From: Candidatus Uhrbacteria bacterium
GTDB lineage: Bacteria > Patescibacteriota > Patescibacteriia > UBA9934 > GWF2-40-263
Length of the DNA stretch: 64,000 bases
NCBI GenBank assembly: GCA_016188475.1
Contig: JACPHT010000008.1
Coordinates: 34,489 to 98,488, forward strand
Reading direction: 5' to 3'
In this document: piece by piece, positions 1 through 64,000 of the stretch
How the letters are laid out: every line of letters begins with the position of its first letter
How positions within the stretch are numbered: the first letter of the stretch is position 1
Translations under genes and position numbers: made by a program
Notes under the pieces: generated by a model
What the model saw: the letters and a program-made list of their open reading frames with translations, nothing else
Told to the model about the DNA's origin: nothing
The model's database searches: none

Positions 1-145
1 CGGCTGGAAATATCCGTCCAGCTTTCACTTTCTCGATATTCAACTTGCACAGCATACGCGCCTGCTGTTTTTGGATCTTCTGTGTGAACACGAATCGAGG
101 AGTGGTGTCCGTCAGTGATCGAAAACGTCACCCAAATGGTTTGCT

Positions 146-1279
146 TCATGTTTTCGGCGCCCCAATATCAGCGACGTTTACAACAGCTTGGATGCCGCTG
201 TTACGATCATTGAGCAGATTCGCGCTCTTCAATCGTTGTTCGATCACGAGTCGAGGTGACTCTGCATCCCCACCAGGGTAACGCGCAATAATGCGCGCGC
301 CAATCGCGAGTGCCATTGGTTTGCCGATTGAAACGTCTTCTGCAGAACGAAGTGTGCGACGCGGAGAAGGTCCACCCTGATCCCATGCCTGTTCGGTCGC
401 AAGAGTACGAATCTCGTTTGCGACTTGCACTATGTGAATCGCTTCAGTCTCGCTGATCTTTGTCTTACCAACAAGCCATGGAATTTCCCATTCCGGAGGC
501 GGATATGTGAACTCGTATTCTTCAACTCGATCGCCCATTGCAGAATCAAGCGACTGATTTCCGATGTATCCCGGTCCTACCGGATTGTCAGTCAGAATGA
601 AAATGAATCCTTTCAGACCGTCAATCACGATTGTTCCATCGGTTGTTGTGAACGAGTACTGACCGGTATGATCGAACAATGGATGGAACGGCCCCATGCT
701 GTGACCCATGCGCGAAAACTCATCCAAGCACACAATTGCTTTTGGCCACTGTTTGCTTGAGCGATGTTGTTCGATGAACAACATGAGGTCGCTAGGAACC
801 CACTTTGTCGAACCGTTTTCCGCTGACTCGGCCCCGAACAGATCCTTTGGTTTGAAAATTCCTGTTCCATCAACTTTGATGAACGGCACATCGCCGAGCA
901 CTTTCGCAAGAATCTGTGCGAACGTTGTTTTGCCAGAGCCTTTTGGACCGACAAGTCGAATGCTTCGACCAAAATGAATGTCAGCTTCGATAAGCACGAG
1001 AGTTTCCGGACGAATCCAGAAATCCGCGCCAAGACCTTTGCCATCAATCGAGATGATTTGCCGTTCAAGATGAACAACAACATGAGTTGGACAACGTGCA
1101 GGACCTTTCACTTCAATAAGGCTTGCCGCGAAACGCGCGTTTGCGCAGATTCGATCTGCGAACGATTCAAGATTTCTCACTTCGACTTTTCCCGCGCTCT
1201 TACCGCTTGCGAGAGTTGGTGTGACTGTTCCGTCTTGATCTACGAAAACGACTTCGTATTCTGTCCCGATTGTTGTCAT
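146..1279 (-). CDS. AAA+ ATPase, MoxR/AAA_5 (McrB/CbbQ-like) family with ~110-aa N-terminal extension
   Basis: Walker A LVGPKGSGKTT and Walker B IVCLDEF. C-terminal AAA-lid-like region. GC-rich codon usage unlike host genes. Same strand as and downstream of the retron-type RT. Confidence 0.6.
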   Translation of the reverse strand: MTTIGTEYEVVFVDQDGTVTPTLASGKSAGKVEVRNLESFADRICANARFAASLIEVKGPARCPTHVVVHLERQIISIDGKGLGADFWIRPETLVLIEADIHFGRSIRLVGPKGSGKTTFAQILAKVLGDVPFIKVDGTGIFKPKDLFGAESAENGSTKWVPSDLMLFIEQHRSSKQWPKAIVCLDEFSRMGHSMGPFHPLFDHTGQYSFTTTDGTIVIDGLKGFIFILTDNPVGPGYIGNQSLDSAMGDRVEEYEFTYPPPEWEIPWLVGKTKISETEAIHIVQVANEIRTLATEQAWDQGGPSPRRTLRSAEDVSIGKPMALAIGARIIARYPGGDAESPRLVIEQRLKSANLLNDRNSGIQAVVNVADIGAPKT

Positions 1280-1337
1280 GTTTCTGCCTTTCTAAACAGA
1301 TTTGAATGAACATCTCCTCACATCAAAATATTACACA

Positions 1338-1419
1338 TTGTCATTGCGAGCGACCAACGAGAGCGAAGCAATCTCTTCAAAAAAGAGATCTCTTCGTCGT
1401 CCGACTCCTCGCAATGACA
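1338..1419. repeat. Hairpin element with 12-bp inverted arms ttgtcattgcgag / ctcgcaatgaca and an internal gagatctct palindrome. A related copy lies at 25226-25294.
   Basis: Seen directly. The second copy has arms ttgtcatctcga / tcgagatgacaa and an internal gagagatctctc. Confidence 0.6.
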
Positions 1420-1581
1420 CAAGTAAAACCCTGGTGTAAAAAGCGGTGCCGACTCATAACGAATAGGCACCGCAGTAAAGATCAGCGCAATGGAAGGCGG
1501 CCACGATTACGGTCTCTGACGTAATCGTGGTTGACCCCGGAGCCAAGGGATCCGGGGTCAAAAGCGCGGGAGTATCCCACG

Positions 1582-2002
1582 CTCCCAACTCTCAAGTGCG
1601 TGTTGCACGCGCTCTTGACGAGTCAAGAACCATGGAAGGACGCACGGCTTTGAGGACAGGTCTTGCGAAGCGTCCGCAAAGTCGGCGCGCTGGGACGTAC
1701 ACGAAGTGGCCGTCCCAGTGCGAGTCCGAATGTGCGTCTGTCTTCAAACTCTCAAGCGCGTGTAACACGCGCTCTGATTAGAGTTTGTCTCCTACTCTTT
1801 CGAGTAGGATTAGGTTCAAGTTCAGCACAGAAACAGCACAATGGATAGCGGCCGAGTGACGCTGGACGCGAGTCCTCGAGTGGACAGTGTCACACGGTTG
1901 GACAATGGCGCCATAGCGAAGCGGTGCGCCAGCAGTCCAAAGCGAGAGAAAATCCCTCGTTCCAAACTCTCAAACGCGTGTTGCACGCGTTCTTGACGAG
2001 TC
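1582..2002. repeat. Three direct copies of a 43-bp unit, each itself an imperfect palindrome, at 1582-1624, 1742-1784 and 1960-2002.
   Basis: Unit: caaactctcaa-gcgcgtgt(t/a)(g/a)cacgcg-(c/t)tcttgac/tgagtc. Copies 1 and 3 differ at 2-3 positions. Spacers are ~117 and ~175 bp. Confidence 0.85.
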
Positions 2003-2010
2003 TTGATTGA

Positions 2011-3270
2011 TTATTCCGTTTCCTTAACGAACGAATACGCATGACCTTGACTTATGTCACGAGTTCCAATTCGGAACTGTGTTTTTGCTTTGATGTACAA
2101 CTCGCGGATCGAGCTCGGAAGCTTCTGGTCGTACACCATACTAACGAATCCAACTATCCCGACTAGCAAGCGATGTTCGCGCGTTGTCAAAGGCCACTCG
2201 CGAGCATAAAACTTGTCTGGTGAAAGGTTCGAGTCAAGACTGATTCCTCTTTTCCTGAATGCTACGACATCCTTTTCCATCTGTGCTTTAACAGCCTTGA
2301 GAGCTTCTTCATCACCAGATTGACGCTTGTCTGCAACCTCCAAGAGATTGTGCAGAATCGCGCGGAACTTATTCAACCGCGGTCGCGGAATCGTCAGCCG
2401 GCCGTCCTGATTCGGGATGATTCCCGTAACTTCAGGATACTTCGTTGTCCGTTCTTCGTCACCTTCAGCGCCATCACCAAAGTAAGAAACCTTCGTGCCC
2501 TGAATGGTCCAACCATCAGACCTCACAGCCTGACGAATTTTCTGACGAAGCTTTTTTGGTATCACTTCATCGCTTGAAGAGATTGTGAGATCGTCAACAA
2601 ACCGAGTGTACTTGTAAACTACTCCTTCAGTCGCAGAAGCTGATCGAAGAAGTTGCGAGATGTTTCGATCGACTTGTCCCAGCAGAACATTGAGCACTGC
2701 TGGAGAAGTTGGAAATCCCTGCGGAAGAACATCGTCAACGATGAGCAGATCAACGAAAGTCTCTGCCAGTCGTTTTCCATCCTGTTCTGGAAGACCAGTC
2801 ACAACAGTGATGTAACCAGTGAACGTTGGTCCGAAAATCGCGGAACATCGCTTGCGATTCACTGTCGGAAACGCGTCCTTGAGATCAAGAAGATAAAACG
2901 CTTTCCCGCCCACATGCGCGCGAGCGTTTGTCACGATACTCGTTCCAGGATGTGCCCCATGAACAGCCAAGTGAACCGGAATCCCTTGAATGAACTGCGT
3001 CAAAAGCGCGCGAAGAACTTTCTTGAGCGGATCTGACGGAGCGTGAATCGTCCTGTGTCCCTTTTTCTTGGGAATCTTGTGAATCGTCCACGCATTGCCA
3101 GATGCCCACAAAGCTGTTGTGGCTCTCCATTCTGCTGGATCGATTTTTAGGATTTGACACAAGACTTCTTCAAGTCGTGCGTCAAGAAGAAAAGAAATTG
3201 GTAACCTGCTTTGTTCTGCCATTGTCTCCCCCGTCTGTTTCAGACAGTTGAAGTAATTCCAACGAACCAA
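2011..3270 (-). CDS. Reverse transcriptase, retron-type. Likely true start is the M of MAEQSRLP at about 3222.
   Basis: Motif 1-2 KKGHRTIHAPSDPLKKV. NAxxH box (TNARAH) before YLLDLKDAFPTV. Motif 4 LPQGFPTSP. Motif 5 YTRFVDDLTIS (YxDD). VTG motif (YPEVTGIIP) about 65 aa after YxDD. Block-by-block similarity to my recollection of Ec86 RT. GC-rich. Confidence 0.8.
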   Translation of the reverse strand: MVRWNYFNCLKQTGETMAEQSRLPISFLLDARLEEVLCQILKIDPAEWRATTALWASGNAWTIHKIPKKKGHRTIHAPSDPLKKVLRALLTQFIQGIPVHLAVHGAHPGTSIVTNARAHVGGKAFYLLDLKDAFPTVNRKRCSAIFGPTFTGYITVVTGLPEQDGKRLAETFVDLLIVDDVLPQGFPTSPAVLNVLLGQVDRNISQLLRSASATEGVVYKYTRFVDDLTISSSDEVIPKKLRQKIRQAVRSDGWTIQGTKVSYFGDGAEGDEERTTKYPEVTGIIPNQDGRLTIPRPRLNKFRAILHNLLEVADKRQSGDEEALKAVKAQMEKDVVAFRKRGISLDSNLSPDKFYAREWPLTTREHRLLVGIVGFVSMVYDQKLPSSIRELYIKAKTQFRIGTRDISQGHAYSFVKETE

Positions 3271-3293
3271 AAGAAGGCCCGATGGACCTTCTT
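3271..3293. terminator. Hairpin aagaagg-cccgatgga-ccttctt between RT start and NMNAT stop; possible bidirectional terminator.
   Basis: Perfect 7-bp inverted repeat seen in sequence. The T-run is weak. Confidence 0.3.
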
Positions 3294-3317
3294 ATTTACT
3301 GGAAAACTGAAATATAG

Positions 3318-3797
3318 TCAAGTTCTCATGGCTAAAATATAGCGATAAACCTCTTCTGGCACTTTTTCTTCCCAATCTCCGTCTTTTTTGATTAAAGCAC
3401 GAATATCAGTTGATGAAAAACCAGGAACCTCTTTTATCCATTGAACTTCGACTTTTCCTTCAAAACATTTCTTTGTCCACTCATTTCCAGTCCAAATTTT
3501 ATCAACTCGTCCAACGCGTTCTAAAACATGTTCTGTCCATTTTGCGTCATCTTCATGATCAGGAAGTTCAACAAACTCAACATCAAACATTGGAATTATA
3601 TCTTCGGCTTGAAGCGCGCGTTGAATCATTTCTTTGCGATCAGAAGCAGTGAACGGATTTTCCTCTGAACCACTTTTTTCAGAACTTCCAATTCCAATCA
3701 AAATTTTACCGCAAACTTTTGTCATTCCTTTTATTACCATAAGATGACCGTTGTGAAACGGTTGGAATCGTCCGATGAAAAGACAAGTTGGTTTCAT
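3318..3797 (-). CDS. nadM: Nicotinamide-nucleotide adenylyltransferase, archaeal NadM-type. The ORF track extends to 3902.
   Basis: Motif FIGRFQPFHNGH (HxGH cytidylyltransferase). Size ~160 aa. AT-rich like the host. Confidence 0.7.
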   Translation of the reverse strand: MKPTCLFIGRFQPFHNGHLMVIKGMTKVCGKILIGIGSSEKSGSEENPFTASDRKEMIQRALQAEDIIPMFDVEFVELPDHEDDAKWTEHVLERVGRVDKIWTGNEWTKKCFEGKVEVQWIKEVPGFSSTDIRALIKKDGDWEEKVPEEVYRYILAMRT

Positions 3798-3817
3798 ATG
3801 GAAAAAGTATAGCACAG

Positions 3818-3893
3818 AGTCATGGAGTCTTGGAGTCAAGTCAGTCAATATAGTAGACCAGATTGACTTCATTGACTCATTTGACTTCAAATT
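3818..3893. repeat. Tandem array of TTGACT(C/T)(A/C)-type octamers upstream of nadM. Related arrays lie at 10748-10795, 18256-18368, 39231-39254 and 39656-39735.
   Basis: Seen directly. The 19-mer tcattgactcatttgactt is shared between 3870-3888 and 18329-18347. Confidence 0.6.
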
Positions 3894-3936
3894 ACTTGCC
3901 ACGATAACTATTTTTGATTACAATTCTCGACATCGA

Positions 3937-4010
3937 TCCCGGGTCGTCTAATGGCAGGACATGGGCCTTTGAAGCCCAGTATCGTGGTTCGAATCCACGC
4001 CTGGGAACCA
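3937..4010 (+). tRNA. tRNA-Gln (anticodon TTG)
   Basis: Cloverleaf folded by eye. Acceptor tcccggg/cctggga. Anticodon stem tgggc/gccca with loop ctttgaa. T-loop ttcgaat. 3' CCA encoded. Confidence 0.8.
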
Positions 4011-4069
4011 TAAAACCTCTAGAATTGGATGCATTACGAAGCGAAAGTGACGCAACAATTCTGGAGGTT

Positions 4070-4984
4070 TTATACTTTCAAGTACTTCCTCATTGCCAAT
4101 CCTGTCGAAAACAAAGTCAACAAAACCAAACCAACAAACTCCAGACCAAAAATCATCAAACCGTTTTGTTCAAAATAATTCACAAGACCGATTGACTCGC
4201 CACCAATAAAAAATCCGAACTTCGGTTCAAATATCGCGATCAACGGATACACAATCAATAGAATTACAAAAATCGAAATCAGACTTAACAAAATCATCTC
4301 AAGAAAAAACGGTGCACGTACAAAACGGTCAGAAGCGCCGACGAGTTTCATGATTCCAATTTCTTCCCTGTGGATAAAGATGCTCATGCGAACGGTATTA
4401 AACACGATCAAAATTGCAATCAGCAAAAATATCACACTTAACGCAACTCCAAATGTGCGAACGCGATCGGTTGTGTTTTTGATTCTTGTCACAACATCCG
4501 AATAATTTGAAAAATCTTTTTGGCGAATAGAATCACTGAATTTCGGATTTTCAAGCGCTTTCAAAATAAAATCAAAATCTGAAACATTCTGTGCTTTAAC
4601 AATCAAAGATGGTCCAAAAGGATTGCCACCTATTTCTTCAAGTGAAGCAACTATTGCCTCGTCTTGTTTATGGATCAAAATGAATCTATCCAACGATTCT
4701 TGCGCGCTGACAGTTTGAACGTCTTTAACTTGTGAGAGTGATCTTAAATAATCGACAGCATTATCAATGGTTGTTTGCGGAGCTGACCCGTGAAAATAAA
4801 CGGAAATTTCTACACGATCTTCAATAGTTTGAATTGCTTGATTGGTTACAAAATTCAAAATGATCAAAATGTTTACAGTGAGAAGCGTCATCACAAGCAT
4901 CGTGATTGTGATAACTGATAACCAAAAATTTCTCCAAAAATTTTGAAAAGCAAATTTTGTGACTCGATAAGTTGATATAAACAT
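4070..4984 (-). CDS. ftsX: Cell division permease FtsX-like
   Basis: N-terminal cytoplasmic segment, TM, large extracellular loop and C-terminal 3 TM. Adjacent to ftsE. Confidence 0.7.
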   Translation of the reverse strand: MFISTYRVTKFAFQNFWRNFWLSVITITMLVMTLLTVNILIILNFVTNQAIQTIEDRVEISVYFHGSAPQTTIDNAVDYLRSLSQVKDVQTVSAQESLDRFILIHKQDEAIVASLEEIGGNPFGPSLIVKAQNVSDFDFILKALENPKFSDSIRQKDFSNYSDVVTRIKNTTDRVRTFGVALSVIFLLIAILIVFNTVRMSIFIHREEIGIMKLVGASDRFVRAPFFLEMILLSLISIFVILLIVYPLIAIFEPKFGFFIGGESIGLVNYFEQNGLMIFGLEFVGLVLLTLFSTGLAMRKYLKV

Positions 4985-4986
4985 AA

Positions 4987-5667
4987 TTATAACTTGTAGC
5001 GACCTTCTTCAACATCTGAAGAAATTTTTCCATCTTCCAAAGTAATAACTCTACGTCGTAAACGATTCACCATGTCACGATCGTGTGTAACAAGTACAAC
5101 AGTCGTTCCGAACTCATTTATCTTCGCGAGTAAATCCATTATCTCGCGCGCGTTAAGTGTGTCGAGATTTCCAGTCGGTTCATCAGCGACCAAAACTTTT
5201 GGTTGATGAACAAGCGAACGAGCAATTGCAACTCGTTGTTGTTCTCCTCCTGAAAGCTGATTTGGATAGCGGCCGTGTTTATCGTGAAGATTAACGATGT
5301 TAAGAACAAGCGGGACGACTTCGCGAATACGGTGAGGCGGTGCGCCAGCAACTTGAAGCGCAAACGCAACATTTTCATACACAGTTTTTCTTTGAAGCAA
5401 TTTATAATCCTGAAACACGACTCCGATCTGGCGTCGAAGCATCGGAACTTCGTGATTTTTTATATTTGTGATATCCCAACCGCCGATTTCAATTTTCCCA
5501 CGCGTTGGACGTTCTTCAGCAAACAAAAGTTTGGCAAGCGTCGACTTGCCTGTTCCGCTTTGTCCGACAATAGAAACGAATTCACCTGGTTTGATGTTCA
5601 AACTCACGCTTTCAATTCCAACAATGTTCGGCGGATATATTTTTGAAACGTTTTTGAAAAGAATCAT
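4987..5667 (-). CDS. ftsE: Cell division ATP-binding protein FtsE (ABC ATPase)
   Basis: Walker A GQSGTGKST, ABC signature LSGGEQQR, Walker B VLVADEPT. Confidence 0.85.
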   Translation of the reverse strand: MILFKNVSKIYPPNIVGIESVSLNIKPGEFVSIVGQSGTGKSTLAKLLFAEERPTRGKIEIGGWDITNIKNHEVPMLRRQIGVVFQDYKLLQRKTVYENVAFALQVAGAPPHRIREVVPLVLNIVNLHDKHGRYPNQLSGGEQQRVAIARSLVHQPKVLVADEPTGNLDTLNAREIMDLLAKINEFGTTVVLVTHDRDMVNRLRRRVITLEDGKISSDVEEGRYKL

Positions 5668-5761
5668 GATAGAAATTTAAGAAGTTGAAGAAGGTATATC
5701 AATATGATACTCTGCGTCACGATCTTGAACAAGTGATGAAATGAGACTGTTGAAAAACTCT

Positions 5762-5842
5762 AATTATTGCCTGAGCATCGTCGAAGGCAGTAAATATTAT
5801 TTTGCACATTATTCCCTTCGACAGGCTCAGGGAATATAATTT
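5762..5842. repeat. Palindromic interspersed repeat (ATTGCCTGAGCnnGTCGAAGGCAG ... CCCTTCGACAGGCTCAGGGAATA). The same family occurs at 25092-25171, 36751-36800 and 63625-63711.
   Basis: Arms cctgagcatcgtcgaagg / ccttcgacaggctcagg form a ~17-bp stem. Copies aligned by eye. Confidence 0.75.
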
Positions 5843-5882
5843 AGCTTACGAACATAGTATATCAATGGTCAATAAACGAATC

Positions 5883-5956
5883 GCGGGATTAGTACAGTGG
5901 TAGTATGCTAGCTTCCCAAGCTAGAGACGCGGGTCCAATTCCCGTATCCCGCTCCA
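5883..5956 (+). tRNA. tRNA-Gly (anticodon CCC)
   Basis: Acceptor gcgggat/atcccgc perfect. Anticodon loop ttcccaa. CCA encoded. Confidence 0.8.
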
Positions 5957-5966
5957 AAAAAATTTT

Positions 5967-6042
5967 GCCGAAGTAGCTCAGTTGGTAGAGCAATACTTTC
6001 GTAAAGTAAAGGTCGCGGGTTCGATTCCCGCCTTCGGCTCCA
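5967..6042 (+). tRNA. tRNA-Thr (anticodon CGT)
   Basis: Acceptor gccgaag/cttcggc. D-arm gctcagttggtagagc. Anticodon loop ttcgtaa. T-loop ttcgatt. CCA encoded. Confidence 0.8.
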
Positions 6043-6078
6043 AAAAAAACACTCACTTTACGTGAGTGTTTTTTTATT
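6043..6078. terminator. Bidirectional intrinsic terminator: aaaaaaaac-actcac-tttacg-tgagtg-ttttttt.
   Basis: 6-bp stem (8 with the flanking a/t base pairs), flanked by A-run and T-run, between the tRNA cluster and the stop of the 6074 minus-strand gene. Confidence 0.7.
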
Positions 6079-6985
6079 TCACGAAATATCTCACTTTCGC
6101 GTTTGATAAATACTCCGAGACCAAATTCTCAAGTGTTATTTTTGGAATCATCACAGTCATCAAGTGAATTTGTGAATCTTCAGCGGCTTCAATTCGATCT
6201 GTAATTGTTGCAATTACATAATTTTGCTCAAGTTCAATAATTTCTGACAAAACTCCAACCGGTAAATCTTTCACAACTTTCCATTCTTCAGGAAGGTCAG
6301 CAACATTTTGATATCCAAGATCATTTTCAAAAGACGTTGCGGATACTGTAAGAAAATCCTCACCAGCTTTCAAACGGCCATAAACCTGCTCAACTTCTTC
6401 ACGCACCGGCGCTTGTAATGTTTCGTCTTTAGAAACAAAATCGCTCATCTGTAAAGCAAGCACGATTGATTCAACAATTCTTTTTTTGAAATCAGTTTTA
6501 CTCCAACCAAATGTTTCAGAAAGTTCTTTTGTAAAATCGTCTTCACTGGACTGTCCAGCAACAACATCTTGATAATACTTCTCAACCGAAGCCTGATCCA
6601 ATTTCACTCCATACCGCGATGCGAGTTTGCGAATTACCGTTTTATTGACCAAAGCCTCTAAAATCGTTTGTTGTAAAACATCATTGGACGGAGGTTCAGT
6701 GGTTCCAGAATTTTTAAGATATTGCGCCAGCGCTTCACGCTCAAGAATATAAGTTCTCATCGTAATTATAGATCCGTCAACCATTACTGCTGGAAATGGA
6801 ATAATAAACGAAACTGTTTTTACAAAAGGATTCGTTGTTGGCAGACGATAAACAAGCACTGATAAAATAACTAATAGACCAAGCAAAGAAAACAAAACAA
6901 AAAAAGGCCTGAGCGATTTTGTGTCTTTGAGTGAAATGGACGAAATTTGCTCCGAAGGTTCAGCTTCTGATTTTTCAATTTTCAT
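6074..6985 (-). CDS. Membrane-anchored hypothetical protein, possibly a SurA/PpiD-N-like chaperone domain
   Basis: One N-terminal TM. Extracytoplasmic helical domain. Weak resemblance only. Confidence 0.3.
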   Translation of the reverse strand: MKIEKSEAEPSEQISSISLKDTKSLRPFFVLFSLLGLLVILSVLVYRLPTTNPFVKTVSFIIPFPAVMVDGSIITMRTYILEREALAQYLKNSGTTEPPSNDVLQQTILEALVNKTVIRKLASRYGVKLDQASVEKYYQDVVAGQSSEDDFTKELSETFGWSKTDFKKRIVESIVLALQMSDFVSKDETLQAPVREEVEQVYGRLKAGEDFLTVSATSFENDLGYQNVADLPEEWKVVKDLPVGVLSEIIELEQNYVIATITDRIEAAEDSQIHLMTVMIPKITLENLVSEYLSNAKVRYFVK

Positions 6986-7445
6986 ATTTACTTATTGAAT
7001 CAAATGTTTTTTTATCAAAGAAGTAATACCACCATTTTGTTGAATTCGCAATTCGCGTTAATTCAGATTGATCATCAAGAACCAAATTCAACGGATCATT
7101 CTCTTCCTCCCCCACTCGCCCCTTATCTCCCTCTCCCCCTTCTTGTATCACCACAACTTCCTCTCCTGGCTTCTTCATTCCCAATTTCAAACGAGCTTCG
7201 CGTTCAATAAACGACTCTGTTTGAATTGCTGTTTGAAGTTCGCTAAGCGCAATGTTACGCGCGGCAAGTGTGTCAGCTTGAGATTGTAATTTATTTATTT
7301 CAGACTGTATCTCGCGAGAACGAAAAAATTCCCTTCCAAAAGTTAATCCAAGAAAAACGATTATCACAACATTAACGACAACTAAAAAGCGCCATCGAAT
7401 CAGTCTTGAAATAAATGATTGTCTATATGACGTCATTTGTAGCAA
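6975..7445 (-). CDS. Septum formation initiator FtsB/DivIC-like
   Basis: N-terminal TM, coiled coil, then ARLKLGMKKPGEEVVVI, which resembles the FtsB signature. Confidence 0.55.
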   Translation of the reverse strand: MLQMTSYRQSFISRLIRWRFLVVVNVVIIVFLGLTFGREFFRSREIQSEINKLQSQADTLAARNIALSELQTAIQTESFIEREARLKLGMKKPGEEVVVIQEGGEGDKGRVGEEENDPLNLVLDDQSELTRIANSTKWWYYFFDKKTFDSISKYEN

Positions 7446-7935
7446 CTGCGTTATGTTCTTCTCTAAGATCGTTGATTAAATTATGAACTCGCGATGGACG
7501 AAATACGCGAGCAAACTCGATGTCCGCACTTGACCCGTTCAACAAAAGTCGAATAGTTCCATAGCGAAAAACCGTTGCGAAAAAACCTTTCACTCGGTAG
7601 CTCGCTTCGTCTATTTGACGATATGTCGCTTCTGTAACAACACGATCAAAAAAACCGCGGCGATCAATATCAACGATTCTCTTATCTGTGATAATGAGTT
7701 GGGTTCCGGACCAACGTGTATACTCGCGCAAAAATAAAACCATTCCTGAAATTAGTAACCCGAAAAAAACAATCACGCCGCCAACACCTTCGCGAAATAA
7801 TGGAAACAGAAAAAAGAACGGCACAAGAATCCAAAAAATAAACAAAAGAAAACGCGGCAAGCTCGGAACAAGAGATGTCCGAACTGTTTCGAGAATTTCT
7901 TCGTGAGGTTTTAATTCAAACGCGCGAGATTTCAT
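7423..7935 (-). CDS. Membrane protein with bacterial PH (YdbT-like) domain. The ORF track extends to 8058.
   Basis: Two TM followed by LIITDKRIVDIDRRGFF...TIRL, a bPH_2-like pattern. Confidence 0.45.
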   Translation of the reverse strand: MKSRAFELKPHEEILETVRTSLVPSLPRFLLFIFWILVPFFFLFPLFREGVGGVIVFFGLLISGMVLFLREYTRWSGTQLIITDKRIVDIDRRGFFDRVVTEATYRQIDEASYRVKGFFATVFRYGTIRLLLNGSSADIEFARVFRPSRVHNLINDLREEHNAVATNDVI

Positions 7936-7990
7936 AGTAGAACAAGGACGGAAAGGTCTGAAAAGTCGTAAAAGTCGGAAAGGACTAAAA

Positions 7991-9298
7991 TTACAGACTA
8001 TGCAATGCTTTGCGAGCGGCAACCCGGTCATCCCATGGAATTTTTTTTCCTCCAGCAACGGCCATAACAGGCTCGTTTCCTTTTCCTGTTAACAAAACCA
8101 AATCTCCTGGTTGCGCGACTGCGATCGCTTTGTTTATAGCTTCCTCTCGATCAAGGATGCGAAATAAATTTATATTTTCTTGTTTTCCAACTTTAACTGC
8201 GGCATCTGCAATGTTGTTTATTATTTCCATTGGATCATCATCATAAGGATCCTCATTTGTAACAATCATGATATCGGCATTTGTAGCTGACATTTGTCCC
8301 AAAATTGCTCTTCGCGCAACATCTCGCCCACCGCCAGTCGAACCAAGAACATGGATAAAACGATTATAGCCAATAAGCTTCAAAGCCTCATAGCTCGCTG
8401 AAAGAGAGGCTGGTTCAGGCGCGTAATCAACAATTACAGAAAACGGTTGACCTTCATCAATAACTTCCAAACGTCCTGGAATTGGTTCAAGGCGCTCGAC
8501 AGCATCTTGAATCTGTTCAAGTGAAAGACCAAGCACTCGACATGTTGTTATTGCCGCGAGAACATTTTCAAAATAGAATCGTCCGATTGGTTTGAAATAA
8601 AATTTCAAACCGTGAATTTCAAACTTCGTTCCCGTTTTTTCAAACAGAACATGTTCAGCCCAAATAGTTCTCACTGGTTTTTTCTCACCTATCAGACCTT
8701 TCTGACCTTTCAGACCTTCTTCTTCATATCCAAATCCCCAAGACTCTCCTGATTGGAAAGATAAAAAATATTCCGCGTGCTCGTCCATGAGATTTACAAC
8801 CTTCGCGCGTTCAACATTTTCAAACAATTTTCCTTTTGCTTGTTTGTATGCCTCAAAACCTCCATGCGATTCAAGATGTTCTGGAGTTAAATTTGTAAAT
8901 ACAGCAACGTCATATCTAATTCCAACATGACGATATTGAGCGATACCTTGTGAAGAAGTCTCAATAACAGCATATCGACATCCGGCTTTTACCATCTGCC
9001 GCAACATTTTTTGAGTTTGAAAACGCCCAAGCATTGTCATTTTTTTGTCATTGACCCATTCGCGCTCCGCTATCTTAAATCCAACTGTCGTGGTCCATCC
9101 AACACGCTCTCCCAAGTGCTCCAAAATCCGACCAATAAATTGAACTGTCGTTGATTTTCCATTTGTTCCAGTTACACCAATTACAGTCAGTTGCTTTGAT
9201 GGATGCCTATAAATAAAAGTTGAGATGTGCGCAAACACAAAATGATAAGCACTGATCAGTGGTTTTGGAACGAATCTGCGAACAACTGATTTGATCAT
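7991..9298 (-). CDS. Mur ligase family protein (MurE/MurF/MurT-like, no N-terminal Rossmann domain)
   Basis: P-loop VIGVTGTNGKSTT. Mur ligase central and C-terminal domains. Lies downstream of murD. Confidence 0.6.
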   Translation of the reverse strand: MIKSVVRRFVPKPLISAYHFVFAHISTFIYRHPSKQLTVIGVTGTNGKSTTVQFIGRILEHLGERVGWTTTVGFKIAEREWVNDKKMTMLGRFQTQKMLRQMVKAGCRYAVIETSSQGIAQYRHVGIRYDVAVFTNLTPEHLESHGGFEAYKQAKGKLFENVERAKVVNLMDEHAEYFLSFQSGESWGFGYEEEGLKGQKGLIGEKKPVRTIWAEHVLFEKTGTKFEIHGLKFYFKPIGRFYFENVLAAITTCRVLGLSLEQIQDAVERLEPIPGRLEVIDEGQPFSVIVDYAPEPASLSASYEALKLIGYNRFIHVLGSTGGGRDVARRAILGQMSATNADIMIVTNEDPYDDDPMEIINNIADAAVKVGKQENINLFRILDREEAINKAIAVAQPGDLVLLTGKGNEPVMAVAGGKKIPWDDRVAARKALHSL

Positions 9299-10761
9299 AC
9301 AGTTTTTAGAGCCTCCACCACTGCGTTAAACTGATCACCGCGATCAAACTCGTTTTTGAAAATACCAAAACTCGCGGTCCCTGGTGAAAGCAAAATCACG
9401 TCTCCAAGTTTTGCTTCACTACGAGCAGAATCAATCGCTGATTGCATCGAGTTTACTCTTGTCATTGGAATTCCTTCTCCGATTGTTTGTGCGAATTGCT
9501 CAAGCGCTGTTCCTTCAAACAGCACGACTTGTTTACATTGCTCACGAATTTCTTTTGCAAGATCGCTCATCGCCAACCCTTTTGACGAGCCACCCGCGAT
9601 CAAAATTATATTTCCACCATTTCCAAAACGCTTAAGCGCCGCGATGGTTCCGTCAGGTGAAGTCGCAGTTGTGTCATTGACAAACATCACTCCTTCAATT
9701 TCAGCGATTATTTGTTGACGTCCTGGAAGTCCTGCAAAAGTTTTCAAAGTTTGATGAATGTTTTCGTCTGTCACACCAGAAAAATGCGCGACCAAAGAAG
9801 CACTAAGCGCGTTCATCATATTATGATCTCCCAAAATTTTAATATCGTGCACGTGCGCGAACTCGACTTGCTGTCCGTTTAATTTTCGAATCAAAGAATC
9901 GCCTTCACGAAACACGCCTGTCTTTTCAGAAACCAACGGCTTTGATGAAAACCAATAAACGCGTTTTGATGAAACACGAGACGCAATTCCGTCCATAAGT
10001 TCCTGATCGGCATTCAGAATAGCGATTTGATCTGGTTTCTGTTCTTTGAAAATAAGTTCCTTTGCTGAAAGATAATGTTCGAAAGAATCGTAACGGTCCA
10101 AATGATCTTGATACGCATTTGTCAAAAGCGCGATCTGCGGACCAATTCCAAGCCCTTCAATACTTTCCAAAAGCCATGATGATAATTCAAGCACGATTGG
10201 AACCGGCGCTTTTTCCTCAAGCAACCAATCAAGATCTTCAAGTGGTGAACGAGTTATGTTTCCTGCAACAACTGTTTTTGGATGAATTGTTTTTAACATT
10301 TCACCCAAGAGAGCGGTTGTTGTGGATTTTCCTCTTGTACCTGTCACACTAAAAATTGGAAACGGACAATATCTAAAAAATAAAGATATGTCGCTTTCAA
10401 CATGAATGTTGTTTTCTTTAGCAAGTTGAACAAACTTTGACTCGCGAGCAACACCCGGATTTTGAACAACCAAATCAACATTTGTGAAATCATCTTCGTG
10501 ATGTTCTCCCAAAACAAAAATCGGAGAATAAATTGAACGATCTTTGTATTCTTTTTTGTATTGACTATACCACTTTGTAATTTCTTCAACAGACTCTTTG
10601 AGTTCAGCTTCAGTTTTAAGATCCGTAATCACAATTTGAGCGCCGTGACGCATGAGCCACTTCGCGGCGCCGACTCCGCTTCCTTGTTTGAATCGACCTA
10701 AACCCATCACCGTTACCATGGCATCTTGAAAATTGTAGATTGAGGACAAGTCAAGGGACAT
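9295..10761 (-). CDS. murD: UDP-N-acetylmuramoylalanine--D-glutamate ligase
   Basis: N-terminal Rossmann VTVMGLGRFKQGSGVG. P-loop SVTGTRGKSTTT. Mur ligase C-terminal domain. Confidence 0.8.
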   Translation of the reverse strand: MSLDLSSIYNFQDAMVTVMGLGRFKQGSGVGAAKWLMRHGAQIVITDLKTEAELKESVEEITKWYSQYKKEYKDRSIYSPIFVLGEHHEDDFTNVDLVVQNPGVARESKFVQLAKENNIHVESDISLFFRYCPFPIFSVTGTRGKSTTTALLGEMLKTIHPKTVVAGNITRSPLEDLDWLLEEKAPVPIVLELSSWLLESIEGLGIGPQIALLTNAYQDHLDRYDSFEHYLSAKELIFKEQKPDQIAILNADQELMDGIASRVSSKRVYWFSSKPLVSEKTGVFREGDSLIRKLNGQQVEFAHVHDIKILGDHNMMNALSASLVAHFSGVTDENIHQTLKTFAGLPGRQQIIAEIEGVMFVNDTTATSPDGTIAALKRFGNGGNIILIAGGSSKGLAMSDLAKEIREQCKQVVLFEGTALEQFAQTIGEGIPMTRVNSMQSAIDSARSEAKLGDVILLSPGTASFGIFKNEFDRGDQFNAVVEALKTV

Positions 10762-10806
10762 AGAAAAAAGTCAAATGAGTCAATGGAGTCAAAGGAGACC
10801 TGACGT

Positions 10807-11469
10807 CTATTTATTTCTCCCAAACAACTTTGCGAGCCTTACTGTCAGCATCGCAATTCCGACCTGCCAAAACATACTTATATATTGTACCACAGCGAGC
10901 GGTATTGGGACTTTTTTATATTTTCGACGAAAAGTCAGGCCATGCATCACGACCGATCCAAAGCGCCACTTATGTAACTTACAAAAATAGTTCAACGCGC
11001 TTTCAACCATAAATCCATGTATAAATTCAGGAGGGACACTTTCAAAAACTCGGCGATTCATTGCGCGCTCGCCAGAAATAAGCGGAAGGTGCCGAGAAAT
11101 TGCTGTCCAAAAAATTCCACGATCACGGATCCCAACATTCATCATAAGCCCACCATTTATTACTGGAACCAAAAGCGTTTCAACGTGTTCCTCTGTAAGT
11201 CCAACAAGATCAGCGTCAAAAAAAGCAATAATTGGTGAGTTAGTTTGCGCAACAGCATACATCATAGCTCCTCCTTTTCCGGTTCGTTGTATTTTCAAAA
11301 CTTTTGCACCAGCTTTTTCAGCGACTTCTTTTGTGTTGTCTGTCGATCCATCAGAAATAACAAAAACCTCATCAACAAGTGGCGAAGCAACAAGCGGACG
11401 AATTACATTTTCGATAGTTTGTTCCTCGTTAAAGGCTGGAATGATTGCAGTAACACATGGACGATTCAT
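10807..11469 (-). CDS. Family 2 glycosyltransferase
   Basis: VTAIIPAFNEE...DGSTDNT...FFDADLV, DxD-type GT-A motifs. Confidence 0.7.
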   Translation of the reverse strand: MNRPCVTAIIPAFNEEQTIENVIRPLVASPLVDEVFVISDGSTDNTKEVAEKAGAKVLKIQRTGKGGAMMYAVAQTNSPIIAFFDADLVGLTEEHVETLLVPVINGGLMMNVGIRDRGIFWTAISRHLPLISGERAMNRRVFESVPPEFIHGFMVESALNYFCKLHKWRFGSVVMHGLTFRRKYKKVPIPLAVVQYISMFWQVGIAMLTVRLAKLFGRNK

Positions 11470-11480
11470 ATAGAGTAAGC

Positions 11481-12110
11481 CTACAAACGCTCGTTTTGAA
11501 CTTGACCTTGAAGGGTCTCCCCTTCCTGAAAAAGAATTATCGCTTCTTCATCTCCAGAAAACGTAAGATTCTGCAAAGCGTGAAGTGTTCGAGTGAAATA
11601 TGTCAAACACAATCGTTGCTCTTTTTTCGCAATTTGTCCTAAAACAGAATCACGCTGTGAAAATTCAGATCGCACGCACGCAAGTTTGATTGGAATCATT
11701 TTCACATTCACCAAAGCTCTAAATGCGTCTTCGCGATAAACTTTATCATGTTTATAAAAATAACGCGCATAATGAGCAACATGTTTTGCCCAAAGATAAA
11801 CACGCTCATAAAGCGGATCACGAAAAGTGTGAGCGCGCAAAACTTCTTTCAAAGATTCTTTGGCAAATGTTTTTATTTCTCGATCTGACGAATCTAAACT
11901 AAGAAGATGTTCTGGGCCAATTCTCAATGCCAAATCAGCTTCAAATTCAGCTTCAGTTTCAAGTTGTTCCTGAAGCACGCGTCCTTCCATTTTTAAAATC
12001 GGTCCACGAATTGATGGCGCGTGTTGTTTATATATTTCGTCAAGATCTTCCTCAAGAAGATCAATTTCATTTCTCTCAAACATCCACGGATTTGTTGATG
12101 GAAAAATCAT
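11481..12110 (-). CDS. Hypothetical protein. Its first ~27 codons are duplicated as a remnant at 14717-14797.
   Basis: No recognisable motif. N-terminus MIFPSTNPWMFERNEIDLLEEDLDEIY compares with the remnant MTFPSGNPRMLDRNEINLLEKENDGIY*. Confidence 0.5.
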   Translation of the reverse strand: MIFPSTNPWMFERNEIDLLEEDLDEIYKQHAPSIRGPILKMEGRVLQEQLETEAEFEADLALRIGPEHLLSLDSSDREIKTFAKESLKEVLRAHTFRDPLYERVYLWAKHVAHYARYFYKHDKVYREDAFRALVNVKMIPIKLACVRSEFSQRDSVLGQIAKKEQRLCLTYFTRTLHALQNLTFSGDEEAIILFQEGETLQGQVQNERL

Positions 12111-12215
12111 AAAGTTTTAATGTTTTTAATCTTACCATAAATCCATTATTACGATTGAAATAAATGATTTGAAGGTATATATTCAAGTTGTGGATAACTA
12201 ATTAAAGTTGCAAAT

Positions 12216-14654
12216 ATGCGTAAAAAAAATACCAATGGGTTTGCACATATTGGCTCGAATACGATCTGCAAGAATTTTTTACAACATTCAAAAGACGCGG
12301 TATTCATAGTCAACAAAAAAAATAAAGTCGAATACGCGAGTCCGTCTTGCAAAAAAATCTTTGGGTATTCCGCGAAAGAATTTATTAACGTACCGTGTTT
12401 GACAGAAAAAAAAATTCTTCATCCTTCGTGTAAAATACGTTTTGAAAAATTTTGGAAGGAATACGCGAAAAATAAAACTTTTCCTGTTAAAACTTCGGAA
12501 TGGAGATGGGTAAAAAAAGATGGAAAAGAAATATACACTAAAAATAGTTTTGTAAATTTATCAGAACACGGAAAAAGTGTTGGATTTTTAACAATCGCAC
12601 AAGACATAACTAAAGAAAAAGATAATGTTAAATTAACAGAACAACTTTCTTCTCTTCTAGATTCAATCAGAAAAATAGATCAACTAATTGTAAAAGAAAA
12701 AAATGAAGATATACTTCTGCAAAAAGCATGTGAAATTTTACGAGAAACAAGAGGATATAATTTTGTTTGGATCGGAATCGTCAATGAATATGAAAGAACT
12801 ATTACTCCTGTAGCTAGTTCTGGCCCTAAAATACTTCGTTCAAAACTCAAAAAATTTATTTGGACAAAACAAATGGAATCTTATTGCCATATTGTTCAAG
12901 TAATAAAGAATCGAAAAACCATATCATTAAATAAACTCACCTCTCCTTTTTTAGACATCAATAAATTATGCTCGTGGCATAAAGGTATAATTCAATATGG
13001 CGATATATCCACGATTTTCGTTCCATTAATTAGAGCTAAATTGGTATCAGCGATTATTGTATTAAGTTCTCCCGAGCCTAAAATTTTTAATCTTCATGAA
13101 ATAAAATTGATAAAAGAGCTGGCTAATAACATAGCGTTTGCTCTTCAGTCAATTAAAATAGAAAAAACAGCAAAAGAAAATGAAACGCTTTACACAGCAC
13201 TAGTTGAGCTTTCGCCGGACATTGTGGCAGTGCACAGTCAAGGAAAAATTGTGTTGGTAAACAAAGCCGCTGTAAAATCATTCGGCGCGAAAAACAAAAA
13301 AGAATTGATTGGCAAGCCTGTGATAAATTTTGTACATCCAGAAAGTCGGGCCGATGTCATAAAAAGAATTAAAAAAATGACGACGAAACACAGACAAGCT
13401 CCTCCGATTGAAGAAAGATTCCTTCGCCTTAATGGCACACCGTTTGATGTTGAGACATCGGCTGTACCAATAAAATATAAAGGGAAACCAGCGATTCAAG
13501 TTGTTGCGCATGATATTGGCGCGCGTAAAAAATCTGCGATTGCTTTGGCTCAGGAATCTTCGCTGGCGCAAAACATAATTGATCTGAATCCATACGCTGT
13601 TGCTCTTGGAAGATCAGACGGATATATCTTTAGAATCAACAAAGCATTCGTGCAACTTTTCGGTTCAACTCCGCCGCCAGATTACAACATATTCAAAGAT
13701 CCAATGTTGCTAAAATCCGACTATAAAAAATTATTCAAAAAAATGTTTGAGGGTGAGATAGTCGAGTTTCCAAAAATTTGGTACAACGCTCATAGACTAA
13801 ACCCGCGATTGCCTGACAAAGAAATTTGTATTCGCTCTGTATTTTTTCCAATCAAAGGAGTCAATAAAAAAGTTGAGTATGTGGTAGGAATGCACGAAAA
13901 CATCACGCAAGCGGCGCAAATAGACAAAGCAAAAAGCGAGTTTGTATCCCTGGCTTCGCATCAGCTTAAGACACCGTTGACTGGAATTAAATGGTTCACT
14001 GAACTATTGATGGATCACACAGAACAACAATTAACAAAGAGACAGTCTGAACTCGCAAAAGAAATTTCCATAGCCAATCAACGCATGATAACTCTTGTTA
14101 ATGCGCTGTTGAATGTTTCAAGGATTGAAATGGGGACAATGAAAATAGAGCCAAAAAAAATCAACGCGGAAGAACTAGCAAACGAGTGTGTAAGATTACT
14201 GATGCCTAGAGTCAAAAAAAATAATCAATATCTGACGAAAAATTTTCACCTGACACAAAAATTCGTCATCAACGATCGCAACTTATTGGCGATGATCATT
14301 CAAAATATTTTAGCAAACGCGATTCAATACACAAAATCAAACGGGCAAATTAAGTTTAGCCTTGAGAACAAACAGGATAATCTTTTGCTAACTATAAGCG
14401 ATACTGGAATAGGAATTCCACTCAGCGCTCAAGAAAAAATTTTCACAAAACTTTATAGGGCCGACAACGCGAAAATCTTTTCACCTAACGGAAACGGACT
14501 TGGGTTATATATCGTGAAGTCTGTGCTTGATTACATGAACGGAAAAATTTGGTTTACCTCAACAGTTGGAAAAGGAACAACGTTTTATGTAAGTATCCCA
14601 ATGAAAGGAATCACGAGAAAAAAAGGAACAAAAAATTTGATAATGAATGAATAA
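12216..14654 (+). CDS. PAS-domain sensor histidine kinase (812 aa), AT-richer than neighbours, opposite strand to flanking genes
   Basis: H-box SLASHQLKTPLTGI. N, G1 and G2 boxes (DTGIGIP, GNGLGLYIVK, GKGTTF). Several PAS-like blocks. Confidence 0.8.
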   Translation: MRKKNTNGFAHIGSNTICKNFLQHSKDAVFIVNKKNKVEYASPSCKKIFGYSAKEFINVPCLTEKKILHPSCKIRFEKFWKEYAKNKTFPVKTSEWRWVKKDGKEIYTKNSFVNLSEHGKSVGFLTIAQDITKEKDNVKLTEQLSSLLDSIRKIDQLIVKEKNEDILLQKACEILRETRGYNFVWIGIVNEYERTITPVASSGPKILRSKLKKFIWTKQMESYCHIVQVIKNRKTISLNKLTSPFLDINKLCSWHKGIIQYGDISTIFVPLIRAKLVSAIIVLSSPEPKIFNLHEIKLIKELANNIAFALQSIKIEKTAKENETLYTALVELSPDIVAVHSQGKIVLVNKAAVKSFGAKNKKELIGKPVINFVHPESRADVIKRIKKMTTKHRQAPPIEERFLRLNGTPFDVETSAVPIKYKGKPAIQVVAHDIGARKKSAIALAQESSLAQNIIDLNPYAVALGRSDGYIFRINKAFVQLFGSTPPPDYNIFKDPMLLKSDYKKLFKKMFEGEIVEFPKIWYNAHRLNPRLPDKEICIRSVFFPIKGVNKKVEYVVGMHENITQAAQIDKAKSEFVSLASHQLKTPLTGIKWFTELLMDHTEQQLTKRQSELAKEISIANQRMITLVNALLNVSRIEMGTMKIEPKKINAEELANECVRLLMPRVKKNNQYLTKNFHLTQKFVINDRNLLAMIIQNILANAIQYTKSNGQIKFSLENKQDNLLLTISDTGIGIPLSAQEKIFTKLYRADNAKIFSPNGNGLGLYIVKSVLDYMNGKIWFTSTVGKGTTFYVSIPMKGITRKKGTKNLIMNE

Positions 14655-14762
14655 AATCTGTTTTCCTTACGCATCTTTTTTTGTTTAATACATTGCTCTG
14701 TTTGTTCGTGCTGTTAATAGATTCCATCGTTCTCTTTTTCAAGAAGATTAATTTCATTTCTA

Positions 14763-15347
14763 TCAAGCATCCGCGGATTTCCTGATGGAAAGGTCATATA
14801 GCATTTCATCCAAACGTTTTAGATTACCTTTTGCCTGATCAAATTTTGTGCGCAAATATCCTGTAGCGTCCAAGTCGAGCATAAATTCAATTATCATCTC
14901 AACGGTATCCCGTGCGTGAACAACGCGATCTGTTTTTCCATGCGTTATGTTTCGCATTGTATAGCGCACGATCTCTCCGGTTGTGTCTGAAAGTCCTGAA
15001 AGATACACAAGAGGTTCCATCGCTCGTTTGTGAATAACACCAATTTTTCCAGTTGAAAAATACTGTTCAAACAAAAGCGCTTCCGCGTATTCTTCAAGAG
15101 CGGCTCTATACGAACCCTCAAAACGCAGACCTTCTACGCGCTTAAATAAGCTCTCGCTTTTCGCGAACAATGCGTCAGCTTCTTTCAACAACGCTTTTGA
15201 AGCATCTTGATCATCTCGATGGAGCGCAAATATCGCACGTTTACTTAGACTCAATGCTTCATTTGAAAAAGCGATAACTTCGCGACGCAACTGCTCTCGA
15301 GCAAGATGTGCGGATCGAATTGTTGTAAAAATTGATGGACGTTTCAT
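14763..15347 (-). CDS. Hypothetical protein
   Basis: ORF only; no motif recognised. Confidence 0.4.
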   Translation of the reverse strand: MKRPSIFTTIRSAHLAREQLRREVIAFSNEALSLSKRAIFALHRDDQDASKALLKEADALFAKSESLFKRVEGLRFEGSYRAALEEYAEALLFEQYFSTGKIGVIHKRAMEPLVYLSGLSDTTGEIVRYTMRNITHGKTDRVVHARDTVEMIIEFMLDLDATGYLRTKFDQAKGNLKRLDEMLYDLSIRKSADA

Positions 15348-15490
15348 ATCTTAAATTATGTTGTCTTTAACGGACATATCATAAGCGACAAGAGTTAATT
15401 GAGCAAACGTGAAAAATTACATTCTTGGCATTTTCTTGCCAAACAATAAAATTCCTGATATATTTTCGTCGCTTATTTTAAATGGATAAT

Positions 15491-15653
15491 GCGCTGGTAG
15501 CTCAGCGGTAGAGCAAGAGCCTTTTAAGCTCGTGGCCGTGGGTTCGATGCGCGAGCGAGCGAGGGGAGAGACCAAGCCAAATGCTTGGACTATCCCGAGC
15601 GAACGAACGCAATATGGCCGAGCCGTTTTAGGCGAGAGCCATATCCCCACCCA
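15491..15653 (+). pseudogene. Disrupted tRNA-Lys copy. Positions 1-58 (15491-15548) are followed by a ~95-bp GC-rich insertion, then an 11-nt T-arm/acceptor fragment atccccaccca (15643-15653). The 3' acceptor strand is missing.
   Basis: Positions 1-58 are identical to the intact tRNA-Lys 137 bp downstream. Seen directly. Confidence 0.6.
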
Positions 15654-15684
15654 TGTTGGGGATCGTCAGTACAACTTAACTTAT

Positions 15685-15759
15685 GCGCTGGTAGCTCAGC
15701 GGTAGAGCAAGAGCCTTTTAAGCTCGTGGCCGTGGGTTCGATCCCCACCCAGCGCACCA
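15685..15759 (+). tRNA. tRNA-Lys (anticodon TTT)
   Basis: Acceptor gcgctgg/ccagcgc perfect. Anticodon loop cttttaa. T-loop ttcgatc. CCA encoded. Followed by a terminator hairpin aaaacactcaa-cttg-tttgagtgtttt. Confidence 0.85.
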
Positions 15760-15965
15760 AGATAAAACACTCAACTTGTTTGAGTGTTTTATCTTTTATA
15801 GCGCAATCTATTCTTCCTCAATTGACAACACCTCTGTCACATGATACCTTTTTACATCACATTCTCTTCAGTGATTTGGTCGGAAAAATAATTTCCTACT
15901 AAATCGTTGCCGAGATGGTAACCGCTTTGGGATTGTCCCAAGTGCTCCTGTGATAGGAGGTTCTC

Positions 15966-16511
15966 ATGTTCGGAAAAGTTAGGTCAGAGCGTTCGTTCTC
16001 GCTCTGTCTCGCAGAAGAACTTCTGCGAGCAGAACTCAGGAAACACTTCGGCGACGAAGTCAAGATCTTTCAGATGAACATGGTGGCGACAAAACCAATC
16101 AAGCAATTTCCACAACCAGTGACGTTGACCGACCTTGAAATAAACCAGTCTTGGTCTAAGCACTGGGAGCGATACATAACAATGGTCGGACGTTTCGGTC
16201 CTGTTGGACGACTCTATCCTGACAATCCACCAGAGGATTTACGCGGTCGTATATTCCTAATCGAAGCCAAATGCAGACTGTTCTCTATTGAGTCAGGCTG
16301 TGTCATGTGGAGACCGCACTTCATGCGATATACCATCACAACAGATGAAGGTTTCAATCACGCTCAAGTCGTTCGGCTCTATGAAGACGGGAGAGTTTAC
16401 GGAGGAAGGCTGACAATGCTTGTTCCTGATAACCCGTGTCATGTCATGGTGGCGAGCCAAGGTCCTCGTGGATACGTTCCTGACGACTGGACGCCTCGTA
16501 TCAAGAACTAA
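15966..16511 (+). CDS. Hypothetical protein (181 aa), GC-rich islet next to tRNA-Lys
   Basis: SD-like ggagg 8 nt upstream. GC-rich codon usage. No motif recognised. Confidence 0.5.
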   Translation: MFGKVRSERSFSLCLAEELLRAELRKHFGDEVKIFQMNMVATKPIKQFPQPVTLTDLEINQSWSKHWERYITMVGRFGPVGRLYPDNPPEDLRGRIFLIEAKCRLFSIESGCVMWRPHFMRYTITTDEGFNHAQVVRLYEDGRVYGGRLTMLVPDNPCHVMVASQGPRGYVPDDWTPRIKN

Positions 16512-16615
16512 TCTGGGTCTTGCAAATTCATGCAAGACTCTTTTTTATTATCAACTCTTGCCATGCTTTTGTTTGCCTTGTATCATGCCATTACTAACAA
16601 AATAATTTTATTTCT

Positions 16616-16750
16616 ATGGACGGAACAGGAATTTGCACAGCCTGTGGAGTAAGCACGGGCGATGACGAAAAGGAAACATGTCCGGATTGTGAAGAAGCGG
16701 CTCCTGCAGAAGGAACTGACGAAGGGCCAACACTAGAACCAGAAGAATAA
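16616..16750 (+). CDS. Small acidic Cys-rich peptide (44 aa, CxxC...CxxC), not in the ORF track
   Basis: ATG at 16616. MDGTGICTACGVSTGDDEKETCPDCEEAAPAEGTDEGPTLEPEE*. Immediately followed by a strong terminator. Confidence 0.3.
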   Translation: MDGTGICTACGVSTGDDEKETCPDCEEAAPAEGTDEGPTLEPEE

Positions 16751-16756
16751 AAAAAT

Positions 16757-16790
16757 ATGCCCAACTCTGGGCGTATTTTTTTATTGAAAC
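16757..16790. terminator. Intrinsic terminator tatgccca-actc-tgggcgta + T7, bidirectional with the DoxX gene
   Basis: 8-bp stem with T-run, seen directly. Confidence 0.65.
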
Positions 16791-17164
16791 CAATCTTTTC
16801 CTTGCTTTGGCCAACCAACAAGAACCAGCAAAGCAAGCGGAGCTCCCCAATTCGCGAATCGTTCAATAAAATCCCAACCAGATTCTCCAACGATCGGACG
16901 AATAAGCGCTGTCCAAAATCCCCAAAACGCCATCCACAAAAGCGCTAGACGAACCGGTCGAAGTAAAATCACAACAGCAAGCACGATGTCTAAAACTCCA
17001 ATCAATATCAATAACTGCGTTGCAAGAGTGACGTCTGAAATTCCAAACGTTGAAAACCATCCGATCCAAGCCGGCTTTCCAGAAACTGCGAGCGCGCCGT
17101 GCCCGATAAATTCTCCGGCAACAGCGATTCGCAAAATCCACTCAATTTTTTTGTGGGAAGACAT
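16781..17164 (-). CDS. DoxX-family membrane protein
   Basis: Four TM. W/G-rich pattern typical of DoxX/DoxD. Confidence 0.5.
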   Translation of the reverse strand: MSSHKKIEWILRIAVAGEFIGHGALAVSGKPAWIGWFSTFGISDVTLATQLLILIGVLDIVLAVVILLRPVRLALLWMAFWGFWTALIRPIVGESGWDFIERFANWGAPLALLVLVGWPKQGKDWFQ

Positions 17165-17233
17165 AAATATAATGTTCTAAAATTTATTCCTTCGACAGGA
17201 GATAAATTTTTCTAATTTCTTAATTTAAATAAA

Positions 17234-18250
17234 TTAAATATTTACTATCAAATCAATTATATCACCCGCGACATCCGTGCGTAAAACAGAACTAATTCGC
17301 GAAGAGTATTGTTCACGAGCTTGCGGATCATCTAACAATAGACGAATCTCGCTTAACAAAATTTCAGAGGTTGTATTTTCCTGATCTAAAATACGCGCGG
17401 AATCTCTCAACGCTTTCGCATTATCTTCTTGGAGAGAATTCGGCAGTGGAATTAAAATCGCTGGTTTACGCAAAGCGGAAAGTTCCGCTATCGTTCCCAT
17501 TCCAGCCCGCGCGACAATAAGATCAGCAACAGCATACGCGTCTGCCATTTCTTTTCCAAGCGATTCAACAACAACATAACCTGAAACAGATGTAAGTTCA
17601 CCGCGTTTCCTAAAACCAGTTATATGTAAAACATTAGCCTTTTGACAAAGTTGCGGAGCAATTTCAAAAATTTGTTCATTCAACCATTCTGCACCTGTGC
17701 CTCCTCCAAAAACCAAAACCGTTGGTTTATTTTTATCCAAATGAAAATATGCAATGGCTTTTTCTTTTGAACCATGCGACAAAGTATCGCGAACCGGAAC
17801 ACCAAATTGATCCCATGCAGAAATTACTTTCGAAACAAAAGGCGAAACTATTTTTGTTGACAAAAGAATTTTAACATCTGTTTGAAGCGTGATTGATTTA
17901 ACGCGAACCACCCAAGCCGCGAGTATCACTGGCACTTGCGTAAATCCACCAGCGCCAATCACGACATTTGGTCTTTCATTTGTAATCACTTTTACACTTG
18001 TAATCAAAGCTCGCAAAAACTGAATCGGAAGAAACAATAGTTCAATCGAAACATATCGCGGAAATCGCGCAACAGGAATTTGAAAAAAACGAATCGCATA
18101 TTCTTCTTCAACAAGTTTTCGCTCGGGACCACTTTGCGTTCCAATCCATACAAATTCAACACTCGCATCGCGTTTTCGCCATGCTTCAACAATCGCCAAA
18201 AGTGGTGTGACTGATCCAAGTGTTCCGCCGCCCGTGAGAAGAATAAGCAT
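17234..18250 (-). CDS. murG: Undecaprenyldiphospho-muramoylpentapeptide beta-N-acetylglucosaminyltransferase
   Basis: N-terminal LLTGGGTLGSVTPLLAI. GT28 architecture. Lies in the dcw cluster after ftsW. Confidence 0.8.
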   Translation of the reverse strand: MLILLTGGGTLGSVTPLLAIVEAWRKRDASVEFVWIGTQSGPERKLVEEEYAIRFFQIPVARFPRYVSIELLFLPIQFLRALITSVKVITNERPNVVIGAGGFTQVPVILAAWVVRVKSITLQTDVKILLSTKIVSPFVSKVISAWDQFGVPVRDTLSHGSKEKAIAYFHLDKNKPTVLVFGGGTGAEWLNEQIFEIAPQLCQKANVLHITGFRKRGELTSVSGYVVVESLGKEMADAYAVADLIVARAGMGTIAELSALRKPAILIPLPNSLQEDNAKALRDSARILDQENTTSEILLSEIRLLLDDPQAREQYSSRISSVLRTDVAGDIIDLIVNI

Positions 18251-18255
18251 AAAAT

Positions 18256-18368
18256 TATCAAGTCAATATAGTCGATTTGAAGTCAATTTAGTTGAGTTTC
18301 TTGACTCCTTGACTCCTTGACTTCATTGACTCATTTGACTTTATTGAATCACTTGACTTCATTGACTA
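18256..18368. repeat. TTGACT octamer array between ftsW stop and murG start. The minus strand reads GAGTCAAGGAGTCAAGGAGTCAAG, including AAGGAG.
   Basis: Seen directly. Confidence 0.6.
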
Positions 18369-19475
18369 TCCCCTACTATTCCTACTTATATTCAACACAA
18401 CTCCTATCGCGGCCATAGAAATAGCCAAAGATGTTCCTCCGTAACTTATAAACGGCAACGGCACGCCAGTCATTGGCATAAGCGCAACCATTGAACCGAT
18501 ATTCACAAATGCTTGAAGCGTAACCCACGAAGCAACACCAACCACAAAATATTTCGAAAACTTATCAGGCGCGTGCGATGCAATATGCAGTAAACGCCAA
18601 AATAAAACAAGAAACAACAAGACAACCAAAAGCGAAACAACGAAGCCGAGTTCCTCTCCAATAATCGCAAAAATTGAATCAGCCGAAACCTCAGGAAGAT
18701 ATTGAAATTTTTGTCGCGAGTGTCCGTAGCCTAGTCCAAAAAACCCGCCTGAACCGATCGCGAGCAAAGCTTGGTTAATGTGATATCCGATTCCCTGCGG
18801 GTCAAGTTCTGGATTCAAAAATGTTGTAAAACGAGCCGCTCGATATGGAGCGGCTTTAATCATGATTGCCAAACCAGCTATTCCTGCAGATATCAAACCA
18901 GCAACATAAACAACCGGAGCGCCTGCAATAAAATAAACAACCAATGCCATTGCCGTGATAACAGCCAAAGTTCCAACATCGGGTTGCAAAAGCATAAGTA
19001 TCATGATAGTTCCGAGTACTCCGATGAATGGCAAAAAACCAGAATGCATATCACGCACACCGCGTTCGTCTCGCTGTCCAAGCCAAGCGGCCAAGTAAAA
19101 CAAAAAAGTTAGTTTGACGATCTCTGACGGCTGAACTGAAAAATATCCTCCAACTGAAATCCAACTGTGAGCAGTCCCTATCCCAGCGGAAATTCCTGGA
19201 ATAAAAACAAGAACAAGTAAAATGATAGATAAAATTAAAAGATTCCACGCGTGCTTTTGCCAAAAAGTATAATTAATTCTTGCGAAAAAAACCATTGCGG
19301 CAATTCCCGGAATCAAACCGAAAATAATTTGATGTTTTATAAAATAATAACTGTCACCGAATTGTTCGTAACCGCTTGGCGCTGACGCTGATAACAACAT
19401 TATCAAACCGAAAATAATGATCGCTAAAACGATTCCAAAAAGAACGTAATCAATTGAGCCAGTGGAAGATCGCAT
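18366..19475 (-). CDS. ftsW: SEDS family peptidoglycan polymerase FtsW/RodA
   Basis: About 10 TM with conserved periplasmic loop. Position in the dcw cluster. Confidence 0.8.
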   Translation of the reverse strand: MRSSTGSIDYVLFGIVLAIIIFGLIMLLSASAPSGYEQFGDSYYFIKHQIIFGLIPGIAAMVFFARINYTFWQKHAWNLLILSIILLVLVFIPGISAGIGTAHSWISVGGYFSVQPSEIVKLTFLFYLAAWLGQRDERGVRDMHSGFLPFIGVLGTIMILMLLQPDVGTLAVITAMALVVYFIAGAPVVYVAGLISAGIAGLAIMIKAAPYRAARFTTFLNPELDPQGIGYHINQALLAIGSGGFFGLGYGHSRQKFQYLPEVSADSIFAIIGEELGFVVSLLVVLLFLVLFWRLLHIASHAPDKFSKYFVVGVASWVTLQAFVNIGSMVALMPMTGVPLPFISYGGTSLAISMAAIGVVLNISRNSRG

Positions 19476-19478
19476 GGT

Positions 19479-20534
19479 TTATAATAGTGCGTCCAAAAGT
19501 GCGAGTGAAACTCCAATCGCCGCAGTAACCATTGAAACAACCCAAAGACGCATGACAATTTGAGGTTCAGGCCAACCAACAGCTTCAAGATGATGATGGA
19601 ACGGCGAGGATTGAAATAGTTTTTTCTTGAAGATTTTTCTCCAACTGACTTGAATCAAAACCGACAATGATTCAATCAAAAAAACAAATCCAATAACAGG
19701 AAGAAGAAGAGCGGCGTTTGTGAGCATTGCGACAATTCCAAGTGTAACTCCAAGCGACATTGCTCCAGTGTCACCCATGAAAAATTTTGCTGGATGAATA
19801 TTGAACCACAAAAATGCGAGCAGAGCGCCAAGAATCACTCCACAAAAAACAGCAAGATCATATTTGCCTTGAGCAAAAGCAATAATTGCAAATGCGCCAA
19901 ATGACATAAGAAGTGTTCCGCCTGCCAGACCATCAAGTCCATCTGTCTCATTAACTGAAAAAGACGTTGCTACAATTACAAAAATAAAAAATGGAATATA
20001 CCAAAGTCCGATGTTAAAATCTCCGAAAAACGGAATGTGCAACAAATCCCAATCAAGTTTGTAACTAAACCACCATGCGCCAATCACGGCAATCGCAGTA
20101 TAGATAAACAACCGATGTCTCATTCGCAAACCACCGCCTTTGGGACCAATTCCTCGAGCATTGAAATAGTCATCGACAAAACCAACAATCGCTGAGGCTA
20201 CAAGCGCGCCAAGTGGTAGAAGAGTCTGAGAACGTGACAAAAAGTTTAGTCGAGCAAACATTGAATCAACAGGTAGATATGGAACTATGGCTGACAAAAA
20301 TACGGCGAGAAACAAAACCGTCACCCAAATTAGTATTCCACCCATTGTAGGTGTTCCCTGTTTTTTCGCATGAAGTTTTGCAAACACAGGAGCATCTGCA
20401 ACAGGACGAATTGCTTTTGCGACTTTCCATTTGTTTAGAACGCGTGTTAACACTGGTGCCCAAATAAATGCAACAACGAACGCAAGAGATGACAGAAGTA
20501 AAACACGAACGATTTCAAAGGATTCGAGGGGCAT
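19479..20534 (-). CDS. mraY: Phospho-N-acetylmuramoyl-pentapeptide transferase
   Basis: Motifs DDxxD-like (VDDYFNARG), MGDTGAMSLG and HHHLE. Confidence 0.85.
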   Translation of the reverse strand: MPLESFEIVRVLLLSSLAFVVAFIWAPVLTRVLNKWKVAKAIRPVADAPVFAKLHAKKQGTPTMGGILIWVTVLFLAVFLSAIVPYLPVDSMFARLNFLSRSQTLLPLGALVASAIVGFVDDYFNARGIGPKGGGLRMRHRLFIYTAIAVIGAWWFSYKLDWDLLHIPFFGDFNIGLWYIPFFIFVIVATSFSVNETDGLDGLAGGTLLMSFGAFAIIAFAQGKYDLAVFCGVILGALLAFLWFNIHPAKFFMGDTGAMSLGVTLGIVAMLTNAALLLPVIGFVFLIESLSVLIQVSWRKIFKKKLFQSSPFHHHLEAVGWPEPQIVMRLWVVSMVTAAIGVSLALLDALL

Positions 20535-20545
20535 ATAGTTTCACT

Positions 20546-20944
20546 TCATATGTTAAGTAAGATAATGAGAAGCATTGCGATCAAAAAAATCAACTCAAGT
20601 ACAACAGTGCTAACTGAAAAAAAACGCGTGAGTAGTTTTTCACGAGACGCAAAGTGAACTTGAATCGAGACGTTGATAATCAAAAAAAGAAAACCCAAAA
20701 CCGGTAAAACAAAAATCGCGTACCACGGACCAAACCTGTCAACACCAAAATAAACGTTATAATGAAGAGGAATGAAAGGTTTTGAGAAAGCGATCGGAAC
20801 AATTCTCCAAATCGGCAAAACAAGTGTAAACGCAAATAACAAAATCGACATCAATGACGTCCATCTAAAAAAAGAATTTTGTTTTAGAAGTTCGCAAAAC
20901 GATTTCAAAAATTGTTTTGCGCGAATAAATGTTCTAGACTTCAC
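20546..20944 (-). CDS. Small membrane protein (4 TM), hypothetical
   Basis: Hydrophobic profile only. Confidence 0.4.
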   Translation of the reverse strand: MKSRTFIRAKQFLKSFCELLKQNSFFRWTSLMSILLFAFTLVLPIWRIVPIAFSKPFIPLHYNVYFGVDRFGPWYAIFVLPVLGFLFLIINVSIQVHFASREKLLTRFFSVSTVVLELIFLIAMLLIILLNI

Positions 20945-20956
20945 ATCATGTTTGGT

Positions 20957-21190
20957 TTATTCAACAACGACTTTTTTAACTTCCGATATCGCTTCTTTTA
21001 ATGTTGATTCAATTCCTGTTTTAAGAGTTATTTGCAACATCGGACAATCAACACACGCGCCTTGCATACGAACATGGACAACTCCGGTTTCGTGATCAAA
21101 CTTCATAAATTCGATTCCACCACCATCTGACCGTAAAGCTGGACGAATCTGCCGCAACACTTCTTCAATTTGTTGTTCGATTGAAACCAT
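20957..21190 (-). CDS. NifU/Nfu-like Fe-S scaffold domain protein
   Basis: GGGIEF...GACVDCPM, the NifU C-terminal CxxC motif. Confidence 0.65.
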   Translation of the reverse strand: MVSIEQQIEEVLRQIRPALRSDGGGIEFMKFDHETGVVHVRMQGACVDCPMLQITLKTGIESTLKEAISEVKKVVVE

Positions 21191-21238
21191 AAATTGATTC
21201 TAACAAAAAAACACCTTTCTGAAAAGGTGTTTTTTAAT

Positions 21239-21517
21239 TTACTTTTGTTTAACATTCGCGAACGTTCGCTTTTTCAATGCTCCTCGAAAATCTTGCGCTT
21301 GTTTTTTTGTAAATGAAACAATACCGGAAACTGCGGCATAAAGTGTGTCATCCTTTCCCTTGCTAACATTTGTTCCTGGATGAATTTTTGTGCCTCGTTG
21401 TCGAACAATAATTTGACCGGCCAAAGCTGGTTCACCATCGGCGATTTTTACGCCAAGACGTTGTCCTTGTGAATCGCGGCCAAGATCGGTAGATCCGCCG
21501 GCTTTTTTGTGTGCCAT
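21239..21517 (-). CDS. rpmA: 50S ribosomal protein bL27
   Basis: [24 protein letters not shown]...[10 protein letters not shown]. Confidence 0.9.
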
Positions 21518-21635
21518 ATGATTATAAACAAGAAGTTAGAAGAAAGAAGTCGAAGAAGTTGGAGAGGCTGAAGAAGTTAATTCCTTAGATGGCAAAAAGG
21601 TACATGTATTGAGAAAAATAGTCAAGAGAATTAAA

Positions 21636-21860
21636 GTGCGCCGGCCAAGTAGTTTTGGTCGGCGCATAGAAGAGGGAACAAGAGGCGCACGGGGAGTCGC
21701 CTCTCAAGGACAACCGGCCGTCCGAAGGAATAACGGCCGACTTCCTTCAAAGTCCGATTCCACAGACAAGGGAGGGATAACTCCGCATCTGTGGAATCGG
21801 TGGAAAGGAGTGCGCACCCGAACACGGTCCGATCGTCCGGGCGTGTCGCATAAACAACAT
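21636..21860. ncRNA. GC-rich structured element of unknown identity. Includes a 12-bp perfect stem ccgattccacag/ctgtggaatcgg with a 22-nt loop and several 6-7-bp stems.
   Basis: Seen directly. Weak, non-diagnostic resemblance to RNase P CR-I (AAAGUCCG) and CR-II (GGUGGAAAGGAGUGCGCACC), with spacing far too short for a canonical RNase P RNA. The ORFs here are implausible. Confidence 0.3.
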
Positions 21861-21948
21861 CTCAAATAAATATAGATCCTGTCAAGTTTTTGATATAAAT
21901 AAATAAATTAAAACACCGGCCAAAGATATGGCCGGCACGTTGAACCTC

Positions 21949-22440
21949 TTAGGGGCAACCTACTGCCTGACGGCCCTCATAGGAGAGAGCCTTGCAATCA
22001 ATCTGCTGTGAGTGTCCGCTTTGAGCGGACGTGGAAGAATTAGGTTGTGAAATTTGCACAGGCGTTCTTCCGCTATGCTGTGCTTGAGCGGCTACGGAGG
22101 CGTGGCTCGCATCGAACCTTGGAAACCACATCAGGATCAAAAGAACCAGTGCCGCTCCAGTTATGGCCCACGGTTGCCAACCGTGCGCGAACCGACGAAA
22201 CGCCATTGTGACTGCCATTACAATTCCGAATGTCGCGAAGATCCCGGTGAGCGCGCCATGGTCGGCGCCGAAGTGCCCTTTGATCGGACCATTGATCATG
22301 GTCCAACAGAGCGAAATGACGAACAGCACGCTGATCACCTTCCAGTGAATTCTCCATCCGCTTCGGAAGATCCAGTGTCCAAGAGCGAACAGACCAACCG
22401 ACGCAAACGCAAGCACAACTGTATCCAGTACCGCGTTCAT
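21949..22440 (-). CDS. GC-rich 4-TM membrane protein, hypothetical
   Basis: Hydrophobic profile. GC-rich unlike neighbours. Confidence 0.45.
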   Translation of the reverse strand: MNAVLDTVVLAFASVGLFALGHWIFRSGWRIHWKVISVLFVISLCWTMINGPIKGHFGADHGALTGIFATFGIVMAVTMAFRRFAHGWQPWAITGAALVLLILMWFPRFDASHASVAAQAQHSGRTPVQISQPNSSTSAQSGHSQQIDCKALSYEGRQAVGCP

Positions 22441-22586
22441 GCGAATTCTCCTTAGCCAATGGTCGGCCTGTAATTTGTTGAATATCTAACTACCCGTCAA
22501 TAATCTACCACAAAAACGCGGTTTTGTCAACCGTCACTTAGTGACGCGGTTCTCAAAACTAACGGCTAATGGCTAGCGGCTAATAG

Positions 22587-24236
22587 CTATTTCCTCATCG
22601 CCGCCTTCACAAATCCAACAAACAATGGGTGTGGATTCATCGGGCGTGATTGAAACTCCGGGTGAAACTGGACACCAACAAAAAATGGATGATTTTTGAG
22701 CTCAATTATTTCTACCAAATCTTGATCTGGATTCACACCAGAAACAACCAACCCTGCCTTTTGTAATCTTGCGCGATACTCATTATTAAACTCATAACGA
22801 TGACGATGTCGTTCTTCAATCAACGCATTGCCATAAGCTTTCCGAGCAACAGTTCCTGCCGCAAGTTTGCATTCATACGCTCCCAGTCTCAAAGTCCCTC
22901 CATAACTTTTATCTTTCACAAGCTCTTCTTGTCCTGGTAGAAGATGAATCACTGGATGTTGAGTTTTCTCATTTATTTCTGTTGTGTTCGCGTCTTTGAG
23001 CTTTGCAACATTTCGCGCGAACTCAATCACAGCGCACTGCATTCCATAACACAAACCAAGATATGGAATCTTTTTCTCACGACAATATCTTATCGCGCTT
23101 ATTTTCCCTTCAACTCCTCTTGAACCGAATCCGCCAGGAATCACAATTCCATCCATTTGCGAAAGTTCTTTTAATTTTGACGGAGACTTCTCGTATTCTT
23201 CCGAATTCAGCCACACGAGTTTTGGTTTTTTTCCTTGCGCCCATGACGCGTGTTTGATCGCTTCGATCACTGAAAGATAAGCGTCCGATAAAGTAAAGTC
23301 TCCAGTGCTGAAATACTTTCCAACAACTCCGATCTTTACCTCACTTTTTGCGTTTTCAATCCTTCCAACCATTTGTTTCCATTTGCTCAATCCTGTTTTT
23401 TGACGAGGCTCCACGCCAAACGACCACAAAATTTTCTCACCAAATTTTTGCTCTTCAAACAAAAGTGGAACTTTGTAAATTGAATCAACATCGGGCGAAC
23501 CAATCACATGATCAGCGTGCACATTGCTAAACATCGCCAATTTTTCAATTCGCGGTTTATCAATATGAAGAGCTGAACGAGCAACAACAAAATCCGGTGT
23601 AAGCCCGGCTCCCATCATCATACGCACTGCTTGTTGTGTTGGTTTTGTTTTCATTTCACCGACTGCGGCTGGAACAGGCATGTAACTTACCAAAATACTT
23701 CGAACTTGGTCAGGATATTTCATGCGCATCAAACGCGCGGCTTCCAAAAACAAGATGTTCTCGTATTCGCCCACTGTTCCGCCAACTTCAATCAAAACAA
23801 AATCAGCTTCCGCGTGGTGTGCGGCGCGTTCAATACGATCAATCACTTCATTTGGAACATGAGGCACAACTTGGACTGTTTTTCCTTCATATTCTAAATT
23901 TCGTTCGCGCTGAATCACTGACTGATACACTCGCCCTGTTGTCATGTAATTCACAGAAAGAATGTTGGCATCCAAAAAACGTTCGTAGTTTCCGATGTCT
24001 TGATCAGTCTCATCTCCATCAACTGTTACAAAAACTTCACCATGCTCAACAGGATTCATTGTTCCAGCGTCAACGTTGATGTATGGATCAATTTTAATAG
24101 CCGTCACTTTGAAACCTTTGCTTATAAGCACGCGTCCAAGCGCGGCCGTAACTGTCCCCTTCCCAACGCCGGACATAACACCGCCAACAACAAAGATATA
24201 TTTGTGTGACATAATAAAAAGTAAAAACGGAGACAA
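22587..24236 (-). CDS. pyrG: CTP synthase (likely start MSHKYIF at 24209)
   Basis: N-terminal FVVGGVMSGVGKG. C-terminal glutamine amidotransferase with GLCYGMQ and HPEF. Confidence 0.9.
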   Translation of the reverse strand: MSPFLLFIMSHKYIFVVGGVMSGVGKGTVTAALGRVLISKGFKVTAIKIDPYINVDAGTMNPVEHGEVFVTVDGDETDQDIGNYERFLDANILSVNYMTTGRVYQSVIQRERNLEYEGKTVQVVPHVPNEVIDRIERAAHHAEADFVLIEVGGTVGEYENILFLEAARLMRMKYPDQVRSILVSYMPVPAAVGEMKTKPTQQAVRMMMGAGLTPDFVVARSALHIDKPRIEKLAMFSNVHADHVIGSPDVDSIYKVPLLFEEQKFGEKILWSFGVEPRQKTGLSKWKQMVGRIENAKSEVKIGVVGKYFSTGDFTLSDAYLSVIEAIKHASWAQGKKPKLVWLNSEEYEKSPSKLKELSQMDGIVIPGGFGSRGVEGKISAIRYCREKKIPYLGLCYGMQCAVIEFARNVAKLKDANTTEINEKTQHPVIHLLPGQEELVKDKSYGGTLRLGAYECKLAAGTVARKAYGNALIEERHRHRYEFNNEYRARLQKAGLVVSGVNPDQDLVEIIELKNHPFFVGVQFHPEFQSRPMNPHPLFVGFVKAAMRK

Positions 24237-24247
24237 TGCTCTGTTAT

Positions 24248-24694
24248 TTATTTTCCTTCGACAATGAGTTTTATTTCAGCCTCAAAACCGTGAAGCAAAA
24301 CAACTTTTACCATAACTTCCCCGGGCTCTTTTATTGGATGATCAATTTTAATCATTGACTTATCAATTTGTTTAAAACCTTCCTTTTTTAATGCGCTCGC
24401 GATTTGTTGATCTGTCACAGCTCCATAAAACGTTCCTCGCTCATTAACCTTTTGTTCAAAGATCAATTCATATCCATCCAACTGTTGAGCGAGTTCGCCA
24501 TAAAAAGAAAGCTCTTTGTTGGCTTCTTTTTTCTTTGCCTCTTCTCGCTCTTTCATTTTTTTAAGCGCTTCAGCGGTTGCGGCAATCGCAAGATTTTGTG
24601 GAAAAAGAAAATTGCGAGCGTGTCCGTCTAACACCTCAATAACAGCACCTTCTTTTCCAACAGTTTTTACATCAGTAAGTAGGATAACTTTCAT
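24248..24694 (-). CDS. rplI: 50S ribosomal protein bL9
   Basis: [21 protein letters not shown]... Confidence 0.85.
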
Positions 24695-24748
24695 ACGGAA
24701 AAAGTATATCATAAAACGGCTGGTGAAGCCGTTTTATGTGTCAAGTAT

Positions 24749-24961
24749 TTACGCTTTGCACTTATTGCACTTTTTGCTGAAGAGCAGGACAAGCGCGGAC
24801 AGACCGACTAGGATGTAGACCAATCGAACTAGCCATCCCCATGAGCCGAATATGACTTCGACCAAATTCCAGTCGAAAAGCCCGACCAGTCCCCAGTTAA
24901 TGCCACCAACCCAAAGTAGCCACCAAGCAACGCAATGCACGCCGCATTTTCCGCTAGACAT
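24749..24961 (-). CDS. DUF378-like small membrane protein
   Basis: Two TM with a W/G-rich pattern. Confidence 0.4.
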   Translation of the reverse strand: MSSGKCGVHCVAWWLLWVGGINWGLVGLFDWNLVEVIFGSWGWLVRLVYILVGLSALVLLFSKKCNKCKA

Positions 24962-25091
24962 AAAAGTATTAATTAGATATTTAGAATTATTGATATTATT
25001 TTATCATTTTTGAAAATAAACAGCGAAACATTATCCACAACATCTGGATTTGTGATATTCTAAATTCTGTTGAGACCTATGCAAAACTCCC

Positions 25092-25171
25092 AATTATTGC
25101 CTGAGCCTGTCGAAGGCAGTAGATCAATTAGCCAAATTTTACCCATTCGACAAGCTCAGGGAATAAAATTT
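25092..25171. repeat. Complete palindromic copy of the ATTGCCTGAGC...GTCGAAGGC family
   Basis: Arms cctgagcctgtcgaagg / cattcgacaagctcagg. Confidence 0.75.
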
Positions 25172-25225
25172 GGCATTTAATTCGAGTTTTGCAGATGTCT
25201 CTGTTCAAACATTTCCGACCTTTTA

Positions 25226-25294
25226 TTGTCATCTCGAGCGAAGTCGAGAGATCTCTCCACTCCCCCGCATATTTGGGAAAAGGTTCTGGGTCGG
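25226..25294. repeat. TGTCAT-arm hairpin, related to 1338-1419
   Basis: Arms ttgtcatctcga / tcgagatgacaa. Internal perfect palindrome gagagatctctc. Confidence 0.6.
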
Positions 25295-25337
25295 TCGAGA
25301 TGACAAATCTTAACTTCTAACTTCTTGCTTCTACTCT

Positions 25338-26300
25338 ATGATGTCTGACGCAATCAAAAATTTTCCAAAACAATTTTCTTACAAACCGGTTATCGAGCTG
25401 ACAAAACGGCTTAAAAAATTTAGTCACTACTATGTGATCGGTATGGGTGGATCTCATCTTGCGGCTGATCTTGCTTTGATTTGGAATCCAAAACTTCCAC
25501 TGACTATTGTTTCAGATTATGGACTGCCATCGCGAGTTACAAAAAAAGATTTGGTTATCGCGAGCTCTTATTCTGGAAATACAGAAGAAATAATTGACGG
25601 TCTCAAAATTGCGTTAAAGAAAAAAATACCGGTTGTTGTGATCGCTATTGGTGGAAAACTCATCGCACTCTCAAAAAAACACAATCTCCCATATATCCAA
25701 CTTCCAAACACAGGGATCCAACCACGTTGTGCTCTTGGATTTAGTTTGCGCGCGCTCTTGAAAATAGTTCGAGACGAACGCGGATTGCGAGAAAGTGCAA
25801 AACTTACAAAAACACTTGTCGCAACCAAATACGAAAAAGCCGGCCAAACACTCGCATCAAAACTTACTGGAAAAGTTCCTGTCATATATTCATCACAAAA
25901 CAACCTCGCGATCGCGTATAATTGGAAAATCAAACTCAACGAAACTGGAAAAATTCCTGCTTTTTATAATGTACTGCCGGAACTCAACCACAATGAAATG
26001 AATGGATTTGATGTTCAACCAACAACCAAACAACTTTGCGATAAATTTCATTTTATATTTTTGAAAGATAAAAAAGATCATGCGCGCGTGCAAAAACGCA
26101 TGTCTATTCTTGAACAACTCTATCGACAGCGCGGTTTACCAGTAGAAATCGTTGAACTCCGAGGCAAAACAGCTTTTGAAAAAATGTTCTCTTCGCTTGT
26201 TTTGGCTGATTGGACAGCGGTTTATCTAGCAAAACACTATGGTTTGGAATCTGAACAAGTGCCAATGGTGGAAAAATTCAAGAAATTGATGAATTCATAA
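25338..26300 (+). CDS. Bifunctional phosphoglucose/phosphomannose isomerase (SIS domain, archaeal-type)
   Basis: VIGMGGSHLAADL. SIS fold. Size 320 aa. Confidence 0.65.
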   Translation: MMSDAIKNFPKQFSYKPVIELTKRLKKFSHYYVIGMGGSHLAADLALIWNPKLPLTIVSDYGLPSRVTKKDLVIASSYSGNTEEIIDGLKIALKKKIPVVVIAIGGKLIALSKKHNLPYIQLPNTGIQPRCALGFSLRALLKIVRDERGLRESAKLTKTLVATKYEKAGQTLASKLTGKVPVIYSSQNNLAIAYNWKIKLNETGKIPAFYNVLPELNHNEMNGFDVQPTTKQLCDKFHFIFLKDKKDHARVQKRMSILEQLYRQRGLPVEIVELRGKTAFEKMFSSLVLADWTAVYLAKHYGLESEQVPMVEKFKKLMNS

Positions 26301-26305
26301 AGGGG

Positions 26306-26334
26306 TTGACAAAAAAATCACCTATTGGTAATTT
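26306..26334 (+). promoter_or_regulatory. Sigma70-type promoter TTGACA-N17-TAATTT for the 26419 gene
   Basis: Consensus -35 hexamer with exact 17-nt spacing to the -10 box. SD aaaggaagg before ATG 26419. Confidence 0.55.
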
Positions 26335-26418
26335 CGGGTCGCAAGTCCGGAAATGCCGGACAAGTTTCTCAATTCCAGATCCCCATAGCGAGAGCGAGAG
26401 GGGGAAAGGAAGGTTCAC

Positions 26419-27300
26419 ATGGCTCTGGTGAAGGAAGCGGAGGTCAAGAAAATCTTGACCGCATACAACGGTTCTGTGGACGAAGGATCGCAACTCAACG
26501 TCGACGAGGTCTGTGCGAAGTTGGCCAAGGCAGGCGGAGGTCTCTCGGCGGCGGCTAAGGAGATGTCCTACGAGGATATCGAAGGTGCCGGGATTCCGAA
26601 GGCGGTTGCGCGCGCGATCAGCAAGGTCTGGCGCGGCGACGGCGAGAAGCCGGCAAAGCTCGGGCCGGAAGTCCAGATCGGCGGAGTCGAAGGAACGTTC
26701 GAGGCCCTGGCATTCGCCATGGGCAACATAGGTGCTTTCGGCGACAAGCCGCTCCTCAAGGTCTACGAACCTCTCGGTCGCGACGACGTCACTGGCGAGC
26801 TTCGCAAGCGCTCAGGTGACAAACCGTTCATCGCGTTCAGTGACAAGCAGACGCTGACGGTCGATGTGGAAGCATCGTATGGGAACCTCCAGCTACTCAA
26901 GCAGGGCGTCGAAATCGGCACAAACACAGTGATCAACGGGAAGCTGACAGAGCTCTTCAGGGCTGGAGAGCTTCCTGATCTCGCACTTCCGATCTGCCCG
27001 GTTCACGGGTGCCATCTCATCGGGGATGGTGAGTTCTGCAAGGAATGCAACTTCAGTTGGTCCGGAGTTTCGACCGAGGTTCGCGAGCTTGCGTGGTGTC
27101 ACGTCCAGAACGTGCTCGCGGAAGTTCCTGGCTCGCAGGACGCGAGACTCAAGCAGATCCTCGCCGCTCTCAGCGACGCAAAGGACCAGTACTGGTCCTC
27201 GGCAACGCTCGAGCTCGAGAAACTCAAGGCAACTGGCCAGCCCATCGTGCTGGTCAAGCCGGTCAAGCGTCCCGGACGCTCGACTCCGTCCCGCCGCTAG
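26419..27300 (+). CDS. Hypothetical protein with HhH-like motif (DIEGAGIPKAVARAIS) and C4 zinc ribbon (CPVHGC...CKEC)
   Basis: Motifs seen by eye. GC-rich. First gene of the island. Confidence 0.5.
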   Translation: MALVKEAEVKKILTAYNGSVDEGSQLNVDEVCAKLAKAGGGLSAAAKEMSYEDIEGAGIPKAVARAISKVWRGDGEKPAKLGPEVQIGGVEGTFEALAFAMGNIGAFGDKPLLKVYEPLGRDDVTGELRKRSGDKPFIAFSDKQTLTVDVEASYGNLQLLKQGVEIGTNTVINGKLTELFRAGELPDLALPICPVHGCHLIGDGEFCKECNFSWSGVSTEVRELAWCHVQNVLAEVPGSQDARLKQILAALSDAKDQYWSSATLELEKLKATGQPIVLVKPVKRPGRSTPSRR

Positions 27301-27320
27301 TACGGCAAACTTCTTCACTT

Positions 27321-27350
27321 CCGTGATCCATCTGGGTCACGGATTTTTTG
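27321..27350 (+). terminator. Intrinsic terminator ccgtgatcc-atctgg-gtcacgg + T6
   Basis: Stem plus T-run directly after the 26419 gene stop. Confidence 0.6.
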
Positions 27351-27362
27351 TACACAAAACTC

Positions 27363-27391
27363 TTGACACATTTACGAAAATCACGTAAAAA
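27363..27391 (+). promoter_or_regulatory. Sigma70-type promoter TTGACA-N17-TAAAAA
   Basis: Same architecture as the promoters at 26306, 31006 and 33998. Confidence 0.55.
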
Positions 27392-27452
27392 ACCTTGTCC
27401 TGCGCCTTCTAATCCTGAAGGATGCTGGAAGTACAATAAAAGTGAGGAAAAC

Positions 27453-28619
27453 ATGTCTCTCTCAAGCCTTAAGTCAGAGATCATCTTCCCCTACTTTCAA
27501 TCAGTTGGGGACCTAGATCCAAATTCCGCGACCGATCGTGTTGCGACGGAAATTCTCAAATCCGGGGCCGGTGTCAAAGCAGTTGCCGCGTCAATCCAAG
27601 CTGAAGACCTTATTGGAACAGAGCTTCCGCTTGCAATCAGAAAAGCGCTAGCAATTCGCATCAGAGAAGACGCAATCGCGACAGTCGAAGTTACAACAGG
27701 CGACACGCGAAAGAATCTTCGTCCGGGATCGTTCGATGATGTGATCGGCCACGCAGACTTCAAACGTCTCATGTCAAACGCGATCACTGCCGCGCGCAAG
27801 CAAGGCGTTCCTCTTCGCCATATTCTCTTGAACGGTCCGCGCGGACTTGGCAAAACCACTCTCGCTCTTGTGATCGCAAACGAGCTAAAAGCAAAAGCGC
27901 GTTTGCTCGTTGGATCGCAATTACGAACACCGGTCGACATCACGAACGAGGTTCTGCGATGGGAAAAAGGGTCGGTCGTTTTCATTGACGAGATCCACGG
28001 CATGAGCCGTGCCGCTCAAGAAACGCTTTACAGCGTGATGGAAGACGGCCGCTTGCCAATTACCGAAAAAAGAAAAGGACACCAGACAAAGACGAGCGTT
28101 CCAGCGCCATCAATCACGATCATTGGCGCGACAACAAATCCGTCCAAGTTGCTGGAGCCTTTCCGAAATCGGTTCGGGTCAAAGTATGAACTCGGTTTCT
28201 ACTCGAACGACGAGATGAAAAAGATCGGACAACGATCAGCATCCATTCTCGGTCTGACGATCGAACCATCGGCTGTTCAAAAGCTTGTTGCGCACTGTCG
28301 CGACAATCCACGCACTCTCAACGAGTTCCTGCTCCAACTGAACGATCTGTCCATTGCTCAATCGTTATTGTCCGTCACAGTCGAACACGTTTCAGACCTT
28401 TTGAAACTCAACGGCTATGATGAACAGGGTTTGCGTCCTGAAGAACGTCGCTATGTGGAAGCGCTCAAAACGATCGGTGGAAGTGGCAGTCTCAAAACCA
28501 TAGCCGAGACGCTTGACATGGAAGTTTCAGAAGTCGAAGGAACGATCGAGCGATGGTTGGTGCGTAAAGGAATGATTCGCCGGACTCCAAAAGGCCGGCA
28601 GATCATAGAAAGGAGCTGA
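27453..28619 (+). CDS. RuvB-family AAA+ ATPase paralog with ~50-aa N-terminal extension
   Basis: Collinear with RuvB over its whole length: LRP...IGH...LLNGPRGLGKTTLALVIANEL, FIDEIHGMS, LYSVMEDG, IGATTNPS, PFRNRFG, C-terminal winged helix RTPKGRQI. SD gagga before ATG 27453. Confidence 0.7.
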   Translation: MSLSSLKSEIIFPYFQSVGDLDPNSATDRVATEILKSGAGVKAVAASIQAEDLIGTELPLAIRKALAIRIREDAIATVEVTTGDTRKNLRPGSFDDVIGHADFKRLMSNAITAARKQGVPLRHILLNGPRGLGKTTLALVIANELKAKARLLVGSQLRTPVDITNEVLRWEKGSVVFIDEIHGMSRAAQETLYSVMEDGRLPITEKRKGHQTKTSVPAPSITIIGATTNPSKLLEPFRNRFGSKYELGFYSNDEMKKIGQRSASILGLTIEPSAVQKLVAHCRDNPRTLNEFLLQLNDLSIAQSLLSVTVEHVSDLLKLNGYDEQGLRPEERRYVEALKTIGGSGSLKTIAETLDMEVSEVEGTIERWLVRKGMIRRTPKGRQIIERS

Positions 28620-28622
28620 GAA

Positions 28623-29765
28623 ATGGACTTTCCTGTTATTGTTCTAAAAACTGGAAAAGAGTCAATCCCGGACGGCCCTGCCGTAATCATAATCGCGAAA
28701 AACGGCAAGTTTCTCTTGAAGCGACTTGGAATAGTCGAGGCCGCGGTTCCGTACACAGACCAGATTTCAGGACTTGCCGAATACGAGACTTGGGCAGAGC
28801 TCAATGTTGAGAAAATTCCGTTCGAGATCTTCATCCAGGTCTTTCACTTCATGCGAACGATCTACAACAACAAGAAGACGGAATGCAATGTGATTCTGTT
28901 CTATCATCAAAAGGAAAAACAGTGGGCTGTTGTGGTTCCACCACAGATTGTCTCGCACAGCAGTGTGCACTATCAGGATGGTATCGCGGGAGCGAAAGAC
29001 GGATGGATCAAAGTTGGAACACTCCACAGTCACTGCGACTTTTCAGCAGGACATAGCGGTGGCGATCACAGAGACGAAGAGCACTTCGACGGAATCCACA
29101 TCACGCTCGGTCACGTTGACAAAGACGAACCCACATTGAGTGTAAGTCTTGTCGTCAACGGCATGCGGTTCATGAAAACTCCGCAAGAATACATTGCTGG
29201 AGTCAAACGTGTTGAAGAAAAAGAAATGGTCCAGGAATACGAAACAAAGTGGGTTGATGGCGATGATACCGCTGACGAAAGTCACGCAGAGCAAGAAGAG
29301 TCTTTGGTGACTAGCATGTGCACATTAGTGACTAGATTTCTACCGAAGTTCGGTGGTGGGGAGATCGGCGGTACTAGTAACACATATGTCAAACCCAGTT
29401 GGCCTACCAAGGTCTACAAGTACAGACCCCAAAAGCGAATCGAAGTTCCAACCAAAATGGTGGAACGCACAGTCTCCAGACTTGTGTTCGACTTTCCTGA
29501 AGGAAAAAAGGTGGAGGATTATGAATTTCCGCAGGAATGGTTGGACAATGTGAAGACATCGTACGAGTTGCACAAGATGGAACATCCTGTTCGTCCAAGA
29601 CGGAGAAGAAAATTCCGTGATGCGGGCGTTTCAAAAAGTAACGACCATCAACAAGAGTCAATAAACAATGAGGAAGAAGAAACAGCTTACACATGTATGA
29701 CCGACGATGAACTTGCGGAGATAATCTCAAGGCATCAACGTGGATGCCAAGAAGGAGAAGAATGA
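28623..29765 (+). CDS. JAB/MPN (JAMM) metallopeptidase-domain protein
   Basis: Exact JAMM motif HSHCDFSAGHSGGD (HxHx7Sx2D) at 29025-29066, with an upstream Glu. SD ggag before the ATG. Only a 3-nt gap after the RuvB-like stop. Confidence 0.7.
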   Translation: MDFPVIVLKTGKESIPDGPAVIIIAKNGKFLLKRLGIVEAAVPYTDQISGLAEYETWAELNVEKIPFEIFIQVFHFMRTIYNNKKTECNVILFYHQKEKQWAVVVPPQIVSHSSVHYQDGIAGAKDGWIKVGTLHSHCDFSAGHSGGDHRDEEHFDGIHITLGHVDKDEPTLSVSLVVNGMRFMKTPQEYIAGVKRVEEKEMVQEYETKWVDGDDTADESHAEQEESLVTSMCTLVTRFLPKFGGGEIGGTSNTYVKPSWPTKVYKYRPQKRIEVPTKMVERTVSRLVFDFPEGKKVEDYEFPQEWLDNVKTSYELHKMEHPVRPRRRRKFRDAGVSKSNDHQQESINNEEEETAYTCMTDDELAEIISRHQRGCQEGEE

Positions 29766-29766
29766 G

Positions 29767-30534
29767 ATGAAGGAACTGAACATCGTGGTAGTCGGAATAG
29801 GAGGTGTTGGAAGCGCTCTTGTTCCAAAGCTCTGTCGCTATTGTCAGCACATCAAGCCCCAGGTTCCTGTCAGTCTGGTTCTGATCGACGGAGACTTGTA
29901 CGAACAGAACAACGCGAATCGACAGTCGTTTCATCGGTTCGGAAACAAAGCAGAGGTTACGGTTGAAGCTCTCGCGCCTCAATTCGACCGAATTCAACTC
30001 TCGGCAATAGCCGAGTTCCTCAAACCCGACAACATTGACTTCATCATCGCTGAAGGCTCGATCGTTTTCCTGTGCGTTGACAACAACACATCAAGAAAGA
30101 TGGTCGATGATTTCACACACAAGTTCAAGAACATTGTCGTCATCTGCGGCGGAAACGACATGACTGACGGAAACGTACAGATCTACATCCGTCGCAAAGG
30201 CAAGGACATAACAGCATCACTCGCTGACATTCATCCAGAAATCGCTTCGCCACAAGGCAAGGCTCCGTATCAAATGAACTGCGAAGAGCTAGCGATGGCA
30301 TCATCTCCACAGCTTTTCTTCGCCAACGATTTGGTCAGCGCTCTGATGTGTCTGGTCTTCTACCAGATAATCGAAGTCAAGGACTTTCTTGACAAACCTA
30401 GGTTCGGTGAGCTTTACTTTGACATGCTACTAGGTCGCGTTGAATCTGTTGTTCGAAATCCTGTTGTCAAAGTGGCACAGGTTGATCGAAAAAAGTGTAA
30501 GGGCAAGTCCAAGCCAGCAAAGAAAGGAAGGTAG
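29767..30534 (+). CDS. E1-like ubiquitin-activating enzyme of the minimal ThiF/MoeB type. The track's alternative GTG start is 29740.
   Basis: Rossmann VVVGIGGVGS. DGDLYEQNNANRQ (DxDxxExxNxNRQ) at 29887-29925. CVDNNTSR. Catalytic-Cys loop NCEELAMASSPQ. SD ggagaag. Start is 1 nt after the JAB stop. Confidence 0.7.
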   Translation: MKELNIVVVGIGGVGSALVPKLCRYCQHIKPQVPVSLVLIDGDLYEQNNANRQSFHRFGNKAEVTVEALAPQFDRIQLSAIAEFLKPDNIDFIIAEGSIVFLCVDNNTSRKMVDDFTHKFKNIVVICGGNDMTDGNVQIYIRRKGKDITASLADIHPEIASPQGKAPYQMNCEELAMASSPQLFFANDLVSALMCLVFYQIIEVKDFLDKPRFGELYFDMLLGRVESVVRNPVVKVAQVDRKKCKGKSKPAKKGR

Positions 30535-30536
30535 TG

Positions 30537-30953
30537 ATGGCAAGGAGATACTCGGAGCAGGAACTTCTCGGCAAGACCAAGTTGAGTCTGCGAGAGGTCT
30601 GCAATGAAATCGGGCTCGAGTTCAACAATAGCATGAGCATCGACGAACTGGTCAAGGCAATCATGAAGCGTCAAGGTGGTGCGCAGAACGCAGCGCCTGC
30701 AGAAGACGACGGAGACACAACGGACAACGAAAACGAAGGCGGTTCTGTAACTGTGACCTGTGGCGCTTCGAGCCAGGTCCTGGAAGTCGCTGGCAAGTCT
30801 ATCGCGTACGTTCGCAGGGAATACGCGTCCGTTTTCAACATCGGTCGCGAAAGCAAGGCAATGCTCAACGGAGCCGAGGAGAACGACGAAAGTCACATTC
30901 TCGAAGACGGGGACAACCTCGAGTTCGTCAAGAAGAGCGGAGACAAAGCATAA
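30537..30953 (+). CDS. Rho_N-like helix-hairpin domain fused to a ThiS/MoaD-like beta-grasp ubiquitin-like domain, ending ...LEDGDNLEFVKKSG-DKA
   Basis: N-terminus SEQELLGKTKLSLREVCNEIGLEF...SIDELVKAIMKRQ, a Rho_N pattern. C-terminus has the beta-grasp DGD...EFV...SG pattern with a 3-residue tail. Its ATG sits 2 nt after the E1 stop TAG (the alternative GTG start at 30534 overlaps it). Confidence 0.55.
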   Translation: MARRYSEQELLGKTKLSLREVCNEIGLEFNNSMSIDELVKAIMKRQGGAQNAAPAEDDGDTTDNENEGGSVTVTCGASSQVLEVAGKSIAYVRREYASVFNIGRESKAMLNGAEENDESHILEDGDNLEFVKKSGDKA

Positions 30954-30976
30954 ACTAGTCTTCCGCTGGTAACTTA

Positions 30977-31005
30977 CCCACGACAAACTGTCGTGGGATT
31001 TTTTA
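30977..31005 (+). terminator. Intrinsic terminator cccacgaca-aac-tgtcgtggg + T-run
   Basis: 9-bp perfect stem with T-run, seen directly. Confidence 0.7.
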
Positions 31006-31034
31006 TTGACAAAAAATTACTTTTGATGTAAAAA
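31006..31034 (+). promoter_or_regulatory. Sigma70-type promoter TTGACA-N17-TAAAAA
   Basis: Same module as the other island promoters. Confidence 0.55.
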
Positions 31035-31081
31035 ATCTCGTCTGCCAAGAATGGCAGTGCTCATTACAATGAGGTTACAAC

Positions 31082-33790
31082 ATGAGTATTTGGGAAGAAA
31101 CCGCAATCCATCTCACTCCAGACGGCCTTGCCGAACTTCGCACTGACCGTGTGAAATCAACACCAAAAGGAACTCCACTCAGACTTAAAGTGGCACGCCG
31201 AAGTTTTGCGATAACAGACTTGCTCGGCAAACAGAGCGAACAGGAAATCAATCACCGCTTTTGTCGTTTCGTATACACAAAAGGAAATGTTACATGGTAC
31301 GTGGTCGAAGAGCCTCCGTGCATACGAACGGTAACATGGTCATTCTTAAATGAAGATTGGAAAAAAATCCAAGATCGAGGATTGATCCGCAAGTTGGGCC
31401 TGGATCCAAAAACAGATTCAAAGCGAACACGATTTCAATTCGCGTTCCCGTACACGATTTTTCTTCTGCCAATCTCGCCATATGATGGCGGGGTTTCACT
31501 CGGGTTGGGACAGATAGCGCTCCGCGCAGAACCACTACGCAGTCTTCAGGACGACCTATTCTGGGCTCCGTTTTCAAACCAAAGAAGTACAAACGGCGAT
31601 ATGTGTCTTGGAGATAAGAGACCAAGCAAAGCTAAGGCTCCGTGCGAGCTGATTGATCAGCTTATCGCTCACTGGTGGCTAAGCAATTTCAATGATCACT
31701 GGGTCGAGCGATACATAACGTATCAGGAACGAATCCCTGAAATGGCAACGCCATGGGAATGGGAATACTACAGCAAAAGGCGCCCATCATGGGTTCTTGA
31801 AGCTGATTGGATTCGAATGGGAATGACAGTCGAAGAAAAACTCGTCGTTGGCAAAAGTAATAAAACCACTATATTCGCGGATCTTGCGAGAATAGCCAAG
31901 TCTGCTCCAGAAGTGATTCCTGGATCTGACTGGAAAAAAACTAAAAAAGACGAAGCTCGCGCAACAAAAGCGACACTTATGCCTTACGGACAGACAGTTC
32001 AGGTTGGTGACGAGTTTTACTGTACAAACTCTGTGTTAGATTTCCAAGCTGGCAAAACATACAATGTAAATAATATAGAAAACTGCTCATGCGGCGATCC
32101 AGGACACACAGCCTTGTACTTTCAAGGTGGTGGATGTTTGAAGGCCTGTGATGTTCATCATTACTTTCAACGCGCTGACAAATTTCCAACACAACTGTTT
32201 CAGATTGGGTCGCATCAGATCTGGACCGGAACAAAATTCGTCCTCGTGAACAATGATGACATTACTGGAATTCGCACTGGCGCATACATGATCTCGGCGT
32301 TGATGGTAGACCAAGAAGGTGATGTCAAAATCAGAGTCTCTGGACTTTCTGGCTGGATTTACATAACGCACGAACAAACTCTCTTGCCATCTATCAGACT
32401 GTTCATTCCTGAACTCAAGGACAACACGTTTACATACGGCGAGTCCACATTGAAAGTCGGGACAACTGTCAATGTGGTAAACGGCGCAACGAAGATCCAA
32501 AATAAACTGTTACGTGTTGAATCAATAACTCAAGAGGATCAGTCATACTTCGTGACATTCGAAGGACGACAGGAACGATTTTCTCTCTTTTCGAGCGGAA
32601 CCCTTCAGATGAATTGGGAGACGACCGTTTACGAATTCTCTGAACAGCGCGTCGGATTCGGAAAAAAAATTCTTGATTTGACCACTCACACACATATTCT
32701 TGTAAGAGTGGCTGAACAACCGCTTCGCAACGGGACAATATACGAAGCACTTCACTTCGTTCATCCTGAAGGCAAGCACCCACTTGACGTTGACCTTTTA
32801 ATCGCAAACGGAAACGAAACAATTCCGGTTGTTCGCGATTCAAAATGGGTCTTCCCTGAAGCATACACTCCTGTCACGGTCATCTACCAAGATGACGCGT
32901 TGACACTTAAGTCAGGCGAAGTCTTGGTTTGCCAAATAACCGATGTTCCAGGAATCAAAAAAAACGAAGAGGTGACCATACTGTGCTTTATGGAGTCATC
33001 AATTGAAAATCGAAGGCTGATCATAGTCCTGACTGATGGACGAACGATTTGCCTTACGCAAGATACATTGAAGTACTTTGTCCGTAAGGCAAAACCAACA
33101 TGGACCGTGGAAGAGGTAAGACGACTTCCTGAAATATGGTTTAACACAAGCAAAGCGTTTGAGAAACCTCAATCGCTTAACACACTTCCAAAACCGCTCG
33201 TCAGAGCAATCTTGAAGAGAAAAAGCCTAAAGGGCTTTGGTCAGTTTGTTTCTAAGGACTTCAACGGCAACGCTCTTCATATCGGAGACATTGTGTGTAT
33301 TCGCTATATTGCGTTTTTCCAAGGAAACGGTGGTATAGAATCGCAGTACAGTAATAAGTACGCGCTGGTTGTTCATTCATATCTGAATCCAGCACAAAGA
33401 TACTATTACTCATACCTCTTCCTTGGAGTTCAAACTGCTGAAGGAAGAGTTAACATCAGAAGCGACTCTGCTGAATTTGAGAAAGTGGATCCTGAATACC
33501 AAGGTCAAGAAGCCAGAAGACAAATGGCTATCAACATAAACGATTATCTTCAAGTGTGCACCTTCGATGATAGTTTCACTACTATGATCGAAGAAGGGTC
33601 GCTTGTCAGGATTCGTCATGATGTAAATCCAAAGTACGGCCGCGGAAACGTGCAAGCAAACGAAGTCGGAAGAGTTCGTCGACTTATTGAAAACGAGGAG
33701 GTCGTTGTTGACTTCCCCGCAGAAACTGAATGGATCGGACTGATCAACGAGATTGAAATCTGTCCATTTGAGCCTAGCCAACATGTTTAG
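31082..33790 (+). CDS. Large hypothetical protein A (902 aa), paralog of 34082-36682
   Basis: Many conserved blocks with paralog B (PPCIRTV..W, TRFxxAFPYTIF, WEWE, LLPSI..IP.LKDNTFT.G, TILCF). No known motif recognised. Confidence 0.6.
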   Translation: MSIWEETAIHLTPDGLAELRTDRVKSTPKGTPLRLKVARRSFAITDLLGKQSEQEINHRFCRFVYTKGNVTWYVVEEPPCIRTVTWSFLNEDWKKIQDRGLIRKLGLDPKTDSKRTRFQFAFPYTIFLLPISPYDGGVSLGLGQIALRAEPLRSLQDDLFWAPFSNQRSTNGDMCLGDKRPSKAKAPCELIDQLIAHWWLSNFNDHWVERYITYQERIPEMATPWEWEYYSKRRPSWVLEADWIRMGMTVEEKLVVGKSNKTTIFADLARIAKSAPEVIPGSDWKKTKKDEARATKATLMPYGQTVQVGDEFYCTNSVLDFQAGKTYNVNNIENCSCGDPGHTALYFQGGGCLKACDVHHYFQRADKFPTQLFQIGSHQIWTGTKFVLVNNDDITGIRTGAYMISALMVDQEGDVKIRVSGLSGWIYITHEQTLLPSIRLFIPELKDNTFTYGESTLKVGTTVNVVNGATKIQNKLLRVESITQEDQSYFVTFEGRQERFSLFSSGTLQMNWETTVYEFSEQRVGFGKKILDLTTHTHILVRVAEQPLRNGTIYEALHFVHPEGKHPLDVDLLIANGNETIPVVRDSKWVFPEAYTPVTVIYQDDALTLKSGEVLVCQITDVPGIKKNEEVTILCFMESSIENRRLIIVLTDGRTICLTQDTLKYFVRKAKPTWTVEEVRRLPEIWFNTSKAFEKPQSLNTLPKPLVRAILKRKSLKGFGQFVSKDFNGNALHIGDIVCIRYIAFFQGNGGIESQYSNKYALVVHSYLNPAQRYYYSYLFLGVQTAEGRVNIRSDSAEFEKVDPEYQGQEARRQMAININDYLQVCTFDDSFTTMIEEGSLVRIRHDVNPKYGRGNVQANEVGRVRRLIENEEVVVDFPAETEWIGLINEIEICPFEPSQHV

Positions 33791-33817
33791 CTAAGACCGC
33801 AATGTCAGCCCAAATTC

Positions 33818-33958
33818 ATGATGGGCAAAGCGCAACACGGCGAGCATGGTGTCTTCAAAGAACTTCTCAATGACGGCGTGGTTGTCGTGGACTTTCCAAA
33901 CCATCAAGGGTGGTTTGGAGACATAAACGACATCCAACCAGCCGGTACAACGAAATAG
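33818..33958 (+). CDS. Small ORF (46 aa), MMGKAQHGEHGVFKELLNDGVVVVDFPNHQGWFGDINDIQPAGTTK
   Basis: Resembles the C-terminal block of protein A (GRVRRLIENEEVVVDFPAETEWIGLINEIEI). No clear SD. Confidence 0.3.
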   Translation: MMGKAQHGEHGVFKELLNDGVVVVDFPNHQGWFGDINDIQPAGTTK

Positions 33959-33972
33959 GTCATGTTCTCTGT

Positions 33973-33996
33973 CCTGCCTAAAAGGCAGGATTTTTT
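33973..33996 (+). terminator. Intrinsic terminator cctgcc-taaaa-ggcagg + T-run
   Basis: Seen directly. Confidence 0.65.
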
Positions 33997-33997
33997 C

Positions 33998-34026
33998 TTG
34001 ACAAAAAAACAAAAAAGCGGTAAAAG
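33998..34026 (+). promoter_or_regulatory. Sigma70-type promoter TTGACA-N17-TAAAAG
   Basis: Same module. SD aggaaag before ATG 34082. Confidence 0.55.
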
Positions 34027-34081
34027 AATAGGCCGCATTTTGCGGTCGCCCTTTACAAAAACCTTTCAAAGGAAAGTGAAA

Positions 34082-36682
34082 ATGGCTGGAAAACTTATCG
34101 TCTTGAGTGACAAGGAAACCGCAACGCTCACAGATGACAGTGGAAGTTCAACTGTTCCGCTGTCTGCAATAGCCACAAGCGATTCAAAAGGTACTCTTCT
34201 TCCAACCGATTGTCGGATTCACATTACCAACGGTCTGGCAAGTGTGTTTGTTATCGAACAACAGCCATGCGTTCGTGATGTGAACTGGAACACAAGTAAA
34301 GATGAATGGAAAAATCTCATCTCTCGCGGAGCAAAATCATTCGCGCAAGTGAAAGGAAACGAAACAAAAACACGGTTCCGTCTCGCCTTTCCATACACAA
34401 TTTTCATTGTTCGAATGGAAGGAATATGTGTTACGAGCATACGCGTTTTCTTCCGTAGCCACACGATCTCAACACCGACTGATTATCTTCAGCAAGCAGG
34501 GCTTCTAAAAGACGACACTCTGGTTGTTGAAGATCAAAAACAGATTCTTCATCATGGCATGACACAAGCCAGTACTGTTAACGTGGCTGTTGAATACTTC
34601 TGGCATCAAACACTCGGAACAGGTGAACTGATCGGAACTGTTCATCCAGACGTTCCTGAAGTGTCAAGTGTTTGGGAATGGGAATCGGCTTCGCGCAAGC
34701 ATCAAGACTGGATTCTCAAAGCACAGTGGGAAAAAACCGATCTCAACTTGAAAACCGCATCGCAAGCAATGTTGCAGTTACCTGATGCGAAAGATGGTGA
34801 AGACCAGACTTTCGCCACAGTCGCCGCGCGAATCCGTCATAGTGTGCCAAACAAGAAAACGCGCGACCACGAATTGATCGAGAGTCCATGTGTTTCCATA
34901 ATGCTTGGAACAACTCGTTTACGACAAGGCGATACGATCGTTTCTAGCAAACGCCAGTTCGGATGCAAAAAAGACAAGCAATACCTTGTGCTTGGATTCT
35001 ACGAACGAACAAGCAAAGGCGTTGTGCACGCAAGACTTGATGGAGTTGCCAATCCTGTTCCGATTGGAACTTCCAAAGGCTTGGTTGATTTCAAGCTCTT
35101 ACAACCTGAACGAGAAGTCGTGAGTGAGATAACGTACAATGGAGTCGTGTTCAAAACAGGAACAAAATTCTGTGTCTCATCAGGCGAAGACATAGGTTTG
35201 TTAGCAACAGACATTGAATACATAATAAAGAAACTCGAGGTTGATTCTGAGGGAGATGCCAGAGTCAAGATTGCTGACTTAAATACTTGGTTCTATATCA
35301 CATACGATGGCGGAAAACTTCTGCCGTCAATATATCAAAACATTCCGAGTCTCAAAGACAATACTTTCACTTTCGGCAAGCAGAAAATGAGTGTTGGGAC
35401 GTTTGTGGAAATCACTGGAAGCGCGGCAAAAGTTCAAGACACTCTTCTCCGAGTTGCTTCGATCGCTCAAGAGCGCGAAGCATACATTGCCACGTTTGAA
35501 GGACATGAAGAAAAAATCACCATTTACAAAAATGGTGAGCGTCAAATCGATTGGAACACAGTAACATACGAATTCTCGGACAAGCGAGTTGTGCTTGGCA
35601 ACAAAGTTCTGGATCTGACTGATTGCGAATCTATGCTTATAACAATATCAGAAGATTCTCAAGAAGTCGGAAAAATGCACAAAGTGAAAGGCCTTGTTCA
35701 TCCAACAGATGGACACAGGTTTGATGTGAACCTCGTTGTTGACGATAAGCAGATCCCAGTGATCAAACATTCAAACTGGGTCTTCAGAATCAAGCACGAA
35801 CAAGTATCTGACAGATATGATGATGGAGCTTTGACTCTGCAATCAGGTGAAGTCCTCATATGCGTGGATACAATCACTGGTCTGACCAAGGACGAGGAGC
35901 TGACTATTCTGTGTTTTGGCAAAAACAAAACAACCAAAGATCTCACTGACATCATTTTCTCTGATGGACGAGCGATAAACATGACTCAAGCGTCTCTCAA
36001 GCTATTCTCTCGCAAAGATGGGAAGCCGTGGAGTGAGAAAAAAATTGCAAAACTCCCGCAAGGTTCTCCTCCAACGACTCGAGTGCAACAAGGTGAACGC
36101 TGTAGAGTAACGACTAATAACATCAACGGTGAAATCGGAACTGTAACTGACAAATCGTACGACGATAGGTTTGTAAAATTCGACAATCCTCAACCAAACG
36201 GTCGTGGACCGACAATTACAGAAGGCTGGTTTCTGTATAAATACCTTGAACGTCTTGATAAGTCCAAAGTCACATGGTGTTTCTCCAAAAATGCTAGAGT
36301 TGAAAAACGAAGCGATGGGACTTTAATCCAACTTCCAACAGAGCTGATAATAGAGCTCACAACCATTCAACGAATACCCACAAAACTGACGGATTTGTTT
36401 GGGAACTCTTTGTCTGTTGGCGACATCGTCGTGCCAATTTATCAAGGATTCACTAAAGAATGTCCTAGACGAGTAATCGGAATTCCGATGCTAGTCGTTC
36501 ACTACAGTTCAAGCGGTTCTCCATTCTTGTTTCTCTGGGCTGGATCTACACACAAACCTGGAGTGTTAAGCCGCGACTGTCGTGATTTCAATACAATAAC
36601 AATAGCCTTCAAAGATCGTCTTAACGAACTCTACGTCAACCCGCCGAAAGATTGTGAAAAAATCACTTTCATCGAAGCCTAA
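34082..36682 (+). CDS. Large hypothetical protein B (~866 aa from ATG 34082). The track start 33962 lies upstream of the promoter and is rejected.
   Basis: Paralog of A. Confidence 0.6.
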   Translation: MAGKLIVLSDKETATLTDDSGSSTVPLSAIATSDSKGTLLPTDCRIHITNGLASVFVIEQQPCVRDVNWNTSKDEWKNLISRGAKSFAQVKGNETKTRFRLAFPYTIFIVRMEGICVTSIRVFFRSHTISTPTDYLQQAGLLKDDTLVVEDQKQILHHGMTQASTVNVAVEYFWHQTLGTGELIGTVHPDVPEVSSVWEWESASRKHQDWILKAQWEKTDLNLKTASQAMLQLPDAKDGEDQTFATVAARIRHSVPNKKTRDHELIESPCVSIMLGTTRLRQGDTIVSSKRQFGCKKDKQYLVLGFYERTSKGVVHARLDGVANPVPIGTSKGLVDFKLLQPEREVVSEITYNGVVFKTGTKFCVSSGEDIGLLATDIEYIIKKLEVDSEGDARVKIADLNTWFYITYDGGKLLPSIYQNIPSLKDNTFTFGKQKMSVGTFVEITGSAAKVQDTLLRVASIAQEREAYIATFEGHEEKITIYKNGERQIDWNTVTYEFSDKRVVLGNKVLDLTDCESMLITISEDSQEVGKMHKVKGLVHPTDGHRFDVNLVVDDKQIPVIKHSNWVFRIKHEQVSDRYDDGALTLQSGEVLICVDTITGLTKDEELTILCFGKNKTTKDLTDIIFSDGRAINMTQASLKLFSRKDGKPWSEKKIAKLPQGSPPTTRVQQGERCRVTTNNINGEIGTVTDKSYDDRFVKFDNPQPNGRGPTITEGWFLYKYLERLDKSKVTWCFSKNARVEKRSDGTLIQLPTELIIELTTIQRIPTKLTDLFGNSLSVGDIVVPIYQGFTKECPRRVIGIPMLVVHYSSSGSPFLFLWAGSTHKPGVLSRDCRDFNTITIAFKDRLNELYVNPPKDCEKITFIEA

Positions 36683-36694
36683 CCATTCTTTCTT

Positions 36695-36730
36695 ATCGCC
36701 GTCGTGCACCAGCACCGGCGATTTTTTATT
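36695..36730 (+). terminator. Intrinsic terminator atcgccg-...-cggcgat + T6
   Basis: Seen directly. End of the island. Confidence 0.65.
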
Positions 36731-36750
36731 TCTAACTATAGAAGGATGTG

Positions 36751-36800
36751 AAGATTATTGCCTGAGCCTGTCGAAGGCTGTAACTCGTCTTCGCTCGAAA
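36751..36800. repeat. Half copy of the ATTGCCTGAGCCTGTCGAAGGC repeat family plus a tcttcgctcgaaatt motif, abutting the island's 3' end
   Basis: Seen directly. Confidence 0.7.
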
Positions 36801-36838
36801 TTACAGAAGTAGAGCAAGTCGAGAGACCTCCTTATCTT

Positions 36839-39028
36839 CTATATCTTCATCTTTTTTAGTCTGAGCGAATTCAACACAACTGAAATTGACGAAAACGCCA
36901 TCGCGGCTGAAGCGATAACTGGATTTAATAATCCAAGCGCGGCAAGTGGAATACCAATCACGTTATAAATAAACGCCCAAAATAAATTTTGTTTGATTGT
37001 TCTGTTTGTGCGACGCGAAATTTCGATTGCTTGAATAACTTTTTCTGGTCCGCCGCCAACAAGAACAATTTGTCCTGCTTCAATCGCAATATCCGTTCCA
37101 CTTCCAACCGCGATTCCAAGATCAGCTTGAGTGAGCGCTGGCGCATCATTGATTCCATCTCCAACAAAAGCGACTTTCTGTCCTTTGTTTTGCGCGTCTT
37201 TCACAATCTCGAGTTTTTGATCAGGAAACACTTGCGATCGAACATCTTCAATTCCAAGTTGTCGCGCGATCGCTTCGGCTGTTTGTTTTTGATCGCCGGT
37301 AATCATCACAACACCGATTCCTTTTTGTTTAAGTCTTTCAATCGTTTCTTTCGCGTTTGGTTTCACAGCATCAGCAATTCCAATCACGCCAATCGCCTGC
37401 AAGTCTCGTGCAACAATTACAACTGTCTTCCCTTCTTCGGAAAGTTTTGAAATTGTTTGATGTAAAATCGGTGATACGACGACACCAAGCTCATCCATCC
37501 ACCTTGATTGACCAACGCGAATCATTGTTTCACCAACACGAGCTTCTATTCCTTTTCCTGTTACAGAACGAAAATCTTTCACCGTTTCAATGGAAATTTT
37601 TTCATCGTTCGCTTTCATAACAACCGCGTGCGCAAGCGGATGTTCAGAAAGCGATTCAACCCCTGCCGCAACACGCAAAACCTCTTGCTCATTTTGACCT
37701 TCTATCGCAACAAGATCCGTAACAACTGGTTTCCCAATTGTGAGCGTTCCTGTTTTATCAAACATGACGACATTTAGTGTTCGACCACGCTCAAGAGCTT
37801 CCCCACTTTTAATCAGAATTCCCATTTGAGCTCCGCGACCGGTTCCAACCAAAATCGCGGTCGGAGTAGCAAGACCAAGCGCACACGGACACGCGATCAC
37901 GAGCACTGCCACAGCCGCGATAAGCGACATCGCAATACCACCGGTTACAAAGAACCAAATTATGAAAGTTAAAATCGCTATTCCAATCACTGCCTGAACA
38001 AACACCGCTGACACACGATCAACAAGTTTTTGAATTGGAGCTTTTTTCTGCTGTGCCTCTTTCACAAGCCTGACAATCTGCGCGAGAACCGTGTCACTGC
38101 TTTCTTTTTCAACCTCAACTGTCAAAGCGCCTTGTTGATTCAGTGTCGCGCCGTAAACAAGATCGCCTACTTTTTTTGAAACAGGCAAACTCTCGCCTGT
38201 TAGCATTGATTCATCAACTGACGAAGCGCCGTCTTTAATTGTTCCATCAATAGGAATCTTCTCGCCAGGCTTCACAAGAACAATATCGCCTTTTTTGAGC
38301 GACTCAATCGGAACGTCTTCTGTACTTCCATCCAACGATCGCTTATGCGCAAATTTTGCCCCAAGTTCGAGCAATTTTTGAATCGCGGCGCTTGCCTGAC
38401 CTTTACTTCTGGCTTCCAAATATCGTCCAATCAAAATAAAGGCAGTTATGATCGCAGCGGTTTCAAAATACTTTGGCTGATTTACCGCAAATGCCCACCA
38501 ACTCAATGCGAGAGCGGCGAGCGTTCCAAGCGAAATGAGAGAATCCATGCTAGCGGTTTTGCGCAACATTTGTTGAAAAGCCGCCTTGTGAAAAACCATT
38601 CCGGTTCCAAGAACAACATAAGTTCCGCCGATTGCTTCAATCCAATTTGAAATCTGTTCGCCGAAAATTTCAGGTCCAAATTTCAAACGCGCTGTTGCGA
38701 TTATCAAAACCGGTAACGCAACAACACTCGCTACAATAGCTCGAGTCAATACTTCTTTTTCTGATCCATGCGCGTGCTGTTCATGCTGTTCACCATGTTC
38801 TTCATGTTCCATGTGTTGTTCCATTTGTCGAACACGGTAACCTTCTTTTTGCACGATTTGATGAAGCGCGTGTTCTTGCACTTTCTCTGGATCAAACTCA
38901 ATTGTTGCTTCAGCAAGCGCATAATTCACATTCGCGCTTTGCACGCCTTCTGTTTTTTTGAACGCGGCTTCGATTCGAATCGCGCACGACGCGCAGTGCA
39001 TTCCGTCAATGTTGAATGTTGATTTCAT
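36839..39028 (-). CDS. copA: Copper-translocating P-type ATPase. The ORF track gives 39040 with a TTG start.
   Basis: N-terminal [15 protein letters not shown]. His-rich segment. [18 protein letters not shown]. Confidence 0.9.
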
Positions 39029-39047
39029 AAAAATAGTCAATGAAGTC

Positions 39048-39230
39048 TATGGACACCACATTACGAAACCGCACTTAGAAGGATGAAAAATGAGTAAGAT
39101 ACGAAGTTTTGGAGCGTGGAAAAATTTGAGCCGTATCCATAGATACGGTGAGAAATTTTCCACGCGAAAAACAAGCAGATTACCATTTTTCATTCTTTAT
39201 GGAGTGCGGAGTCATAATGTGATGTCCATA
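39048..39230. repeat. ~185-bp element with ~45-bp imperfect terminal inverted repeats (tatggacaccacattacgaaaccgcacttagaaggatgaaaaatg / inverted) around a conserved structured core at 39103-39174
   Basis: Core shared with 46352-46425, with compensatory changes in two stems. Confidence 0.7.
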
Positions 39231-39279
39231 AGTAGTCAATGGAGTCAAGTAAGTAAAATGGGTAAATGAGGAAAACAAA

Positions 39280-39648
39280 TTATTTATACTTTGATAATTC
39301 AATCAGATGAGCGTTGATACCAGCCAGCAATCCGTTATATCTATAAGTCAGACGTTCCAATTCTTCAGAAGATAAATAATTTAATCTTGATGAAGTAAAT
39401 AAAAGGGATACCACTTCATGGATTGATCCTCGCGCGATTATATAGAAACGGATGAATTCCTTAATCCCACCCCTTCCCATACCCTCCGCGATATTTTATG
39501 GAACAGATACTGCTGCACGACGTATTTGTGAAGTTAATCCATATATTTCTTCTTTTGGAAAAGAAGAAGTTATATTGTACACCTCTTCAACCAAACTCTG
39601 TGCCTCATTCCAAGTTCGTAATTCATGAAACGATCTTATTTTTTCCAT
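39280..39648 (-). pseudogene. Four-helix-bundle protein (23S rRNA IVS protein family) with an in-frame TAA (39496-39498) where the family has a conserved Ser (AAVS(I/V)P-S-NIAEG)
   Basis: Translation MEKIRSFHELRTWNEAQSLVEEVYNITSSFPKEEIYGLTSQIRRAAVSVP*NIAEGMGRGGIKEFIRFYIIARGSIHEV... stays in the same frame across the stop. Confidence 0.5.
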
Positions 39649-39655
39649 ATTCGAT

Positions 39656-39735
39656 TCAACGACTCCAACCTTATTGACTCCATCGACTCAATTGACTTAA
39701 TTGACTATATTGACTCCATCGACTCAATTGACTTT
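39656..39735. repeat. TTGACT octamer array
   Basis: ttgactccatcgactcaattgacttaattgactatattgactccatcgactcaattgact. Confidence 0.6.
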
Positions 39736-39741
39736 TTCCCA

Positions 39742-41088
39742 TTAACTTCTCGGCACGACAATCAGCGTCCCACGTACCATGCCCATTGAACAACTGAACA
39801 CAAATCTTCCTGTTTTTGTCGGTGTAAACTTTACAGTGTTAAGCCCTGCATGCAAAGACGCACGAACACCAAAATCTCGCTGAACAAGCGAGCTTGCGCA
39901 ACCCATTGACTTTGAACCGTAAATCTCCCAATCAACTGGCACGCCTTCCTCAACAGTAAGTATGCTTGGTTCGTATGTAATATCTGGCGTAACTTCCATC
40001 TGAATAACTTGACGACCATTTTTCAAAACAATTTGATTTTTCGGAGAATCAGCAAGCAAATGTCTTGGGTGCGAAGTCCATCCCAAAAGCGTTGCGCCGT
40101 TTTGCAAATTACTGATTCCAAGTACAACAACTATTGCTCCGGCAACACGCGTGATACGCGACAAAGTAATACCTTTTGTTTTTGATGTGACATATCCAAC
40201 ACTTAACAATACAGGCGCAGTGCCGAGCGCGAACATTGTCATCACGATCGCGGAACGAATCGGATCACCAAGCGAAAGCGCATACAACTGCATTGACTGT
40301 GTAAAACCGCAAGGCAAGAAAAACGTGAGTGCTCCGAGTGCAAATGGAACAATGGGACCGCGCGAATCTTGAAGATCATGAATTTTATGCGCGATCCATT
40401 TTGGCAGCGTGAGAGAAATTGTTTTTGGCATGATCCCAAGCAGATGTAAACCAAGACTAACCATCACAATCGCGATCAAAAAAACAAATAATCCGTTTAA
40501 CGTTGATGAAAACTGCAAAACGGAACCGATCCAACCGACTATCACGCCAAAAAAAGCAAAACCTGCAACACGACCTAGATTAAAAAGCGCGTGCGGTCGA
40601 AAACGATCAACAACGGAATTGTTCGCTTCTTTTTGTGCTGATGAAACTGAAACCGCAGTCAAAAGCCCGATAACAACTGCTGTACAAGACGAAACAGAAG
40701 CAACAAGCCCGATCGCAAAAATCGCGATGAGTCCTCCTCCAAATTCAACATTTGGCGAAAAAGTAAACAAACCAAATCGCTTAAAAATGAGATAAACAGC
40801 CAAAAGCAAAATCAGTGCTCCTCCGATGTGTTTCCAATCGCGAGTTTGTGGATGAACATTTTCTGTGTTGAATTTAGAAACAGTATATCCATGCGAAAGC
40901 AAACGCTCTTTCAGAGATTGTTCAAGTTCAGATTGGTTGACGGACGAATCAACTGACAGGGTAAGCTCTTTTCTTGAATGTGAAGCCTGCGCGTCCTGCA
41001 CTCCTTTCAAAGTTTTAGCTTCACGTTCAATAATAATTTCACAACTTTCACAGTTCGTTCCATTAAGACGATATGAACATTTTTGCAT
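39742..41088 (-). CDS. Metal-handling membrane protein: N-terminal HMA-like CxxC domain, DsbD/CcdA-like TM core, C-terminal cupredoxin-like domain
   Basis: NGTNCESCEII. About 8 TM. C-terminal beta-rich domain with Cys/Met. Confidence 0.45.
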   Translation of the reverse strand: MQKCSYRLNGTNCESCEIIIEREAKTLKGVQDAQASHSRKELTLSVDSSVNQSELEQSLKERLLSHGYTVSKFNTENVHPQTRDWKHIGGALILLLAVYLIFKRFGLFTFSPNVEFGGGLIAIFAIGLVASVSSCTAVVIGLLTAVSVSSAQKEANNSVVDRFRPHALFNLGRVAGFAFFGVIVGWIGSVLQFSSTLNGLFVFLIAIVMVSLGLHLLGIMPKTISLTLPKWIAHKIHDLQDSRGPIVPFALGALTFFLPCGFTQSMQLYALSLGDPIRSAIVMTMFALGTAPVLLSVGYVTSKTKGITLSRITRVAGAIVVVLGISNLQNGATLLGWTSHPRHLLADSPKNQIVLKNGRQVIQMEVTPDITYEPSILTVEEGVPVDWEIYGSKSMGCASSLVQRDFGVRASLHAGLNTVKFTPTKTGRFVFSCSMGMVRGTLIVVPRS

Positions 41089-41144
41089 ATTGCGTTAAAA
41101 CAAAAAATCTGCTATGGTCATACCATCTTAATGCTTTTAAGACT

Positions 41145-41525
41145 ATGACGCAAACGGCTCGCATAACAGCTTACACTGTCCTCATATCCATTTCCGTGGC
41201 TTTGTTTGGAAATGGAATGATAATTCATGAGGCAAAAGCAAGCGCGATGGATCATTCAAGCGCGATGAACACGTCGTCAAACACACTGTGTCAAGCTACA
41301 AGTTGTGTTCAAAAACATTTCACTTGCGAAAATCATTGCGTTTCCTTACCGATAATTCCAGAACAACAAACAGCAACAATCTCAACTCAAATAAATTTTC
41401 AACAGGCGGATATTTCATCAGCACCAACTATTTTAATTCGAGGTCCGACAAAAAATAAACCGCAACAAATTTTAAAAACATCTTCCGCGATTTCACAAAT
41501 TAGAACAGTGATCAAACGTGAATAA
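41145..41525 (+). CDS. Secreted/membrane hypothetical protein
   Basis: Signal/TM only. Confidence 0.35.
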   Translation: MTQTARITAYTVLISISVALFGNGMIIHEAKASAMDHSSAMNTSSNTLCQATSCVQKHFTCENHCVSLPIIPEQQTATISTQINFQQADISSAPTILIRGPTKNKPQQILKTSSAISQIRTVIKRE

Positions 41526-42096
41526 ATGCGAAATGCCAACCGATAAAACGACTGTGTTTCGTATTTTTAATTTGATCACTATGAAAAATAATCAAACAGG
41601 AACGATTGTTCTTGGAATCGCGGCTGGAGCGCTTGTCTTTCTTGGTCTGAAAGCTGTCACATCACAACCTGAACAAGCACAAGACAACACACCAAAAGGC
41701 GTTGGAACAATTGAATTCTCAGAAACCAATTGGGAGTTGGGAGAAATTCCAATGTCAAAAGGCGTAAACACAAAAGAAATAAAAATCAAAAATCCGACAG
41801 AATTTCCAGTGCAAATCACTGGCATGCAAACTTCCTGTATGTGCACAAGCGCTCAAATTGTCCATGCAAACGGAAAGAAAAGCGCGGTTAAAGGAATGGT
41901 TGGGCATGGCGGCGGAACAGCAACAATGCTTGAAACGATCAATGCTGGCGAAGAAGTAACTCTGCTTGTGAATTTCGATCCAAACGCTCATGGGCCAGAC
42001 GCAACAGGCCCTATCACGCGAGATGTATCAATCACAACAAACAATCCTGAAAAATCAGATTGGGATTTAACGTTCGGCGGTATTGTTATTAAATAA
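41518..42096 (+). CDS. DUF1573-like secreted protein
   Basis: SCMCTSA block and Ig-like pattern. Paralog at 43954. Confidence 0.45.
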   Translation: MNKCEMPTDKTTVFRIFNLITMKNNQTGTIVLGIAAGALVFLGLKAVTSQPEQAQDNTPKGVGTIEFSETNWELGEIPMSKGVNTKEIKIKNPTEFPVQITGMQTSCMCTSAQIVHANGKKSAVKGMVGHGGGTATMLETINAGEEVTLLVNFDPNAHGPDATGPITRDVSITTNNPEKSDWDLTFGGIVIK

Positions 42097-42110
42097 CACT
42101 TCACAAAAAT

Positions 42111-42359
42111 ATGGACACTCCTGAAACACAAAAAACATTTACGATTCGAATTCCGAAATTGAAAATTCCATCTCTTCAGTCTTGGACACTTATTCTATTG
42201 ATCATTGTTGGGCTTTTGCAAACAACTCAATTGTTAGCGCTCGATCAAAAACTCACAAAATCTTCATCAAACACTGCTTCTGCAGCTTCTTCTGCCTCTC
42301 CAACTTCTTCCTCTTCCTCCACAACTTCTTCCCTGCCTGGAATGGTTGGCGGATGTTAA
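42111..42359 (+). CDS. Small Ser-rich membrane protein, hypothetical
   Basis: ORF only. Confidence 0.3.
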   Translation: MDTPETQKTFTIRIPKLKIPSLQSWTLILLIIVGLLQTTQLLALDQKLTKSSSNTASAASSASPTSSSSSTTSSLPGMVGGC

Positions 42360-42368
42360 TCAAAATCT

Positions 42369-43181
42369 ATGGAACTCTCAAAAAATCAAACATACGGCGG
42401 CTATGTTCTGTTGTTTTTGATTTTGGCAACAGGATCACTTATCGCATTTAACATGCTGATGACTCTGTCCTCGCGCGATTCAAATGCAAAAGAACTGGCA
42501 CGTTCTGCGGAAATCGAAATTACTTCCATAGCGGCTGTCGGATGCGATTCGTGCGTTGACATCAACGCGATCATTGATGCTGTAAAAAAACAACCTGTTC
42601 AAGTCAATAAAGAGGAACAATTCACAATGGATTCCGAGGAAGGAAAAAAGTTGGTTGAAACTTATCAAATAACTCGCGCACCAGCTTTACTCATAAAAGG
42701 TGAGATAGAAAAAGAAAATGTTCGAGAATTTTTCGGAACATACGGACGAAAATCAGAAGACGGAACACTTATTATTGAACCAAAACAGCCGATCTATTTT
42801 GATCTTGCCGAAAACAAAATCGTCGGTGAGATTTCACTTACAACTATTTCTGATTCAGAATGCTCTGAGTGTTACGATCCGGCGATTCATCAATCAATCC
42901 TAAAAAATAATTTCGGTGTTACAATTACTAAAACGGAAGCGCTAGACGCGAATTCCGGTCAAGGAAAAACTTATGTGCAACGCTATGCAATCAAAGAACT
43001 CCCAGCGTTCTTGCTGTCAGGAGATGTCACATCCTACGACGCACTCGTCAAAGTCTGGGAACAAGTCGGAACAATCGAACAAGACGGAACATTCGTCTTC
43101 CGCGGCAACGAAAAGCTTAGTGGATTGGTTTACAAAGATCTTTCGACCGGGAAAATAGTAAAACCTGAGACAACAGAATGA
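42369..43181 (+). CDS. Secreted protein with two thioredoxin-like CxxC modules (CDSC, CSEC)
   Basis: N-terminal TM. CxxC motifs. Confidence 0.45.
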   Translation: MELSKNQTYGGYVLLFLILATGSLIAFNMLMTLSSRDSNAKELARSAEIEITSIAAVGCDSCVDINAIIDAVKKQPVQVNKEEQFTMDSEEGKKLVETYQITRAPALLIKGEIEKENVREFFGTYGRKSEDGTLIIEPKQPIYFDLAENKIVGEISLTTISDSECSECYDPAIHQSILKNNFGVTITKTEALDANSGQGKTYVQRYAIKELPAFLLSGDVTSYDALVKVWEQVGTIEQDGTFVFRGNEKLSGLVYKDLSTGKIVKPETTE

Positions 43182-43182
43182 T

Positions 43183-43899
43183 ATGACAAATAAATTATTT
43201 TCTAAATCAGTATTTTTTGGCGTTCTGACTGTTATATTCTTAGTGAATCAGATTATTCTGATAAGTGTCAGCAACGCCATGGGTACTGGTATTCTCCGAA
43301 GTAAATTGATGACATATGTTGGAGTGAGAGAAGCATCGGCAATGGAAATCATGATGCCAATTCTAAACCAAGACGGAAAGACAACTCACTTACAAATGAT
43401 GCCTACAATAACTGAAGTCCTTGGCGAAACAGGTTCAAGCGACACTGTTGCGGACGCTATGCGCGTCATGATTGCAAAAGGAACTCCGTTTTACGCTCCG
43501 GAAGGTGTCAGTTTTGACGATCCGATAGCATCACTTGAAACTTGGGGAGGGTATGCTGAAACAACTCTCACTGACGCGCAAATGGAACGTTACAATCGTA
43601 TTATCGGTGCGTTCACATGCAACTTCTGTTGTGGAGAAGCAACGTCGGTCACAAGAAACGGACAGTGTGGATGCGCGCACGCGAACGCGGCTCGTGGATT
43701 CTTCAGATACATGATTCAAAACTACGGCGACACATATTCAGACGACCAATTGTTTGGCGAAGCATACCGATGGCAAGCGATATGGTATCCGTCAGGCGTT
43801 GTTGAAGATTATATGCTTGGAACAGGAAGAGGAAATGTGATTGGGCACAAAACTCACGGCGGAGCAGGCGAAGATGGAATGCATGGAATAAAAAACTAA
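43183..43899 (+). CDS. Secreted hypothetical Cys-rich protein (CNFCCGE...CGCAH)
   Basis: ORF with N-terminal TM. Confidence 0.35.
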   Translation: MTNKLFSKSVFFGVLTVIFLVNQIILISVSNAMGTGILRSKLMTYVGVREASAMEIMMPILNQDGKTTHLQMMPTITEVLGETGSSDTVADAMRVMIAKGTPFYAPEGVSFDDPIASLETWGGYAETTLTDAQMERYNRIIGAFTCNFCCGEATSVTRNGQCGCAHANAARGFFRYMIQNYGDTYSDDQLFGEAYRWQAIWYPSGVVEDYMLGTGRGNVIGHKTHGGAGEDGMHGIKN

Positions 43900-43953
43900 A
43901 AAACACTTAACTACCGATCGGTAGTTAAGTGTTTAGGTCTTCATTTTACTATT

Positions 43954-44355
43954 ATGATCAAGTTTCTGTTTCCTGCTGTAATTATTTTAATCGCAACCGG
44001 ACTCATTGTGTCCGCAACAAAAGAAAAAACTCCAAACGTCTCTGTTGATTCAACACATGTTGATTTTAGCGAAATCATCCAATCGCAAGGGCTTGTTTCA
44101 GCGATCGTCCGAGTCTCAAACACAGGCAAAGCACCGCTCAAAATCAATCGTCTTTCAACAAGTTGCGGATGTACAACTGCCAAAATGGATTTGTCCGATC
44201 TTGCCTCTGGTGAATCCCGCGAAATGACAATCACATTTGATCCAATGGTCCACCCTGACGAACTTGGTCCGATTGTTCGCGCTGTTTATCTTCAAACGTC
44301 AGACCAGGACGAACCAGAAATACAAATTGACGTCACAGGAGTCGTAAAAAAATAG
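43954..44355 (+). CDS. DUF1573-like secreted protein
   Basis: STSCGCTTAKMD block. Confidence 0.45.
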   Translation: MIKFLFPAVIILIATGLIVSATKEKTPNVSVDSTHVDFSEIIQSQGLVSAIVRVSNTGKAPLKINRLSTSCGCTTAKMDLSDLASGESREMTITFDPMVHPDELGPIVRAVYLQTSDQDEPEIQIDVTGVVKK

Positions 44356-44359
44356 CCTT

Positions 44360-45640
44360 ATGAAAATGACAAAACGTTATTTATCGTTGCTTGTGATTGG
44401 AACGCTTATTTGGTTTGGATCACATACAACACTCACACACGCATCTGAAGAAAACAACATTAAACTTTCGACAAGTTCCGTTAGAAGCGTCGCTTATAAC
44501 GGAACAAGCTCAGAGAATAACGTGGTGGTTTTCTTTAACGAAGCTTGTCAGGATTGCGCTGAACTCGTGAAAAAAACTTATCCTGAATTTTTCGCAGAGT
44601 ATGGATACACACTCGAACTTAAAGATTATATCAATGACAAAACAAATCGCACTGAATTGACACAAATGAACAAAGCTTGGGACGTGCCTTTCTCACTTCA
44701 AAGCCATATCGAAACATTTGTTAACGATCGGCTTCTGATCGGCGGGCATGTGCCGCTTCCAATGATAAAATTCTTGCTTGAAAATCCTGATTCGTACCAA
44801 AAACTTCTTGTGTATCAAGATGAAATGCACGGGGATGCGATGAATTATCAAGCGTGGAATTTCTCCGGCGATATAAAAACGTACAAGATCGATGAACCGA
44901 TCACAACTTATCTGGCAGAACAGCCAACAGTTTCCGAATCAACACAGATCAAAACTCCGCAAGGATTTTGGTCATTGTTTGCCGTTATAAGCACGTCCGC
45001 ATTTTTGGATGGACTCAATCCGTGCGCGTTTGCTGTGTTGTTATTCTTTATCGCGTTTTTGTTCACAATGAAAAAAACAAAACGCACTGTTTGGAAAATG
45101 GGCGGAGTCTATATTGCGGCAATTTATCTCGCTTACTTATTGATTGGAGTTGGACTGGCTCAAGCATTTCTTCTCACGGGTTCTCCACATTTGATGGCGC
45201 GTATCGGATCGTGGCTTGTAATCGCGCTTGGAGTAATTCAAGTGATAGGAATTATCTTTCCAACTTTCCCGATTCACCTTCGTATTCCGCTTGATACAAA
45301 AGCCACGCTTGAACACTGGATGTATCGCGCCACAATTCCAGCCGCGTTTATCGGAGGATTTCTTGTTGGGCTTTGCACGTTTCCATGCTCTGGAGGAATT
45401 TATGTTGCGATCATCGGAATGCTTTCAAGTCAGACCACTGCGTGGTCAGGATTTTTCTGGATGCTTTGGTATAACGTGATGTTTGTAGCACCACTCATAA
45501 TACTTTTGTTGATCGCGGCAAATCCTCGCATGACTGAACGCATGCAACTACTCGAACGCGCTGAATCAAAATATGTTAAACTCTTGATTGGAGTATTTAT
45601 GATTCTCCTTGGCGCCATCATTCTATTTTTCTTCACATAA
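44360..45640 (+). CDS. Thioredoxin-like domain (CQDC) fused to CcdA/DsbD-family transmembrane thiol-disulfide transporter
   Basis: FFNEACQDCAELV. Then LNPCAFAVLLFF, a CcdA-like Cys in TM. Confidence 0.55.
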   Translation: MKMTKRYLSLLVIGTLIWFGSHTTLTHASEENNIKLSTSSVRSVAYNGTSSENNVVVFFNEACQDCAELVKKTYPEFFAEYGYTLELKDYINDKTNRTELTQMNKAWDVPFSLQSHIETFVNDRLLIGGHVPLPMIKFLLENPDSYQKLLVYQDEMHGDAMNYQAWNFSGDIKTYKIDEPITTYLAEQPTVSESTQIKTPQGFWSLFAVISTSAFLDGLNPCAFAVLLFFIAFLFTMKKTKRTVWKMGGVYIAAIYLAYLLIGVGLAQAFLLTGSPHLMARIGSWLVIALGVIQVIGIIFPTFPIHLRIPLDTKATLEHWMYRATIPAAFIGGFLVGLCTFPCSGGIYVAIIGMLSSQTTAWSGFFWMLWYNVMFVAPLIILLLIAANPRMTERMQLLERAESKYVKLLIGVFMILLGAIILFFFT

Positions 45641-45674
45641 AATTAGTCTTAGGATGACTAATTTCAAATGCTAT

Positions 45675-45845
45675 CTGTAGTAGCAGTTGTGCCATGTTGG
45701 AGTGAGTCAAGGAGGAGTAAAGAAGCCAACTGCTTGGCTTCGTACCTCCGAGACGGGTTGAACGATGTCTGGCTGAAAGCCAGACCGGACAACACCTACG
45801 GCGAAGAGTCCGTTGGCACGGAAACATGGTACGACTGCTACTAAT
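45675..45845. repeat. ~170-nt element closed by a 20-bp terminal stem (agtagcagttgtgccatgtt / aacatggtacgactgctact), containing the gtctggc-tgaaa-gccagac hairpin. A short relative lies at 49912-49985.
   Basis: Shared 3' block CGGCGAAGAGTCCGTTGGCACGGARACATGGTAC. Confidence 0.65.
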
Positions 45846-45857
45846 AACCAATGACTT

Positions 45858-46298
45858 ATGATTTATCTTCCTCTAATTTTAATTCCAGCGATCTTCGTCC
45901 TCTTCACTTTTCTAAAACCAAAAGTTAAAGGTATTGAATTGTGTGGGGTCTGCGCCGCTGTTAGCATCACTTGGCTGATTCTTTTGATTTCTGTTTTTGT
46001 TCTAATCGTTCCAGTTTCACCACTCCTCATCGGAATTCTAATGGGAATGAGCGTGATCGGCGGACTTTCAAAAGCAGAACCGTGGCTCAAAAAACAAAAT
46101 GTACAACATATTCCGCTTATAAAAATTATCGTGATACTCGGCGGACTTTATACTGTTTTGTTCTTGATTGAACAGCAATGGCGTTTGCTGATAATCACAA
46201 TTATAATTTCGATTTTCGCACTCATTATAATTACGCTTCTCATGCAAAAAAGATCGCATAGACATTTGGAAGGACAGAAACATTTAGATTGTTGTTAA
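45858..46298 (+). CDS. Membrane protein (4 TM), hypothetical
   Basis: Hydrophobic profile. Confidence 0.4.
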   Translation: MIYLPLILIPAIFVLFTFLKPKVKGIELCGVCAAVSITWLILLISVFVLIVPVSPLLIGILMGMSVIGGLSKAEPWLKKQNVQHIPLIKIIVILGGLYTVLFLIEQQWRLLIITIIISIFALIIITLLMQKRSHRHLEGQKHLDCC

Positions 46299-46475
46299 AA
46301 TAGACCCCACAAAAAACAGGATTTAGAAATAAGACAAAATTGCGCAAGACGCAGTTTTGGAGCATTGAAAAACCACAGCGGTATCCGTAGATACCGTGAG
46401 GATTTTTCAAGGTGAAAAACAAGTCCTGCACGATTTTGGCTGTTTATCGAGTCCTGTTTTTTGTGGGGTCTATTT
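46297..46475. repeat. ~180-nt element with 24-bp perfect terminal inverted repeats AAATAGACCCCACAAAAAACAGGA / TCCTGTTTTTTGTGGGGTCTATTT, carrying the same structured core as 39103-39174
   Basis: Seen directly. Confidence 0.75.
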
Positions 46476-46514
46476 AAAAAGTCGCTTGGCATTGAAACCA
46501 AGCGACCAGAGACA

Positions 46515-46763
46515 CTACGGACGATGAGTTCGCGAATCGTTTGACGAATCAGGAAGCGATCTGCTCCAATTGAGCATTAAGGTCATCGTCCCGAGGACAA
46601 AAGGCAACAGAAACGGGATATGTTTTCCGGACTCTCCGTAAAACAAATACCAGATGTCATATCCCAGAAACACGAGCGTGAACAGAGCCAGAATCCTTAC
46701 AACGATTTTCATCGTTCCTCCTTTCCGAAAACCAATCTTACTACTATTTTGAGATTTTGTCAA
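46515..46763 (-). CDS. Small membrane protein, hypothetical
   Basis: ORF with 2 TM. Confidence 0.3.
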   Translation of the reverse strand: MTKSQNSSKIGFRKGGTMKIVVRILALFTLVFLGYDIWYLFYGESGKHIPFLLPFVLGTMTLMLNWSRSLPDSSNDSRTHRP

Positions 46764-47928
46764 TCACAAGCATAGCTGTTCCAAGCGCTGTTCCATCATA
46801 AATTTTCTGTTGTAAAACAGGGATATTTGAGATTTCCTTCTGAATATTAACCACCAATCCATCTCGCGAGATTCCACCATCAACCACCAATTCGATCGGA
46901 CGAGTTGGTAGTTTTTTTATTAACCGATCAACATCAAGAGCGAGCGAGCGAAGATAAATCCGAAGTTTGTTCGGACTAGAAAGTAAGCTCGTTACTTTCT
47001 CACCGCTTTTTTCAATTTTGCTTTCCAAAGCAAAACTGACTCCTTTTCGCGTTGGCACAAGAGTCGTAAAAAAATTCAGGTGTAATACAAATCGTTTTAT
47101 TGTCTGCACAACAAACACACCAGTGCCGTAAGTAACTTTTGTGACGTTTGCGCGCGAAACTGGCTGAGAACGAACAGCCGCGTAAGCGCTCGCTTGTTGA
47201 TCTCCACAAACAGCCAAAACAGGAATTGAAAATCCAAGAATATCTTTTTGTAAATTTCCAAAATTTGAGCGAGAAGAAAAAACTTTTGGCAAAATGTCTT
47301 TATGTATTTGAAAAAGCGCGAGCAATTCTTCACTCCATTTTCGTTTTCGAATATCAAACAACAAAGTTCGCGACGCGTTTGTTTCATCTGTGACATGAGG
47401 ATGATTTTCACATAAATTCCAAATCAACCACGAATCAATCGTACCAAACGCTAAATCCTCGCCAGAAACATTTTGTAAAATCCATCTAATTTTTGAAGCG
47501 GAAAAATATGCGTCAGACTTAAGACCGGTTCTCTCACGAATAAAACGTCCGTGAAACTTTTTTAATTTGGCACAAAACGCGCTGGTTCGATTGTCTTCCC
47601 AACCAATCACAGGATAAACTGGTTTCCCTGTTTTTCGATTCCAAACAACCGTCGCTTCTCGTTGATTTGTGATTCCGATTCCTAGAATTTTTTTTGGATC
47701 AACATGCGCATTTTTGACAGCTTTACGCAAAACTAAACGCGAGACTCGAAAAATCTCATTCGGGTCTTGTTCAACCCACCCTTTTTTCGGACGATTCTTG
47801 CTTATTTTTTTATACGACCTCGATTTGATTTGACATTTGTTGTCAAACACAAAAGCCTTGATGCCAGTTGTTCCAACATCAAGAACTAGAACGTAGAAGT
47901 TCTTCAAAGACCTTTTTTGGTTTTTCAT
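46744..47928 (-). CDS. FGGY-family carbohydrate kinase (glycerol kinase-like)
   Basis: N-terminal LVLDVGTTGIKAFVF. FGGY N-terminal and C-terminal domains. Confidence 0.6.
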   Translation of the reverse strand: MKNQKRSLKNFYVLVLDVGTTGIKAFVFDNKCQIKSRSYKKISKNRPKKGWVEQDPNEIFRVSRLVLRKAVKNAHVDPKKILGIGITNQREATVVWNRKTGKPVYPVIGWEDNRTSAFCAKLKKFHGRFIRERTGLKSDAYFSASKIRWILQNVSGEDLAFGTIDSWLIWNLCENHPHVTDETNASRTLLFDIRKRKWSEELLALFQIHKDILPKVFSSRSNFGNLQKDILGFSIPVLAVCGDQQASAYAAVRSQPVSRANVTKVTYGTGVFVVQTIKRFVLHLNFFTTLVPTRKGVSFALESKIEKSGEKVTSLLSSPNKLRIYLRSLALDVDRLIKKLPTRPIELVVDGGISRDGLVVNIQKEISNIPVLQQKIYDGTALGTAMLVIDKISK

Positions 47929-48772
47929 GGTTGTTTATAATTCGATCAAGTGAAAGAAGAAACAGTAAATGCTGTTTTGAATCACTGACAAGTTGCAAAA
48001 CAGGCGCGATCGAATGACAGCCTTCGCTCGTTTTAACACACTCACCAGCGATCGCGATCTCGCGTCCAGTTTCGCGATTTCGCGAATCAGGACTCATCGC
48101 TGTTGCAAGAAAATCCCCGTTACCTGCCGCTCCAGCAACAATTCGTTCATCTCCGCCAAGAAGTCGTGCGATGATATTCATCTCGTCCATGGCTTTTGCC
48201 GCAAGCCATCCTTTTCCATTCCATCCCCAACCAAGTCCTTCTGCGATTCCAAGCCCAACCGCATAGATATTTTTCAAAACAGAAGCAAGCGCGACTGTTC
48301 GAGTATCGCTCACACTTTCAAGTCGAACAGAACTTCCTTGAAACAGTGGCTGTAAATTTGAAAAAACAATTTGATCTTTTGCGCCAAGAACACCAACACC
48401 TGGAAGATCGGCTATCAATTCCTCTGCAAGTATCGGACCTCCCAAAACTCCAAAAGGCTGACCTTTTGACAAACATTCATCCAAAACAGCATCCATTGTT
48501 TTGAGTGTTTTTTCTTCCAAACCTTTTGCAAGAGAGATGATAATTGTTTTCTTGTTTATGAATTTCGAAATTTCTTTCGAGACTTCACGAACAACCCATG
48601 ATGGAACACAAAGAAAAACTATTTCAGTTCCGTTTAAGGACTCTTCAAGCGAGATAGGCTTTTCCATTTTGGATGTATCTTTATCCCAAACGCGAATTTC
48701 CGCACGATCACCAATAACGTGCATGAGTGCGCTTCCAATTTCGCCTATTCCAATGAATGTAACTTGAATCAT
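47879..48772 (-). CDS. gpsA: NAD(P)-dependent glycerol-3-phosphate dehydrogenase-like
   Basis: N-terminal Rossmann FIGIGEIGSA. Size ~300 aa. Confidence 0.55.
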   Translation of the reverse strand: MIQVTFIGIGEIGSALMHVIGDRAEIRVWDKDTSKMEKPISLEESLNGTEIVFLCVPSWVVREVSKEISKFINKKTIIISLAKGLEEKTLKTMDAVLDECLSKGQPFGVLGGPILAEELIADLPGVGVLGAKDQIVFSNLQPLFQGSSVRLESVSDTRTVALASVLKNIYAVGLGIAEGLGWGWNGKGWLAAKAMDEMNIIARLLGGDERIVAGAAGNGDFLATAMSPDSRNRETGREIAIAGECVKTSEGCHSIAPVLQLVSDSKQHLLFLLSLDRIINNHEKPKKVFEELLRSSS

Positions 48773-49875
48773 ATTCTTTTCCCCACTGCCTCTTTTATTG
48801 AATTAAATCCATCGCGACGCAAAAGTTCAACAAGCCCGCGATTGATTTGTCCGATAAGTTGCGGGCCTTGAAAAATCATTCCTGTTGCAAGTTGAACAAG
48901 CGATGCTCCGCGTAGTATCTTCTCATAAGCGTCTTCTGCTGAAAAGATGCCGCCTGTGCCAATTAGAATCAACCTGTCGCCAACTCGTTTATAAAGATAC
49001 TCGATAAGATCATTCGATTTATCAAAAACCGGCCGACCGCTTATTCCGCCTTTTTCAGACGGAACAACATCTGCAGAATTTATTTTTTGACTGTCGCGAC
49101 GCTTTGTCAGGTTGGACAAAATAAGCCCTTGTACTTGATGCATGAGAGCGACATCAACGAGTTTATCAATTTCTTCAAAAGAAAGATCAACCGGCATTTT
49201 CAAAAAGATCGGCTGACGCGCGTGAAGCAAATCTGTTGCGCACAAAAGTTGTTCAAGAAGTTCTGGTTTGGTGAAAGGTTCTCCGCCAAAAGCGTTTGGA
49301 CAACTGATGTTTAGAGTAATGTAATCCGCGATATCCAAAAATGCTTCCATTGCTTTAACATAATCAGCAATGCCGACTTGAACATCACACGTTTTTTGAC
49401 AATTTGTTTTTGCAACACTCACTCCAATCGGAATTCGAAACTTTTTGGTGAATAACCTTTCACGGATAACTTCGCAACCGTCATTTTTCAATCCAAAATA
49501 AACAATCAATGCTTCACTTTTTGGCAATCGCCATAAACGTGGTTTTGAATTTCCTTCGCACGGCTCTCCAGTTACTGATCCAATTTCTGCAAAACCAAAA
49601 CCAACATCCGGAAGAATATCAACTAACAATCCGTCTTTATCAAAACCAGCTGTTAGTCCAACTGGATTTGGAAAATCAGTTCCGCAAACAGTTTGACGCA
49701 AAGATGGATTTTCATAGCACCAAAGCAAACGTGCGATTTTTCTTGCCCACTTCCGCTTACCTATCCAATTTCCAGCAATCGTAATGCTGTCATGAACAGT
49801 CTCCGGATCAAACCTAAAAGCAATTGGTTTGAAAATATGACGATAAACGAAGGATTGAAAATCAGCAAAAAACAT
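48769..49875 (-). CDS. pyrD: Dihydroorotate dehydrogenase
   Basis: GLTAGFDKDG. TIM-barrel DHODH pattern. Confidence 0.75.
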   Translation of the reverse strand: MFFADFQSFVYRHIFKPIAFRFDPETVHDSITIAGNWIGKRKWARKIARLLWCYENPSLRQTVCGTDFPNPVGLTAGFDKDGLLVDILPDVGFGFAEIGSVTGEPCEGNSKPRLWRLPKSEALIVYFGLKNDGCEVIRERLFTKKFRIPIGVSVAKTNCQKTCDVQVGIADYVKAMEAFLDIADYITLNISCPNAFGGEPFTKPELLEQLLCATDLLHARQPIFLKMPVDLSFEEIDKLVDVALMHQVQGLILSNLTKRRDSQKINSADVVPSEKGGISGRPVFDKSNDLIEYLYKRVGDRLILIGTGGIFSAEDAYEKILRGASLVQLATGMIFQGPQLIGQINRGLVELLRRDGFNSIKEAVGKRI

Positions 49876-49911
49876 ACTAAAACATAATAATAGAAGATAT
49901 TAGAACATTGA

Positions 49912-49985
49912 GAGCGGTTTGTGCCATGTCGTAGTGAACAACGGCGAAGAGTCCGTTGGCACGGAGACATGGTACAAACCGCTCC
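49912..49985. repeat. Short hairpin member of the 45675 family (stem gagcggtttgtgccatgtc / gacatggtacaaaccgctc)
   Basis: Seen directly. Confidence 0.65.
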
Positions 49986-50002
49986 TGCAAGGAATCTACG
50001 AT

Positions 50003-50593
50003 CTAAACTGGCGTTTTATAACACACCAAGCATCTTGCCGCGTACTCTGCATCCCCTACAACATATTGTTCATCACCTGGAATCAAACGCTGTGAACGTG
50101 TCGCCACTCTTTCATTGCATGCAGTACAAAGCGCGTAAACTTGAACAATTTCATCAGCAAGCGCGAGCAATTCTGGCATTGAAGGAAACGGCCGTTCCTG
50201 AAAATCAAGATTGAGTCCTGCAACAATCACCTGTTTTCCAGAACGCACAAGTTTTAACACAACCGACGCTAATCCGTCTGAAAAAAAATGAGCCTCGTCG
50301 ATTCCGACGACGCGCACTGATTGAGTATGTTCCAAAATCTCTTCAGCATTTTTAATAATCATTGCTGGTAAAAACGAACCCTCACGCGAGCGAATCTCTT
50401 GGCCAGTTCGAGTATCGACGGCTGGTTTGAAAACACGAACTTCCAATTTAGCGATTTTCGCTATTGTCAACCGACGGATCAACTCCGCACTTTTGCCTGA
50501 AAACATTGGACCGGTAATAACGACGAGGCCTGGTGAGAACATAAAGTTAGAAGCAAGAGGTAAGAAAAAAGAAGAAAGAAGCTGAAGAAGCAA
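50003..50593 (-). CDS. tdk: Thymidine kinase
   Basis: P-loop GPMFSGKS. C-terminal Zn ribbon CxxC...CxxC. Confidence 0.85.
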   Translation of the reverse strand: MLLQLLSSFFLPLASNFMFSPGLVVITGPMFSGKSAELIRRLTIAKIAKLEVRVFKPAVDTRTGQEIRSREGSFLPAMIIKNAEEILEHTQSVRVVGIDEAHFFSDGLASVVLKLVRSGKQVIVAGLNLDFQERPFPSMPELLALADEIVQVYALCTACNERVATRSQRLIPGDEQYVVGDAEYAARCLVCYKTPV

Positions 50594-50608
50594 GAGAGGC
50601 TGGAGACA

Positions 50609-51793
50609 TTATAAACGATGCACTCGAAATATAAAACTTTTCAAATACCAAGCCTCTGGAAAATACACGGAAAGCGGATGATCAGCGGATTGTCGAATCA
50701 CAGCCAAAATATCCAACTGAATTCCGGCTTGAACTGAAGCTCGACGTAACATAAACGCCATATCTTCTTCTGACAAAAAGTTTGAACAACTTGATGTGAT
50801 GAAAATTCCTCCGTCTTCAACCAAACGCATTGCCGCTCGATTCAAAAAATGATACGCCTTCTTCCCTTCTTCAACATCTCTGTTTGATTTAATGAGAGCC
50901 GGCGGGTCCATAATAACCGTAGAATATCGAGCGTCTTGATGCGTATTCAAAAAATCAAACACGTCAAATTTTTCAGTTGTGAATTTCGTTTTTGAAATTT
51001 TGTTGAGCTTCGCATTCTCGTTGCACAAAACAAGCGCTTCTACGGAACCATCAACATTGTGAACAGAATCCGCGAGTCCTTTCAAAGCCGCAATCCCTGT
51101 TCCGCCAGAATATGAAAAAAGATTCAAAACCGAACCTCTTAGCGCGTGTTCAATCAACCATTTTCGCAAATCTTTTTGATCAAGAAAAAAACCAGTTTTT
51201 TGTCCTTCCAAAACATCAGCGACAAATGAAAGACTATTTTCTTTGAAAGAAACAGGGCCATCCAATTTTCCAAAATGAACTTTTGAAAACACCTCGAGCT
51301 TTTCTTCTTTTCGAACAGAAACATCGCTTCGTTCAACAATCACTTGAGGCGAAAAAACTGTTTTGATTGCTTCGATGATTTCATCACGCATCCGATCAAT
51401 TCCCATTGTCGCAATCTGAAACACAATCACGTCTTCGTATTTATCAATGATAAGCCCTGGGATTCCGTCTGACTCGCCAAACACAACTCGAAACGCCGTA
51501 GTGTCTTTTTGGATTATTATTTTTCGACGATCAAATGCTGATCTAATTTTTTGTTCAAACCATTTTTGATCAATTTTTGTTTCTTTGAATTCAAGAACAC
51601 GAACAGCGATCGAAGATGTTTTCGAATATGTCCCTGTTCCGATTATTTTTTCATTCCTATCAACAACATAAACCAAATCGCCGTGTTGAACATCGCCAGA
51701 AACTTTCTCGATCGCGCCTGAAAAAACCCATGGATGTCGAAACCCAACACTTGCTTCTTTGCCTGTTTTAAGTTGAATCGAATGATAGTTCAT
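50609..51793 (-). CDS. PUA-domain class I SAM-dependent rRNA methyltransferase (RlmI-like)
   Basis: Domain order and size. Confidence 0.6.
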   Translation of the reverse strand: MNYHSIQLKTGKEASVGFRHPWVFSGAIEKVSGDVQHGDLVYVVDRNEKIIGTGTYSKTSSIAVRVLEFKETKIDQKWFEQKIRSAFDRRKIIIQKDTTAFRVVFGESDGIPGLIIDKYEDVIVFQIATMGIDRMRDEIIEAIKTVFSPQVIVERSDVSVRKEEKLEVFSKVHFGKLDGPVSFKENSLSFVADVLEGQKTGFFLDQKDLRKWLIEHALRGSVLNLFSYSGGTGIAALKGLADSVHNVDGSVEALVLCNENAKLNKISKTKFTTEKFDVFDFLNTHQDARYSTVIMDPPALIKSNRDVEEGKKAYHFLNRAAMRLVEDGGIFITSSCSNFLSEEDMAFMLRRASVQAGIQLDILAVIRQSADHPLSVYFPEAWYLKSFIFRVHRL

Positions 51794-51827
51794 AATCTTA
51801 CCTTAGTCTATGCTATGATATTGGTAT

Positions 51828-52280
51828 ATGCAAATTCCACAAAACTTTTTATCTTACGAACACAAGACGCTTATTCTTGTCTGTGATAGTTCACACGCAA
51901 AATTCTATCAAGCTTACGAGCGAAACTTCGAACTTATTGAAGAAATTAAAAACGATCGCATGAAGTTGGAAGACACGGAGCGATACACAACTCAAACTGG
52001 TGGCGGAATTCTTTCAAAAGTCGAAGATGAGGATTTCAAAGAACGTGAAACAAAAATATTTTATAAAAAGCTTGCGGGAATTTTGTTTGACCGTTTTCAT
52101 GATGAAAAAAATTCAAAACTAATTCTTGTTGTTCCAGAAGGTGACAAAAATGTTCTTGTTGATTCGCTTCACGAAAAAGTTAAAAAGTCTCTCGTGCACG
52201 CGATCGGAAAACAACCGCCAAAAATTCCAGACGCTCAATTGATAAAATTTATAGATGAAGGACGAAAAAATCCTCAATGA
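51828..52280 (+). CDS. Host-attachment-protein-like (eRF1-like fold?) small protein
   Basis: TLILVCDSSHAKFYQ ... TTQTGGGILSK. Tentative. Confidence 0.3.
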   Translation: MQIPQNFLSYEHKTLILVCDSSHAKFYQAYERNFELIEEIKNDRMKLEDTERYTTQTGGGILSKVEDEDFKERETKIFYKKLAGILFDRFHDEKNSKLILVVPEGDKNVLVDSLHEKVKKSLVHAIGKQPPKIPDAQLIKFIDEGRKNPQ

Positions 52281-53833
52281 CAATCTGAAAGCGTCAATAT
52301 AGTCGCCATACCATTTGTGAAAAATGGATCACCTGAAAAATTACTTCCAAGAATCGGAGAGACGAATTGTATTGTTCGAACATTATCAACAACTCCTGCA
52401 TCCTGAAGATTGGAGCTAAGAAGTTCTCGTTCCGTATCAATATCAGGAGCTATACGATGTGTTATTCCCCACTTGATACCGATGTCTAAACTTGCTGTTC
52501 CTACGTAAATCTCACCTTGAGGAGTCGAATATCCTGTATCCCAAAACCTCGCATGATGACGTTCGCGCGCAGATTTTTCATTTGTTTCCTTTTCAAAACC
52601 AAAATCGTTTGGTTGTGAATTATAAAAAGATGGCGTTATCGGAGCGGTCGGATAACTCGCATTATTAAGCGCGGCGAGCGCGATTTCACCGATTGAATCT
52701 AGCGATGGACTGTCAGAGAGAAACCATCCTGCTTTTGAAAAACCATCAACAAGACAACCGTTAATAGGAGCGACGATAATAATATTTACCGGCTCCTGTG
52801 GTTCACCAAGCAGTGTTTCAGAATATTTTGGCAAATTATTTTCCGCAAACAACAACGAAACATCACCAGACAATAATTCACTGTGTGTTGCTCGTTCTGT
52901 TTGGATTGTGAAAACCGGAGCTCTGAAAAAAAAAATTATTACGACGACAATAATGCTCAAGATACTTGGAAGAACAAAAGAGATATGAAATTTTTTCCAT
53001 TCGATCGGAAAACGTTTTTCAGAAAGCAATTCAATCACAATGACAGCAAAAAGAACTCCAGCTAAACCAACAAGATTACCTGCGAGAACATCGCTTATAT
53101 AATGGACACCAAGATACACGCGACTAAAATCAACAAGACCAACAAAAACCGTAAAACATAAAACAATAATGAAACGGGTTTTCCAAGTTTCCAGCTTTCG
53201 CAAACAAAGATAGACAAGGAATCCATAAAACACAGCAACGGTGGTTGCGTGTCCGCTTGGAAAAGAAAAAGAATCTTCAACAATCGCGCGCAAGCTAGGT
53301 CGAGCGCGGTGGAAAAAAGTTTTTCCGATGTAAGTGACACTTTCGCTTAGCGCAATAGCCAACCAAATTCCCACCGCAAGCAATCTATGCCGCTTGTACC
53401 AAAACACGATGGAAAGAACTATTGTCGCAAAAATAATAACACTTGCTTCAGCAAAAAGAGTGGCTCCGTAAAAAAACGACAGCAGACTAATACTGCGAAA
53501 TGCATAAAGAAGATTGGCGACTCTGATGTCAGCGGCAATCAGAGGATCATTTGAAAGAAAGTCTTGTGTAATTCCTAACAAAACAAACACAACAATAAGG
53601 AACGCTAACACAAGAAGCGTTAAAGCAAGTCCTGTGAAACGATTGGTGGCAAGACGAGCCTTCAATCGCTTATATAAGACAGGGTATTTCTTCTCCATTT
53701 TTTCAAACGGAGAATATCCAAAAAAACCTTCTATGGTTTTACATAAACGATTTATTAAAGTCGGTTTTATTTTTTTCTTTTCCATATATCCGACAACTTC
53801 TTGATTTTTGAATTCATCAAGTTTATCAACCAA
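52274..53833 (-). CDS. PAP2-family membrane phosphatase with extracytoplasmic C-terminal domain
   Basis: KTFFHRARP, SFPSGHAT, SRVYLGVHYISD. Confidence 0.7.
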   Translation of the reverse strand: MVDKLDEFKNQEVVGYMEKKKIKPTLINRLCKTIEGFFGYSPFEKMEKKYPVLYKRLKARLATNRFTGLALTLLVLAFLIVVFVLLGITQDFLSNDPLIAADIRVANLLYAFRSISLLSFFYGATLFAEASVIIFATIVLSIVFWYKRHRLLAVGIWLAIALSESVTYIGKTFFHRARPSLRAIVEDSFSFPSGHATTVAVFYGFLVYLCLRKLETWKTRFIIVLCFTVFVGLVDFSRVYLGVHYISDVLAGNLVGLAGVLFAVIVIELLSEKRFPIEWKKFHISFVLPSILSIIVVVIIFFFRAPVFTIQTERATHSELLSGDVSLLFAENNLPKYSETLLGEPQEPVNIIIVAPINGCLVDGFSKAGWFLSDSPSLDSIGEIALAALNNASYPTAPITPSFYNSQPNDFGFEKETNEKSARERHHARFWDTGYSTPQGEIYVGTASLDIGIKWGITHRIAPDIDTERELLSSNLQDAGVVDNVRTIQFVSPILGSNFSGDPFFTNGMATILTLSDCH

Positions 53834-53851
53834 TTTTTTTCAGCATCAATT

Positions 53852-55024
53852 TTATCTATAAATTTTATAGCGAGTTTTTAACATCATCAAAAAAAACACA
53901 AAAAAACTAATGAACGAACCGATAGAAGCTACCTGAAATGCCAGCGATGGAGAAACCATTTCCCAGATTCTGCCGATACCGAATCCTCCTATTATAACAC
54001 TCAATCCGATCACTGTGTGAAAAATGGAATATGCTGTGCCGCGCAATTCAGGGGAAACAAAATCAGCAATAAGCGCTCGACCTGAACCTTCTGTAAGCGC
54101 GTAAAAAATTCCATAAAATGCGAACAATCCGATTACCGAAGTAATAGTTTGCGTATTTGTAAACAATAATTCGACAACTGAAAGAACAAGCCATCCAGCA
54201 GTTATGAATGGCAACTTTCCGTACTTGTCGCTTAAAATTCCAATAGGATAAGAACCGATCGCGTAAAGCAGAGTGAAGCCTGCAAATAAAAACGGAATCC
54301 ACGGTCGCAACAAACTTGTTTCCTGTGCACGAAGAAGAAAAAGAGAATCATTAACTTTTGTGAGCATTGCAATCGCTGATCCAAACGTAAAAATCCAGAA
54401 TGTTAAAGGAAGTTTTTTTGTTTGTGAACGGTCAACAACAATGGACGCGGATGACTCGCGGATACCAAACCATATAAGACAAAGTGCGATAACACCTGGA
54501 ATCGCAGACAAAGCAAAAATAATTCTGTATGTTCCCAAAGTCGGAGTTAAAGATAAAAGGATCACGCCGGCAAGCAATGGGCCAAGAACAGATCCGGCAG
54601 TGTCAACCAAACGATGGAATCCAAAAGCGCGGCCGTGAGATTTTTCTTGGGAGGAATCGGCGACAAGAGCATCGCGCGGTGCATCTTTCGTTCCCTTTCC
54701 AATTCCATCAATCGTTCGTAAAAATGCAACATGAGTAAATGAACCCGCGAACGCCAAAATTGGACGAGCAATAGAAGAAAGCGCATATCCAAAAAAAACA
54801 AAACGTTTACGATTTTGATAACGATCCGAAAAGATGCCAGATACGAATCTGAAAAAACTTGTTGTACCTTGCAACAAACCGTCTATAAGACCAATACCCG
54901 AAGTACTTACTCCAAGTAAAGTTAAATACGCTGGCAAAACAGGAGTTATCAAGTCTTGTCCGAATCCTGAAGCAAGTGCGACAAAACCGAGAATAATAAC
55001 ATTGCGTGGAATTTTTCTGGACAT
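53852..55024 (-). CDS. MFS transporter
   Basis: 12 TM. Cytoplasmic loop motif. Confidence 0.6.
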   Translation of the reverse strand: MSRKIPRNVIILGFVALASGFGQDLITPVLPAYLTLLGVSTSGIGLIDGLLQGTTSFFRFVSGIFSDRYQNRKRFVFFGYALSSIARPILAFAGSFTHVAFLRTIDGIGKGTKDAPRDALVADSSQEKSHGRAFGFHRLVDTAGSVLGPLLAGVILLSLTPTLGTYRIIFALSAIPGVIALCLIWFGIRESSASIVVDRSQTKKLPLTFWIFTFGSAIAMLTKVNDSLFLLRAQETSLLRPWIPFLFAGFTLLYAIGSYPIGILSDKYGKLPFITAGWLVLSVVELLFTNTQTITSVIGLFAFYGIFYALTEGSGRALIADFVSPELRGTAYSIFHTVIGLSVIIGGFGIGRIWEMVSPSLAFQVASIGSFISFFVFFLMMLKTRYKIYR

Positions 55025-55081
55025 AATGTGCTATAATAATTTCATTATAACACTTAACAATAAATCGGCCTCTAAAATTCT

Positions 55082-55207
55082 ATGATGGGATATTATTCAA
55101 GCATGATGGGTTTCGGTTCAGGTTTTGGTTCGCTCACGATCCTGCTCCTATGGATCGTACTTGTCCTTGTTATCGTTGCGCTTGTGAAATACATCAACAA
55201 GAAATGA
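55082..55207 (+). CDS. Small membrane protein (41 aa), not in the ORF track
   Basis: ATG. Gly-rich N-terminus followed by a TM. Perfect terminator hairpin aaaacaccagt-tcaa-ctggtgtttt follows. Confidence 0.3.
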   Translation: MMGYYSSMMGFGSGFGSLTILLLWIVLVLVIVALVKYINKK

Positions 55208-55256
55208 TCGTTGATTATATTCATATAAAAACACCAGTTCAACTGGTGTTTTTATA

Positions 55257-55330
55257 TGGCAGGGGCTAGAGGAATCGAACCTCTGACAGCGCTTTTGGAG
55301 AGCGATGTGATACCTCTTCACCAAGCCCCT
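55257..55330 (-). tRNA. tRNA-Trp (anticodon CCA)
   Basis: Minus strand: acceptor aggggct/agcccct, anticodon loop ctccaaa, T-loop ttcgatt, CCA encoded. Confidence 0.7.
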
Positions 55331-55538
55331 ATGAAATTACCGAAGAAATCGTACTCCGTTTACCAACTTTTTTCAAATGGAACAAACGTTATGAAACCGA
55401 ATTTAAGTCGCCGATGGTTTGACAATGTTGGTCATCTTGGAGCGAGAAATTTATGAAACGTAACCGTAGCTACGTTGAGTAAATTTCTTGGGAAAGATGG
55501 CCAATATTGGCAAATCCAGCAAGACTTGGAGTGCGGCT

Positions 55539-57071
55539 TCATAACGTTTGTTCCATAGGTTTGCCTTCTTCAAACCCAGACGAGGTTTGCACGCCAACAA
55601 CTACGTTTTGAAAAAACATTTCTAAATTTGAAACGCCAGAATAAGTGCACGCGCTTCGCAAACCAGCAGTGATTTCATCCAAAATATCTTCAGCACTTTC
55701 CTGTCCAGATTTCAAATACATTTTTGATTGACTCACACCTTCTTCAAAAAACGTTCGACGTGCGATTTCAAACGGATCCAATTGGCGACTTCGATCCAAC
55801 ACCGCGCGACTCGAAGCCATTCCAAATTGTTCCTTAAACAAATTTCCATCTGAATCGCGTTGAACATCGGCCGGGCTTTCAAATGTCCCAACAAACCAAG
55901 AGCCAAACATTGCGTGACTCGCGCCTGCCGCAAGCGCCAAAACAACGTCGCGGGGAGATCGAACACCTCCATCAGCCCAAACCTGTGCTCCGCGATTTCT
56001 AGCGATAGCTGACACTCGATGTACGGCAGAAAACTGAGGCCGGCCGACTCCTGTTGTCATGCGTGTTTTGCATGCGGCTCCAGGGCCAACTCCGACTTTC
56101 AAAATATTGGCGCCGGCTTCAATAAAATCATCAGCGGCAACGGCGGTTACGATATTTCCTGCGGCCAAAGGTTTGTCAGAACCCAAAATCGCGCGAGTCG
56201 TTCGAATCGCATCAAGCATTTGTTTTTGATGACCATGGGCCGTATCAAGAACAATCACATCAACTCCGATTTGAATCAACCGATCAACAGTATCTGCAAC
56301 GCGATCGCGAACACGCACAGCAACACACGTCATCAGTTCACTTTTTGTGTTCAAGGCAGGCTGATACATTGTCGCGCGAACTGCTCCTTTTCGCGTCATC
56401 ACCCCAGCAAGTGTGCCATCTGGATGAATTACAGGAACGATGGATAATCGACGCTCCGTAAGAAAATGAAAAATTTCTTTTGGTAACATCGTGCTTGAGA
56501 CGCTGATCAGTTGACGAGTCATTACGTCTCCAAGACGTGAATACCGATCGCGACGGTACGAATCCTTTTCAGTAAAAATTCCAACCGGACGATTGTTGTC
56601 GTCAGTAATAACAACAGCTTCATGCGAACGTTTGTGAATCAAGTTGAGCGCTGTTTGAACAGACTGATCTTCTTTCAATACAACAGGCGTTTCATAAACA
56701 TGATGACACTGCTTCACATATCGAACAATATCCTCGATTCGCTCAAATGGAATGTCTTGAGGTAACACGACTAGGCCGCCGCGACGCGTAACTGTTTCGG
56801 CCATGCGTTTACCGGCAACTGCTGTCATGTTTGAAACAACTATTGGAATTTTCGTTCCAAGATTTCCAACAGGAGTCAAATCAACATCCATTCGAGATTG
56901 AATTTCAGAATACAATGGCATTAAAAAAACGTCGTTATAAGTGAGCTCTTTTTGTTCATCTTCAGGTCGCAAGAATCGCATAGAACTCCAGCTTACAACA
57001 AGAATAAAAAAAGCGCATCCTTGTTTGAATGCGCAGTTAGAACTACTGGACAATGAGATGATCCGACTCAA
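55539..57071 (-). CDS. guaB: IMP dehydrogenase family (start probably MRFLRPED; N-terminal extension doubtful)
   Basis: GVGPGAACKTR catalytic loop. CBS pair. TIM barrel. Confidence 0.75.
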   Translation of the reverse strand: MSRIISLSSSSNCAFKQGCAFFILVVSWSSMRFLRPEDEQKELTYNDVFLMPLYSEIQSRMDVDLTPVGNLGTKIPIVVSNMTAVAGKRMAETVTRRGGLVVLPQDIPFERIEDIVRYVKQCHHVYETPVVLKEDQSVQTALNLIHKRSHEAVVITDDNNRPVGIFTEKDSYRRDRYSRLGDVMTRQLISVSSTMLPKEIFHFLTERRLSIVPVIHPDGTLAGVMTRKGAVRATMYQPALNTKSELMTCVAVRVRDRVADTVDRLIQIGVDVIVLDTAHGHQKQMLDAIRTTRAILGSDKPLAAGNIVTAVAADDFIEAGANILKVGVGPGAACKTRMTTGVGRPQFSAVHRVSAIARNRGAQVWADGGVRSPRDVVLALAAGASHAMFGSWFVGTFESPADVQRDSDGNLFKEQFGMASSRAVLDRSRQLDPFEIARRTFFEEGVSQSKMYLKSGQESAEDILDEITAGLRSACTYSGVSNLEMFFQNVVVGVQTSSGFEEGKPMEQTL

Positions 57072-57687
57072 GGTCTGGATTATTATCCACAGCTGGAAGC
57101 TTTGCCTTCTTGGGTTTACAAACGTACTTCTGTTGCCAATGTTTTCCGTCTGGCATTAGATCCGCATCTGTTATTACGGCGTGACCGTCACGGAAAATCC
57201 ACAGTCGCAGTCCCGCGCTCACGAACTTAGCGATCGCTTCCTTATCTTTCGATTGAAGCTCTTTGAATTTCTGCATTGCCATTGCAGCGTCAGCTTCCGC
57301 ATCAGCCGCTTGTCGCATTGCGTGGTTCATCGCAACAACAGCTTCCTGCTTTTCAGCTTCAGCCTGCTTCTGCTTTTCTTTCGCTTGATCTCGTTCCTGC
57401 TTTGACTCTTCAACTTCAGCCTGAAGCATTTGCGAATCGAGAAGATTCTTTATCTCTTCGTCAGACAAACGACCGCCAAGAACCTGTTCGAGTGTTTGTT
57501 CAAGCTGTTCTGCCTTTGCAGTTTGCTCACTAGCTTGCTTTTGTTTCTGAACAAGCACGACAAGAAAGACAATTACTAGCAGAGCCATGAAAAGAAACAA
57601 AACCATCACTGTGATCAAAGCTCCGCCGACAATGTCAGATTGCGCGTCTCCGTGGCTCGCGGTTGTGACTGATTCAAGCTCGCTCAT
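57043..57687 (-). CDS. Single-TM protein with long Q/E/K/A coiled coil and ~60-aa C-terminal domain; partner of the MotA/ExbB-like protein
   Basis: GC-elevated. 4-nt overlap with the upstream gene. Confidence 0.45.
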   Translation of the reverse strand: MSELESVTTASHGDAQSDIVGGALITVMVLFLFMALLVIVFLVVLVQKQKQASEQTAKAEQLEQTLEQVLGGRLSDEEIKNLLDSQMLQAEVEESKQERDQAKEKQKQAEAEKQEAVVAMNHAMRQAADAEADAAMAMQKFKELQSKDKEAIAKFVSAGLRLWIFRDGHAVITDADLMPDGKHWQQKYVCKPKKAKLPAVDNNPDLESDHLIVQ

Positions 57688-58736
57688 GGCGCTCGCCTCA
57701 CTTCGTTTCTTGTCTTCCTTCCTCCGTCTTCAGACGAAACATGAGGAACGAGACGAACACCGCCTTCGACGTATTGCACGTCAAAGTGCATTGTCCCGAT
57801 CTGCGAAAAACGCTCAAGCGCCTCTCGCAAAAGTGGAGCGAGTTGCACATAGACGTCTTCAACGGTACCACTCGCGTGTCCGATATGCACGGCTGAATTT
57901 TCAAGCGTGTTATTCATTCGCGCGCTGAACTCCATCATCTGTCCAACAAGATGACGAAGGGGCTCATGAAGCTCGGAAATATTTGCGAACTTGAGAACGG
58001 TCGTAACAGTCGCCGGCAGAGCCAAGCGCGAAAGAATCTTGTCTTGGATCCAAGTCTCAATTGCAGTGATGCTAGCCATCTCTTTTCCCATTCGATGGTC
58101 AACCCACTGACCGATCCATGCTTTAGCTCCCCAACCGATCACGCTTGTGAAAAACGCGGTCGAGACAGTCCAAAGATTGATCTTGTGCAAATTCGCAGTT
58201 ACTGCCTTGATGAATTCACCACTGTTGGAATTGCCAAGGTCAGAGTCTGGAAATTGAAAGAGCACTGTCGCCTGCGCCATGAACGTGATAAGTCCGATCA
58301 GTGTTCCTATGATTCCTTCAAAACCGATCACATTGATGTGACTTGTTATGCTGGAATATCGCTCACATGTTGAACGACGAAGTGTTGCAAACTCTGCTTG
58401 AACGAACGCGAAGATAGCTGACTCGTCAGTCGCAAGAGCAATTTTTCGAAACAACGCCCTTGCTAGATTTATAATCGGCCCACGTTCTTGCCGTTCAATG
58501 TTGAGCTTGGGAACATTTTCCCTATCAACGACATTTGGCACTGTCACATCAGGAATCGTGTACTCAACAAGTTTTGGCATGCGAAAGAGAATGATCGCAA
58601 GCTTCGCGATCATGTACGCGAGGAAACTCCACGCAACAATGTTCAGTGTTGTGATGATGTCCCCGTCGGAGCGTTCATAAGTGATCGCGCCTGTCGCAAA
58701 TAGGATCAAAAGAGACCAGACTGTGATGGCCATCAT
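57684..58736 (-). CDS. MotA/TolQ/ExbB-family proton-channel-like protein with ~130-aa C-terminal tail
   Basis: 2+2 TM topology. GFEGIIGTLIGLITFMAQ signature region. Confidence 0.5.
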   Translation of the reverse strand: MMAITVWSLLILFATGAITYERSDGDIITTLNIVAWSFLAYMIAKLAIILFRMPKLVEYTIPDVTVPNVVDRENVPKLNIERQERGPIINLARALFRKIALATDESAIFAFVQAEFATLRRSTCERYSSITSHINVIGFEGIIGTLIGLITFMAQATVLFQFPDSDLGNSNSGEFIKAVTANLHKINLWTVSTAFFTSVIGWGAKAWIGQWVDHRMGKEMASITAIETWIQDKILSRLALPATVTTVLKFANISELHEPLRHLVGQMMEFSARMNNTLENSAVHIGHASGTVEDVYVQLAPLLREALERFSQIGTMHFDVQYVEGGVRLVPHVSSEDGGRKTRNEVRRAP

Positions 58737-58845
58737 TAGATTTCTCCTGACGCGATTTATGAATCGCGACCGAGCATATAATCACAATAAGTCGATTGTG
58801 TCAAACGAAAAACCACCCTTTTTACGGAGTGGTTTTTACGCGCAA

Positions 58846-59166
58846 TTAATTGCGCTCTTCGCGTGGGCGTGCAACGTTCACAACGATCTGACGACCGCCG
58901 AGTGTGCTGCCATCGAGTGCATCGACGGCCTTTTGCGCGTCCGCCTCATTGGCGAACTCGACAAAGCCGAAACCACGGCTGCGACCTGTAAACTTGTCAG
59001 TCATGACGCGAGCTGAAGTCACTTCCCCAAATTGGGAGAAGAGCTCCTGAAGCTGTGCATCATCGGTCGCCCATGGCAGGCTGCCCACAAATAGCTTGTT
59101 CTGCATAGAGTAGAAGCTGTTTGTGCTAAGAATTAACGAACCGCTCCTACCTTCTGGAGAGAACAT
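58846..59166 (-). CDS. RRM-domain RNA-binding protein
   Basis: RNP2 LFVGSL. RNP1 RGFGFVEF. Confidence 0.8.
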   Translation of the reverse strand: MFSPEGRSGSLILSTNSFYSMQNKLFVGSLPWATDDAQLQELFSQFGEVTSARVMTDKFTGRSRGFGFVEFANEADAQKAVDALDGSTLGGRQIVVNVARPREERN

Positions 59167-59333
59167 CTCACATGAAATTTAGGTTTGGTCGGCTACAGGA
59201 TAGCATGATATGAAGAGTTTGTCAATGGGATGTACAGTAACCCTTCAAGGGTGTGTACAGTTACCCTTATGAGGTGACAATATGTTAAGTCATGAGAACT
59301 GCGAATACAAAAACCGGCGCGTGGCCGGATTTG

Positions 59334-59489
59334 TTATTTTGTCTCTTTGTGCAGAATGTGCTTTCCACAACGGTTGCAGAACTTCTTGAGTTCGAGTCGT
59401 TCTTTGATTGTTTTCTTGTTCTTGTGGCTACGATAACCGATGGTTTTGCACTCTGTACACTCGAGCTTGATCATGTTGTCTTGGGACAT
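59334..59489 (-). CDS. rpmG: 50S ribosomal protein bL33
   Basis: IKLECTECK...RLELKKFCNRCGKHILHKE. Confidence 0.8.
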   Translation of the reverse strand: MSQDNMIKLECTECKTIGYRSHKNKKTIKERLELKKFCNRCGKHILHKETK

Positions 59490-59586
59490 ATTGGTTTGAT
59501 TTGATGTCGCAAGAATATAGAATATTAACAAATACGTCAAGCCCTTCACAGGAGCTTAGACCTTTGCTATTATTCTCGGCGTCAAC

Positions 59587-59662
59587 GCCGTCGTAGCTCA
59601 GCTGGTAGAGCACATCCATGGTAAGGATGGGGTCTCGGGTTCAATTCCCGACGACGGCTCCA
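59587..59662 (+). tRNA. tRNA-Thr (anticodon GGT)
   Basis: Acceptor gccgtcg/cgacggc perfect. Anticodon loop atggtaa. CCA encoded. Confidence 0.8.
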
Positions 59663-59740
59663 GAACACTTCATAAATACGAAGTGTTTTATTGTTGACAA
59701 ATGGCTAAAGCCAAAGTTTTATGTTACACTAACATTAATT

Positions 59741-60376
59741 ATGAGTTATCCAAAAGCAATTAAAAAATCAGAACAACAAAAAGTGATCAATCTATACAGT
59801 ATTAAACTTTGGAGTGCTAAAAAAATTGCAGAACATTTTGGCATAGGCCTTCAAACAGTATATAGATTTCTACGAGACAAAAAAGTCTCGAGACGAGGAC
59901 CAAGAGAAGCGTCCGAAGCTTTCTTTAAACACAAACCGGAATCATTCAAAATAAAACATAGATTGAATAAAAAAGAAGAGGAATTAAAAATTGCTGGAAT
60001 AATGCTTTATTGGGCGGAGGGTTCAAAAGGATATTCTGTGGTGGATTTTGTGAATAGTGATCCTTTCATGTGTCTCATTTTTATGAGATTTTTGCGTGAA
60101 GTGTGTGGAATTGACGAACGGAAACTAAGAGGGTATATTTACTGCCATCCAGGACAAGATTTGAAAAAAATAACTAACTTTTGGAGTGGAAGCTTAAAAA
60201 TTCCAGTTAAACGATTTTCAAAGCCTTATATTAGGAAACCTGTTGAAGGCAAAACGAACAAACGACCTGCTCGCATGCAATATGGTGTCGTTCATATTCG
60301 TTACGGAGACAAAAAGTTACTTAATCAAATTTTAGTTTGGATTCAGGAATACTTGAAATGTTTCGTGGGTCGGTAG
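59741..60376 (+). CDS. HTH + LAGLIDADG-like (single-motif) endonuclease-like protein; 3' end overlaps tRNA-Tyr by 10 nt
   Basis: HTH LWSAKKIAEHFGIGLQTVYRFL. LYWAEGSKG...FVNSDPFMCLIFMRFLREVCG parallels my recollection of I-CreI LAGFVDGDGS...FQVTQKTQRRWFLDKLVDEIG. Confidence 0.35.
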   Translation: MSYPKAIKKSEQQKVINLYSIKLWSAKKIAEHFGIGLQTVYRFLRDKKVSRRGPREASEAFFKHKPESFKIKHRLNKKEEELKIAGIMLYWAEGSKGYSVVDFVNSDPFMCLIFMRFLREVCGIDERKLRGYIYCHPGQDLKKITNFWSGSLKIPVKRFSKPYIRKPVEGKTNKRPARMQYGVVHIRYGDKKLLNQILVWIQEYLKCFVGR

Positions 60377-60452
60377 CGAAGCGGTTAAACGCACGACACT
60401 GTAAATGTCGCGGCTTATGCCTTCGTAGGTTCGAATCCTACCCGGCCCACCA
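60367..60452 (+). tRNA. tRNA-Tyr (anticodon GTA) with long variable arm
   Basis: Acceptor gggtcgg/ccggccc. Anticodon loop ctgtaaa. Variable arm cggcttatgccttcg. CCA encoded. Confidence 0.75.
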
Positions 60453-60580
60453 GTCGACGTCCAAAATAAGCGATAAATCGACTTATGCTGTGGTCGATAC
60501 CTCAACGTAGGATTTACCTACGTCTAGGCATCGTTCTCGCATCGCCCGATCTCTCATATCATTTTGAATGTCGACTATTC

Positions 60581-60656
60581 GCCACCTTAGCTCAGCTGGT
60601 AGAGCAACACTTTTGTAAAGTGAAGGTCGTCGGTTCGAATCCGACAGGTGGCTCCA
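60581..60656 (+). tRNA. tRNA-Thr (anticodon TGT)
   Basis: Acceptor gccacct/aggtggc. Anticodon loop tttgtaa. CCA encoded. Confidence 0.75.
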
Positions 60657-60671
60657 GAAATCAAAAACCCA

Positions 60672-61523
60672 TCATGAATAATGATGAGTTTTTGAATCCT
60701 CTTCAGTTTGAAGGGTGGTCGTTTTCGAAATATATTCCTCTTTTAACTTCAAAAATCTTTCTTCAAATTCCTGAATCTTTTGATTCTCTGGATTTACTCT
60801 CTTCAACAACTGAATACCGCTTCTGGCGTCTTTTAAGGAACCAGAGACCAAAGCCGACTCAATATACAAGTCCAGATACTTAGGATTTTTTGATCGTTTT
60901 CCAACAGCCTTTCGCAAAGACTCCAGAGCTTGTTTGTTGTTTCCAAGTTTTATTTCAAGCTCGGCCAAAGACACATGAACACTCGCATCATTCGGCGACA
61001 AACGTAGAGTAAACTTTAGAGTCTCTCTTGCTTGTTCATATTCCCCTTTTTTCAAATATAAATTTCCCAATCCTTCGTACGCATCAACACTTTTTGGATT
61101 GTGACTTATAATGTCAATATAAATTTTTTCAGCTGGAATATATTCTTCCTGTTTAACAAGAGCTTCAGCTTCTGTTGTAAGTTGTTTAATTGTCTCAAGA
61201 CTGTACGCGTGTTGTCCTTCTGTTGCGGCTCGATTTAATTTTTGATAGTACTGCTCGATTGCATATAATTTTTGAACAGCCCGCCTACCTGATTTAGAAG
61301 CGGATTTTACAATAGCAGAAATAATTTTAGCAATGACATGAATTTTTTCTTTTCCAACTCTCGATAATTTTTCCATTATTATTTTTTCTTTTAGCTCACG
61401 CGTTCGTTCTTCAGGAATCGAACTGACATCAATCACTCGTAACTGTTGAATTTTTTTTGCTAAAACAAAAACGATCACGATTAAACTTATAACTATGACA
61501 ATTGTTGGAACAATCCAAATCAT
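60672..61523 (-). CDS. Membrane-anchored TPR-repeat protein
   Basis: N-terminal TM. TPR-like repeats. Confidence 0.5.
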   Translation of the reverse strand: MIWIVPTIVIVISLIVIVFVLAKKIQQLRVIDVSSIPEERTRELKEKIIMEKLSRVGKEKIHVIAKIISAIVKSASKSGRRAVQKLYAIEQYYQKLNRAATEGQHAYSLETIKQLTTEAEALVKQEEYIPAEKIYIDIISHNPKSVDAYEGLGNLYLKKGEYEQARETLKFTLRLSPNDASVHVSLAELEIKLGNNKQALESLRKAVGKRSKNPKYLDLYIESALVSGSLKDARSGIQLLKRVNPENQKIQEFEERFLKLKEEYISKTTTLQTEEDSKTHHYS

Positions 61524-62326
61524 ACTTTTGTTTGTTGAGCGTCAAGCACTTCGCTTGCCGCGTCAATAATTTCTTTTAGTTGATTCAACTTCACACTTGC
61601 TCCGCCAACAAGTAAACCATCTATTGTTTGCTCTCTCAAAAATGAATACGCATTGTTTCCTTCAACACTCCCACCATAAAGAACTCGAATTTTATTTGCA
61701 TTCATGTTAGGCAGTACGTCAGATAAAATAGATCGAATAAATTCATTCATAGCGAGTATTTCAGCAACTTCAGGAATTTCACCTGTGCCAATTGCCCAAA
61801 CAGGCTCGTATGCAATCATTAAACGGTCATGACTTTTCAAATGAACTCCATCGAGCACATGAACAAGTTGCGTTCGCACACGTTCTCGTTGTGCGCCAGA
61901 CTTGCGTTCAACAGCTGTTTCTCCAACACACAAAATTACATCCAACTGATTTTCAAGCGCTTGAGCAACTTTATTTCGAATCATCTCATCAGTTTCACCC
62001 AAATATTCACGACGTTCCGAGTGACCAATAATTACATGACTTACTCCAAGTTCTGTTAGCATTCGTCCGCTTATCTCTCCAGTGTATGCTCCATGATCTT
62101 CCCAAAACAAATTTTGCGCACCAAGTTTAACAGAACTTCGCGCAACAACTTTGTGGACTTCGGACAAGGCAATAAACGAAGGACAAATAATAACTTCAGG
62201 CAATGTCCGACGTCCGCGCAAAGCCAAAAGCGTACCGCGCGCGAGCGCGACACTTTCTCTGACTCCTACATTCATTTTCCAATTCGCAATGATGACTTTC
62301 ATATTAAGAACAAAGCCGTTAGCCAT
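61520..62326 (-). CDS. tpiA: Triosephosphate isomerase
   Basis: IANWKMN...GAQN...IGHSERR...GGS. Confidence 0.85.
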   Translation of the reverse strand: MANGFVLNMKVIIANWKMNVGVRESVALARGTLLALRGRRTLPEVIICPSFIALSEVHKVVARSSVKLGAQNLFWEDHGAYTGEISGRMLTELGVSHVIIGHSERREYLGETDEMIRNKVAQALENQLDVILCVGETAVERKSGAQRERVRTQLVHVLDGVHLKSHDRLMIAYEPVWAIGTGEIPEVAEILAMNEFIRSILSDVLPNMNANKIRVLYGGSVEGNNAYSFLREQTIDGLLVGGASVKLNQLKEIIDAASEVLDAQQTKV

Positions 62327-63671
62327 TAGCCGTTAGTTTTGCTCTTCGGAGAAATTCCTCTCTATTCTTATACGGCCCAACAACCCCTATTCCCATTCTC
62401 GAAAAATTTATCACTTCTTTTGCAACACGTTTTATATCCGAAGCTGTTTGCGAATCGATCTGTTTCAAAAACGCGTGCGGAGATTTCATACGACGATGAA
62501 ACATTTGTTGTTTTGCATACCATTCAGCTTGATGAAATGAATCCTCCATCTGAATCGCAACCTGCCCATGCAAAAATGTTTTTGCATCTTTCAACTCTTC
62601 GTCTGTGATTCCAAATCGTGCGACTGAACGCAATTCATTCATGATTGTTTTCATTGCAAGCGGAAGACGTTTTTGATCAAGTCCTGCTCGCACAATAAAA
62701 TACCCAACATCTTCGTAAGCTTCCATGTCTGTGCCAACTCGGTACGCCAACCCTCGCCGTTCACGAACTTGAATGAATAATCTCGAACTCATATTTCCAC
62801 CAAGAACTATCGAAAGCAAGCTCAAGGCTGTATTGCGGTCATCATCAATTCCGTATGACGGAAAACCAATTGTAATCTGAATCTGTTCTGTTTTTTTTGT
62901 TTGTATGCGAACGTGCGGAGCTGACTTTGAGTCTTTGCGATCTAGAAACGGCTCAAACTTTGCTCGATGATCTTTCTCTGCTTTTTTTCTTCCAAAACAT
63001 TTTTCAATTATCGTTCGCGCGTGAGAATCTATATTTCCAGACACAACCAAAACCATGTTTGAAGGAGAATAATTCGATTTGTAATACTTATATATTTCTT
63101 CACGCGACATTTCTGTAATTGTTTTGTGTGTTCCAACAACATTTCTTCCAAGAACATGACCGTCAAAAAGCGCCTCCTCAATCAAATCCTCAACATGATG
63201 TATCGGATTTTCTCGATACAAGTTGATCTCTTCAATAATAACCCCTTTCTCACGATTGATTTCTTTTTCATCAAATTTCGAATTAAAAAGCATGTCTGAC
63301 AAAATATCAAGTGAAAGTGGAAGCGCTTTACGATCTGATTTTACATAATAACCAGTAACGCATTTTGAAGTGAACGCATTGAACTCTGCGCCAATCGAAT
63401 CAAGAGCACGTGTAATTTTTTGCGTGTTCTGACGACGTTGTGTTCCTTTGAACATTAGGTGTTCCACAAAATGCGTCACACCATTCATTGAAGACGACTC
63501 GTAACGTGCTCCGATTCTAACAAAAACAAGAGCGGTCACAGTGTCTGTGCCTTTGATTGGGTTTAACAAAACACGCAAACCATTTTTTAGAGTGATGTGA
63601 TGCATAAACTTCTCTGTCATTGTAAACCCTTCGACTCCGACCAAGCATTGCCTGAGCTTGTCGAAGGCCAT
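62319..63671 (-). CDS. M16 (pitrilysin) family zinc peptidase
   Basis: HFVEHLMFKGT (HxxEH). Confidence 0.75.
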   Translation of the reverse strand: MAFDKLRQCLVGVEGFTMTEKFMHHITLKNGLRVLLNPIKGTDTVTALVFVRIGARYESSSMNGVTHFVEHLMFKGTQRRQNTQKITRALDSIGAEFNAFTSKCVTGYYVKSDRKALPLSLDILSDMLFNSKFDEKEINREKGVIIEEINLYRENPIHHVEDLIEEALFDGHVLGRNVVGTHKTITEMSREEIYKYYKSNYSPSNMVLVVSGNIDSHARTIIEKCFGRKKAEKDHRAKFEPFLDRKDSKSAPHVRIQTKKTEQIQITIGFPSYGIDDDRNTALSLLSIVLGGNMSSRLFIQVRERRGLAYRVGTDMEAYEDVGYFIVRAGLDQKRLPLAMKTIMNELRSVARFGITDEELKDAKTFLHGQVAIQMEDSFHQAEWYAKQQMFHRRMKSPHAFLKQIDSQTASDIKRVAKEVINFSRMGIGVVGPYKNREEFLRRAKLTANG

Positions 63672-63711
63672 ACTTGGTCTTCGCTAAGGGAATAATTATT
63701 TCAAGCATCAT
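63625..63711. repeat. Rearranged copy of the ATTGCCTGAGC...GTCGAAGGC repeat family (ccttcgac...cattgcctgagcttgtcgaaggcc...tcttcgctaagggaataattattt)
   Basis: Seen directly. Confidence 0.6.
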
Positions 63712-64000
63712 TGTAATTCTTTTTCAAACCACTGTTCCAACTCGTCAATTTTTATTCGCACTTGTTTCATTGAATCACGATCGCGAATCGTAACAGCGTG
63801 ATCATTAAGCGAATCAAAATCAATCGTCACACAATATGGCGTTCCTATTTCATCTTGACGGCGATATCGTTTCCCGATTGATTGCGTTTCGTCATAATCA
63901 ACCGACCATCTTGCGCGCAACTTTTCAGCAATCGGTTCAGCAACAGCATTCAGTTCTGGCTTTTTGGAAAGAGGAAGAATTGCGATCTTGAACGGCGCAA
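63708..64000 (-). CDS. Glycine--tRNA ligase (class II, archaeal/eukaryal type), C-terminal anticodon-binding part; the gene continues beyond the window
   Basis: [25 protein letters not shown]...[19 protein letters not shown]. Confidence 0.6.

Follow-up and report, generated by a model that had tools for sequence, protein, structure and literature searches.

A 64,000-nucleotide stretch of a Candidatus Uhrbacteria bacterium (here the window; assembly GCA_016188475.1, contig JACPHT010000008.1, positions 34,489 to 98,488) carries a seven-gene ubiquitin-like (Ubl) cassette (26419-36722) that ends in two very long genes, A and B, and raises the question of what these two contribute to the Ubl machinery beside them. 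A first-pass annotation had described them as tandem ~900-aa paralogs with no recognisable domains, and as obvious candidates for substrates, scaffolds or effectors of that machinery. We propose instead that A and B would together form the conjugation module of the cassette, with A as its E2 and B as a UEV-like pseudo-E2, a reading built on sequence comparison to which we give a probability of roughly 60%.

The cassette and the limits of its two longest genes

The features of the cassette, all on the forward strand, are as follows.

26419..27300, +, g1, 293 aa, fold unassigned, with a conserved zinc-ribbon-like motif C-P-x-H-x-C-H...C-x2-C (ORF)
27320..27343, +, terminator-like hairpin and U-run after g1 (dG -17.2, z -4.6)
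27348..28619, +, RuvB-like AAA+ ATPase paralog with an N-terminal extension, start uncertain (Pfam RuvB_N 2e-37)
28623..29765, +, JAB/JAMM metallopeptidase with a long variable C-terminal tail (Prok-JAB 0.0093 and PRTRC_A 3.5e-8, sub-threshold)
29767..30534, +, ThiF-type E1 with a GIGGVG nucleotide loop (ThiF 2.1e-18; PRTRC_ThiF 6.5e-11, sub-threshold)
30534..30953, +, g5, the Ubl: N-terminal Rho_N/HeH-like helix pair, acidic linker and ThiS/TGS-like beta-grasp
30977..30997, +, terminator-like hairpin after the Ubl gene, then TTGACA-N17-TAAAAA (z -4.7)
31082..33958, +, gene A, 958 codons, interrupted by a TAG at 33788-33790 (ORF list, ortholog alignment)
31082..31936, +, UBC/E2-fold domain of A, residues 1-285, Prok-E2_D lineage
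31577-31579, +, Asn166 codon of A
31604-31606, +, codon of the putative catalytic Cys175 of A
31964..33181, +, array of small SH3/Tudor/KOW-like beta-barrels in A, residues ~295-700, also in B
33596..33937, +, two Mind-bomb/HERC2-type SH3 repeats of A, residues 839-895 and 900-952
33971..33991, +, terminator-like hairpin after A, then TTGACA-N17-TAAAAG (z -4.4)
34082..36682, +, gene B, 866 aa, start corrected from 33962 (ortholog alignment)
34082..34900, +, E2-fold-family domain of B, residues 1-273, pseudo-E2/UEV-like
36695..36722, +, bulged terminator hairpin and U-run after B, the right-hand end of the island (dG -15.8, z -4.95)

The two long same-strand reading frames lie where the first-pass annotation had placed them, and the limits of both have moved. 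The first-listed ORF for A (31082-33790, 902 aa) stops at an in-frame TAG in codon 903 (33788), which is GAG in a 78%-identical ortholog, and the frame stays open and conserved for a further 55 codons up to 33958, differing there from the ortholog by nine synonymous and 10 non-synonymous changes, the same ratio as upstream. These codons encode the last SH3 repeat, the second of the HERC2/Mind-bomb type, which is missing from the 902-aa product as written, and on this sequence comparison the true end of gene A is 33958 and not 33790. Programmed read-through by a suppressor tRNA was rejected, none of the nine tRNAs in the window having a CUA anticodon, so that the TAG remains a nonsense mutation or a sequencing error. 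For B, the first-listed ORF (33962-36682, 906 aa) begins just upstream of the terminator hairpin of A and its frame would cross that hairpin; since its orthologs have 866-869 aa, the start was set at the ATG at 34082.

A and B are true paralogs (BLASTP, 31% identity across 640 aa, E = 1e-94), most strongly conserved between residues ~295 and 700 of A, and the blocks by which they had been recognised as such (PPC(I/V)R.V.W, TRF..AFPYTIF, WEWE, LLPSI..IP.LKDNTFT and TILCF) are all present. At least three divergent cassettes, in different genomic contexts, contain the pair, which bears out the earlier suggestion of an old tandem duplication that has been retained, and according to the ORF list A and B do occupy over half of the island. 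The GC content of the island is atypical within the window. A Cys/His cluster (CSCGDPGH..., residues 335-361) is found in A and is missing in B, as had been noted, but it is half gone in 78%-identical orthologs and wholly gone in 40%-identical ones; a zinc site was rejected on this non-conservation, and the cluster is lineage-specific and unlikely to matter. Each gene had also been credited with its own promoter and terminator. The terminators hold up, with hairpin and U-run at z -4.4 to -5.0, and two divergent orthologous cassettes (L001 and L006) have terminator-like hairpins in the same four intergenic gaps. The promoters fare less well: TTGACA-N17-TAAAA(A/G) follows the terminators upstream of both A and B, as read by eye at consensus level, but a promoter scan gave no more sites than in shuffled sequence.

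Upstream of A, g1 is a separate transcription unit with no family match in Pfam, NCBIfam or PHROG scans; its orthologs stand at the same position in L001, L004 and L006, and it is missing from the reduced cassettes L005 and L010. The ATPase has the RuvB_N, AAA lid and RuvB_C winged-helix domains and scores 246.7 bits against NCBIfam RuvB, under the 282-bit equivalog cut-off. The JAMM motif H-x-H-x7-S-x2-D of the metallopeptidase is intact (HSHCDFSAGHSGGD, 29025-29066) and invariant in five orthologs, and JAB homologs with 36-41% identity adjoin giant E2s in L009 and L022. The E1 has an invariant Cys181 by alignment (30280-30282); its ORF is open from a GTG at 29740, and orthologs favour the ATG at 29767. 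The Ubl ends in ...KKSGDKA, that is with Ala and not Gly-Gly; its orthologs give sub-threshold matches to ThiS (1e-3 and 0.012), TGS (0.0067-0.12) and Rho_N (4.3e-4), and homologs of 80 aa and 168 aa with 35-46% identity are found in the L022 and L009 cassettes. A ThiS/MoaD sulfur-carrier pathway for the E1/Ubl pair was rejected on account of its strict linkage to a JAB and an E2-like protein and of the lack of adjacent thiamine or Moco genes. No second E2 candidate besides A and B was recognised in the cassette.

An E2-type domain at the N-terminus of A and B

In direct scans with Pfam, NCBIfam, PADLOC and PHROG the impression of proteins with no recognisable domains stands, the sole match being phrog_4317 on the C-terminus of A (E = 0.0099), which was disregarded. 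It gives way under profile and structure searches, which identify an E2/UBC domain and Mib/HERC2 SH3 repeats. The family also looked like an orphan in a word-indexed homolog search, which returned merely five and eight relatives, an impression overturned by an exhaustive profile search with 1,595 matches at E <= 1e-3, some of them due to the SH3 repeats; among the best 150 of these there are at least 117 N-domain clusters. The family is common to CPR bacteria and phage-like contigs, and all members looked up are unnamed or 'hypothetical'. No description of a giant-E2 family was found in the literature searched, a scope outside which the papers defining Prok-E2_A-E fall.

By profile and structure searches each protein opens with ~280 residues that form a UBC/E2-fold domain of the Prok-E2_D/PRTRC-B lineage, running from a beta-meander through an active-site loop to C-terminal helices. 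PF14460 (Prok-E2_D) is matched at E <= 0.01 by 14 of 55 relatives, two of them (P0118 and P0143) above its cut-off (27.3 and 27.9 bits vs 25), and the matched stretches span the FPY...R...D.L..N...C..FW core, the active-site region; PRTRC_B (TIGR03737) is weakly matched by five of the 55 (best E = 6e-4). A and B themselves do not match PF14460 even at E <= 1 and reach no Pfam or NCBIfam threshold, so that their assignment as E2s is transitive and structural. A search of PDB sequences with the N-domain profile gave just a chance choline-kinase match (E = 1.5).

Asn166 and Cys175 of A lie in the loop that leads from the beta-meander to the first long helix, the Cys in the post-meander loop being preceded by an HPN-type Asn as in a catalytic E2, and both residues are kept in 99 of 117 N-domains. 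The N-x8-C motif, found throughout the family, corresponds in alignment to the HPN...Cys of UbcH5; in hhalign the register places N166 on N77 and C175 on C85 of UbcH5B, the only match to a canonical E2, at a probability of only 6.6% and with E2 sequences entered by hand. The His-Pro is missing before Asn166. Formation of a thioester between A and an E1-delivered Ubl is putative, the genomic linkage to a ThiF E1, a Ubl and a JAB being what is observed here. In B both residues of the active-site region (AGLLKDDTLVVED, 34496-34534) are substituted, which sets it apart from a catalytic E2, and B-type copies lack the Asn and the Cys in all four paired cassettes (the window, L001, L004 and L006). 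In the tree the B-type N-domains form a near-monophyletic clade, that is, a near-single origin of the loss. The E2-fold domain of B is under purifying selection as strong as that of A (dN/dS 0.21 vs 0.23), and B has this much in common with a UEV or pseudo-E2: it is a UBC-fold paralog that has lost its catalytic Cys and is still maintained. In each protein constraint is strongest in the N-domain.

Beyond the N-domain, A and B each continue as an array of SH3/Tudor/KOW-like barrels, bearing out the earlier view of them as beta-rich with SH3/Tudor-like C-terminal blocks. The two C-terminal repeats of A are assigned to the Mib repeat/SH3_15 domain (PF18346) by a profile match and an SH3-like barrel, with 28% identity to a HERC2 domain; B of this lineage has no Mib/HERC2 repeats. 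Since E2-type domains stand together with a string of SH3-like domains, A and B are most likely the missing conjugating enzyme of the cassette and its partner, and A is possibly, by analogy, a UBE2O-like E2/E3 hybrid.

Genomic contexts and competing explanations

In nine of nine distinct contexts read, which include a reduced JAB-E1-Ubl-A cassette, the giant E2 adjoins a ThiF gene; JAB and a small Ubl were identified in eight, only the ThiF being examined in the ninth (L023). Homology to housekeeping or cell-surface proteins that occur without a Ubl module was sought and did not appear, every homolog context having ThiF and usually JAB and a small Ubl; the functional tie that had been suspected between the pair and the adjacent Ubl machinery is supported. 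The B-type copy, g1 and the AAA+ ATPase are all three present in four cassettes and all missing from two, suggesting that they co-occur.

The part originally assigned to A and B was that of substrates, scaffolds or effectors, with the E1 alone conjugating, after the pattern of archaeal SAMP/UbaA or of E2-less, Pup-like systems. They do account for more than half of the island, most of their length is protein-binding barrels, conjugation to a protein of the same operon is established for bacterial Ubl systems such as CBASS, and E2s often modify themselves, so that target and enzyme are not mutually exclusive. However, the Asn-x8-Cys in a UBC fold is retained by most homologs, the N-domain is where constraint is greatest in both proteins, and in the reduced cassette A is the sole partner of JAB, E1 and Ubl. 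We consider this explanation unlikely: with Asn166 and Cys175 kept, A appears to be the conjugating enzyme of the cassette and B a UEV-like dead copy, so that the role is likely a different one, and A and B are probably not passive substrates.

A second and similarly improbable explanation takes the N-domains as non-catalytic, Ubl-binding UEV/RWD-like modules in which Cys175 is structural, A and B then being readers or adaptors of Ubl-modified proteins, which they would feed to the RuvB-like AAA+. Such a role would fit the presence of an AAA+ ATPase within the cassette and an Asn without the preceding His-Pro, but the reduced cassettes L005 and L010 drop the AAA+ and keep A, and A is the one recognised E2 of the cassette. 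Moreover, Asn and Cys are lost jointly in the B clade only and both are kept elsewhere, which is the pattern expected of catalytic residues.

Under a third explanation A and B would be structural proteins of phage origin or cell-surface proteins, similar to SH3-rich fibres or adhesins, and mere neighbours of ThiF and JAB. This is very improbable in spite of their beta-rich repeats, the atypical GC of the island, the homologs in phage-like contigs and BFVD matches that are Caudovirales proteins. PHROG gave no structural match, tblastn of P0143 (a relative of A, used in place of A) against 50,697 phage genomes gave none either, and inspection of A and B by eye revealed neither a signal peptide nor a transmembrane segment. 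The genes are strictly linked to those of E1, JAB and Ubl in all contexts, and in L023 the module is surrounded by genes for DNA metabolism and RNA polymerase rather than by those for virions.

A possible conjugation pathway and its relation to known systems

If A and B are the conjugation module, the E1 would adenylate the C-terminus of the Ubl, which carries a conserved G-[D/N]-K-[A/G] motif; in this genome the motif is already exposed, whilst relatives have one to four further residues, with tails such as GDKA-ARSR and GNKG-LI, that JAB would trim. The Ubl would then pass from the E1 to Cys175 of A as a thioester, and A, like UBE2O, would work as an E2/E3 hybrid that needs no separate E3, its barrel array holding the substrate. 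B may pair with A or bind Ubl non-covalently, like Mms2/Uev1 with Ubc13, steering the choice of target or linkage, and JAB would also undo conjugation. Two features, the RuvB-like ATPase and the fusion of the Ubl to an HeH-type domain, may point to targets bound to DNA, and as phage-like contigs have the core module too, the system may play a part in conflicts between virus and host or with mobile elements.

Among the closest known systems is PRTRC. Besides the link of the N-domain family to PF14460 and, weakly, PRTRC_B, the best NCBIfam match of the cassette JAB is PRTRC_A, and PRTRC_ThiF is among the best of its E1. These scores (33.2 bits vs a cut-off of 101.8 for PRTRC_A, and 42 vs 144.75 for PRTRC_ThiF) are far below threshold, however, no cassette gene matches ParB in Pfam or NCBIfam, and in a crude test GxRRxRA was absent from all frames of the window; membership of PRTRC (TIGR03735-03737 and related models) was rejected on the cut-offs and the missing ParB. 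The cassette also differs from PRTRC in an E2 of ~900 aa with SH3 arrays that is present as a putatively active and an inactive duplicate, in its additional RuvB-like AAA+ and Zn-ribbon protein, and in being chromosomal in CPR bacteria, tblastn of A against plasmids giving no match. To our knowledge PRTRC and Prok-E2_D have been described in silico only.

Bacterial Ubl conjugation (CBASS Cap2/3, Bil, Bub) is a recently active field in which few operon types have been studied. Compared with CBASS Cap2/Cap3, Bil (BilABCD) and Bub, the cassette has a giant, duplicated E2 of another family, lacks a CD-NTase, and includes a HeH-like-fused Ubl and a RuvB-like ATPase; a role in defence is conjectural. 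The PADLOC and NCBIfam markers of CBASS type II, Bil and 6A-MBL are not found in it: no PADLOC system model fits, E1-E2 models match weakly on ThiF (E ~5e-4) and not on A or B, and 6A-MBL cap2_3 of NCBIfam scores 15.9 bits against a cut-off of 320.

Among eukaryotic systems, UBE2O is an E3-independent E2/E3 hybrid. In A the domain order is reversed, with the E2 at the N-terminus, its UBC domain is from another lineage and the SH3 similarity is only at the level of a generic fold; E3-independent activity of A is a proposal by analogy. Ubc13-Mms2/Uev1a pairs an active E2 with a Cys-less UEV paralog; unlike that UEV, B has lost the Asn besides the Cys, both partners here are ~900 aa, the duplication arose independently of that in eukaryotes and the pairing of A with B is putative. 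The Mib/HERC2 SH3-like domain (SH3_15; PDB 4tse, 9l8y) is here on a bacterial E2, and its repeats are missing from B of the window, the second copy in A lying behind the stop codon.

A more far-reaching version of our proposal, which we hold only tentatively and consider doubtful as a whole, is that A and B form a prokaryotic E2-UEV heterodimer acting as a self-contained, E3-independent Ubl ligase, whose HERC2/Mind-bomb SH3 repeats and barrels would choose substrates, and that the seven-gene system around them (HeH-fused Ubl, E1, JAMM, RuvB-like AAA+ and Zn-ribbon), one not described before, would tag DNA-associated proteins of host or invader, its core of giant E2, JAB, E1 and Ubl being common to CPR bacteria and jumbo-phage-like genomes. 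If true, this would mean that the Mib/HERC2 repeat arose in prokaryotes and that the E2-UEV partnership was invented independently.

As far as we know, a giant E2 with substrate-binding arrays and a pair of active and dead E2s have so far been tied to eukaryotes (UBE2O and Ubc13-Uev). The cassette would add a different, Prok-E2_D/PRTRC-like E2 lineage of ~900 residues, with substrate-binding arrays built in and an active and a dead copy, and the C-terminal repeats of A bring into a bacterial Ubl system a module that is typically found in E3 ligases of eukaryotes. Structural relatives in cultivable phages, such as Acinetobacter phage vB_AbaM_ME3 (a borderline BFVD match, E = 1.2e-3, probability 0.75), could make the system experimentally tractable. 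For this Candidatus Uhrbacteria genome, the premature stop in A means that the Ubl system may be partly disabled. The family as a whole is large, unnamed and carried by ultra-small CPR genomes as well as phage-like contigs, and at an assumed size of ~1 Mb a 10-kb cassette takes up ~1% of a CPR genome.

Evidence for an E2-like domain in proteins A and B

Family scans run directly on the tandem ~900-aa paralogs A and B assigned no family, and to this extent the first-pass annotation's description of them as lacking recognisable domains stands; it fails once their relatives are considered, through which the N-terminal domain is linked to Prok-E2_D (PF14460). A word-indexed search recovered just a handful of A/B relatives, and an exhaustive profile search using the A+B family alignment returned 1,595 proteins at E<=1e-3, a count due in part to the C-terminal SH3 repeats, and 846 at E<=1e-10. 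Of the 150 highest-ranking cluster representatives, at least 117 had the N-terminal ~280 residues in common. When the relatives were scanned against Pfam, 14 of 55 matched PF14460 at E<=0.01 and two of the 55 passed its gathering cut-off of 25 bits (27.3 and 27.9 bits), the matching stretches corresponding to the conserved core ...LAFPY...R..PL.S..D.L....N......C.G....FW. Weak matches to PRTRC system protein B in five of the 55 fit with sub-threshold matches of the neighbouring JAB and E1 proteins to PRTRC_A and PRTRC_ThiF. By NCBIfam criteria the cassette does not qualify as a PRTRC system, its scores being far below the cut-offs and ParB being absent.

Asn166 and Cys175 (A numbering) are among the most conserved polar positions of the family, both being present in 99 of 117 N-domains, and are located in the loop leading from the last meander strand to the first long helix. 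UBC enzymes carry their HPN...Cys in the loop between meander and helix. Profile-profile comparison with four canonical E2s gave a single local match, of low probability (6.6%), which pairs SNQRStNGDMCLGD with HPNINS-NGSICLD, so that N166 falls on the Asn of HPN and C175 on the catalytic Cys.

The first protein of all four paired cassettes retains both residues (SNQRSTNGDMCLG, TNQRSDTGELCLG, TNIHADTGKICFK), whilst the second has neither N nor C (AGLL-KDDTLVVED, AGLT-TDDTWIVPD, VGIP----EISVSD). The representatives included 17 B-type N-domains, of which 14 fell in a single neighbour-joining clade of 17; this points to what was in essence one, ancient loss. B is not decaying, since its dN/dS between the window and L004, the locus of the 78%-identical ortholog of A, was 0.29 (A, 0.33), the N-domain being the most constrained part of both B (0.21) and A (0.23). 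Retention of a predicted-dead E2 paralog beside a predicted-active one resembles the UEV pattern of Ubc13 with Mms2/Uev1. Given the link to an E2 domain, with N and C kept in A and absent from B, A and B are most likely an E2 and a pseudo-E2, a reading that replaces the substrate or effector role first proposed for them.

Gene boundaries and transcription units

The paralogy of A and B is real and far above chance, as BLASTP aligned 640 aa at 31% identity (E=1e-94), with the final ~200 residues unaligned, and every conserved block quoted in the first-pass annotation was found in the two sequences. Its extent for the pair (31082-36682) holds as two head-to-tail ORFs on the forward strand, as written 902 aa (31082-33790) and 906 aa (33962-36682), but the end of A and the start of B were corrected from orthologs. 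A, which matches the NCBI hypothetical protein HYV69_03115 exactly and comes from a Candidatus Uhrbacteria (CPR/Patescibacteria) genome, has orthologs of 948-962 aa. Its codon 903 is TAG in the window and GAG in L004, and the 55 codons that follow, which run on to another TAG (33956-33958), are in frame, indel-free and conserved, with nine synonymous and 10 non-synonymous differences from L004 past the TAG (151 and 194 upstream). From ortholog length and these conserved codons gene A therefore spans 31082-33958, and the TAG at codon 903 is a very recent nonsense change, a sequencing or assembly error, or a site of read-through; no suppressor tRNA for it was found within the window. The B orthologs (866-869 aa) begin with MAGKLIV, so B starts at ATG 34082. 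The alternative ATG 33962 was rejected, since a frame opening there, shortly before the hairpin that terminates A (33971-33991), would run across this hairpin.

Features of the cassette (window coordinates)
26419-27300, forward strand: g1, 293 aa, no family match; conserved zinc-ribbon-like motif CP(V/I)H(G/E)CHL...FC..C
27320-27343: hairpin and U-run after g1
27348-28619, forward strand: RuvB-like AAA+ paralog with RuvB_N, lid and winged-helix domains and an additional N-terminal region
30534-30953, forward strand: Ubl gene, 139 aa, with HeH/Rho_N-like N-terminus and ThiS/TGS-like beta-grasp C-terminus
30977-30997: hairpin and U-run after the Ubl gene
33788-33958, forward strand: TAG plus extension of A, encoding the last HERC2/Mib-type SH3 repeat
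33971-33991: hairpin and U-run after A
36695-36722: hairpin and U-run after B

Each of the two genes had been credited with its own promoter and terminator. The terminators are well supported, since the four hairpins gave folding z-scores of -4.4 to -5.0 and the divergent cassettes L001 and L006 carry terminator-like hairpins of different sequence at the same four intergenic positions, implying four units, [g1] [AAA-JAB-E1-Ubl] [A] [B]. The promoters fared less well: TTGACA-N17-TAAAA(A/G) occurs downstream of the terminators preceding A and B, but a promoter scan gave no more sites than in shuffled sequence.

A contains two HERC2/Mib-type SH3 repeats (residues 839-895 and 900-952, the second past the TAG), and B-type proteins have none (window B), one (L001_B) or two (L006_B). 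The Cys/His cluster of A (residues 335-361) is not a conserved metal site, since it is half gone in the 78% orthologs and absent from the 40% orthologs.

As regards the other cassette genes, g1 ends in an invariant ATGQPIVLVKP and is confined to cassettes that also have the AAA+ protein and B, and the RuvB-like paralog scored 246.7 bits where the equivalog cut-off is 282 bits. The JAB protein has an intact JAMM motif (HSHCDFSAGHSGGD) and the ThiF E1 has GIGGVG and an invariant Cys181, both proteins being encoded upstream of A on the forward strand. The E1 ORF opens at GTG 29740, overlapping the JAB gene by 26 nt; ortholog starts match ATG 29767, which removes the overlap.

Genomic setting and distribution

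Housekeeping genes flank the cassette: to its left lie rplI and a gene for a bacterial PGI, to its right one for a copper P-type ATPase. GC content is 48-52% in the upstream part of the island (26000-31000), 42-45% over A/B and about 40-45% in the flanks, and the island ends showed neither an integrase or transposase nor a flanking tRNA. Elsewhere in the window, GC is very low (34-35%) at ~11-14 kb, and ARAGORN called two tRNA-Lys(UUU) genes 120 nt apart (15492-15562 and 15685-15759), the second alone reaching the Rfam tRNA gathering score.

The seven genes occur in unchanged order in three chromosomal neighbourhoods (L004, which is the window's own, L001-3 and L006-8), so the cassette travels as a whole. 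Reduced cassettes without g1, AAA+ and B were found in L005 (3096-8366; JAB-E1-Ubl-A) and in another Uhrbacteria genome, L010 (5358-10973; JAB-E1-Ubl and one 990-aa homolog), the giant E2 being single-copy and active-type in both. The left flank of L005 (DUF2938, Peptidase_C39_2, RNase_H_2) is also that of the full cassette in L001, so it was at this site that the accessory genes were acquired or lost. Joint presence of the RuvB-like AAA+, g1 and B in four of four full cassettes, and joint absence from both reduced ones, hints at an accessory sub-module. Just downstream of the giant E2 in L010 (10979-11833) lies a 284-aa protein homologous to the cassette JABs (E down to 2e-9) over their N-terminal ~105 residues only, an alpha+beta domain before the JAMM core.

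The core order giant E2 - JAB - ThiF - small Ubl also extends well beyond Uhrbacteria, the JAB and Ubl homologs of L009 and L022 being 30-41% and 24-46% identical, respectively, to those of window-type cassettes. In L022, an unrelated bacterial MAG, the cassette again adjoins a copper ATPase; an HMA heavy-metal P-type ATPase lies directly downstream on the opposite strand in both genomes (window 36839-39040; L022 14146-16440), which may be coincidence or a common insertion neighbourhood. In L009 and L023 the cassette follows radical-SAM and WYL genes. L023 (1-22586) has the order giant E2_D - 487 aa - ThiF - 164 aa - second ThiF - split multisubunit RNA polymerase genes, together with topoisomerase, an SbcCD-like pair, Pyr_excise, PTPS and helicase; its gene content suggests a jumbo-phage-like contig, L009 being grouped with it, and the Ubl module thus seems to be present in large phages too. 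With Foldseek against BFVD, four Caudovirales proteins, all uncharacterised, matched at E<=1e-3, and a protein of Acinetobacter phage vB_AbaM_ME3 came in at the borderline (E=1.2e-3, probability 0.75). Among GTDB species genomes, a pattern-limited scan picked out mostly Uhrbacteria, Falkowbacteria and other Patescibacteria, and all family member names looked up were blank or 'hypothetical'.

A putative Ubl conjugation pathway

In general terms the cassette is one of the bacterial E1-E2-JAB-Ubl operons, a class that Iyer, Burroughs and Aravind have described (PMC1779556). It fits none of the defence systems modelled in PADLOC, and a literature search, with the subscription papers defining the Prok-E2 families outside its scope, found no account of giant E2_D proteins with SH3 arrays, nor of an active copy paired with a dead one.

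In the proposed pathway the E1 would adenylate the Ubl and hand it on to A, where it would be held in thioester linkage at Cys175; the barrel array of A would hold substrates for transfer without a separate E3, by analogy with UBE2O; B would pair with A or bind the Ubl, steering specificity, and JAB would mature and remove the Ubl. The window Ubl ends in KKSGDKA, and across lineages (window, L005, L006, L009 and L022 orthologs) the C-termini are SGDKA, SGDKAARSR, SGDKAL and AGNKGLI, a conserved G-[D/N]-K-[A/G] replacing Gly-Gly, with tails of one to four residues (ARSR, L, LI) in relatives. These variable tails after a shared motif suggest that the mature Ubl may end at G-[D/N]-K-[A/G], tails being JAB-trimmed in some lineages. 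The HeH/Rho_N-like (DNA-binding-type) domain of the Ubl, joined to its beta-grasp via an acidic linker, together with the RuvB-like ATPase, suggests that the targets are DNA-associated.

Follow-up and report, generated by a model that had tools for sequence, protein, structure and literature searches.

The hairpin-forming locus that lies 8-20 nt upstream of the copA start in the 64,000-nt stretch of a Candidatus Uhrbacteria genome analyzed here (the window) is probably a non-autonomous, non-coding, MITE-like palindromic mobile element that has spread within and between genomes of CPR/Patescibacteria. Its copies are dispersed among unrelated housekeeping genes. They have sharp ends at the hairpin base, with which the insertions of copies 1 and 3 coincide precisely, and the stem is maintained along its whole length by compensatory base changes. 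Most of what is known of the small genomes of CPR/Patescibacteria comes from metagenomes, and our literature search returned neither a treatment of their small mobile repeats in general nor a description of repeats of this kind in these organisms.

Three copies of one hairpin element in the window

The initial annotation of this DNA had described two loci, at 39048-39230 and 46297-46475, that share a core of about 70 nt, and the sequence agrees: copies 1 and 2 have AGTTTTGGAGC in common, followed by an apical hairpin (GTATCCATAGATAC or GTATCCGTAGATAC), GTGAG and GAAAAACAAG. The paired substitutions that had been quoted for the inner hairpin (ccgtatc/gatacgg versus cggtatc/gataccg) and for the outer stem (cgtggaaaa/ttttccacg versus ttgaaaaa/tttttcaa) are likewise real. 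The first locus was placed correctly, but its bounds took in one flanking nucleotide at either end, the unit itself being 39049-39229. The count of two has to be corrected to three. The third copy, at 55377-55556, was revealed when the window was scanned with a 20-nt apex pattern, which at up to three mismatches gave three matches compared with 0.01 expected by chance. An nhmmer search with all filters switched off detected copy 1 with E = 3e-43 and copy 2 with E = 3e-44 and no copy beyond these three in the window. The three diverged copies fall inside 17 kb. Their positions and those of their conserved parts and immediate neighbors are listed in Table 1.

Table 1. Features of the hairpin element and of its surroundings in the window
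Feature	Position	Strand	Remarks
Copy 1	39049-39229	+	181-nt hairpin element; T39048 and A39230 flank
Copy 2	46300-46473	+	174 nt; palindrome reaches 46296-46477 via flanking TTAAA
Copy 3	55377-55556	+	180 nt; overlooked in the initial annotation
Lower internal loop of copy 1, 5' arm UUAG	39075-39078	+	opposite AUGGAGU 39199-39205
Conserved unpaired UUGGAGC of copy 1	39109-39115	+	5' side, upper internal loop; alignments A3/A4
Apical stem-loop of copy 1, GTATC-CATA-GATAC, then GGTGAG	39133-39152	+	pairs 89:106, 90:105 and 94:101 covary
GAAAAAC of copy 1, partner of UUGGAGC	39166-39172		opposite side of upper internal loop
17-nt near-repeat, left, AAATAGTCAATGAAGTC	39031-39047	+	right copy 39230-39246
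CopA-type P-type ATPase	36839-39040	-	Pfam E1-E2_ATPase 1e-59, HMA, Hydrolase
23S rRNA-intervening-sequence protein (IVP, four-helix bundle), fragment	39280-39480	-	PF05635 2.3e-9, positions 51-105/106

Copies 1 and 2 each fold into one long hairpin with minimum free energies of -88.7 kcal/mol (z = -15.9) and -85.8 kcal/mol (z = -12.0), respectively, and in neither case was any of 200 shuffled sequences as good. Copy 3 reaches -92.3 kcal/mol (z = -12.4). It had been proposed that the shared core is embedded in a different terminal inverted repeat at each locus. Alignment leads to another conclusion, as the arms of the three copies are diverged versions of one sequence (e.g., ATGGACACCACATTACGAAACCG versus ATGGAACAAACGTTATGAAACCG), with ATAGACCTCACACTATGAAACAGGACTTAG as the consensus of the family. 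Copy 2 belongs to the same subfamily as the copies in the Uhrbacteria MAG JACQXU01, with which it shares 82-88% identity.

The family in CPR/Patescibacteria

Pattern scans for further copies, as the initial annotation had proposed, yielded 33 loci outside the window, all of them in CPR/Patescibacteria-type MAGs or metagenomes. With the pattern TTGGAGC-N12-22-GTANCCNTAGNTACNNTGAG and one genome per GTDB species, 15 loci were retrieved from GTDB, seven of them in a single MAG (JACQXU01), whose copies are 90-97% identical, and one each in another Uhrbacteria, a Saccharibacteria, a Yanofskybacteria and the unclassified MAG DeMMO2_27; the same pattern retrieved 18 loci from metagenomes. The remaining four GTDB loci (L002, L006, L010 and L015) reside in two MAGs labeled 'uncultured Gammaproteobacteria'. 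Judging from protein similarity, this label looks wrong, because the nearest named homologues of the phosphomannomutase encoded at L002 stem from Parcubacteria, Patescibacteria and DPANN archaea (Woesearchaeota). The pattern had no match in viral contigs, and blastn against plasmid and phage collections gave none either; an origin from phages or plasmids was discarded.

All GTDB and metagenome matches sit at the tip of a hairpin of about 180 nt. The unit measures 180±1 nt in some 22 of the 24 intact copies, and this length holds even with the strongly deviating arms of L007, L022 and L033. The scan pattern itself is not invariant in the family, since nhmmer picked up an extra copy with a mutated loop (CAGTAG). 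No reading frame is conserved among the aligned copies. When the window was compared with Rfam, only tRNAs were found at gathering scores and only spurious plant microRNA-type matches, far under threshold, in a lax search; membership in a known RNA family was rejected. Taken together, the element is small, non-coding, bounded by terminal inverted repeats, present in many copies, dispersed and precisely inserted relative to empty sites, and the designation 'MITE-like hairpin element' given at the outset is thus appropriate.

The family also has a practical side, as it breaks assemblies: contigs from several metagenomes end inside copies (L025, L026, L028, L029, L034, L035, L037 and L038), among them contigs of the window's own organism at copies 1 and 2.

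Compensatory changes maintain the entire stem

RNAalifold assigns 66 pairs in eight helices to an alignment (A4) of 25 distinct intact copies, and 51 of these pairs have changed on both sides, which bears out on a broad basis what had been proposed from two copies, namely that the helices are kept by paired substitutions. The helices are also preserved in the additional copies, with standard pairs in 93.6% of the stem cells of the 25 copies. When columns were shuffled, 72.8% of the cells paired and none of 500 shuffles reached the observed value; when partners were slid by one to three columns, pairing dropped to 36.8-47.6%. The covariation score is 0.568, compared with 0.185 in shuffles. Covariation is not confined to the core of about 70 nt but spans the full length including the middle of the arms, and the termini, ATAGAC... 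and ...GTCTAT, pair in at least 23 of the 25 copies; the entire element is one inverted repeat.

The balance of substitutions differs with the distance between copies. Between subfamilies, doubles that preserve the pair number 1572, those that break it 128, and single changes that break it 221. Within one subfamily, the one-sided departures from the consensus at paired columns are 16 breaks and 13 wobbles, and compensated doubles number 13. Young copies therefore carry raw hits, and long-lived lineages are fully compensated.

A conserved center with freely evolving ends, which a first glance at the alignment would suggest, is not borne out. Conservation of UUGGAGC and of part of the apex is forced by the search pattern, and once the 22 columns fixed in this way are excluded, 13 subfamily representatives show a mean identity of 0.54 in the rest of the core, 0.54 in the outer arms and 0.42-0.44 in the middle. 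The apparent conserved center is thus largely an effect of ascertainment. Three asymmetric features are kept nonetheless: an internal loop with UUAG opposite AUGGAGU, another with GGAG opposite (N)GA, and G:U wobbles at columns 32:161 (U:G in 20 of 25 copies) and 88:107. The columns of the GAAA partner and of UUAG/AUGGAGU lie outside the search pattern and are conserved all the same. Cells with G:U outnumber those with A:C by 93 to 30 (44 to 25 if the three conserved wobble columns are set aside), and the strand that bears TTGGAGC is the more stable one in 23 of the 25 copies (mean -94.5 versus -83.2 kcal/mol). The excess of G:U over A:C and the better fold of the sense strand suggest that the fold is under selection on one particular single strand, either RNA or ssDNA.

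Readings of the GGAG...UGAG...GAAA arrangement as a kink-turn, a hammerhead, or a Shine-Dalgarno sequence with a short ORF were discarded by eye on the grounds of strand topology and loop sizes; for the last of these there is no conserved reading frame either.

Copies 1 and 3 are precise insertions

For copy 1, the uninterrupted site is found on the contig of a relative (L048, FGGY kinase 80% identical) that contains the same block FGGY - DsbD_2 - IVP - CopA. It reads ...ATTGACTGCTT|AGACTTTATTGACT...ATG(copA) in L048 and ...ATTGACTACTT[ATGGAC..GTCCAT]AGACTTCATTGACT...ATG in the window, and the insertion is therefore exact. No family member is present in the syntenic block of L048-L050. In the sense orientation of the element the empty site is GTCT^AAGC, and a 178-nt insertion with duplication of TA and a 180-nt insertion into T^A fit equally well. 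The 17-nt near-repeat around copy 1 is not a target duplication, because it is already present at the empty site in L048. The overall similarity of flanks is significant in a permutation test (p = 0.0012) but driven by few copies, and a long target duplication of variable size, be it casposon-like (14-15 bp) or of the retro-type, was rejected on these grounds.

The uninterrupted site in L048 (7060-7130) carries tandem (T)AGACTT(C/T)ATTGACT repeats, and the same motif occurs upstream of copA in the window organism (39031-39047 and 39230-39260), where copy 1 splits the array. The repeats may be operator or promoter repeats of this copper-export gene, and the position of one copy inside a repeat-rich upstream region may bear on the regulation of copA.

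In a relative (L042), the IMP-dehydrogenase-family gene (protein 94% identical) is present and the tRNA that follows it is the same, but copy 3 is absent. In sense orientation, the empty site is ...TTTTATCAAC|AGGCTTGCC... and the occupied one ...TTTTTTCAA[180 nt]AGGTTTGCC..., one nucleotide off a clean TA duplication. This insertion has rewritten the end of a gene: copy 3 (55539-55556) provides the IMP-dehydrogenase-family gene (GuaB1, 55539-56981(-)) with its five final codons and its TGA stop, and the protein, which ends with ...GKPVDKSW* in relatives, ends with ...GKPMEQTL* in the window at an unchanged total length of 480 aa. The displaced GuaB1 codons (...KKSW*-like, TTGAAAAAAGTTGGTAA, - strand) survive past copy 3 at 55357-55376. 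The GuaB1 protein of the window is 100% identical to an NCBI entry.

The empty sites are known only from relatives with 79-94% protein identity; Logan contigs of the same organism, which occurs in runs SRR12113385-419, either break inside the element or carry it. Across the family, 16 of 24 copies have a T before the unit and 18 of 24 an A behind it. About 70% of the copies have flanks of the T...A type, and copy 2 has TTAAA on both sides.

That contigs end within copies and that the copies of JACQXU01 are 90-97% identical are further indications of a mobile repeat. Products of decay exist as well, i.e., truncated copies (L016 and L017) and a solo arm beside yidD in L019, with no transposase gene alongside. 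At two loci, both on contig JACQXU010000021.1, the 3' arm is interrupted at a corresponding point by an identical, ATCG-flanked insertion of about 80 nt (L004 2021-2100 and L008 862-941), and the outer flanks of the two host copies are unrelated. Hairpin and insertion moved together as a composite, or else the site is the target of a third, tiny element. The nested insertion holds two small palindromes, GGATATGATTGAGTTAACTCAATCATATCC and ATCTGGGTTCCTACCCAGAT.

Gene neighborhood and orientation

Copy 1 was stated to lie between the copA start and a pseudogene for a four-helix-bundle protein, and this context is correct (Table 1). The fragment in the table represents the C-terminal half of IVP only. 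The IVP gene, intact with 122 aa in L048, is split here into pieces of 50 and 66 aa (upstream ORF: L034 4283-4435). The neighbors of the element are ordinary throughout (CopA ATPase, split IVP, DsbD_2, FGGY kinase, MFS transporter, IMPDH-family gene), and no transposase was seen next to it in the neighborhoods examined. Elements abut gene ends or overlap genes by at most 26 nt. Among loci with co-directional flanking ORFs, 12 elements are antisense and four sense, and four more are partial sense cases. In the window, copy 2 runs in the same direction as the local genes, and copies 1 and 3 run against them. Neither a sigma-70-type promoter consensus nor that of an intrinsic terminator was found in 38900-39400, and the idea of an internal promoter or terminator was dropped.

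Comparison with known repeats and hairpin systems

Palindromic MITEs of bacteria are shorter than 200 bp, have terminal inverted repeats and fold into long hairpins; ERIC-type repeats are flanked by TA, and the structure of the bcr1 repeat is maintained by compensatory base changes (PMC3184786). The CPR element shares much with Correia/NEMIS of Neisseria and ERIC of Enterobacteriaceae, which likewise measure 100-200 bp, are non-coding, possess terminal inverted repeats with TA termini and form a hairpin from the whole element, and which are also intergenic, multicopy and variable in presence between relatives; for Correia, too, a mobilizing enzyme is not known (PMC3184786). It differs from Correia and ERIC in that there is no sequence similarity, in its host group (CPR/Patescibacteria), in its unusually constant length of 180±1 nt across subfamilies that are about 50% diverged, and in that no IHF-site or promoter consensus was found in it. 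Only one clean empty site of the CPR element would support a TA duplication. The same kind of compensatory evidence as presented here exists for bcr1 of the Bacillus cereus group. There, direct repeats of 5 bp are present and transcription is known to occur, whereas the CPR element may or may not have duplicated its target.

REPINs are also hairpin-forming, non-autonomous and multicopy, and in them the hairpin is conserved rather than the exact sequence. They are composed of two short REP palindromes separated by a variable spacer and co-occur with a RAYT gene, whereas the CPR element is a single continuous stem of about 85 bp with a conserved apex and without a RAYT gene in the neighborhoods examined. 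MITEs derived from IS630/Tc1-mariner elements insert at TA and have terminal inverted repeats, as is known from work on ISY100; the termini of the CPR element, in contrast, differ strongly among subfamilies. The attC sites of integrons are imperfect palindromes, conserved in structure more than in sequence and used as folded single strands; there, the base of the stem is conserved, the center is variable, and cassettes are arrayed with one gene each. The copies in the window, in contrast, are 7-9 kb apart among housekeeping genes.

How the element may move, and alternative explanations

The MITE-like mobile element that we favor would be moved by a trans-acting enzyme encoded elsewhere. A TA-targeting transposase of the IS630/Tc1-mariner type would be the most economical, if tentative, guess for this mobilizer. 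Only copies able to fold back would propagate, the fold, whether a cruciform, ssDNA or RNA, bringing the two ends together. Such fold-dependent propagation would explain both the almost fully compensated divergence of subfamilies and the single uncompensated hits in young copies. Transcripts reading through a copy would carry an RNA hairpin of about 80 bp in either orientation, likely as a by-product, and further by-products would be the new stop codons and C-termini exemplified by copy 3 and the splitting of the repeat region upstream of copA by copy 1.

Several observations fit a MITE of the classical type less well. The neighborhoods examined contain neither a transposase nor an autonomous partner. 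About 30% of the copies lack T...A flanks and copy 3 lacks a clean TA duplication. In L007, L022 and L033 the termini are quite different while the apex is the same, a situation in which a single transposase that reads the ends would struggle. A DDE transposase does not itself require pairing over the full length, and the G:U excess together with the stable sense strand points to a single-stranded form, for which plain cut-and-paste has no need. Neither full-length pairing nor strand asymmetry is needed for double-stranded cut-and-paste; the two features suggest that the element has to fold, as a single strand or a cruciform, in order to be propagated or retained.

The same features are what a hairpin-dependent mobilization of ssDNA would explain, with a recombinase, an IS110-type enzyme or a tyrosine HUH transposase (IS200/IS605-PATE or REPIN/RAYT-like) acting in place of a DDE cut-and-paste enzyme. 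The constraint on pairing extends beyond the termini to the full length, the fold is asymmetric with regard to the strands, and subfamilies whose termini are unrelated still have the apex. The absence of a clear target duplication would also follow; the empty sites show no duplication of at least 2 nt that could not be read as none just as well. REPINs, hairpin doublets mobilized in trans, provide a precedent. We nevertheless regard this route as unlikely: there is no conserved tetra- or pentanucleotide by the left end as in IS200/IS605 elements, REP-like sub-palindromes are absent, a Y1 or RAYT gene was not present in the neighborhoods examined, and core and termini are conserved to the same degree (0.54 each without pattern-forced columns).

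The initial annotation had seen the 'classic signature' of a functional RNA in the paired substitutions. This does not follow, as the whole 180 nt covaries, and compensation alone does not show an RNA function for the host because mobile repeats of the bcr1 type also compensate (PMC3184786). A structured RNA selected by the host, i.e., a small RNA or a cis-acting mRNA element that is bound by a protein, has a conserved apical loop and two purine-rich internal loops, and whose dispersal is secondary, is quite unlikely in our view, even though covariation is very strong in all eight helices, the asymmetric loops (UUAG/AUGGAGU, and GAAA opposite GGAG) are kept outside the search pattern, and the conserved wobbles 32:161 and 88:107, the ratio of 93 G:U to 30 A:C and the better sense fold in 23 of 25 copies all speak for it. 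The element has no Rfam family and no promoter or terminator consensus, its orientation is mixed and more often antisense (12 versus 4 with co-directional neighbors), copy number varies and close relatives do without the copies, uncompensated breaks are found in young copies, and truncated and interrupted copies persist.

A reading that we judge to be rather improbable is that of a CPR-specific element which, instead of being an ordinary transposase-driven MITE, would act in the form of folded RNA or ssDNA, and in which some enzyme would read a conserved apical module, made up of the CNUA loop, a G:U wobble and the GGAG/GA internal loop, and the arms would need only to pair. If true, it would amount to a new hairpin-templated system of mobility or processing in bacteria with very small genomes. 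On present evidence, the family most likely belongs with the mobile palindromic elements of the Correia/ERIC/bcr1 kind and does not establish a new principle.

There is a loose resemblance between the outer stem, with the unpaired UUAG behind it, and the a1/a2 stem with branching G of retron RNAs. That the element is an orphan msr/msd-like template for the retron-type reverse transcriptase present in the window (2011-3270(-)), or otherwise dependent on a reverse transcriptase, is highly improbable, as this enzyme is encoded 36 kb away next to a repeat-bearing non-coding stretch of its own, the single continuous hairpin does not resemble separate msr and msd folds, and the insertions are precise and without variable target duplications or tails; the window's enzyme is not linked to the element here, as tblastn detected no homologue of it in 325 kb of element-bearing loci.

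Whatever strand is the selected one, the hairpin family, with at least 25 diverged and almost fully compensated copies, is a clean natural data set on the question of why the fold of palindromic mobile elements is preserved and which strand matters for it, and it is a handle for finding the mobilizing enzyme.

Other features in the window

The reverse transcriptase is recognized by PADLOC (RT_XIII, 3e-44) and Pfam (RVT_1, 7.5e-14) and, below cutoff, by the NCBIfam model for the retron St85 family. It is followed on the same strand by a GC-richer, ORF-free stretch of 730 nt (1280-2010) and then by a gene for an AAA_5 ATPase (146-1279(-)). The stretch contains three repeats of about 34 nt (1582-1615, 1742-1775 and 1960-1993), each with a GCGCGTG..CACGCGC hairpin, and together with the reverse transcriptase gene it may constitute a CPR retron with an unusual, repeated non-coding RNA region.

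A second, unrelated family of hairpin repeats has two members on the forward strand, at 45678-45843 and 49912-49984, which share GTGCCATGT...GGCGAAGAGTCCGTTGGCACGGARACATGGTAC and have no match in Rfam. The long copy is multi-branched (-87.5 kcal/mol) and the short one a simple hairpin; at the site of the latter, in the gap between the genes for thymidine kinase and DHO dehydrogenase, L048 and L049 carry unrelated sequence. Imperfect inverted repeats occur in addition at 4001-4082 (27 nt, 81% complementarity), directly after a tRNA gene, and at 25072-25201 (30 nt, 77% complementarity).

Follow-up and report, generated by a model that had tools for sequence, protein, structure and literature searches.

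The window, the whole 64-kb stretch of DNA analysed here, comes from Candidatus Uhrbacteria of the candidate phyla radiation and carries two related hairpins with a type A apex, both on the plus strand (Table 1). The long copy, of 166 nt, lies between genes for membrane proteins of 426 and 146 residues. Its 21-nt arms are 90% complementary as DNA; both mismatches are G·T, hence G·U pairs in the RNA of the plus strand. It folds with -87.5 kcal/mol (z = -9.2 against shuffles), and a profile of long forms (nhmmer) scores 191 bits at this site. Near-identical long forms occur at L003:9459-9658(-) and L011:592-763(+) of related contigs, labelled here by L numbers. The mini copy, a 73-nt hairpin, lies between tdk and pyrD, both of which are on the other strand. 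Its 19-nt arms are 95% complementary, its fold reaches -49.9 kcal/mol (z = -8.9 against shuffles) and its covariance-model score is 100.5 bits. A 34-nt block common to both, GGCGAAGAGTCCGTTGGCACGGA, is found exactly twice in the window, with none expected from shuffles. No third copy emerged in the 64 kb from looser patterns, an unfiltered covariance-model scan or the nhmmer profile, and no promoter- or terminator-like site was found at either copy.

An earlier note on this DNA had described an element of about 170 nt closed by a terminal stem of about 20 bp, a block recurring in a mini version, and an intergenic position for both. All of this agrees with our analysis; other details need amending. 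The arms that it called matching do pair in each copy, but their outer 8-9 bp differ in sequence between the two. The interior hairpin gtctggc-tgaaa-gccagac is present, yet its loop, described as GNRA-like, is UGAAA and not GNRA. Finally, the mini copy had been placed upstream of tdk: as this gene is on the minus strand, the hairpin in fact follows tdk and precedes pyrD by 36 nt.

Table 1 Features of the window, in order of position.
Feature	Position	Strand	Remarks
AAA_5 ATPase	146-1279	-	
Block with GC content 0.51	146-3270		about 0.42 elsewhere
68-nt direct repeat	1557-1624 / 1935-2002	-	84% identical
Retron-type reverse transcriptase	2011-3270	-	Pfam RVT_1
Block with GC content 0.48-0.52	26419-30534		
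RuvB-like AAA protein	27348-28619		
Match to PRTRC-system protein A	28623-29765		weak
ThiF-family protein	29740-30534		
Protein of about 900 aa	31082-33790		no Pfam or NCBIfam match
Protein of about 900 aa	33962-36682		no Pfam or NCBIfam match
426-aa membrane-protein gene	44360-45640	+	
Long copy, whole	45678-45843	+	
Long copy, P1 5' arm	45678-45698	+	TAGTAGCAGTTGTGCCATGTT; inverted-repeat search
Long copy, internal loop 5' side GGA (3x3, purine-rich), P2 5' strand GTG, unpaired A	45699-45705	+	
Long copy, optional 92-nt module in place of the mini form's 3 nt (ACA)	45706-45797	+	two hairpins, P3 and P4
Long copy, module hairpin P3	45706-45754	+	AAGGAGG paired to CCUCC
Long copy, module hairpin P4	45755-45796	+	loop UGAAA
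Long copy, local covariance-model match	45794-45816		spans P5
Long copy, apical hairpin P5, ACGG-CGAAGAGT-CCGT, then TGG	45798-45816	+	
Long copy, P2 3' strand CAC and internal loop 3' side GGA	45817-45822	+	
Long copy, P1 3' arm	45823-45843	+	AACATGGTACGACTGCTACTA; inverted-repeat search
146-aa membrane-protein gene	45858-46298	+	
Glycerol-kinase-like ORF and gpsA	46744-47928 / 47879-48772	-	50-nt overlap between the start of the ORF and the end of gpsA
pyrD	48769-49875	-	
Mini copy, whole	49912-49984	+	
Mini copy, 5' arm	49912-49930	+	
Mini copy, internal loop GTA	49931-49933	+	
Mini copy, P2 GTG	49934-49936	+	
Mini copy, P5	49939-49958	+	loop CGAAGAGT at 49945-49952
Mini copy, P2 CAC	49960-49962	+	
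Mini copy, internal loop GGA	49963-49965	+	
Mini copy, 3' arm	49966-49984	+	
tdk	50003-50593	-	
tRNA gene	59587-59659		
252-aa ORF	59618-60376		resolvase-type HTH_7 domain
tRNA gene	60367-60449		

The window holds several other features. Beside the reverse transcriptase, whose best NCBIfam match (retron St85, 136 bits) is below cut-off, the same strand continues with about 730 nt of non-coding DNA containing the direct repeat, followed by the AAA_5 ATPase; together they look like a retron or defence reverse-transcriptase locus with a non-coding RNA region. A link between this enzyme and the hairpins was considered and rejected, as it lies 42 kb away and nothing connects them. The second GC-rich block may be a PRTRC-type island. 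One of the two adjacent proteins of about 900 residues is 74% identical to its orthologue in L013 and the other only 30% identical to that same protein, so they may be distant paralogues. The glycerol-kinase-like ORF contains a full FGGY_N and a weak, partial FGGY_C domain; the same arrangement with gpsA in L013, L021 and L024 identifies it as a feature of the lineage and not a frameshift. The HTH_7 ORF is bracketed, and slightly overlapped, by the two tRNA genes.

The basic unit of the family is about 73 nt long. Its terminal stem, P1, of 19-21 bp leads to a 3x3 purine-rich internal loop, the short stem P2, a 2x1 loop and the apical hairpin. The internal loop places 5'-GNA opposite 5'-GGA or GAA, with AAA in L002a. 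P2 has 3 bp, GUG/CAC or, in other copies, GGG/CCC (U-A to G-C at pair 28-54). The apical hairpin, of 6-7 bp, exists as type A, CAACGG-CGAAGAGU-CCGUUG, and type B, CAGCGG-CGACAGU-CCGAUG, as well as in mixed A/B forms. Two optional modules can reside within the unit. A two-hairpin module of 92-93 nt takes the place of the ACA just 5' of the apical hairpin: it is 92 nt long in the window and in L003c, with two differences between them, and 93 nt long and nearly identical in L011b, embedded in tgt, where P4 shows a compensatory C-G to U-A change. The other module is an additional 40-nt GC-rich hairpin, placed after P2 in L003b and L003c.

Directly upstream of a mini element (L003:1560-1640) we also noticed two conserved GC-rich hairpins, GCGGGGTC-CCTT-GACCCCGC and GCGGGGTG-TGGG-CACCCCGC. 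Both are present in L004, L005, L008 and L012, and the second one alone in L006, L007 and L009. The outer flanks of these loci are unrelated; the pair may thus be a further module travelling with the element.

Copies outside the window were sought with the 20-mer GAAGAGTCCGTTGGCACGGA in species-representative genomes and in metagenomes. The genomes yielded one true locus, L002, in the MAG 'bacterium DeMMO2_27'; another match, L001, was discarded as a chance occurrence inside a gene. Ten loci came from the metagenomes, and all of them contain the full hairpin of about 75 nt. Trained on the 20-mer loci, a covariance model detected additional copies, more diverged, on these contigs. PyrD of the window is 100% identical to a protein of a Candidatus Uhrbacteria bacterium; other contigs, retrieved by way of PyrD and Tgt homologues, contributed still more copies. 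The earlier note had proposed a genome-wide copy count; in the contig fragments covered here, there are about 30 copies in about 330 kb, orthologous ones included, and the related copies are in groundwater contigs. Density is uneven: there are six copies in the 26.6 kb sampled of the DeMMO2_27 contig (L002 and L028), three in L003 (10.3 kb) and two in the window, and none in L013 (13.5 kb; PyrD 88% identical), L014-L017 (48 kb; PyrD 67-68% identical) or L031 (11.5 kb).

The neighbours are housekeeping genes: dnaJ, tgt, hrcA, atpD/atpC, secA, hpf, mreB, rplL and pyrD. The hairpins occupy tight spacers, 4-18 nt past stop codons or 6-17 nt ahead of start codons, and their orientation relative to the flanking genes is mixed (about five co-oriented, about four antisense). 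Blastn found no copies in phage and plasmid collections, and two scans of viral contigs returned only chance matches in coding DNA, so we reject a phage or plasmid origin. As a separate observation, a CIRCE operator (TTAGCACTC-N9-GAGTGCTAA) overlaps a TTGACA-17-TATAAT promoter upstream of hrcA (L010:8352-8420, L028:4859-4941); this canonical promoter indicates that these bacteria use standard sigma-70-type promoters.

We measured covariation on 13 distinct mini copies. Standard pairs fill 98.1% of all pair cells; P1 is 97.5% paired, and 13 of its 19 pairs are changed on both sides. None of 500 shuffles reaches the observed values, and shifted registers drop to 30-40% pairing. The outermost 8-10 bp of the arms differ between copies and covary, reading for example AGTAGCAG, GAGCGG, GGAGCAG, GCGAAGCC or GGGCCGAC. 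This extends to copies inside an ORF: those in tgt of L028, L029 and L011 have very different arms, each of them paired. Conservation is much stronger in the apex and the 92-nt module than in the arms; for the apex it is inflated by the exact 20-mer, through which 12 copies were found. On the apex-sense strand, G·U pairs outnumber A·C by 15 to 4, a bias that is suggestive and not to be read as a probability because the copies are related. It holds even where the apex-sense strand is antisense to the host mRNA. In DNA palindromes, quasi-palindrome mutagenesis through fold-back template switching can create double 'compensatory' changes in a single step. As this could operate here, covariation is no proof of function as RNA.

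Among relatives whose PyrD is 81-88% identical to that of the window, the element is absent, found in another spacer or present with an inverted apex. L013 (PyrD 88%) has no copy at either window site, and its tdk|pyrD spacer measures 39 nt against 127 nt in the window. L021 (also 88%) is empty at tdk|pyrD; it has a copy at pyrD|gpsA and another that precedes the orthologue of the 146-aa gene and lies on the other strand from it. L027 (81%) keeps a tdk|pyrD copy in the window's orientation, with a type B apex, and L024-L026 (87%) keep one with an inverted apex. Similarly, of two contigs from the same sample with closely similar Tgt proteins, L029 has a copy in tgt and L031 does not. On these grounds the element can be dismissed as a riboswitch or leader, whether of pyrD or of the 146-aa gene, as relatives do without it or have it flipped.

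One inversion lies at the PP2C|hrcA spacer. Between L028 and L010, flanks and arms are about 95% identical there and the central 35 nt are reverse-complemented. The same central 35 nt are inverted at a second orthologous site, tdk|pyrD, when the window and L027 are compared with L024. Recombination between the arms would be the simplest cause. Modules are exchanged at orthologous sites as well: L003c, a long form with the GC hairpin, and L008b, a mini form, both precede the same glycosyltransferase gene by 6-7 nt, and their flanks are about 92% identical. In tgt, too, a long form (L011) and short forms (L028, L029) share one orthologous site. Inspection of the flanks of about 20 copies revealed neither a direct repeat nor a conserved dinucleotide; filled and empty sites are too diverged for base-by-base alignment, so a target duplication of 1-2 nt may have gone unseen.

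One site lies inside a protein-coding gene. The L011 long form is contained in tgt, whose reading frame of 412 codons is intact; residues 171-226 of this Tgt have no counterpart in solved Tgt structures, which align on both sides. Orthologues down to 68% identity carry GTMSPGHRTVAAVPSDMAP, the translated mini form, confirmed in DNA for L028 and L029, and others have nothing at the insertion point or a partial deletion. The embedded module of 93 nt adds a net 90 nt and so keeps the frame, as opposed to 92 nt, or a net 89 nt, in the two intergenic long forms. Since the short form is common to many tgt orthologues and the long one is confined to one contig, the mini form is old in tgt and the long form derived. 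Across all copies, 69 stop-free frames are observed against 41.6 expected, counting copies that are not independent.

In addition, a decayed copy at L028:16040-16130, with an intact 3' arm and apex and a lost 5' arm, overlaps the predicted start of an ABC-transporter gene. The called N-terminus (MTNERLLHVSGSTDSSPLFPP...) is largely translated element, and this gene call is probably too long. Similar N-terminal over-extensions concern secA in L007, a glycosyltransferase in L003 and gpsA in L021. Such hairpins can therefore mislead gene callers into N-terminal extensions and spurious ORFs; they can also break metagenome assemblies.

Altogether, we favour with moderate confidence the view that both hairpins are copies of a palindromic, largely selfish repeat family, new for these bacteria and resembling the RPE and ERIC repeats; it is filed with them by analogy and not by sequence homology. 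Like that class in its behaviour, it consists of short sequences in many copies with a stable hairpin, located at non-coding sites and in frame within intact ORFs.

The main competing explanation sees in them cis-acting RNA elements of polycistronic mRNA, kept for the host as processing or stability signals: the 20-bp stem with its purine-rich loop could serve, for instance, as a site of the RNase III type or as an obstacle to 3' exonucleases. Correia and ERIC repeats have been credited with a role of this kind in mRNA processing or stability. Wherever both flanks are reliable, the copy does sit in a short spacer, usually between co-directional genes; P1, about two helical turns long, is strongly maintained, its stem forms in either orientation, and analogous repeats with a role in mRNA stability are described in the literature (PMC3184786). 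We nevertheless find this explanation unlikely, given that close relatives dispense with the element at the same spacers and that one copy is placed inside a coding sequence. Moreover, the wobble bias stays with the apex-sense strand even if the mRNA is the other strand, as for the window's mini copy and the L028 tgt copy, and a purely structural double-stranded signal does not need a conserved apex sequence. Small RNAs transcribed on their own, or protein-binding RNAs, stabilized by the long stem and exposing the apex as a protein site or pairing seed, seem quite improbable. They would account for the one-strand G·U bias, for an apex and module highly conserved across contigs with unrelated flanks, and for the strong covariation, which is not specific to RNA in a DNA palindrome. 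The internal loop could form tandem G·A pairs, and the C-G-closed GAAGA loop resembles a GNRA-like pentaloop; this last resemblance is not robust, as the loops of the second, type B apex are GACA, GAUA and AACA. Against such RNAs speak the short distances, only 4-40 nt, that separate the copies from adjacent genes, the missing promoter and terminator near either window copy, the apex inverted at two orthologous loci and the in-frame copy in tgt.

Comparison with known RNAs points the same way. The Rfam search that the earlier note had proposed produced no matching family: at the gathering score, Rfam 15 identified only tRNAs in the window and in L002-L012, and permissive scans of both elements gave nothing but sub-threshold noise from eukaryotic miRNA, snoRNA and lncRNA families. 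The pairing scheme fits neither SRP RNA domain IV, RNase P and 5S rRNA, nor the K-turn Kt-7 (which shares GGCGAAGA) and boxB, nor the hammerhead, twister and hairpin ribozymes and known riboswitches; single-copy housekeeping RNAs are ruled out by the multicopy status. A classical MITE, that is, a deletion derivative of an insertion sequence mobilized by a DDE transposase, with shared terminal inverted repeats and target duplications, is hardly credible. The family is indeed small, non-coding, palindromic, repeated, polymorphic between relatives and present in long and short forms, but the outer arms vary and covary from copy to copy, leaving no common terminal inverted repeat, and no inspected copy is flanked by direct repeats. 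Searches of selected ORFs with Pfam and NCBIfam identified no transposase in the window or the roughly 330 kb of related loci. Besides, the long form carries hairpins and not the remnant of a gene. The MITE proposal of the earlier note made the short form an internal-deletion derivative; in tgt, the one case that can be polarized, the order is the reverse. Of its two proposals, an RNA family or a MITE, the multicopy and mobile-like character and the long and short forms are retained, and both the plain RNA gene and the classical MITE are set aside.

A selfish palindromic repeat, our preferred reading, behaves as non-autonomous DNA that settles in short spacers within operons, can stay in frame within an ORF and is gained, lost and remodelled between close relatives. 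The arms would drive inversion of the apex by recombination, and gene conversion between copies would move modules and swap apex types, which would explain both kinds of exchange. Complementarity of the arms may be kept by selection on the folded single strand or by fold-back template switching. As the wobble pairs are strand-biased and the apex is conserved, we favour a hairpin intermediate folded from one specific single strand: new copies would be seeded through it, with a putative trans-acting enzyme recognizing the apex. Within a transcript, a copy would also form an RNA stem of about 20 bp and may affect mRNA processing as a side effect. Against mobility, the window and the related loci revealed no mobilizing enzyme, target-site duplication or conserved end sequence. 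The family does not result from a recent burst, as copies within one contig differ and some orthologous ones, such as those in tgt, are old. Individual copies could be under host-level selection.

Neither the conservation of apex and module nor the excess of G·U on the apex-sense strand is predicted by pure junk DNA. We put forward, as a distinctly speculative extension, that the repeat is the substrate of a dedicated putative machine reading the folded apex-sense strand through the conserved internal loop and apical hairpin. It could be a hairpin-specific single-stranded-DNA recombinase or nuclease, or an RNA-binding or reverse-transcribing enzyme, and would invert, convert and copy the element. 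If true, such a system would represent a novel kind of mobile or recombining element and give tractable access to the spread of RPE-type repeats.

In the candidate phyla radiation, bacterial genomes measure about 1 Mb; they contain very little non-coding DNA, and few mobile elements have been recognized in them. A palindromic repeat reaching one copy per 4-5 kb, and in frame in the essential-type Tgt, would parallel the situation in Rickettsia, which suggests that elements of this kind settle again and again in reduced genomes that depend on a host. At orthologous sites, the copies differ in presence, in the orientation of the apex and in the gain of a module; these are clean natural experiments on their maintenance and spread.

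Several known systems invite comparison. Integron attC sites have R''/R' cores (RYYYAAC / GTTRRRY) at the base of the stem, a single orientation and a place in tandem cassette arrays. The repeat, with a variable stem base devoid of such cores, is dispersed among housekeeping genes in both orientations, and attC was rejected. REP/BIME-RAYT and IS200/IS605 systems work through the hairpin of one DNA strand and include non-autonomous, extragenic elements; a strand-biased tolerance of G·T of this type fits the 15:4 wobble bias. REPs, in contrast, are 20-40 nt long with a conserved 5' GTAG and usually form inverted pairs near a RAYT gene. With units of at least 73 nt, single copies, no conserved flanking tetranucleotide and no Y1 gene seen, the repeat does not belong with them. 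IS200/IS605 ends, which insert by a fixed tetra- or pentanucleotide, were rejected for want of these defining features: no such sequence was found, and no Y1 transposase was seen. As Wilson and Sharp reportedly described in 2006, ERIC elements exist in shorter and longer versions, owing to internal indels at fixed positions. ERIC (enterobacterial repetitive intergenic consensus) or IRU repeats resemble the present family as imperfect palindromes in transcribed intergenic spacers, in either orientation, with copy numbers that vary strongly between related genomes. There is no sequence similarity, and in-frame copies of ERIC within ORFs have not been reported. Small repeats, ERIC among them, are co-transcribed and can influence how stable the mRNA is (PMC3184786). 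In Photorhabdus and Xenorhabdus, repeats of the ERIC type show terminal inverted repeats as well as TA target duplications (PMC3184786), neither of which is seen in the Uhrbacteria repeat. Correia elements of Neisseria (CREE/NEMIS) likewise combine many co-transcribed palindromic copies, short and long variants and presence or absence between close strains (PMC3184786); their conserved 26-bp terminal inverted repeats, TA duplications, IHF sites and promoters have no equivalent here.

RPEs, the palindromic elements of Rickettsia (Ogata et al. 2000, summarized in PMC1166351 and PMC3184786), are small repeats able to invade coding as well as non-coding DNA (PMC1166351). With about 100-150 bp, they too populate reduced genomes in many copies, both between genes and in frame in ORFs, where the host protein stays intact and stop codons are depleted; neither family has a known transposase or mechanism of spread. 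RPEs belong to Alphaproteobacteria, and the Uhrbacteria repeat to a different phylum, Patescibacteria. Its unit is shorter (73 nt) and combines a conserved apex with variable, covarying arms, and both apex inversion and module gain are documented at orthologous sites. It has one ORF site (tgt) and one decayed copy at a gene start, against 85 RPEs within ORFs in R. felis. As phylum and architecture differ, and as the comparison with RPEs was one of descriptions, the kinship with them is one of analogy.

Follow-up and report, generated by a model that had tools for sequence, protein, structure and literature searches.

What is the long intergenic hairpin that begins on the TAA stop codon of a 146-aa membrane-protein ORF, and do its perfectly complementary ends mean that it moved recently? 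The hairpin lies in the window, i.e., the whole 64-kb stretch of DNA analysed here, which is a piece of bacterial chromosome with nine tRNA genes (predicted by ARAGORN), housekeeping genes and a G+C content of ≈42%. The closest named protein homologues of the window come from Candidatus Uhrbacteria (73% identity), which places the host among the Patescibacteria (CPR), and an exact look-up returned no database record identical to the 146-aa neighbour protein. On its 3' side the hairpin is followed by a minus-strand terminator and then by a convergent FGGY kinase gene.

The original prediction had described this hairpin as the second copy of a structured-core element bounded by terminal inverted repeats (TIRs). 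This description holds, with coordinates good to 1–2 nt (copy B in Table 1). The two 24-nt arms, AAATAGACCCCACAAAAAACAGGA and TCCTGTTTTTTGTGGGGTCTATTT, are perfectly complementary, and the BLAST self-match of the 24-mer inside the 64-kb window has E = 4e-8. The region between TIR and core had been called an imperfect palindrome, and the arms can indeed be extended inwards to 56 nt with 79% complementarity (46295–46350 versus 46423–46478). A 196-nt stretch containing copy B folds into a single rod (−86.5 kcal/mol, z = −12), an energy equalled by none of 200 dinucleotide shuffles, and the opposite strand is nearly as stable (−81.3 kcal/mol). With the covariance model R1 described below, copy B scores 155.8 bits on the plus strand and 64.9 bits on the minus strand.

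Table 1. Coordinates of the three element copies in the window, of the parts of copy B and of the adjacent terminator-like hairpin.
Feature	Position	Strand	Description
Putative MITE, copy A	39048–39230	+	183 nt, TATGGAC…GTCCATA; R1 score 178.4 bits
Putative MITE, copy B	46298–46475	+	178-nt hairpin; R1 hit 46297–46476
Left TIR of B	46298–46321	+	Variant of the family TIR: ATAGACCCCACA--AAAAAC versus consensus ATAGACCTCACACTATGAAAC
Left sub-terminal arm of B	46322–46352	+	Conserved TTTAGAAA loop (bulged side, K-turn-like motif) and variable P2 stem
Conserved core of B	46353–46423	+	P3 (GTTTT/AAAAC), GGA/GA loop, P4, AG/TGAG loop, apical hairpin
Apical hairpin of B core	46378–46397	+	GCGGTATC CGTA GATACCGT
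Right sub-terminal arm of B	46424–46451	+	3' half of P2 and conserved TTTATCGAG loop
Right TIR of B	46452–46475	+	Perfect complement of left arm; mirrored 3-nt deletion
Intrinsic-terminator-like hairpin	46480–46507	−	Directly outside B, separate from the element
Putative MITE, copy C	55377–55556	+	Third, diverged copy; between guaB and tRNA-Trp

Copy A sits between the start codon of copA and a truncated Avd-like (PF05635) ORF. Its core is the same as that of copy B, as had been proposed, with the core of B aligning to 39105–39175, and the two copies share 63% identity over the full elements. Among the 76 base pairs of the model, 43 are identical in A and B, 16 have changed on both sides and three on one side with pairing kept, which bears out the earlier reading that the helices are held together by compensatory changes. 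A search for further copies was also successful, as it revealed a third one in the window and a dispersed family in other genomes. The third, copy C, was detected by profile and reaches 92.9 bits in the covariance model (E ≈ 1e-17). It folds at −92.3 kcal/mol (z = −10.9) and belongs to a diverged subfamily with ATCTT/AAGAT as P3. The final five codons and the stop codon of guaB come from the right TIR of this copy.

Scanning one genome per species with the pattern GTTTTGGAGC-N47–53-GAAAAACAAG gave 89 loci. About 62 of these are structured copies as judged by their fold, found in ≈20 genome assemblies, and a scan of metagenomes added 41 further copies. Nearly all copies are located in MAGs with the label Falkowbacteria, Uhrbacteria, Saccharibacteria, Yanofskybacteria, Portnoybacteria, Parcubacteria or "Patescibacteria group". 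Single MAGs contain at least 16 (Falkowbacteria), at least 15 (Uhrbacteria) and, in a third case, at least 10 copies, compared to three in the window. Scans of viral contigs with two core patterns and the TIR gave nothing or chance matches in coding sequence.

The element is ≈180 nt long (180 ± 3 nt, typically 180–182 nt; range 174–183 nt), and in alignments homology stops abruptly where the otherwise unrelated flanks begin. The ends read T/ATRGACATCACAYTATGAAA…TTTCATARTGTGATGTCYAT/A, i.e., T/ATRGAC…GTCYAT/A. At most two of 84 copies have a stop-free frame, so the element is non-coding. All-against-all clustering of the ORFs within 3 kb of the copies revealed no linked gene; the recurring clusters were EF-G, MraY-like, FtsW, L25, S2 and EF-Ts proteins, together with spurious ORFs across the element itself.

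No Rfam 15 family matched the element at gathering or E-value thresholds, and within the window tRNAs alone pass. The best sub-threshold matches on the element, MIR8562 (31.5 bits, threshold 211) and MIR1435 (23.1 bits, threshold 94), are plant miRNA precursors and represent hairpin look-alikes. Several known types of element and RNA were also compared by eye. A hammerhead was rejected as GATGAG is not universal in the family, and no defining features or associated gene were seen for group II intron domain V (GAGCCGTAT…), 6S RNA, SRP RNA, the IS110 bridge RNA, a DGR/Avd association or likeness to CRISPR repeats. RAYT-associated REP/BIME repeats are clustered palindromes of 20–40 nt with a 5' GTAG and a Y1 partner, whereas the present element is 180 nt long, occurs singly and has a DDE (IS630) partner.

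This partner was found through the TIRs. Metagenome contigs were scanned with the terminal 20-mer alone, leaving the interior unconstrained, and at least 120 loci were obtained. Among the matches listed there are 57 properly oriented TIR pairs. In 42 of the 57 the spacing is 170–190 bp, and 41 of those 42 enclose the same core. The remaining pairs among the matches listed include a minority of mini-elements of 56–146 bp with unrelated interiors, three internally deleted forms of 378–688 bp, and three pairs spaced 1.1 kb apart.

In one of the long forms (locus L139, positions 361–1480) the ends TA/TAGACATCACACTATGAAAGTGAACT … AGTTCACTTTCATAGTGTGATGTCTA/TA enclose an ORF of 352 aa. The encoded protein matches the NCBIfam model NF033545 "IS630 family transposase" with 171.5 bits (cut-off 100), and also Pfam DDE_3 (78.8 bits) and HTH_33. 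Homologues of this transposase with 50–86% identity are present at loci L104, L120, L127, L147 and L154. A database search returned 1413 relatives, mostly on contigs of ≈1.1–2 kb, and the named ones are IS630 family transposases of Candidatus Sungbacteria (74% identity) and Peregrinibacteria (61% identity). Ends of the type TATAGACATCACAYTATGAAA…, ≈1.1 kb apart, flank an ORF of 351–352 aa in L139, L104, L120, L216 and L219; of these, L216 is a Sungbacteria contig and L219 a 16.8-kb JGI metagenome contig. In L219 the TIR reaches …GAAAACGCAC and thereby matches the small element exactly. The insertion sequence and the small element have their 28-bp ends in common, and nothing beyond ≈28 bp.

As the TIRs match those of transposase-bearing elements, the small element can be taken as a MITE that uses the ends of an IS630-family insertion sequence of Patescibacteria (CPR). 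We are thus confident that 46298–46475 is a non-autonomous DNA transposon with IS630-type ends, belonging to a family that has spread through these bacteria. Neither the 64-kb window nor the genome-derived loci that surround copies of the element contain a transposase gene. By analogy with known IS630/Tc1-mariner elements, a transposase made elsewhere would bind both TIRs, excise the element and paste it into a TA dinucleotide, which would be duplicated in the process.

The TIRs also bear on another type of mobile DNA, a folded single-strand recombination site like an integron attC site or a site of the IS200/IS605 or REP-RAYT type. The imperfect palindrome, the conserved structure and the extrahelical or unpaired bases are what such a site might look like. 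The copies, however, lack RYYYAAC/GTTRRRY core sites and end in TATRGAC…GTCYATA, they occur singly rather than as arrays of cassettes, and genes for an integrase or for a Y1 or HUH enzyme do not recur in their neighbourhood. Since the ends are true TIRs in common with a DDE transposase element, we give this explanation almost no credence.

Evidence for insertion came from a syntenic contig, JACQXU010000055 (L094), of an Uhrbacteria MAG with at least 15 copies. It corresponds to 36–49 kb of the window, and the gene order copA, avd, dsbD-like, …, 403-aa, 147-aa, FGGY kinase, gpsA is common to both. No copy of the family was detected on this contig by nhmmer, even at E ≤ 10. Between copA and avd the relative has a spacer of 66 nt, compared to 252 nt in the window, the latter equivalent to ≈70 nt plus a 182-nt element. 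Site A is therefore empty in the relative, which gives a presence/absence polymorphism at an orthologous site for copy A. With ≈73% protein identity, the relative is too diverged for an exact reading of the junction. At site B the same contig is occupied by a hairpin of 140 nt whose outer stem is similar (ATAGATCTCTGCAAAAGTC…) but whose interior is different and is part of another family of small repeats in the relative's genome. This local hairpin is also without the TIR block that is deleted in copy B (see below).

An immobile hairpin of the host, either a bidirectional terminator or a REP/BIME-like repeat, was considered as well. Copy B, with its long stable stems and its position immediately behind a stop codon in a convergent intergenic region, would suit such a role. 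The family consensus, however, has no T-run after the stem, the real terminator sits just outside B, and all gene arrangements are represented among the copies, a position upstream of copA being one of them. Together with the ends in common with a transposase-encoding insertion sequence and the empty site in the relative, this largely refutes a host hairpin, which we consider highly improbable.

The bases around the copies are those expected for IS630, with T before the element in 37 and A after it in 34 of 42 copies; copy B has A…T instead. The target-site duplications that had been suggested as a check could be followed to this point and no further. The ends read TA/T…A/TA, where a duplication of TA is indistinguishable from a TIR that includes TA, and no flanking duplication longer than TA was found beyond chance (longest common substring 4.9 observed versus 4.7 expected from shuffled flanks). 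Among the retrieved loci there were no exact empty alleles, the nearest case being a paralogous repeat with 76–77% identity. Mobility of the family as such is supported by its many dispersed copies, by the transposase-bearing parent that has the same TIRs and by the empty site in the relative. A 13/14-nt repeat around copy A and a 6-nt repeat around the copy at L012 appear to be cases in which the element entered sequence that already contained short tandem or other repeats.

Why the interior should be conserved with covariation is not accounted for by a plain cut-and-paste MITE. The ≈125-nt stretch between the ends, a rod-like hairpin formed by P2–P5, is absent from the insertion sequences, yet it is conserved, and its stems covary. 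RNAalifold analysis of 46 copies predicted 51 base pairs, of which 33 show compensatory changes on both sides. The covariance model R1 (186 positions, 76 pairs) was then used to align 84 genome and metagenome copies. In this alignment 92% of the paired cells can pair, compared to 77% after column shuffles and 37–48% with slid partners, and double-sided changes were seen in 63 of the 76 pairs. The covariation score is 0.44 versus 0.17 (shuffled) and 0.06–0.09 (slid) in the alignment, which is itself fitted to R1. In an independent MAFFT alignment P3 occurs as GTTTT/AAAAC, GTGTT/AACAC, GTCCT/AGGAC, GTCAT/ATGAC, GGGCT/AGCCC and ATCTT/AAGAT.

The three internal loops are near-invariant in 36 copies that were ascertained by their TIRs only. 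Loop 1 has CUUAGAA opposite UAUGGAG in a K-turn-like layout, loop 2 has GGA opposite GA (kept in 30–36 of the 36 copies), and loop 3 has (G/C)AG opposite YGAR. At the K-turn positions, L3 is A in all 36 copies, whereas the counts are lower for G1b (27), A2b (28), G2n (26), A1n (32) and the closing G (32). At G1b whole subfamilies carry T, A or C instead. In one locus (L136) the same core is found between a different pair of TIRs.

Because the stems covary and the G·A-type loops are near-invariant, a single-strand fold, of either RNA or ssDNA, is either selected or continually restored. Judged from the aligned copies, the single-strand folding of an interior foreign to the insertion sequence is preserved across class-level CPR lineages. 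One tentative proposal is that the ≈125-nt interior is a functional folded module, with a K-turn-like loop, two tandem G·A loops and covarying stems, that has been carried through the CPR by the IS630-type ends. Such a module could be a protein-binding RNA that alters the processing or stability of neighbouring transcripts, or it could be a single-strand fold boosting the transposition of the element itself. A functional interior would explain why the 180-nt form with the core makes up 41 of the 57 TIR pairs among the matches listed and why its length is constant. If the interior is inert, the element is an ordinary MITE.

The RNA alternative holds that the element is, or carries, a structured non-coding RNA whose ≈125-nt core binds a protein, and that the IS630 ends merely spread it. 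It would act on neighbouring transcripts (stability, RNase III processing, termination) or as a small RNA. This is compatible with a MITE and competes only over the reason for conservation. Besides the covarying stems, the core of L136 between other TIRs speaks for it, and copies often adjoin highly expressed housekeeping genes (EF-G, EF-Ts, S2 and L25).

Part of the evidence on strand also favours an RNA. Purines predominate in the conserved loops of one strand, and R1 scores are about twice as high on that strand (178 versus 84 bits for one copy, 156 versus 65 bits for copy B), the higher-scoring strand being the GGAG strand. A first count of G·U against A·C pairs (135:41) suggested the same strand. 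Next to the loops there are about six positions at which G·U is conserved as the norm, which likewise speaks for an RNA. With these positions set aside and near-identical copies collapsed, the ratio fell to 94:77, so that the two kinds of pair are nearly balanced elsewhere in the stems. In the genome set the element seemed to lie antisense to co-directional neighbours (25:7), but this bias was not reproduced when the metagenome copies were added (31:22, p = 0.27), and orientation follows GC skew only weakly (38:24). What remains strand-specific is thus the purine-rich loops and the R1 score. The K-turn signature is moreover degenerate in several subfamilies and, as noted above, the element matches no Rfam family. 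A structured RNA is therefore a possibility that we regard with some doubt.

The hairpin could also be maintained at the level of DNA, with an ssDNA fold-back that either aids transposition or results from it (end pairing, fold-back synthesis). The compensatory changes would then be hairpin-templated conversion events rather than a product of selection on RNA. The weak strand signal and the vanishing orientation bias are in its favour. So are four Falkowbacteria copies that all break off at the same point, the base of P2, and a copy (L038) truncated at the mirror point. Correction from arm to arm should, however, erase the asymmetric internal loops, and these are the most conserved part of the element. 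To our knowledge, IS630/Tc1-mariner transposition has no requirement for single-stranded hairpins. Maintenance at the DNA level seems unlikely to us, although the arms of copy B also support it.

The perfect TIRs of copy B had originally been taken to suggest recent mobility or active maintenance. The nearest relative of copy B is an Uhrbacteria copy, L058, with 87% identity. Of the 21 paired-column differences between the two, 14 form seven mirrored pairs, all in the terminal stem, where ≈0.5 would be expected by chance according to a rough estimate. From L058 to B the left arm changes from CA[CTATG]AAAC to CA[AA]AAAC and the right arm from GTTT[CATAG]TGTG to GTTT[TT]TGTG, a T→C change in the left arm has its counterpart in an A→G change in the right arm, and the flanks go from T…A to A…T. 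Copy A differs from its own nearest relative (94% identity) at six paired positions, none of them mirrored. The 3-nt deletion of copy B is unique among roughly 150 copies, and it hits a CTATG block that is conserved both in the TIR of the family and in those of the IS630 parents.

As the mirrored deletion removes this conserved block, the arms of copy B match each other but not the presumed target of the transposase. The perfect arms therefore do not indicate recent mobility; the seven mirrored changes, the loss of the conserved block and the replacement of the T…A flank by A…T all speak against it. Active maintenance, by correction between the arms or by selection on pairing, fits better. The comparison with L058 points to a re-symmetrisation of the arms, in which either the hairpin served as template for its own correction or recombination took place with a local hairpin. 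The seven mirrored changes are what maintenance at the DNA level would produce, but they could also stem from recombination with a pre-existing hairpin, given the similar outer stem at the same site in the relative. If the interior is functional, the mirrored remodelling would then reflect an active restoration of the hairpin. Under the MITE explanation, mirrored changes would have re-symmetrised the terminal stem while deleting conserved TIR bases, and copy B would now persist in a convergent intergenic region, where the stop codon of the 146-aa gene is immediately followed by its long hairpin. It is probably an immobilised relic that is no longer mobile.

The kind of element is already known, and the family behaves like ERIC, Correia/NEMIS or RUP elements; what is unusual is the deeply conserved, covarying interior with its near-invariant G·A loops. 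Bacterial MITEs of the IS630 (Tc1/mariner) group, such as RUP of Streptococcus pneumoniae (IS630-Spn1), resemble the present family by description in having the TIRs of a transposase-bearing insertion sequence, in being short, non-coding, multi-copy and intergenic, and in their T…A flanks. The CPR element differs from them in host, in its covarying interior unrelated to the insertion sequence and in a length held at 180–182 nt.

ERIC/IRU elements of Enterobacteriaceae and Vibrionaceae are likewise intergenic imperfect palindromes of >100 nt with a wide host range. They insert at TA, and compensatory changes in ERIC have been interpreted as a sign that folding of the RNA is selected. Compared by description, ERIC is not known to be related in sequence to the CPR element, and for the CPR family the transposase-bearing parent has been identified. 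The Correia/NEMIS elements of Neisseria are short MITEs of 100–155 nt that form a long hairpin, with ≈26-bp TIRs starting TATAG… and a duplication of TA. Their transcripts form hairpins, and NEMIS are RNase III substrates. We know of no parent insertion sequence for Correia elements, which come from another host and, again by description, have a different sequence.

Two motifs of the interior have counterparts in known RNA structures. The consensus GCAC-UUA-GA-A… opposite …G-GA-GUGC has the layout of a kink-turn, i.e., a C-stem, a 3-nt bulge and G·A/A·G pairs, and the loops GGA/GA and AG/UGA resemble tandem sheared G·A loops. As G1b varies (T, A or C) between CPR subfamilies, the kink-turn likeness may serve as a lead. 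For organisms with almost no known regulatory RNAs, the interior offers a candidate functional fold, of RNA or ssDNA, that is carried by a MITE.

A literature search returned no description of MITEs or structured RNA of this kind in the CPR, which leaves room for reports outside its reach. Patescibacteria have genomes of ≈1 Mb and are thought to be poor in mobile elements. Here a single MITE family, tied to an IS630 parent, reaches 10–16 or more copies per genome in many candidate phyla. Such repeats break MAG assemblies, and with the covariance model they can be masked or annotated. Finally, a few copies lie on short contigs binned as Gammaproteobacteria or Methanosarcinales, and the presence of the element suggests that these contigs may be mis-binned.

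The terminal inverted repeats (TIRs) that the MITE family, i.e. the ~180-nt non-coding hairpin elements with a structured core, shares with IS630-family insertion sequences are also found around other interiors. Mini-elements of 56–146 bp carry the same IS630-type TIRs but have unrelated interiors, and longer TIR pairs occur as well, one of which (L173) has kept fragments of the transposase gene. The TIR family has thus given rise to several MITE lineages, among which the 180-nt structured lineage far outnumbers the others. L219 carries a full-length IS630-family element, bounded by these TIRs, within a type I restriction-modification locus, with hsdM and zeta-toxin genes on one side and hsdS on the other.

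Repeat elements and other features. L-numbers are loci from genome and metagenome scans.
Feature	Locus and position	Strand	Remark
Mini-elements	L143, L146, L150, L121, L137, L163 (10540-10630), L191, L205, L213		56-146 bp
Longer TIR pairs	L173; L101; L100		378 bp; 452 bp; 688 bp
Full-length IS630-family copy	L219 5953-7075		family TIRs
MITE core between different inverted repeats	L136 821-898	-	
Second hairpin repeat family	L094 7778-7915; L093 6912-7029; L076 2541-2576		
Truncated Avd-like/"23S rRNA intervening sequence protein" ORF	window 39280-39480	-	66 aa; Pfam PF05635 positions 51-105
Second tRNA-Lys(ttt)	window 15492-15562		71 nt; ARAGORN
Putative ORF between FGGY kinase gene and terminator	window 46515-46763	-	82 aa

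Several MITE copies are truncated. Four independent copies in Falkowbacteria JACRNX01 (L014, L016, L022 and L028) share one truncation point, the right arm being missing after CGGATCGCGATT, and one further copy (L038) is cut on the left at the mirror-image point (AATCGATGAG…), which suggests that the base of stem P2 is a preferred breakpoint. In L136 the core of the family, made up of the GGAG loop, P4, the apical GTAGC…GCTAC hairpin and the GA loop, lies between different inverted repeats (GACTTTCCTCACATAG…), and an additional G+C-rich hairpin is inserted. Typical copies were also found on short contigs labelled Gammaproteobacteria (L010, L055, L089) and Methanosarcinales (L052). These contigs may be mis-binned; outside these non-CPR bins the family is restricted to CPR.

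On either side of copy A, the MITE between copA and the truncated Avd-like ORF, stands one unit of a 13/14-nt direct repeat: TAGTCAATGAAGTC at window 39034–39047 and TAGTCAATGGAGTC at 39233–39246. Since the corresponding spacer of the syntenic relative likewise consists of short tandem repeats (GTAAGTGGTAAGGGG…), the flanking repeat is probably pre-existing tandem sequence and not a long target duplication. In the syntenic Uhrbacteria contig the Avd-like gene is intact and encodes 122 aa (PF05635/bAvd), and no reverse transcriptase was found near the Avd-like gene in either the window or that contig.

The site orthologous to copy B, the MITE between the 146-aa membrane-protein gene and the convergent FGGY kinase gene, is filled in the syntenic contig (L094) by a member of a second hairpin repeat family of the Uhrbacteria MAG, lying within an outer stem like the unusual TIR of copy B. 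The centre of this second family is a perfect palindrome, GTTTCAAATA..ATCCGGCCGGAT..TATTTGAAAC. The putative 82-aa ORF had no match in Pfam. The syntenic contig shows partial conservation of the underlying DNA and has a 78-aa gene called there on the opposite strand.

At gathering score, the Rfam tRNA model gave no match at the second tRNA-Lys(ttt) and reported the neighbouring tRNA-Lys (15685–15756).

In addition to the pair of copies in the original prediction, the window contains a third, diverged family member, copy C (55377–55556), with a P3 stem of ATCTT/AAGAT versus GTTTT/AAAAC. On the minus strand, the right TIR of this copy encodes the end of guaB/IMPDH (55539–57071), namely the five final codons (MEQTL) and the stop codon, TGA.
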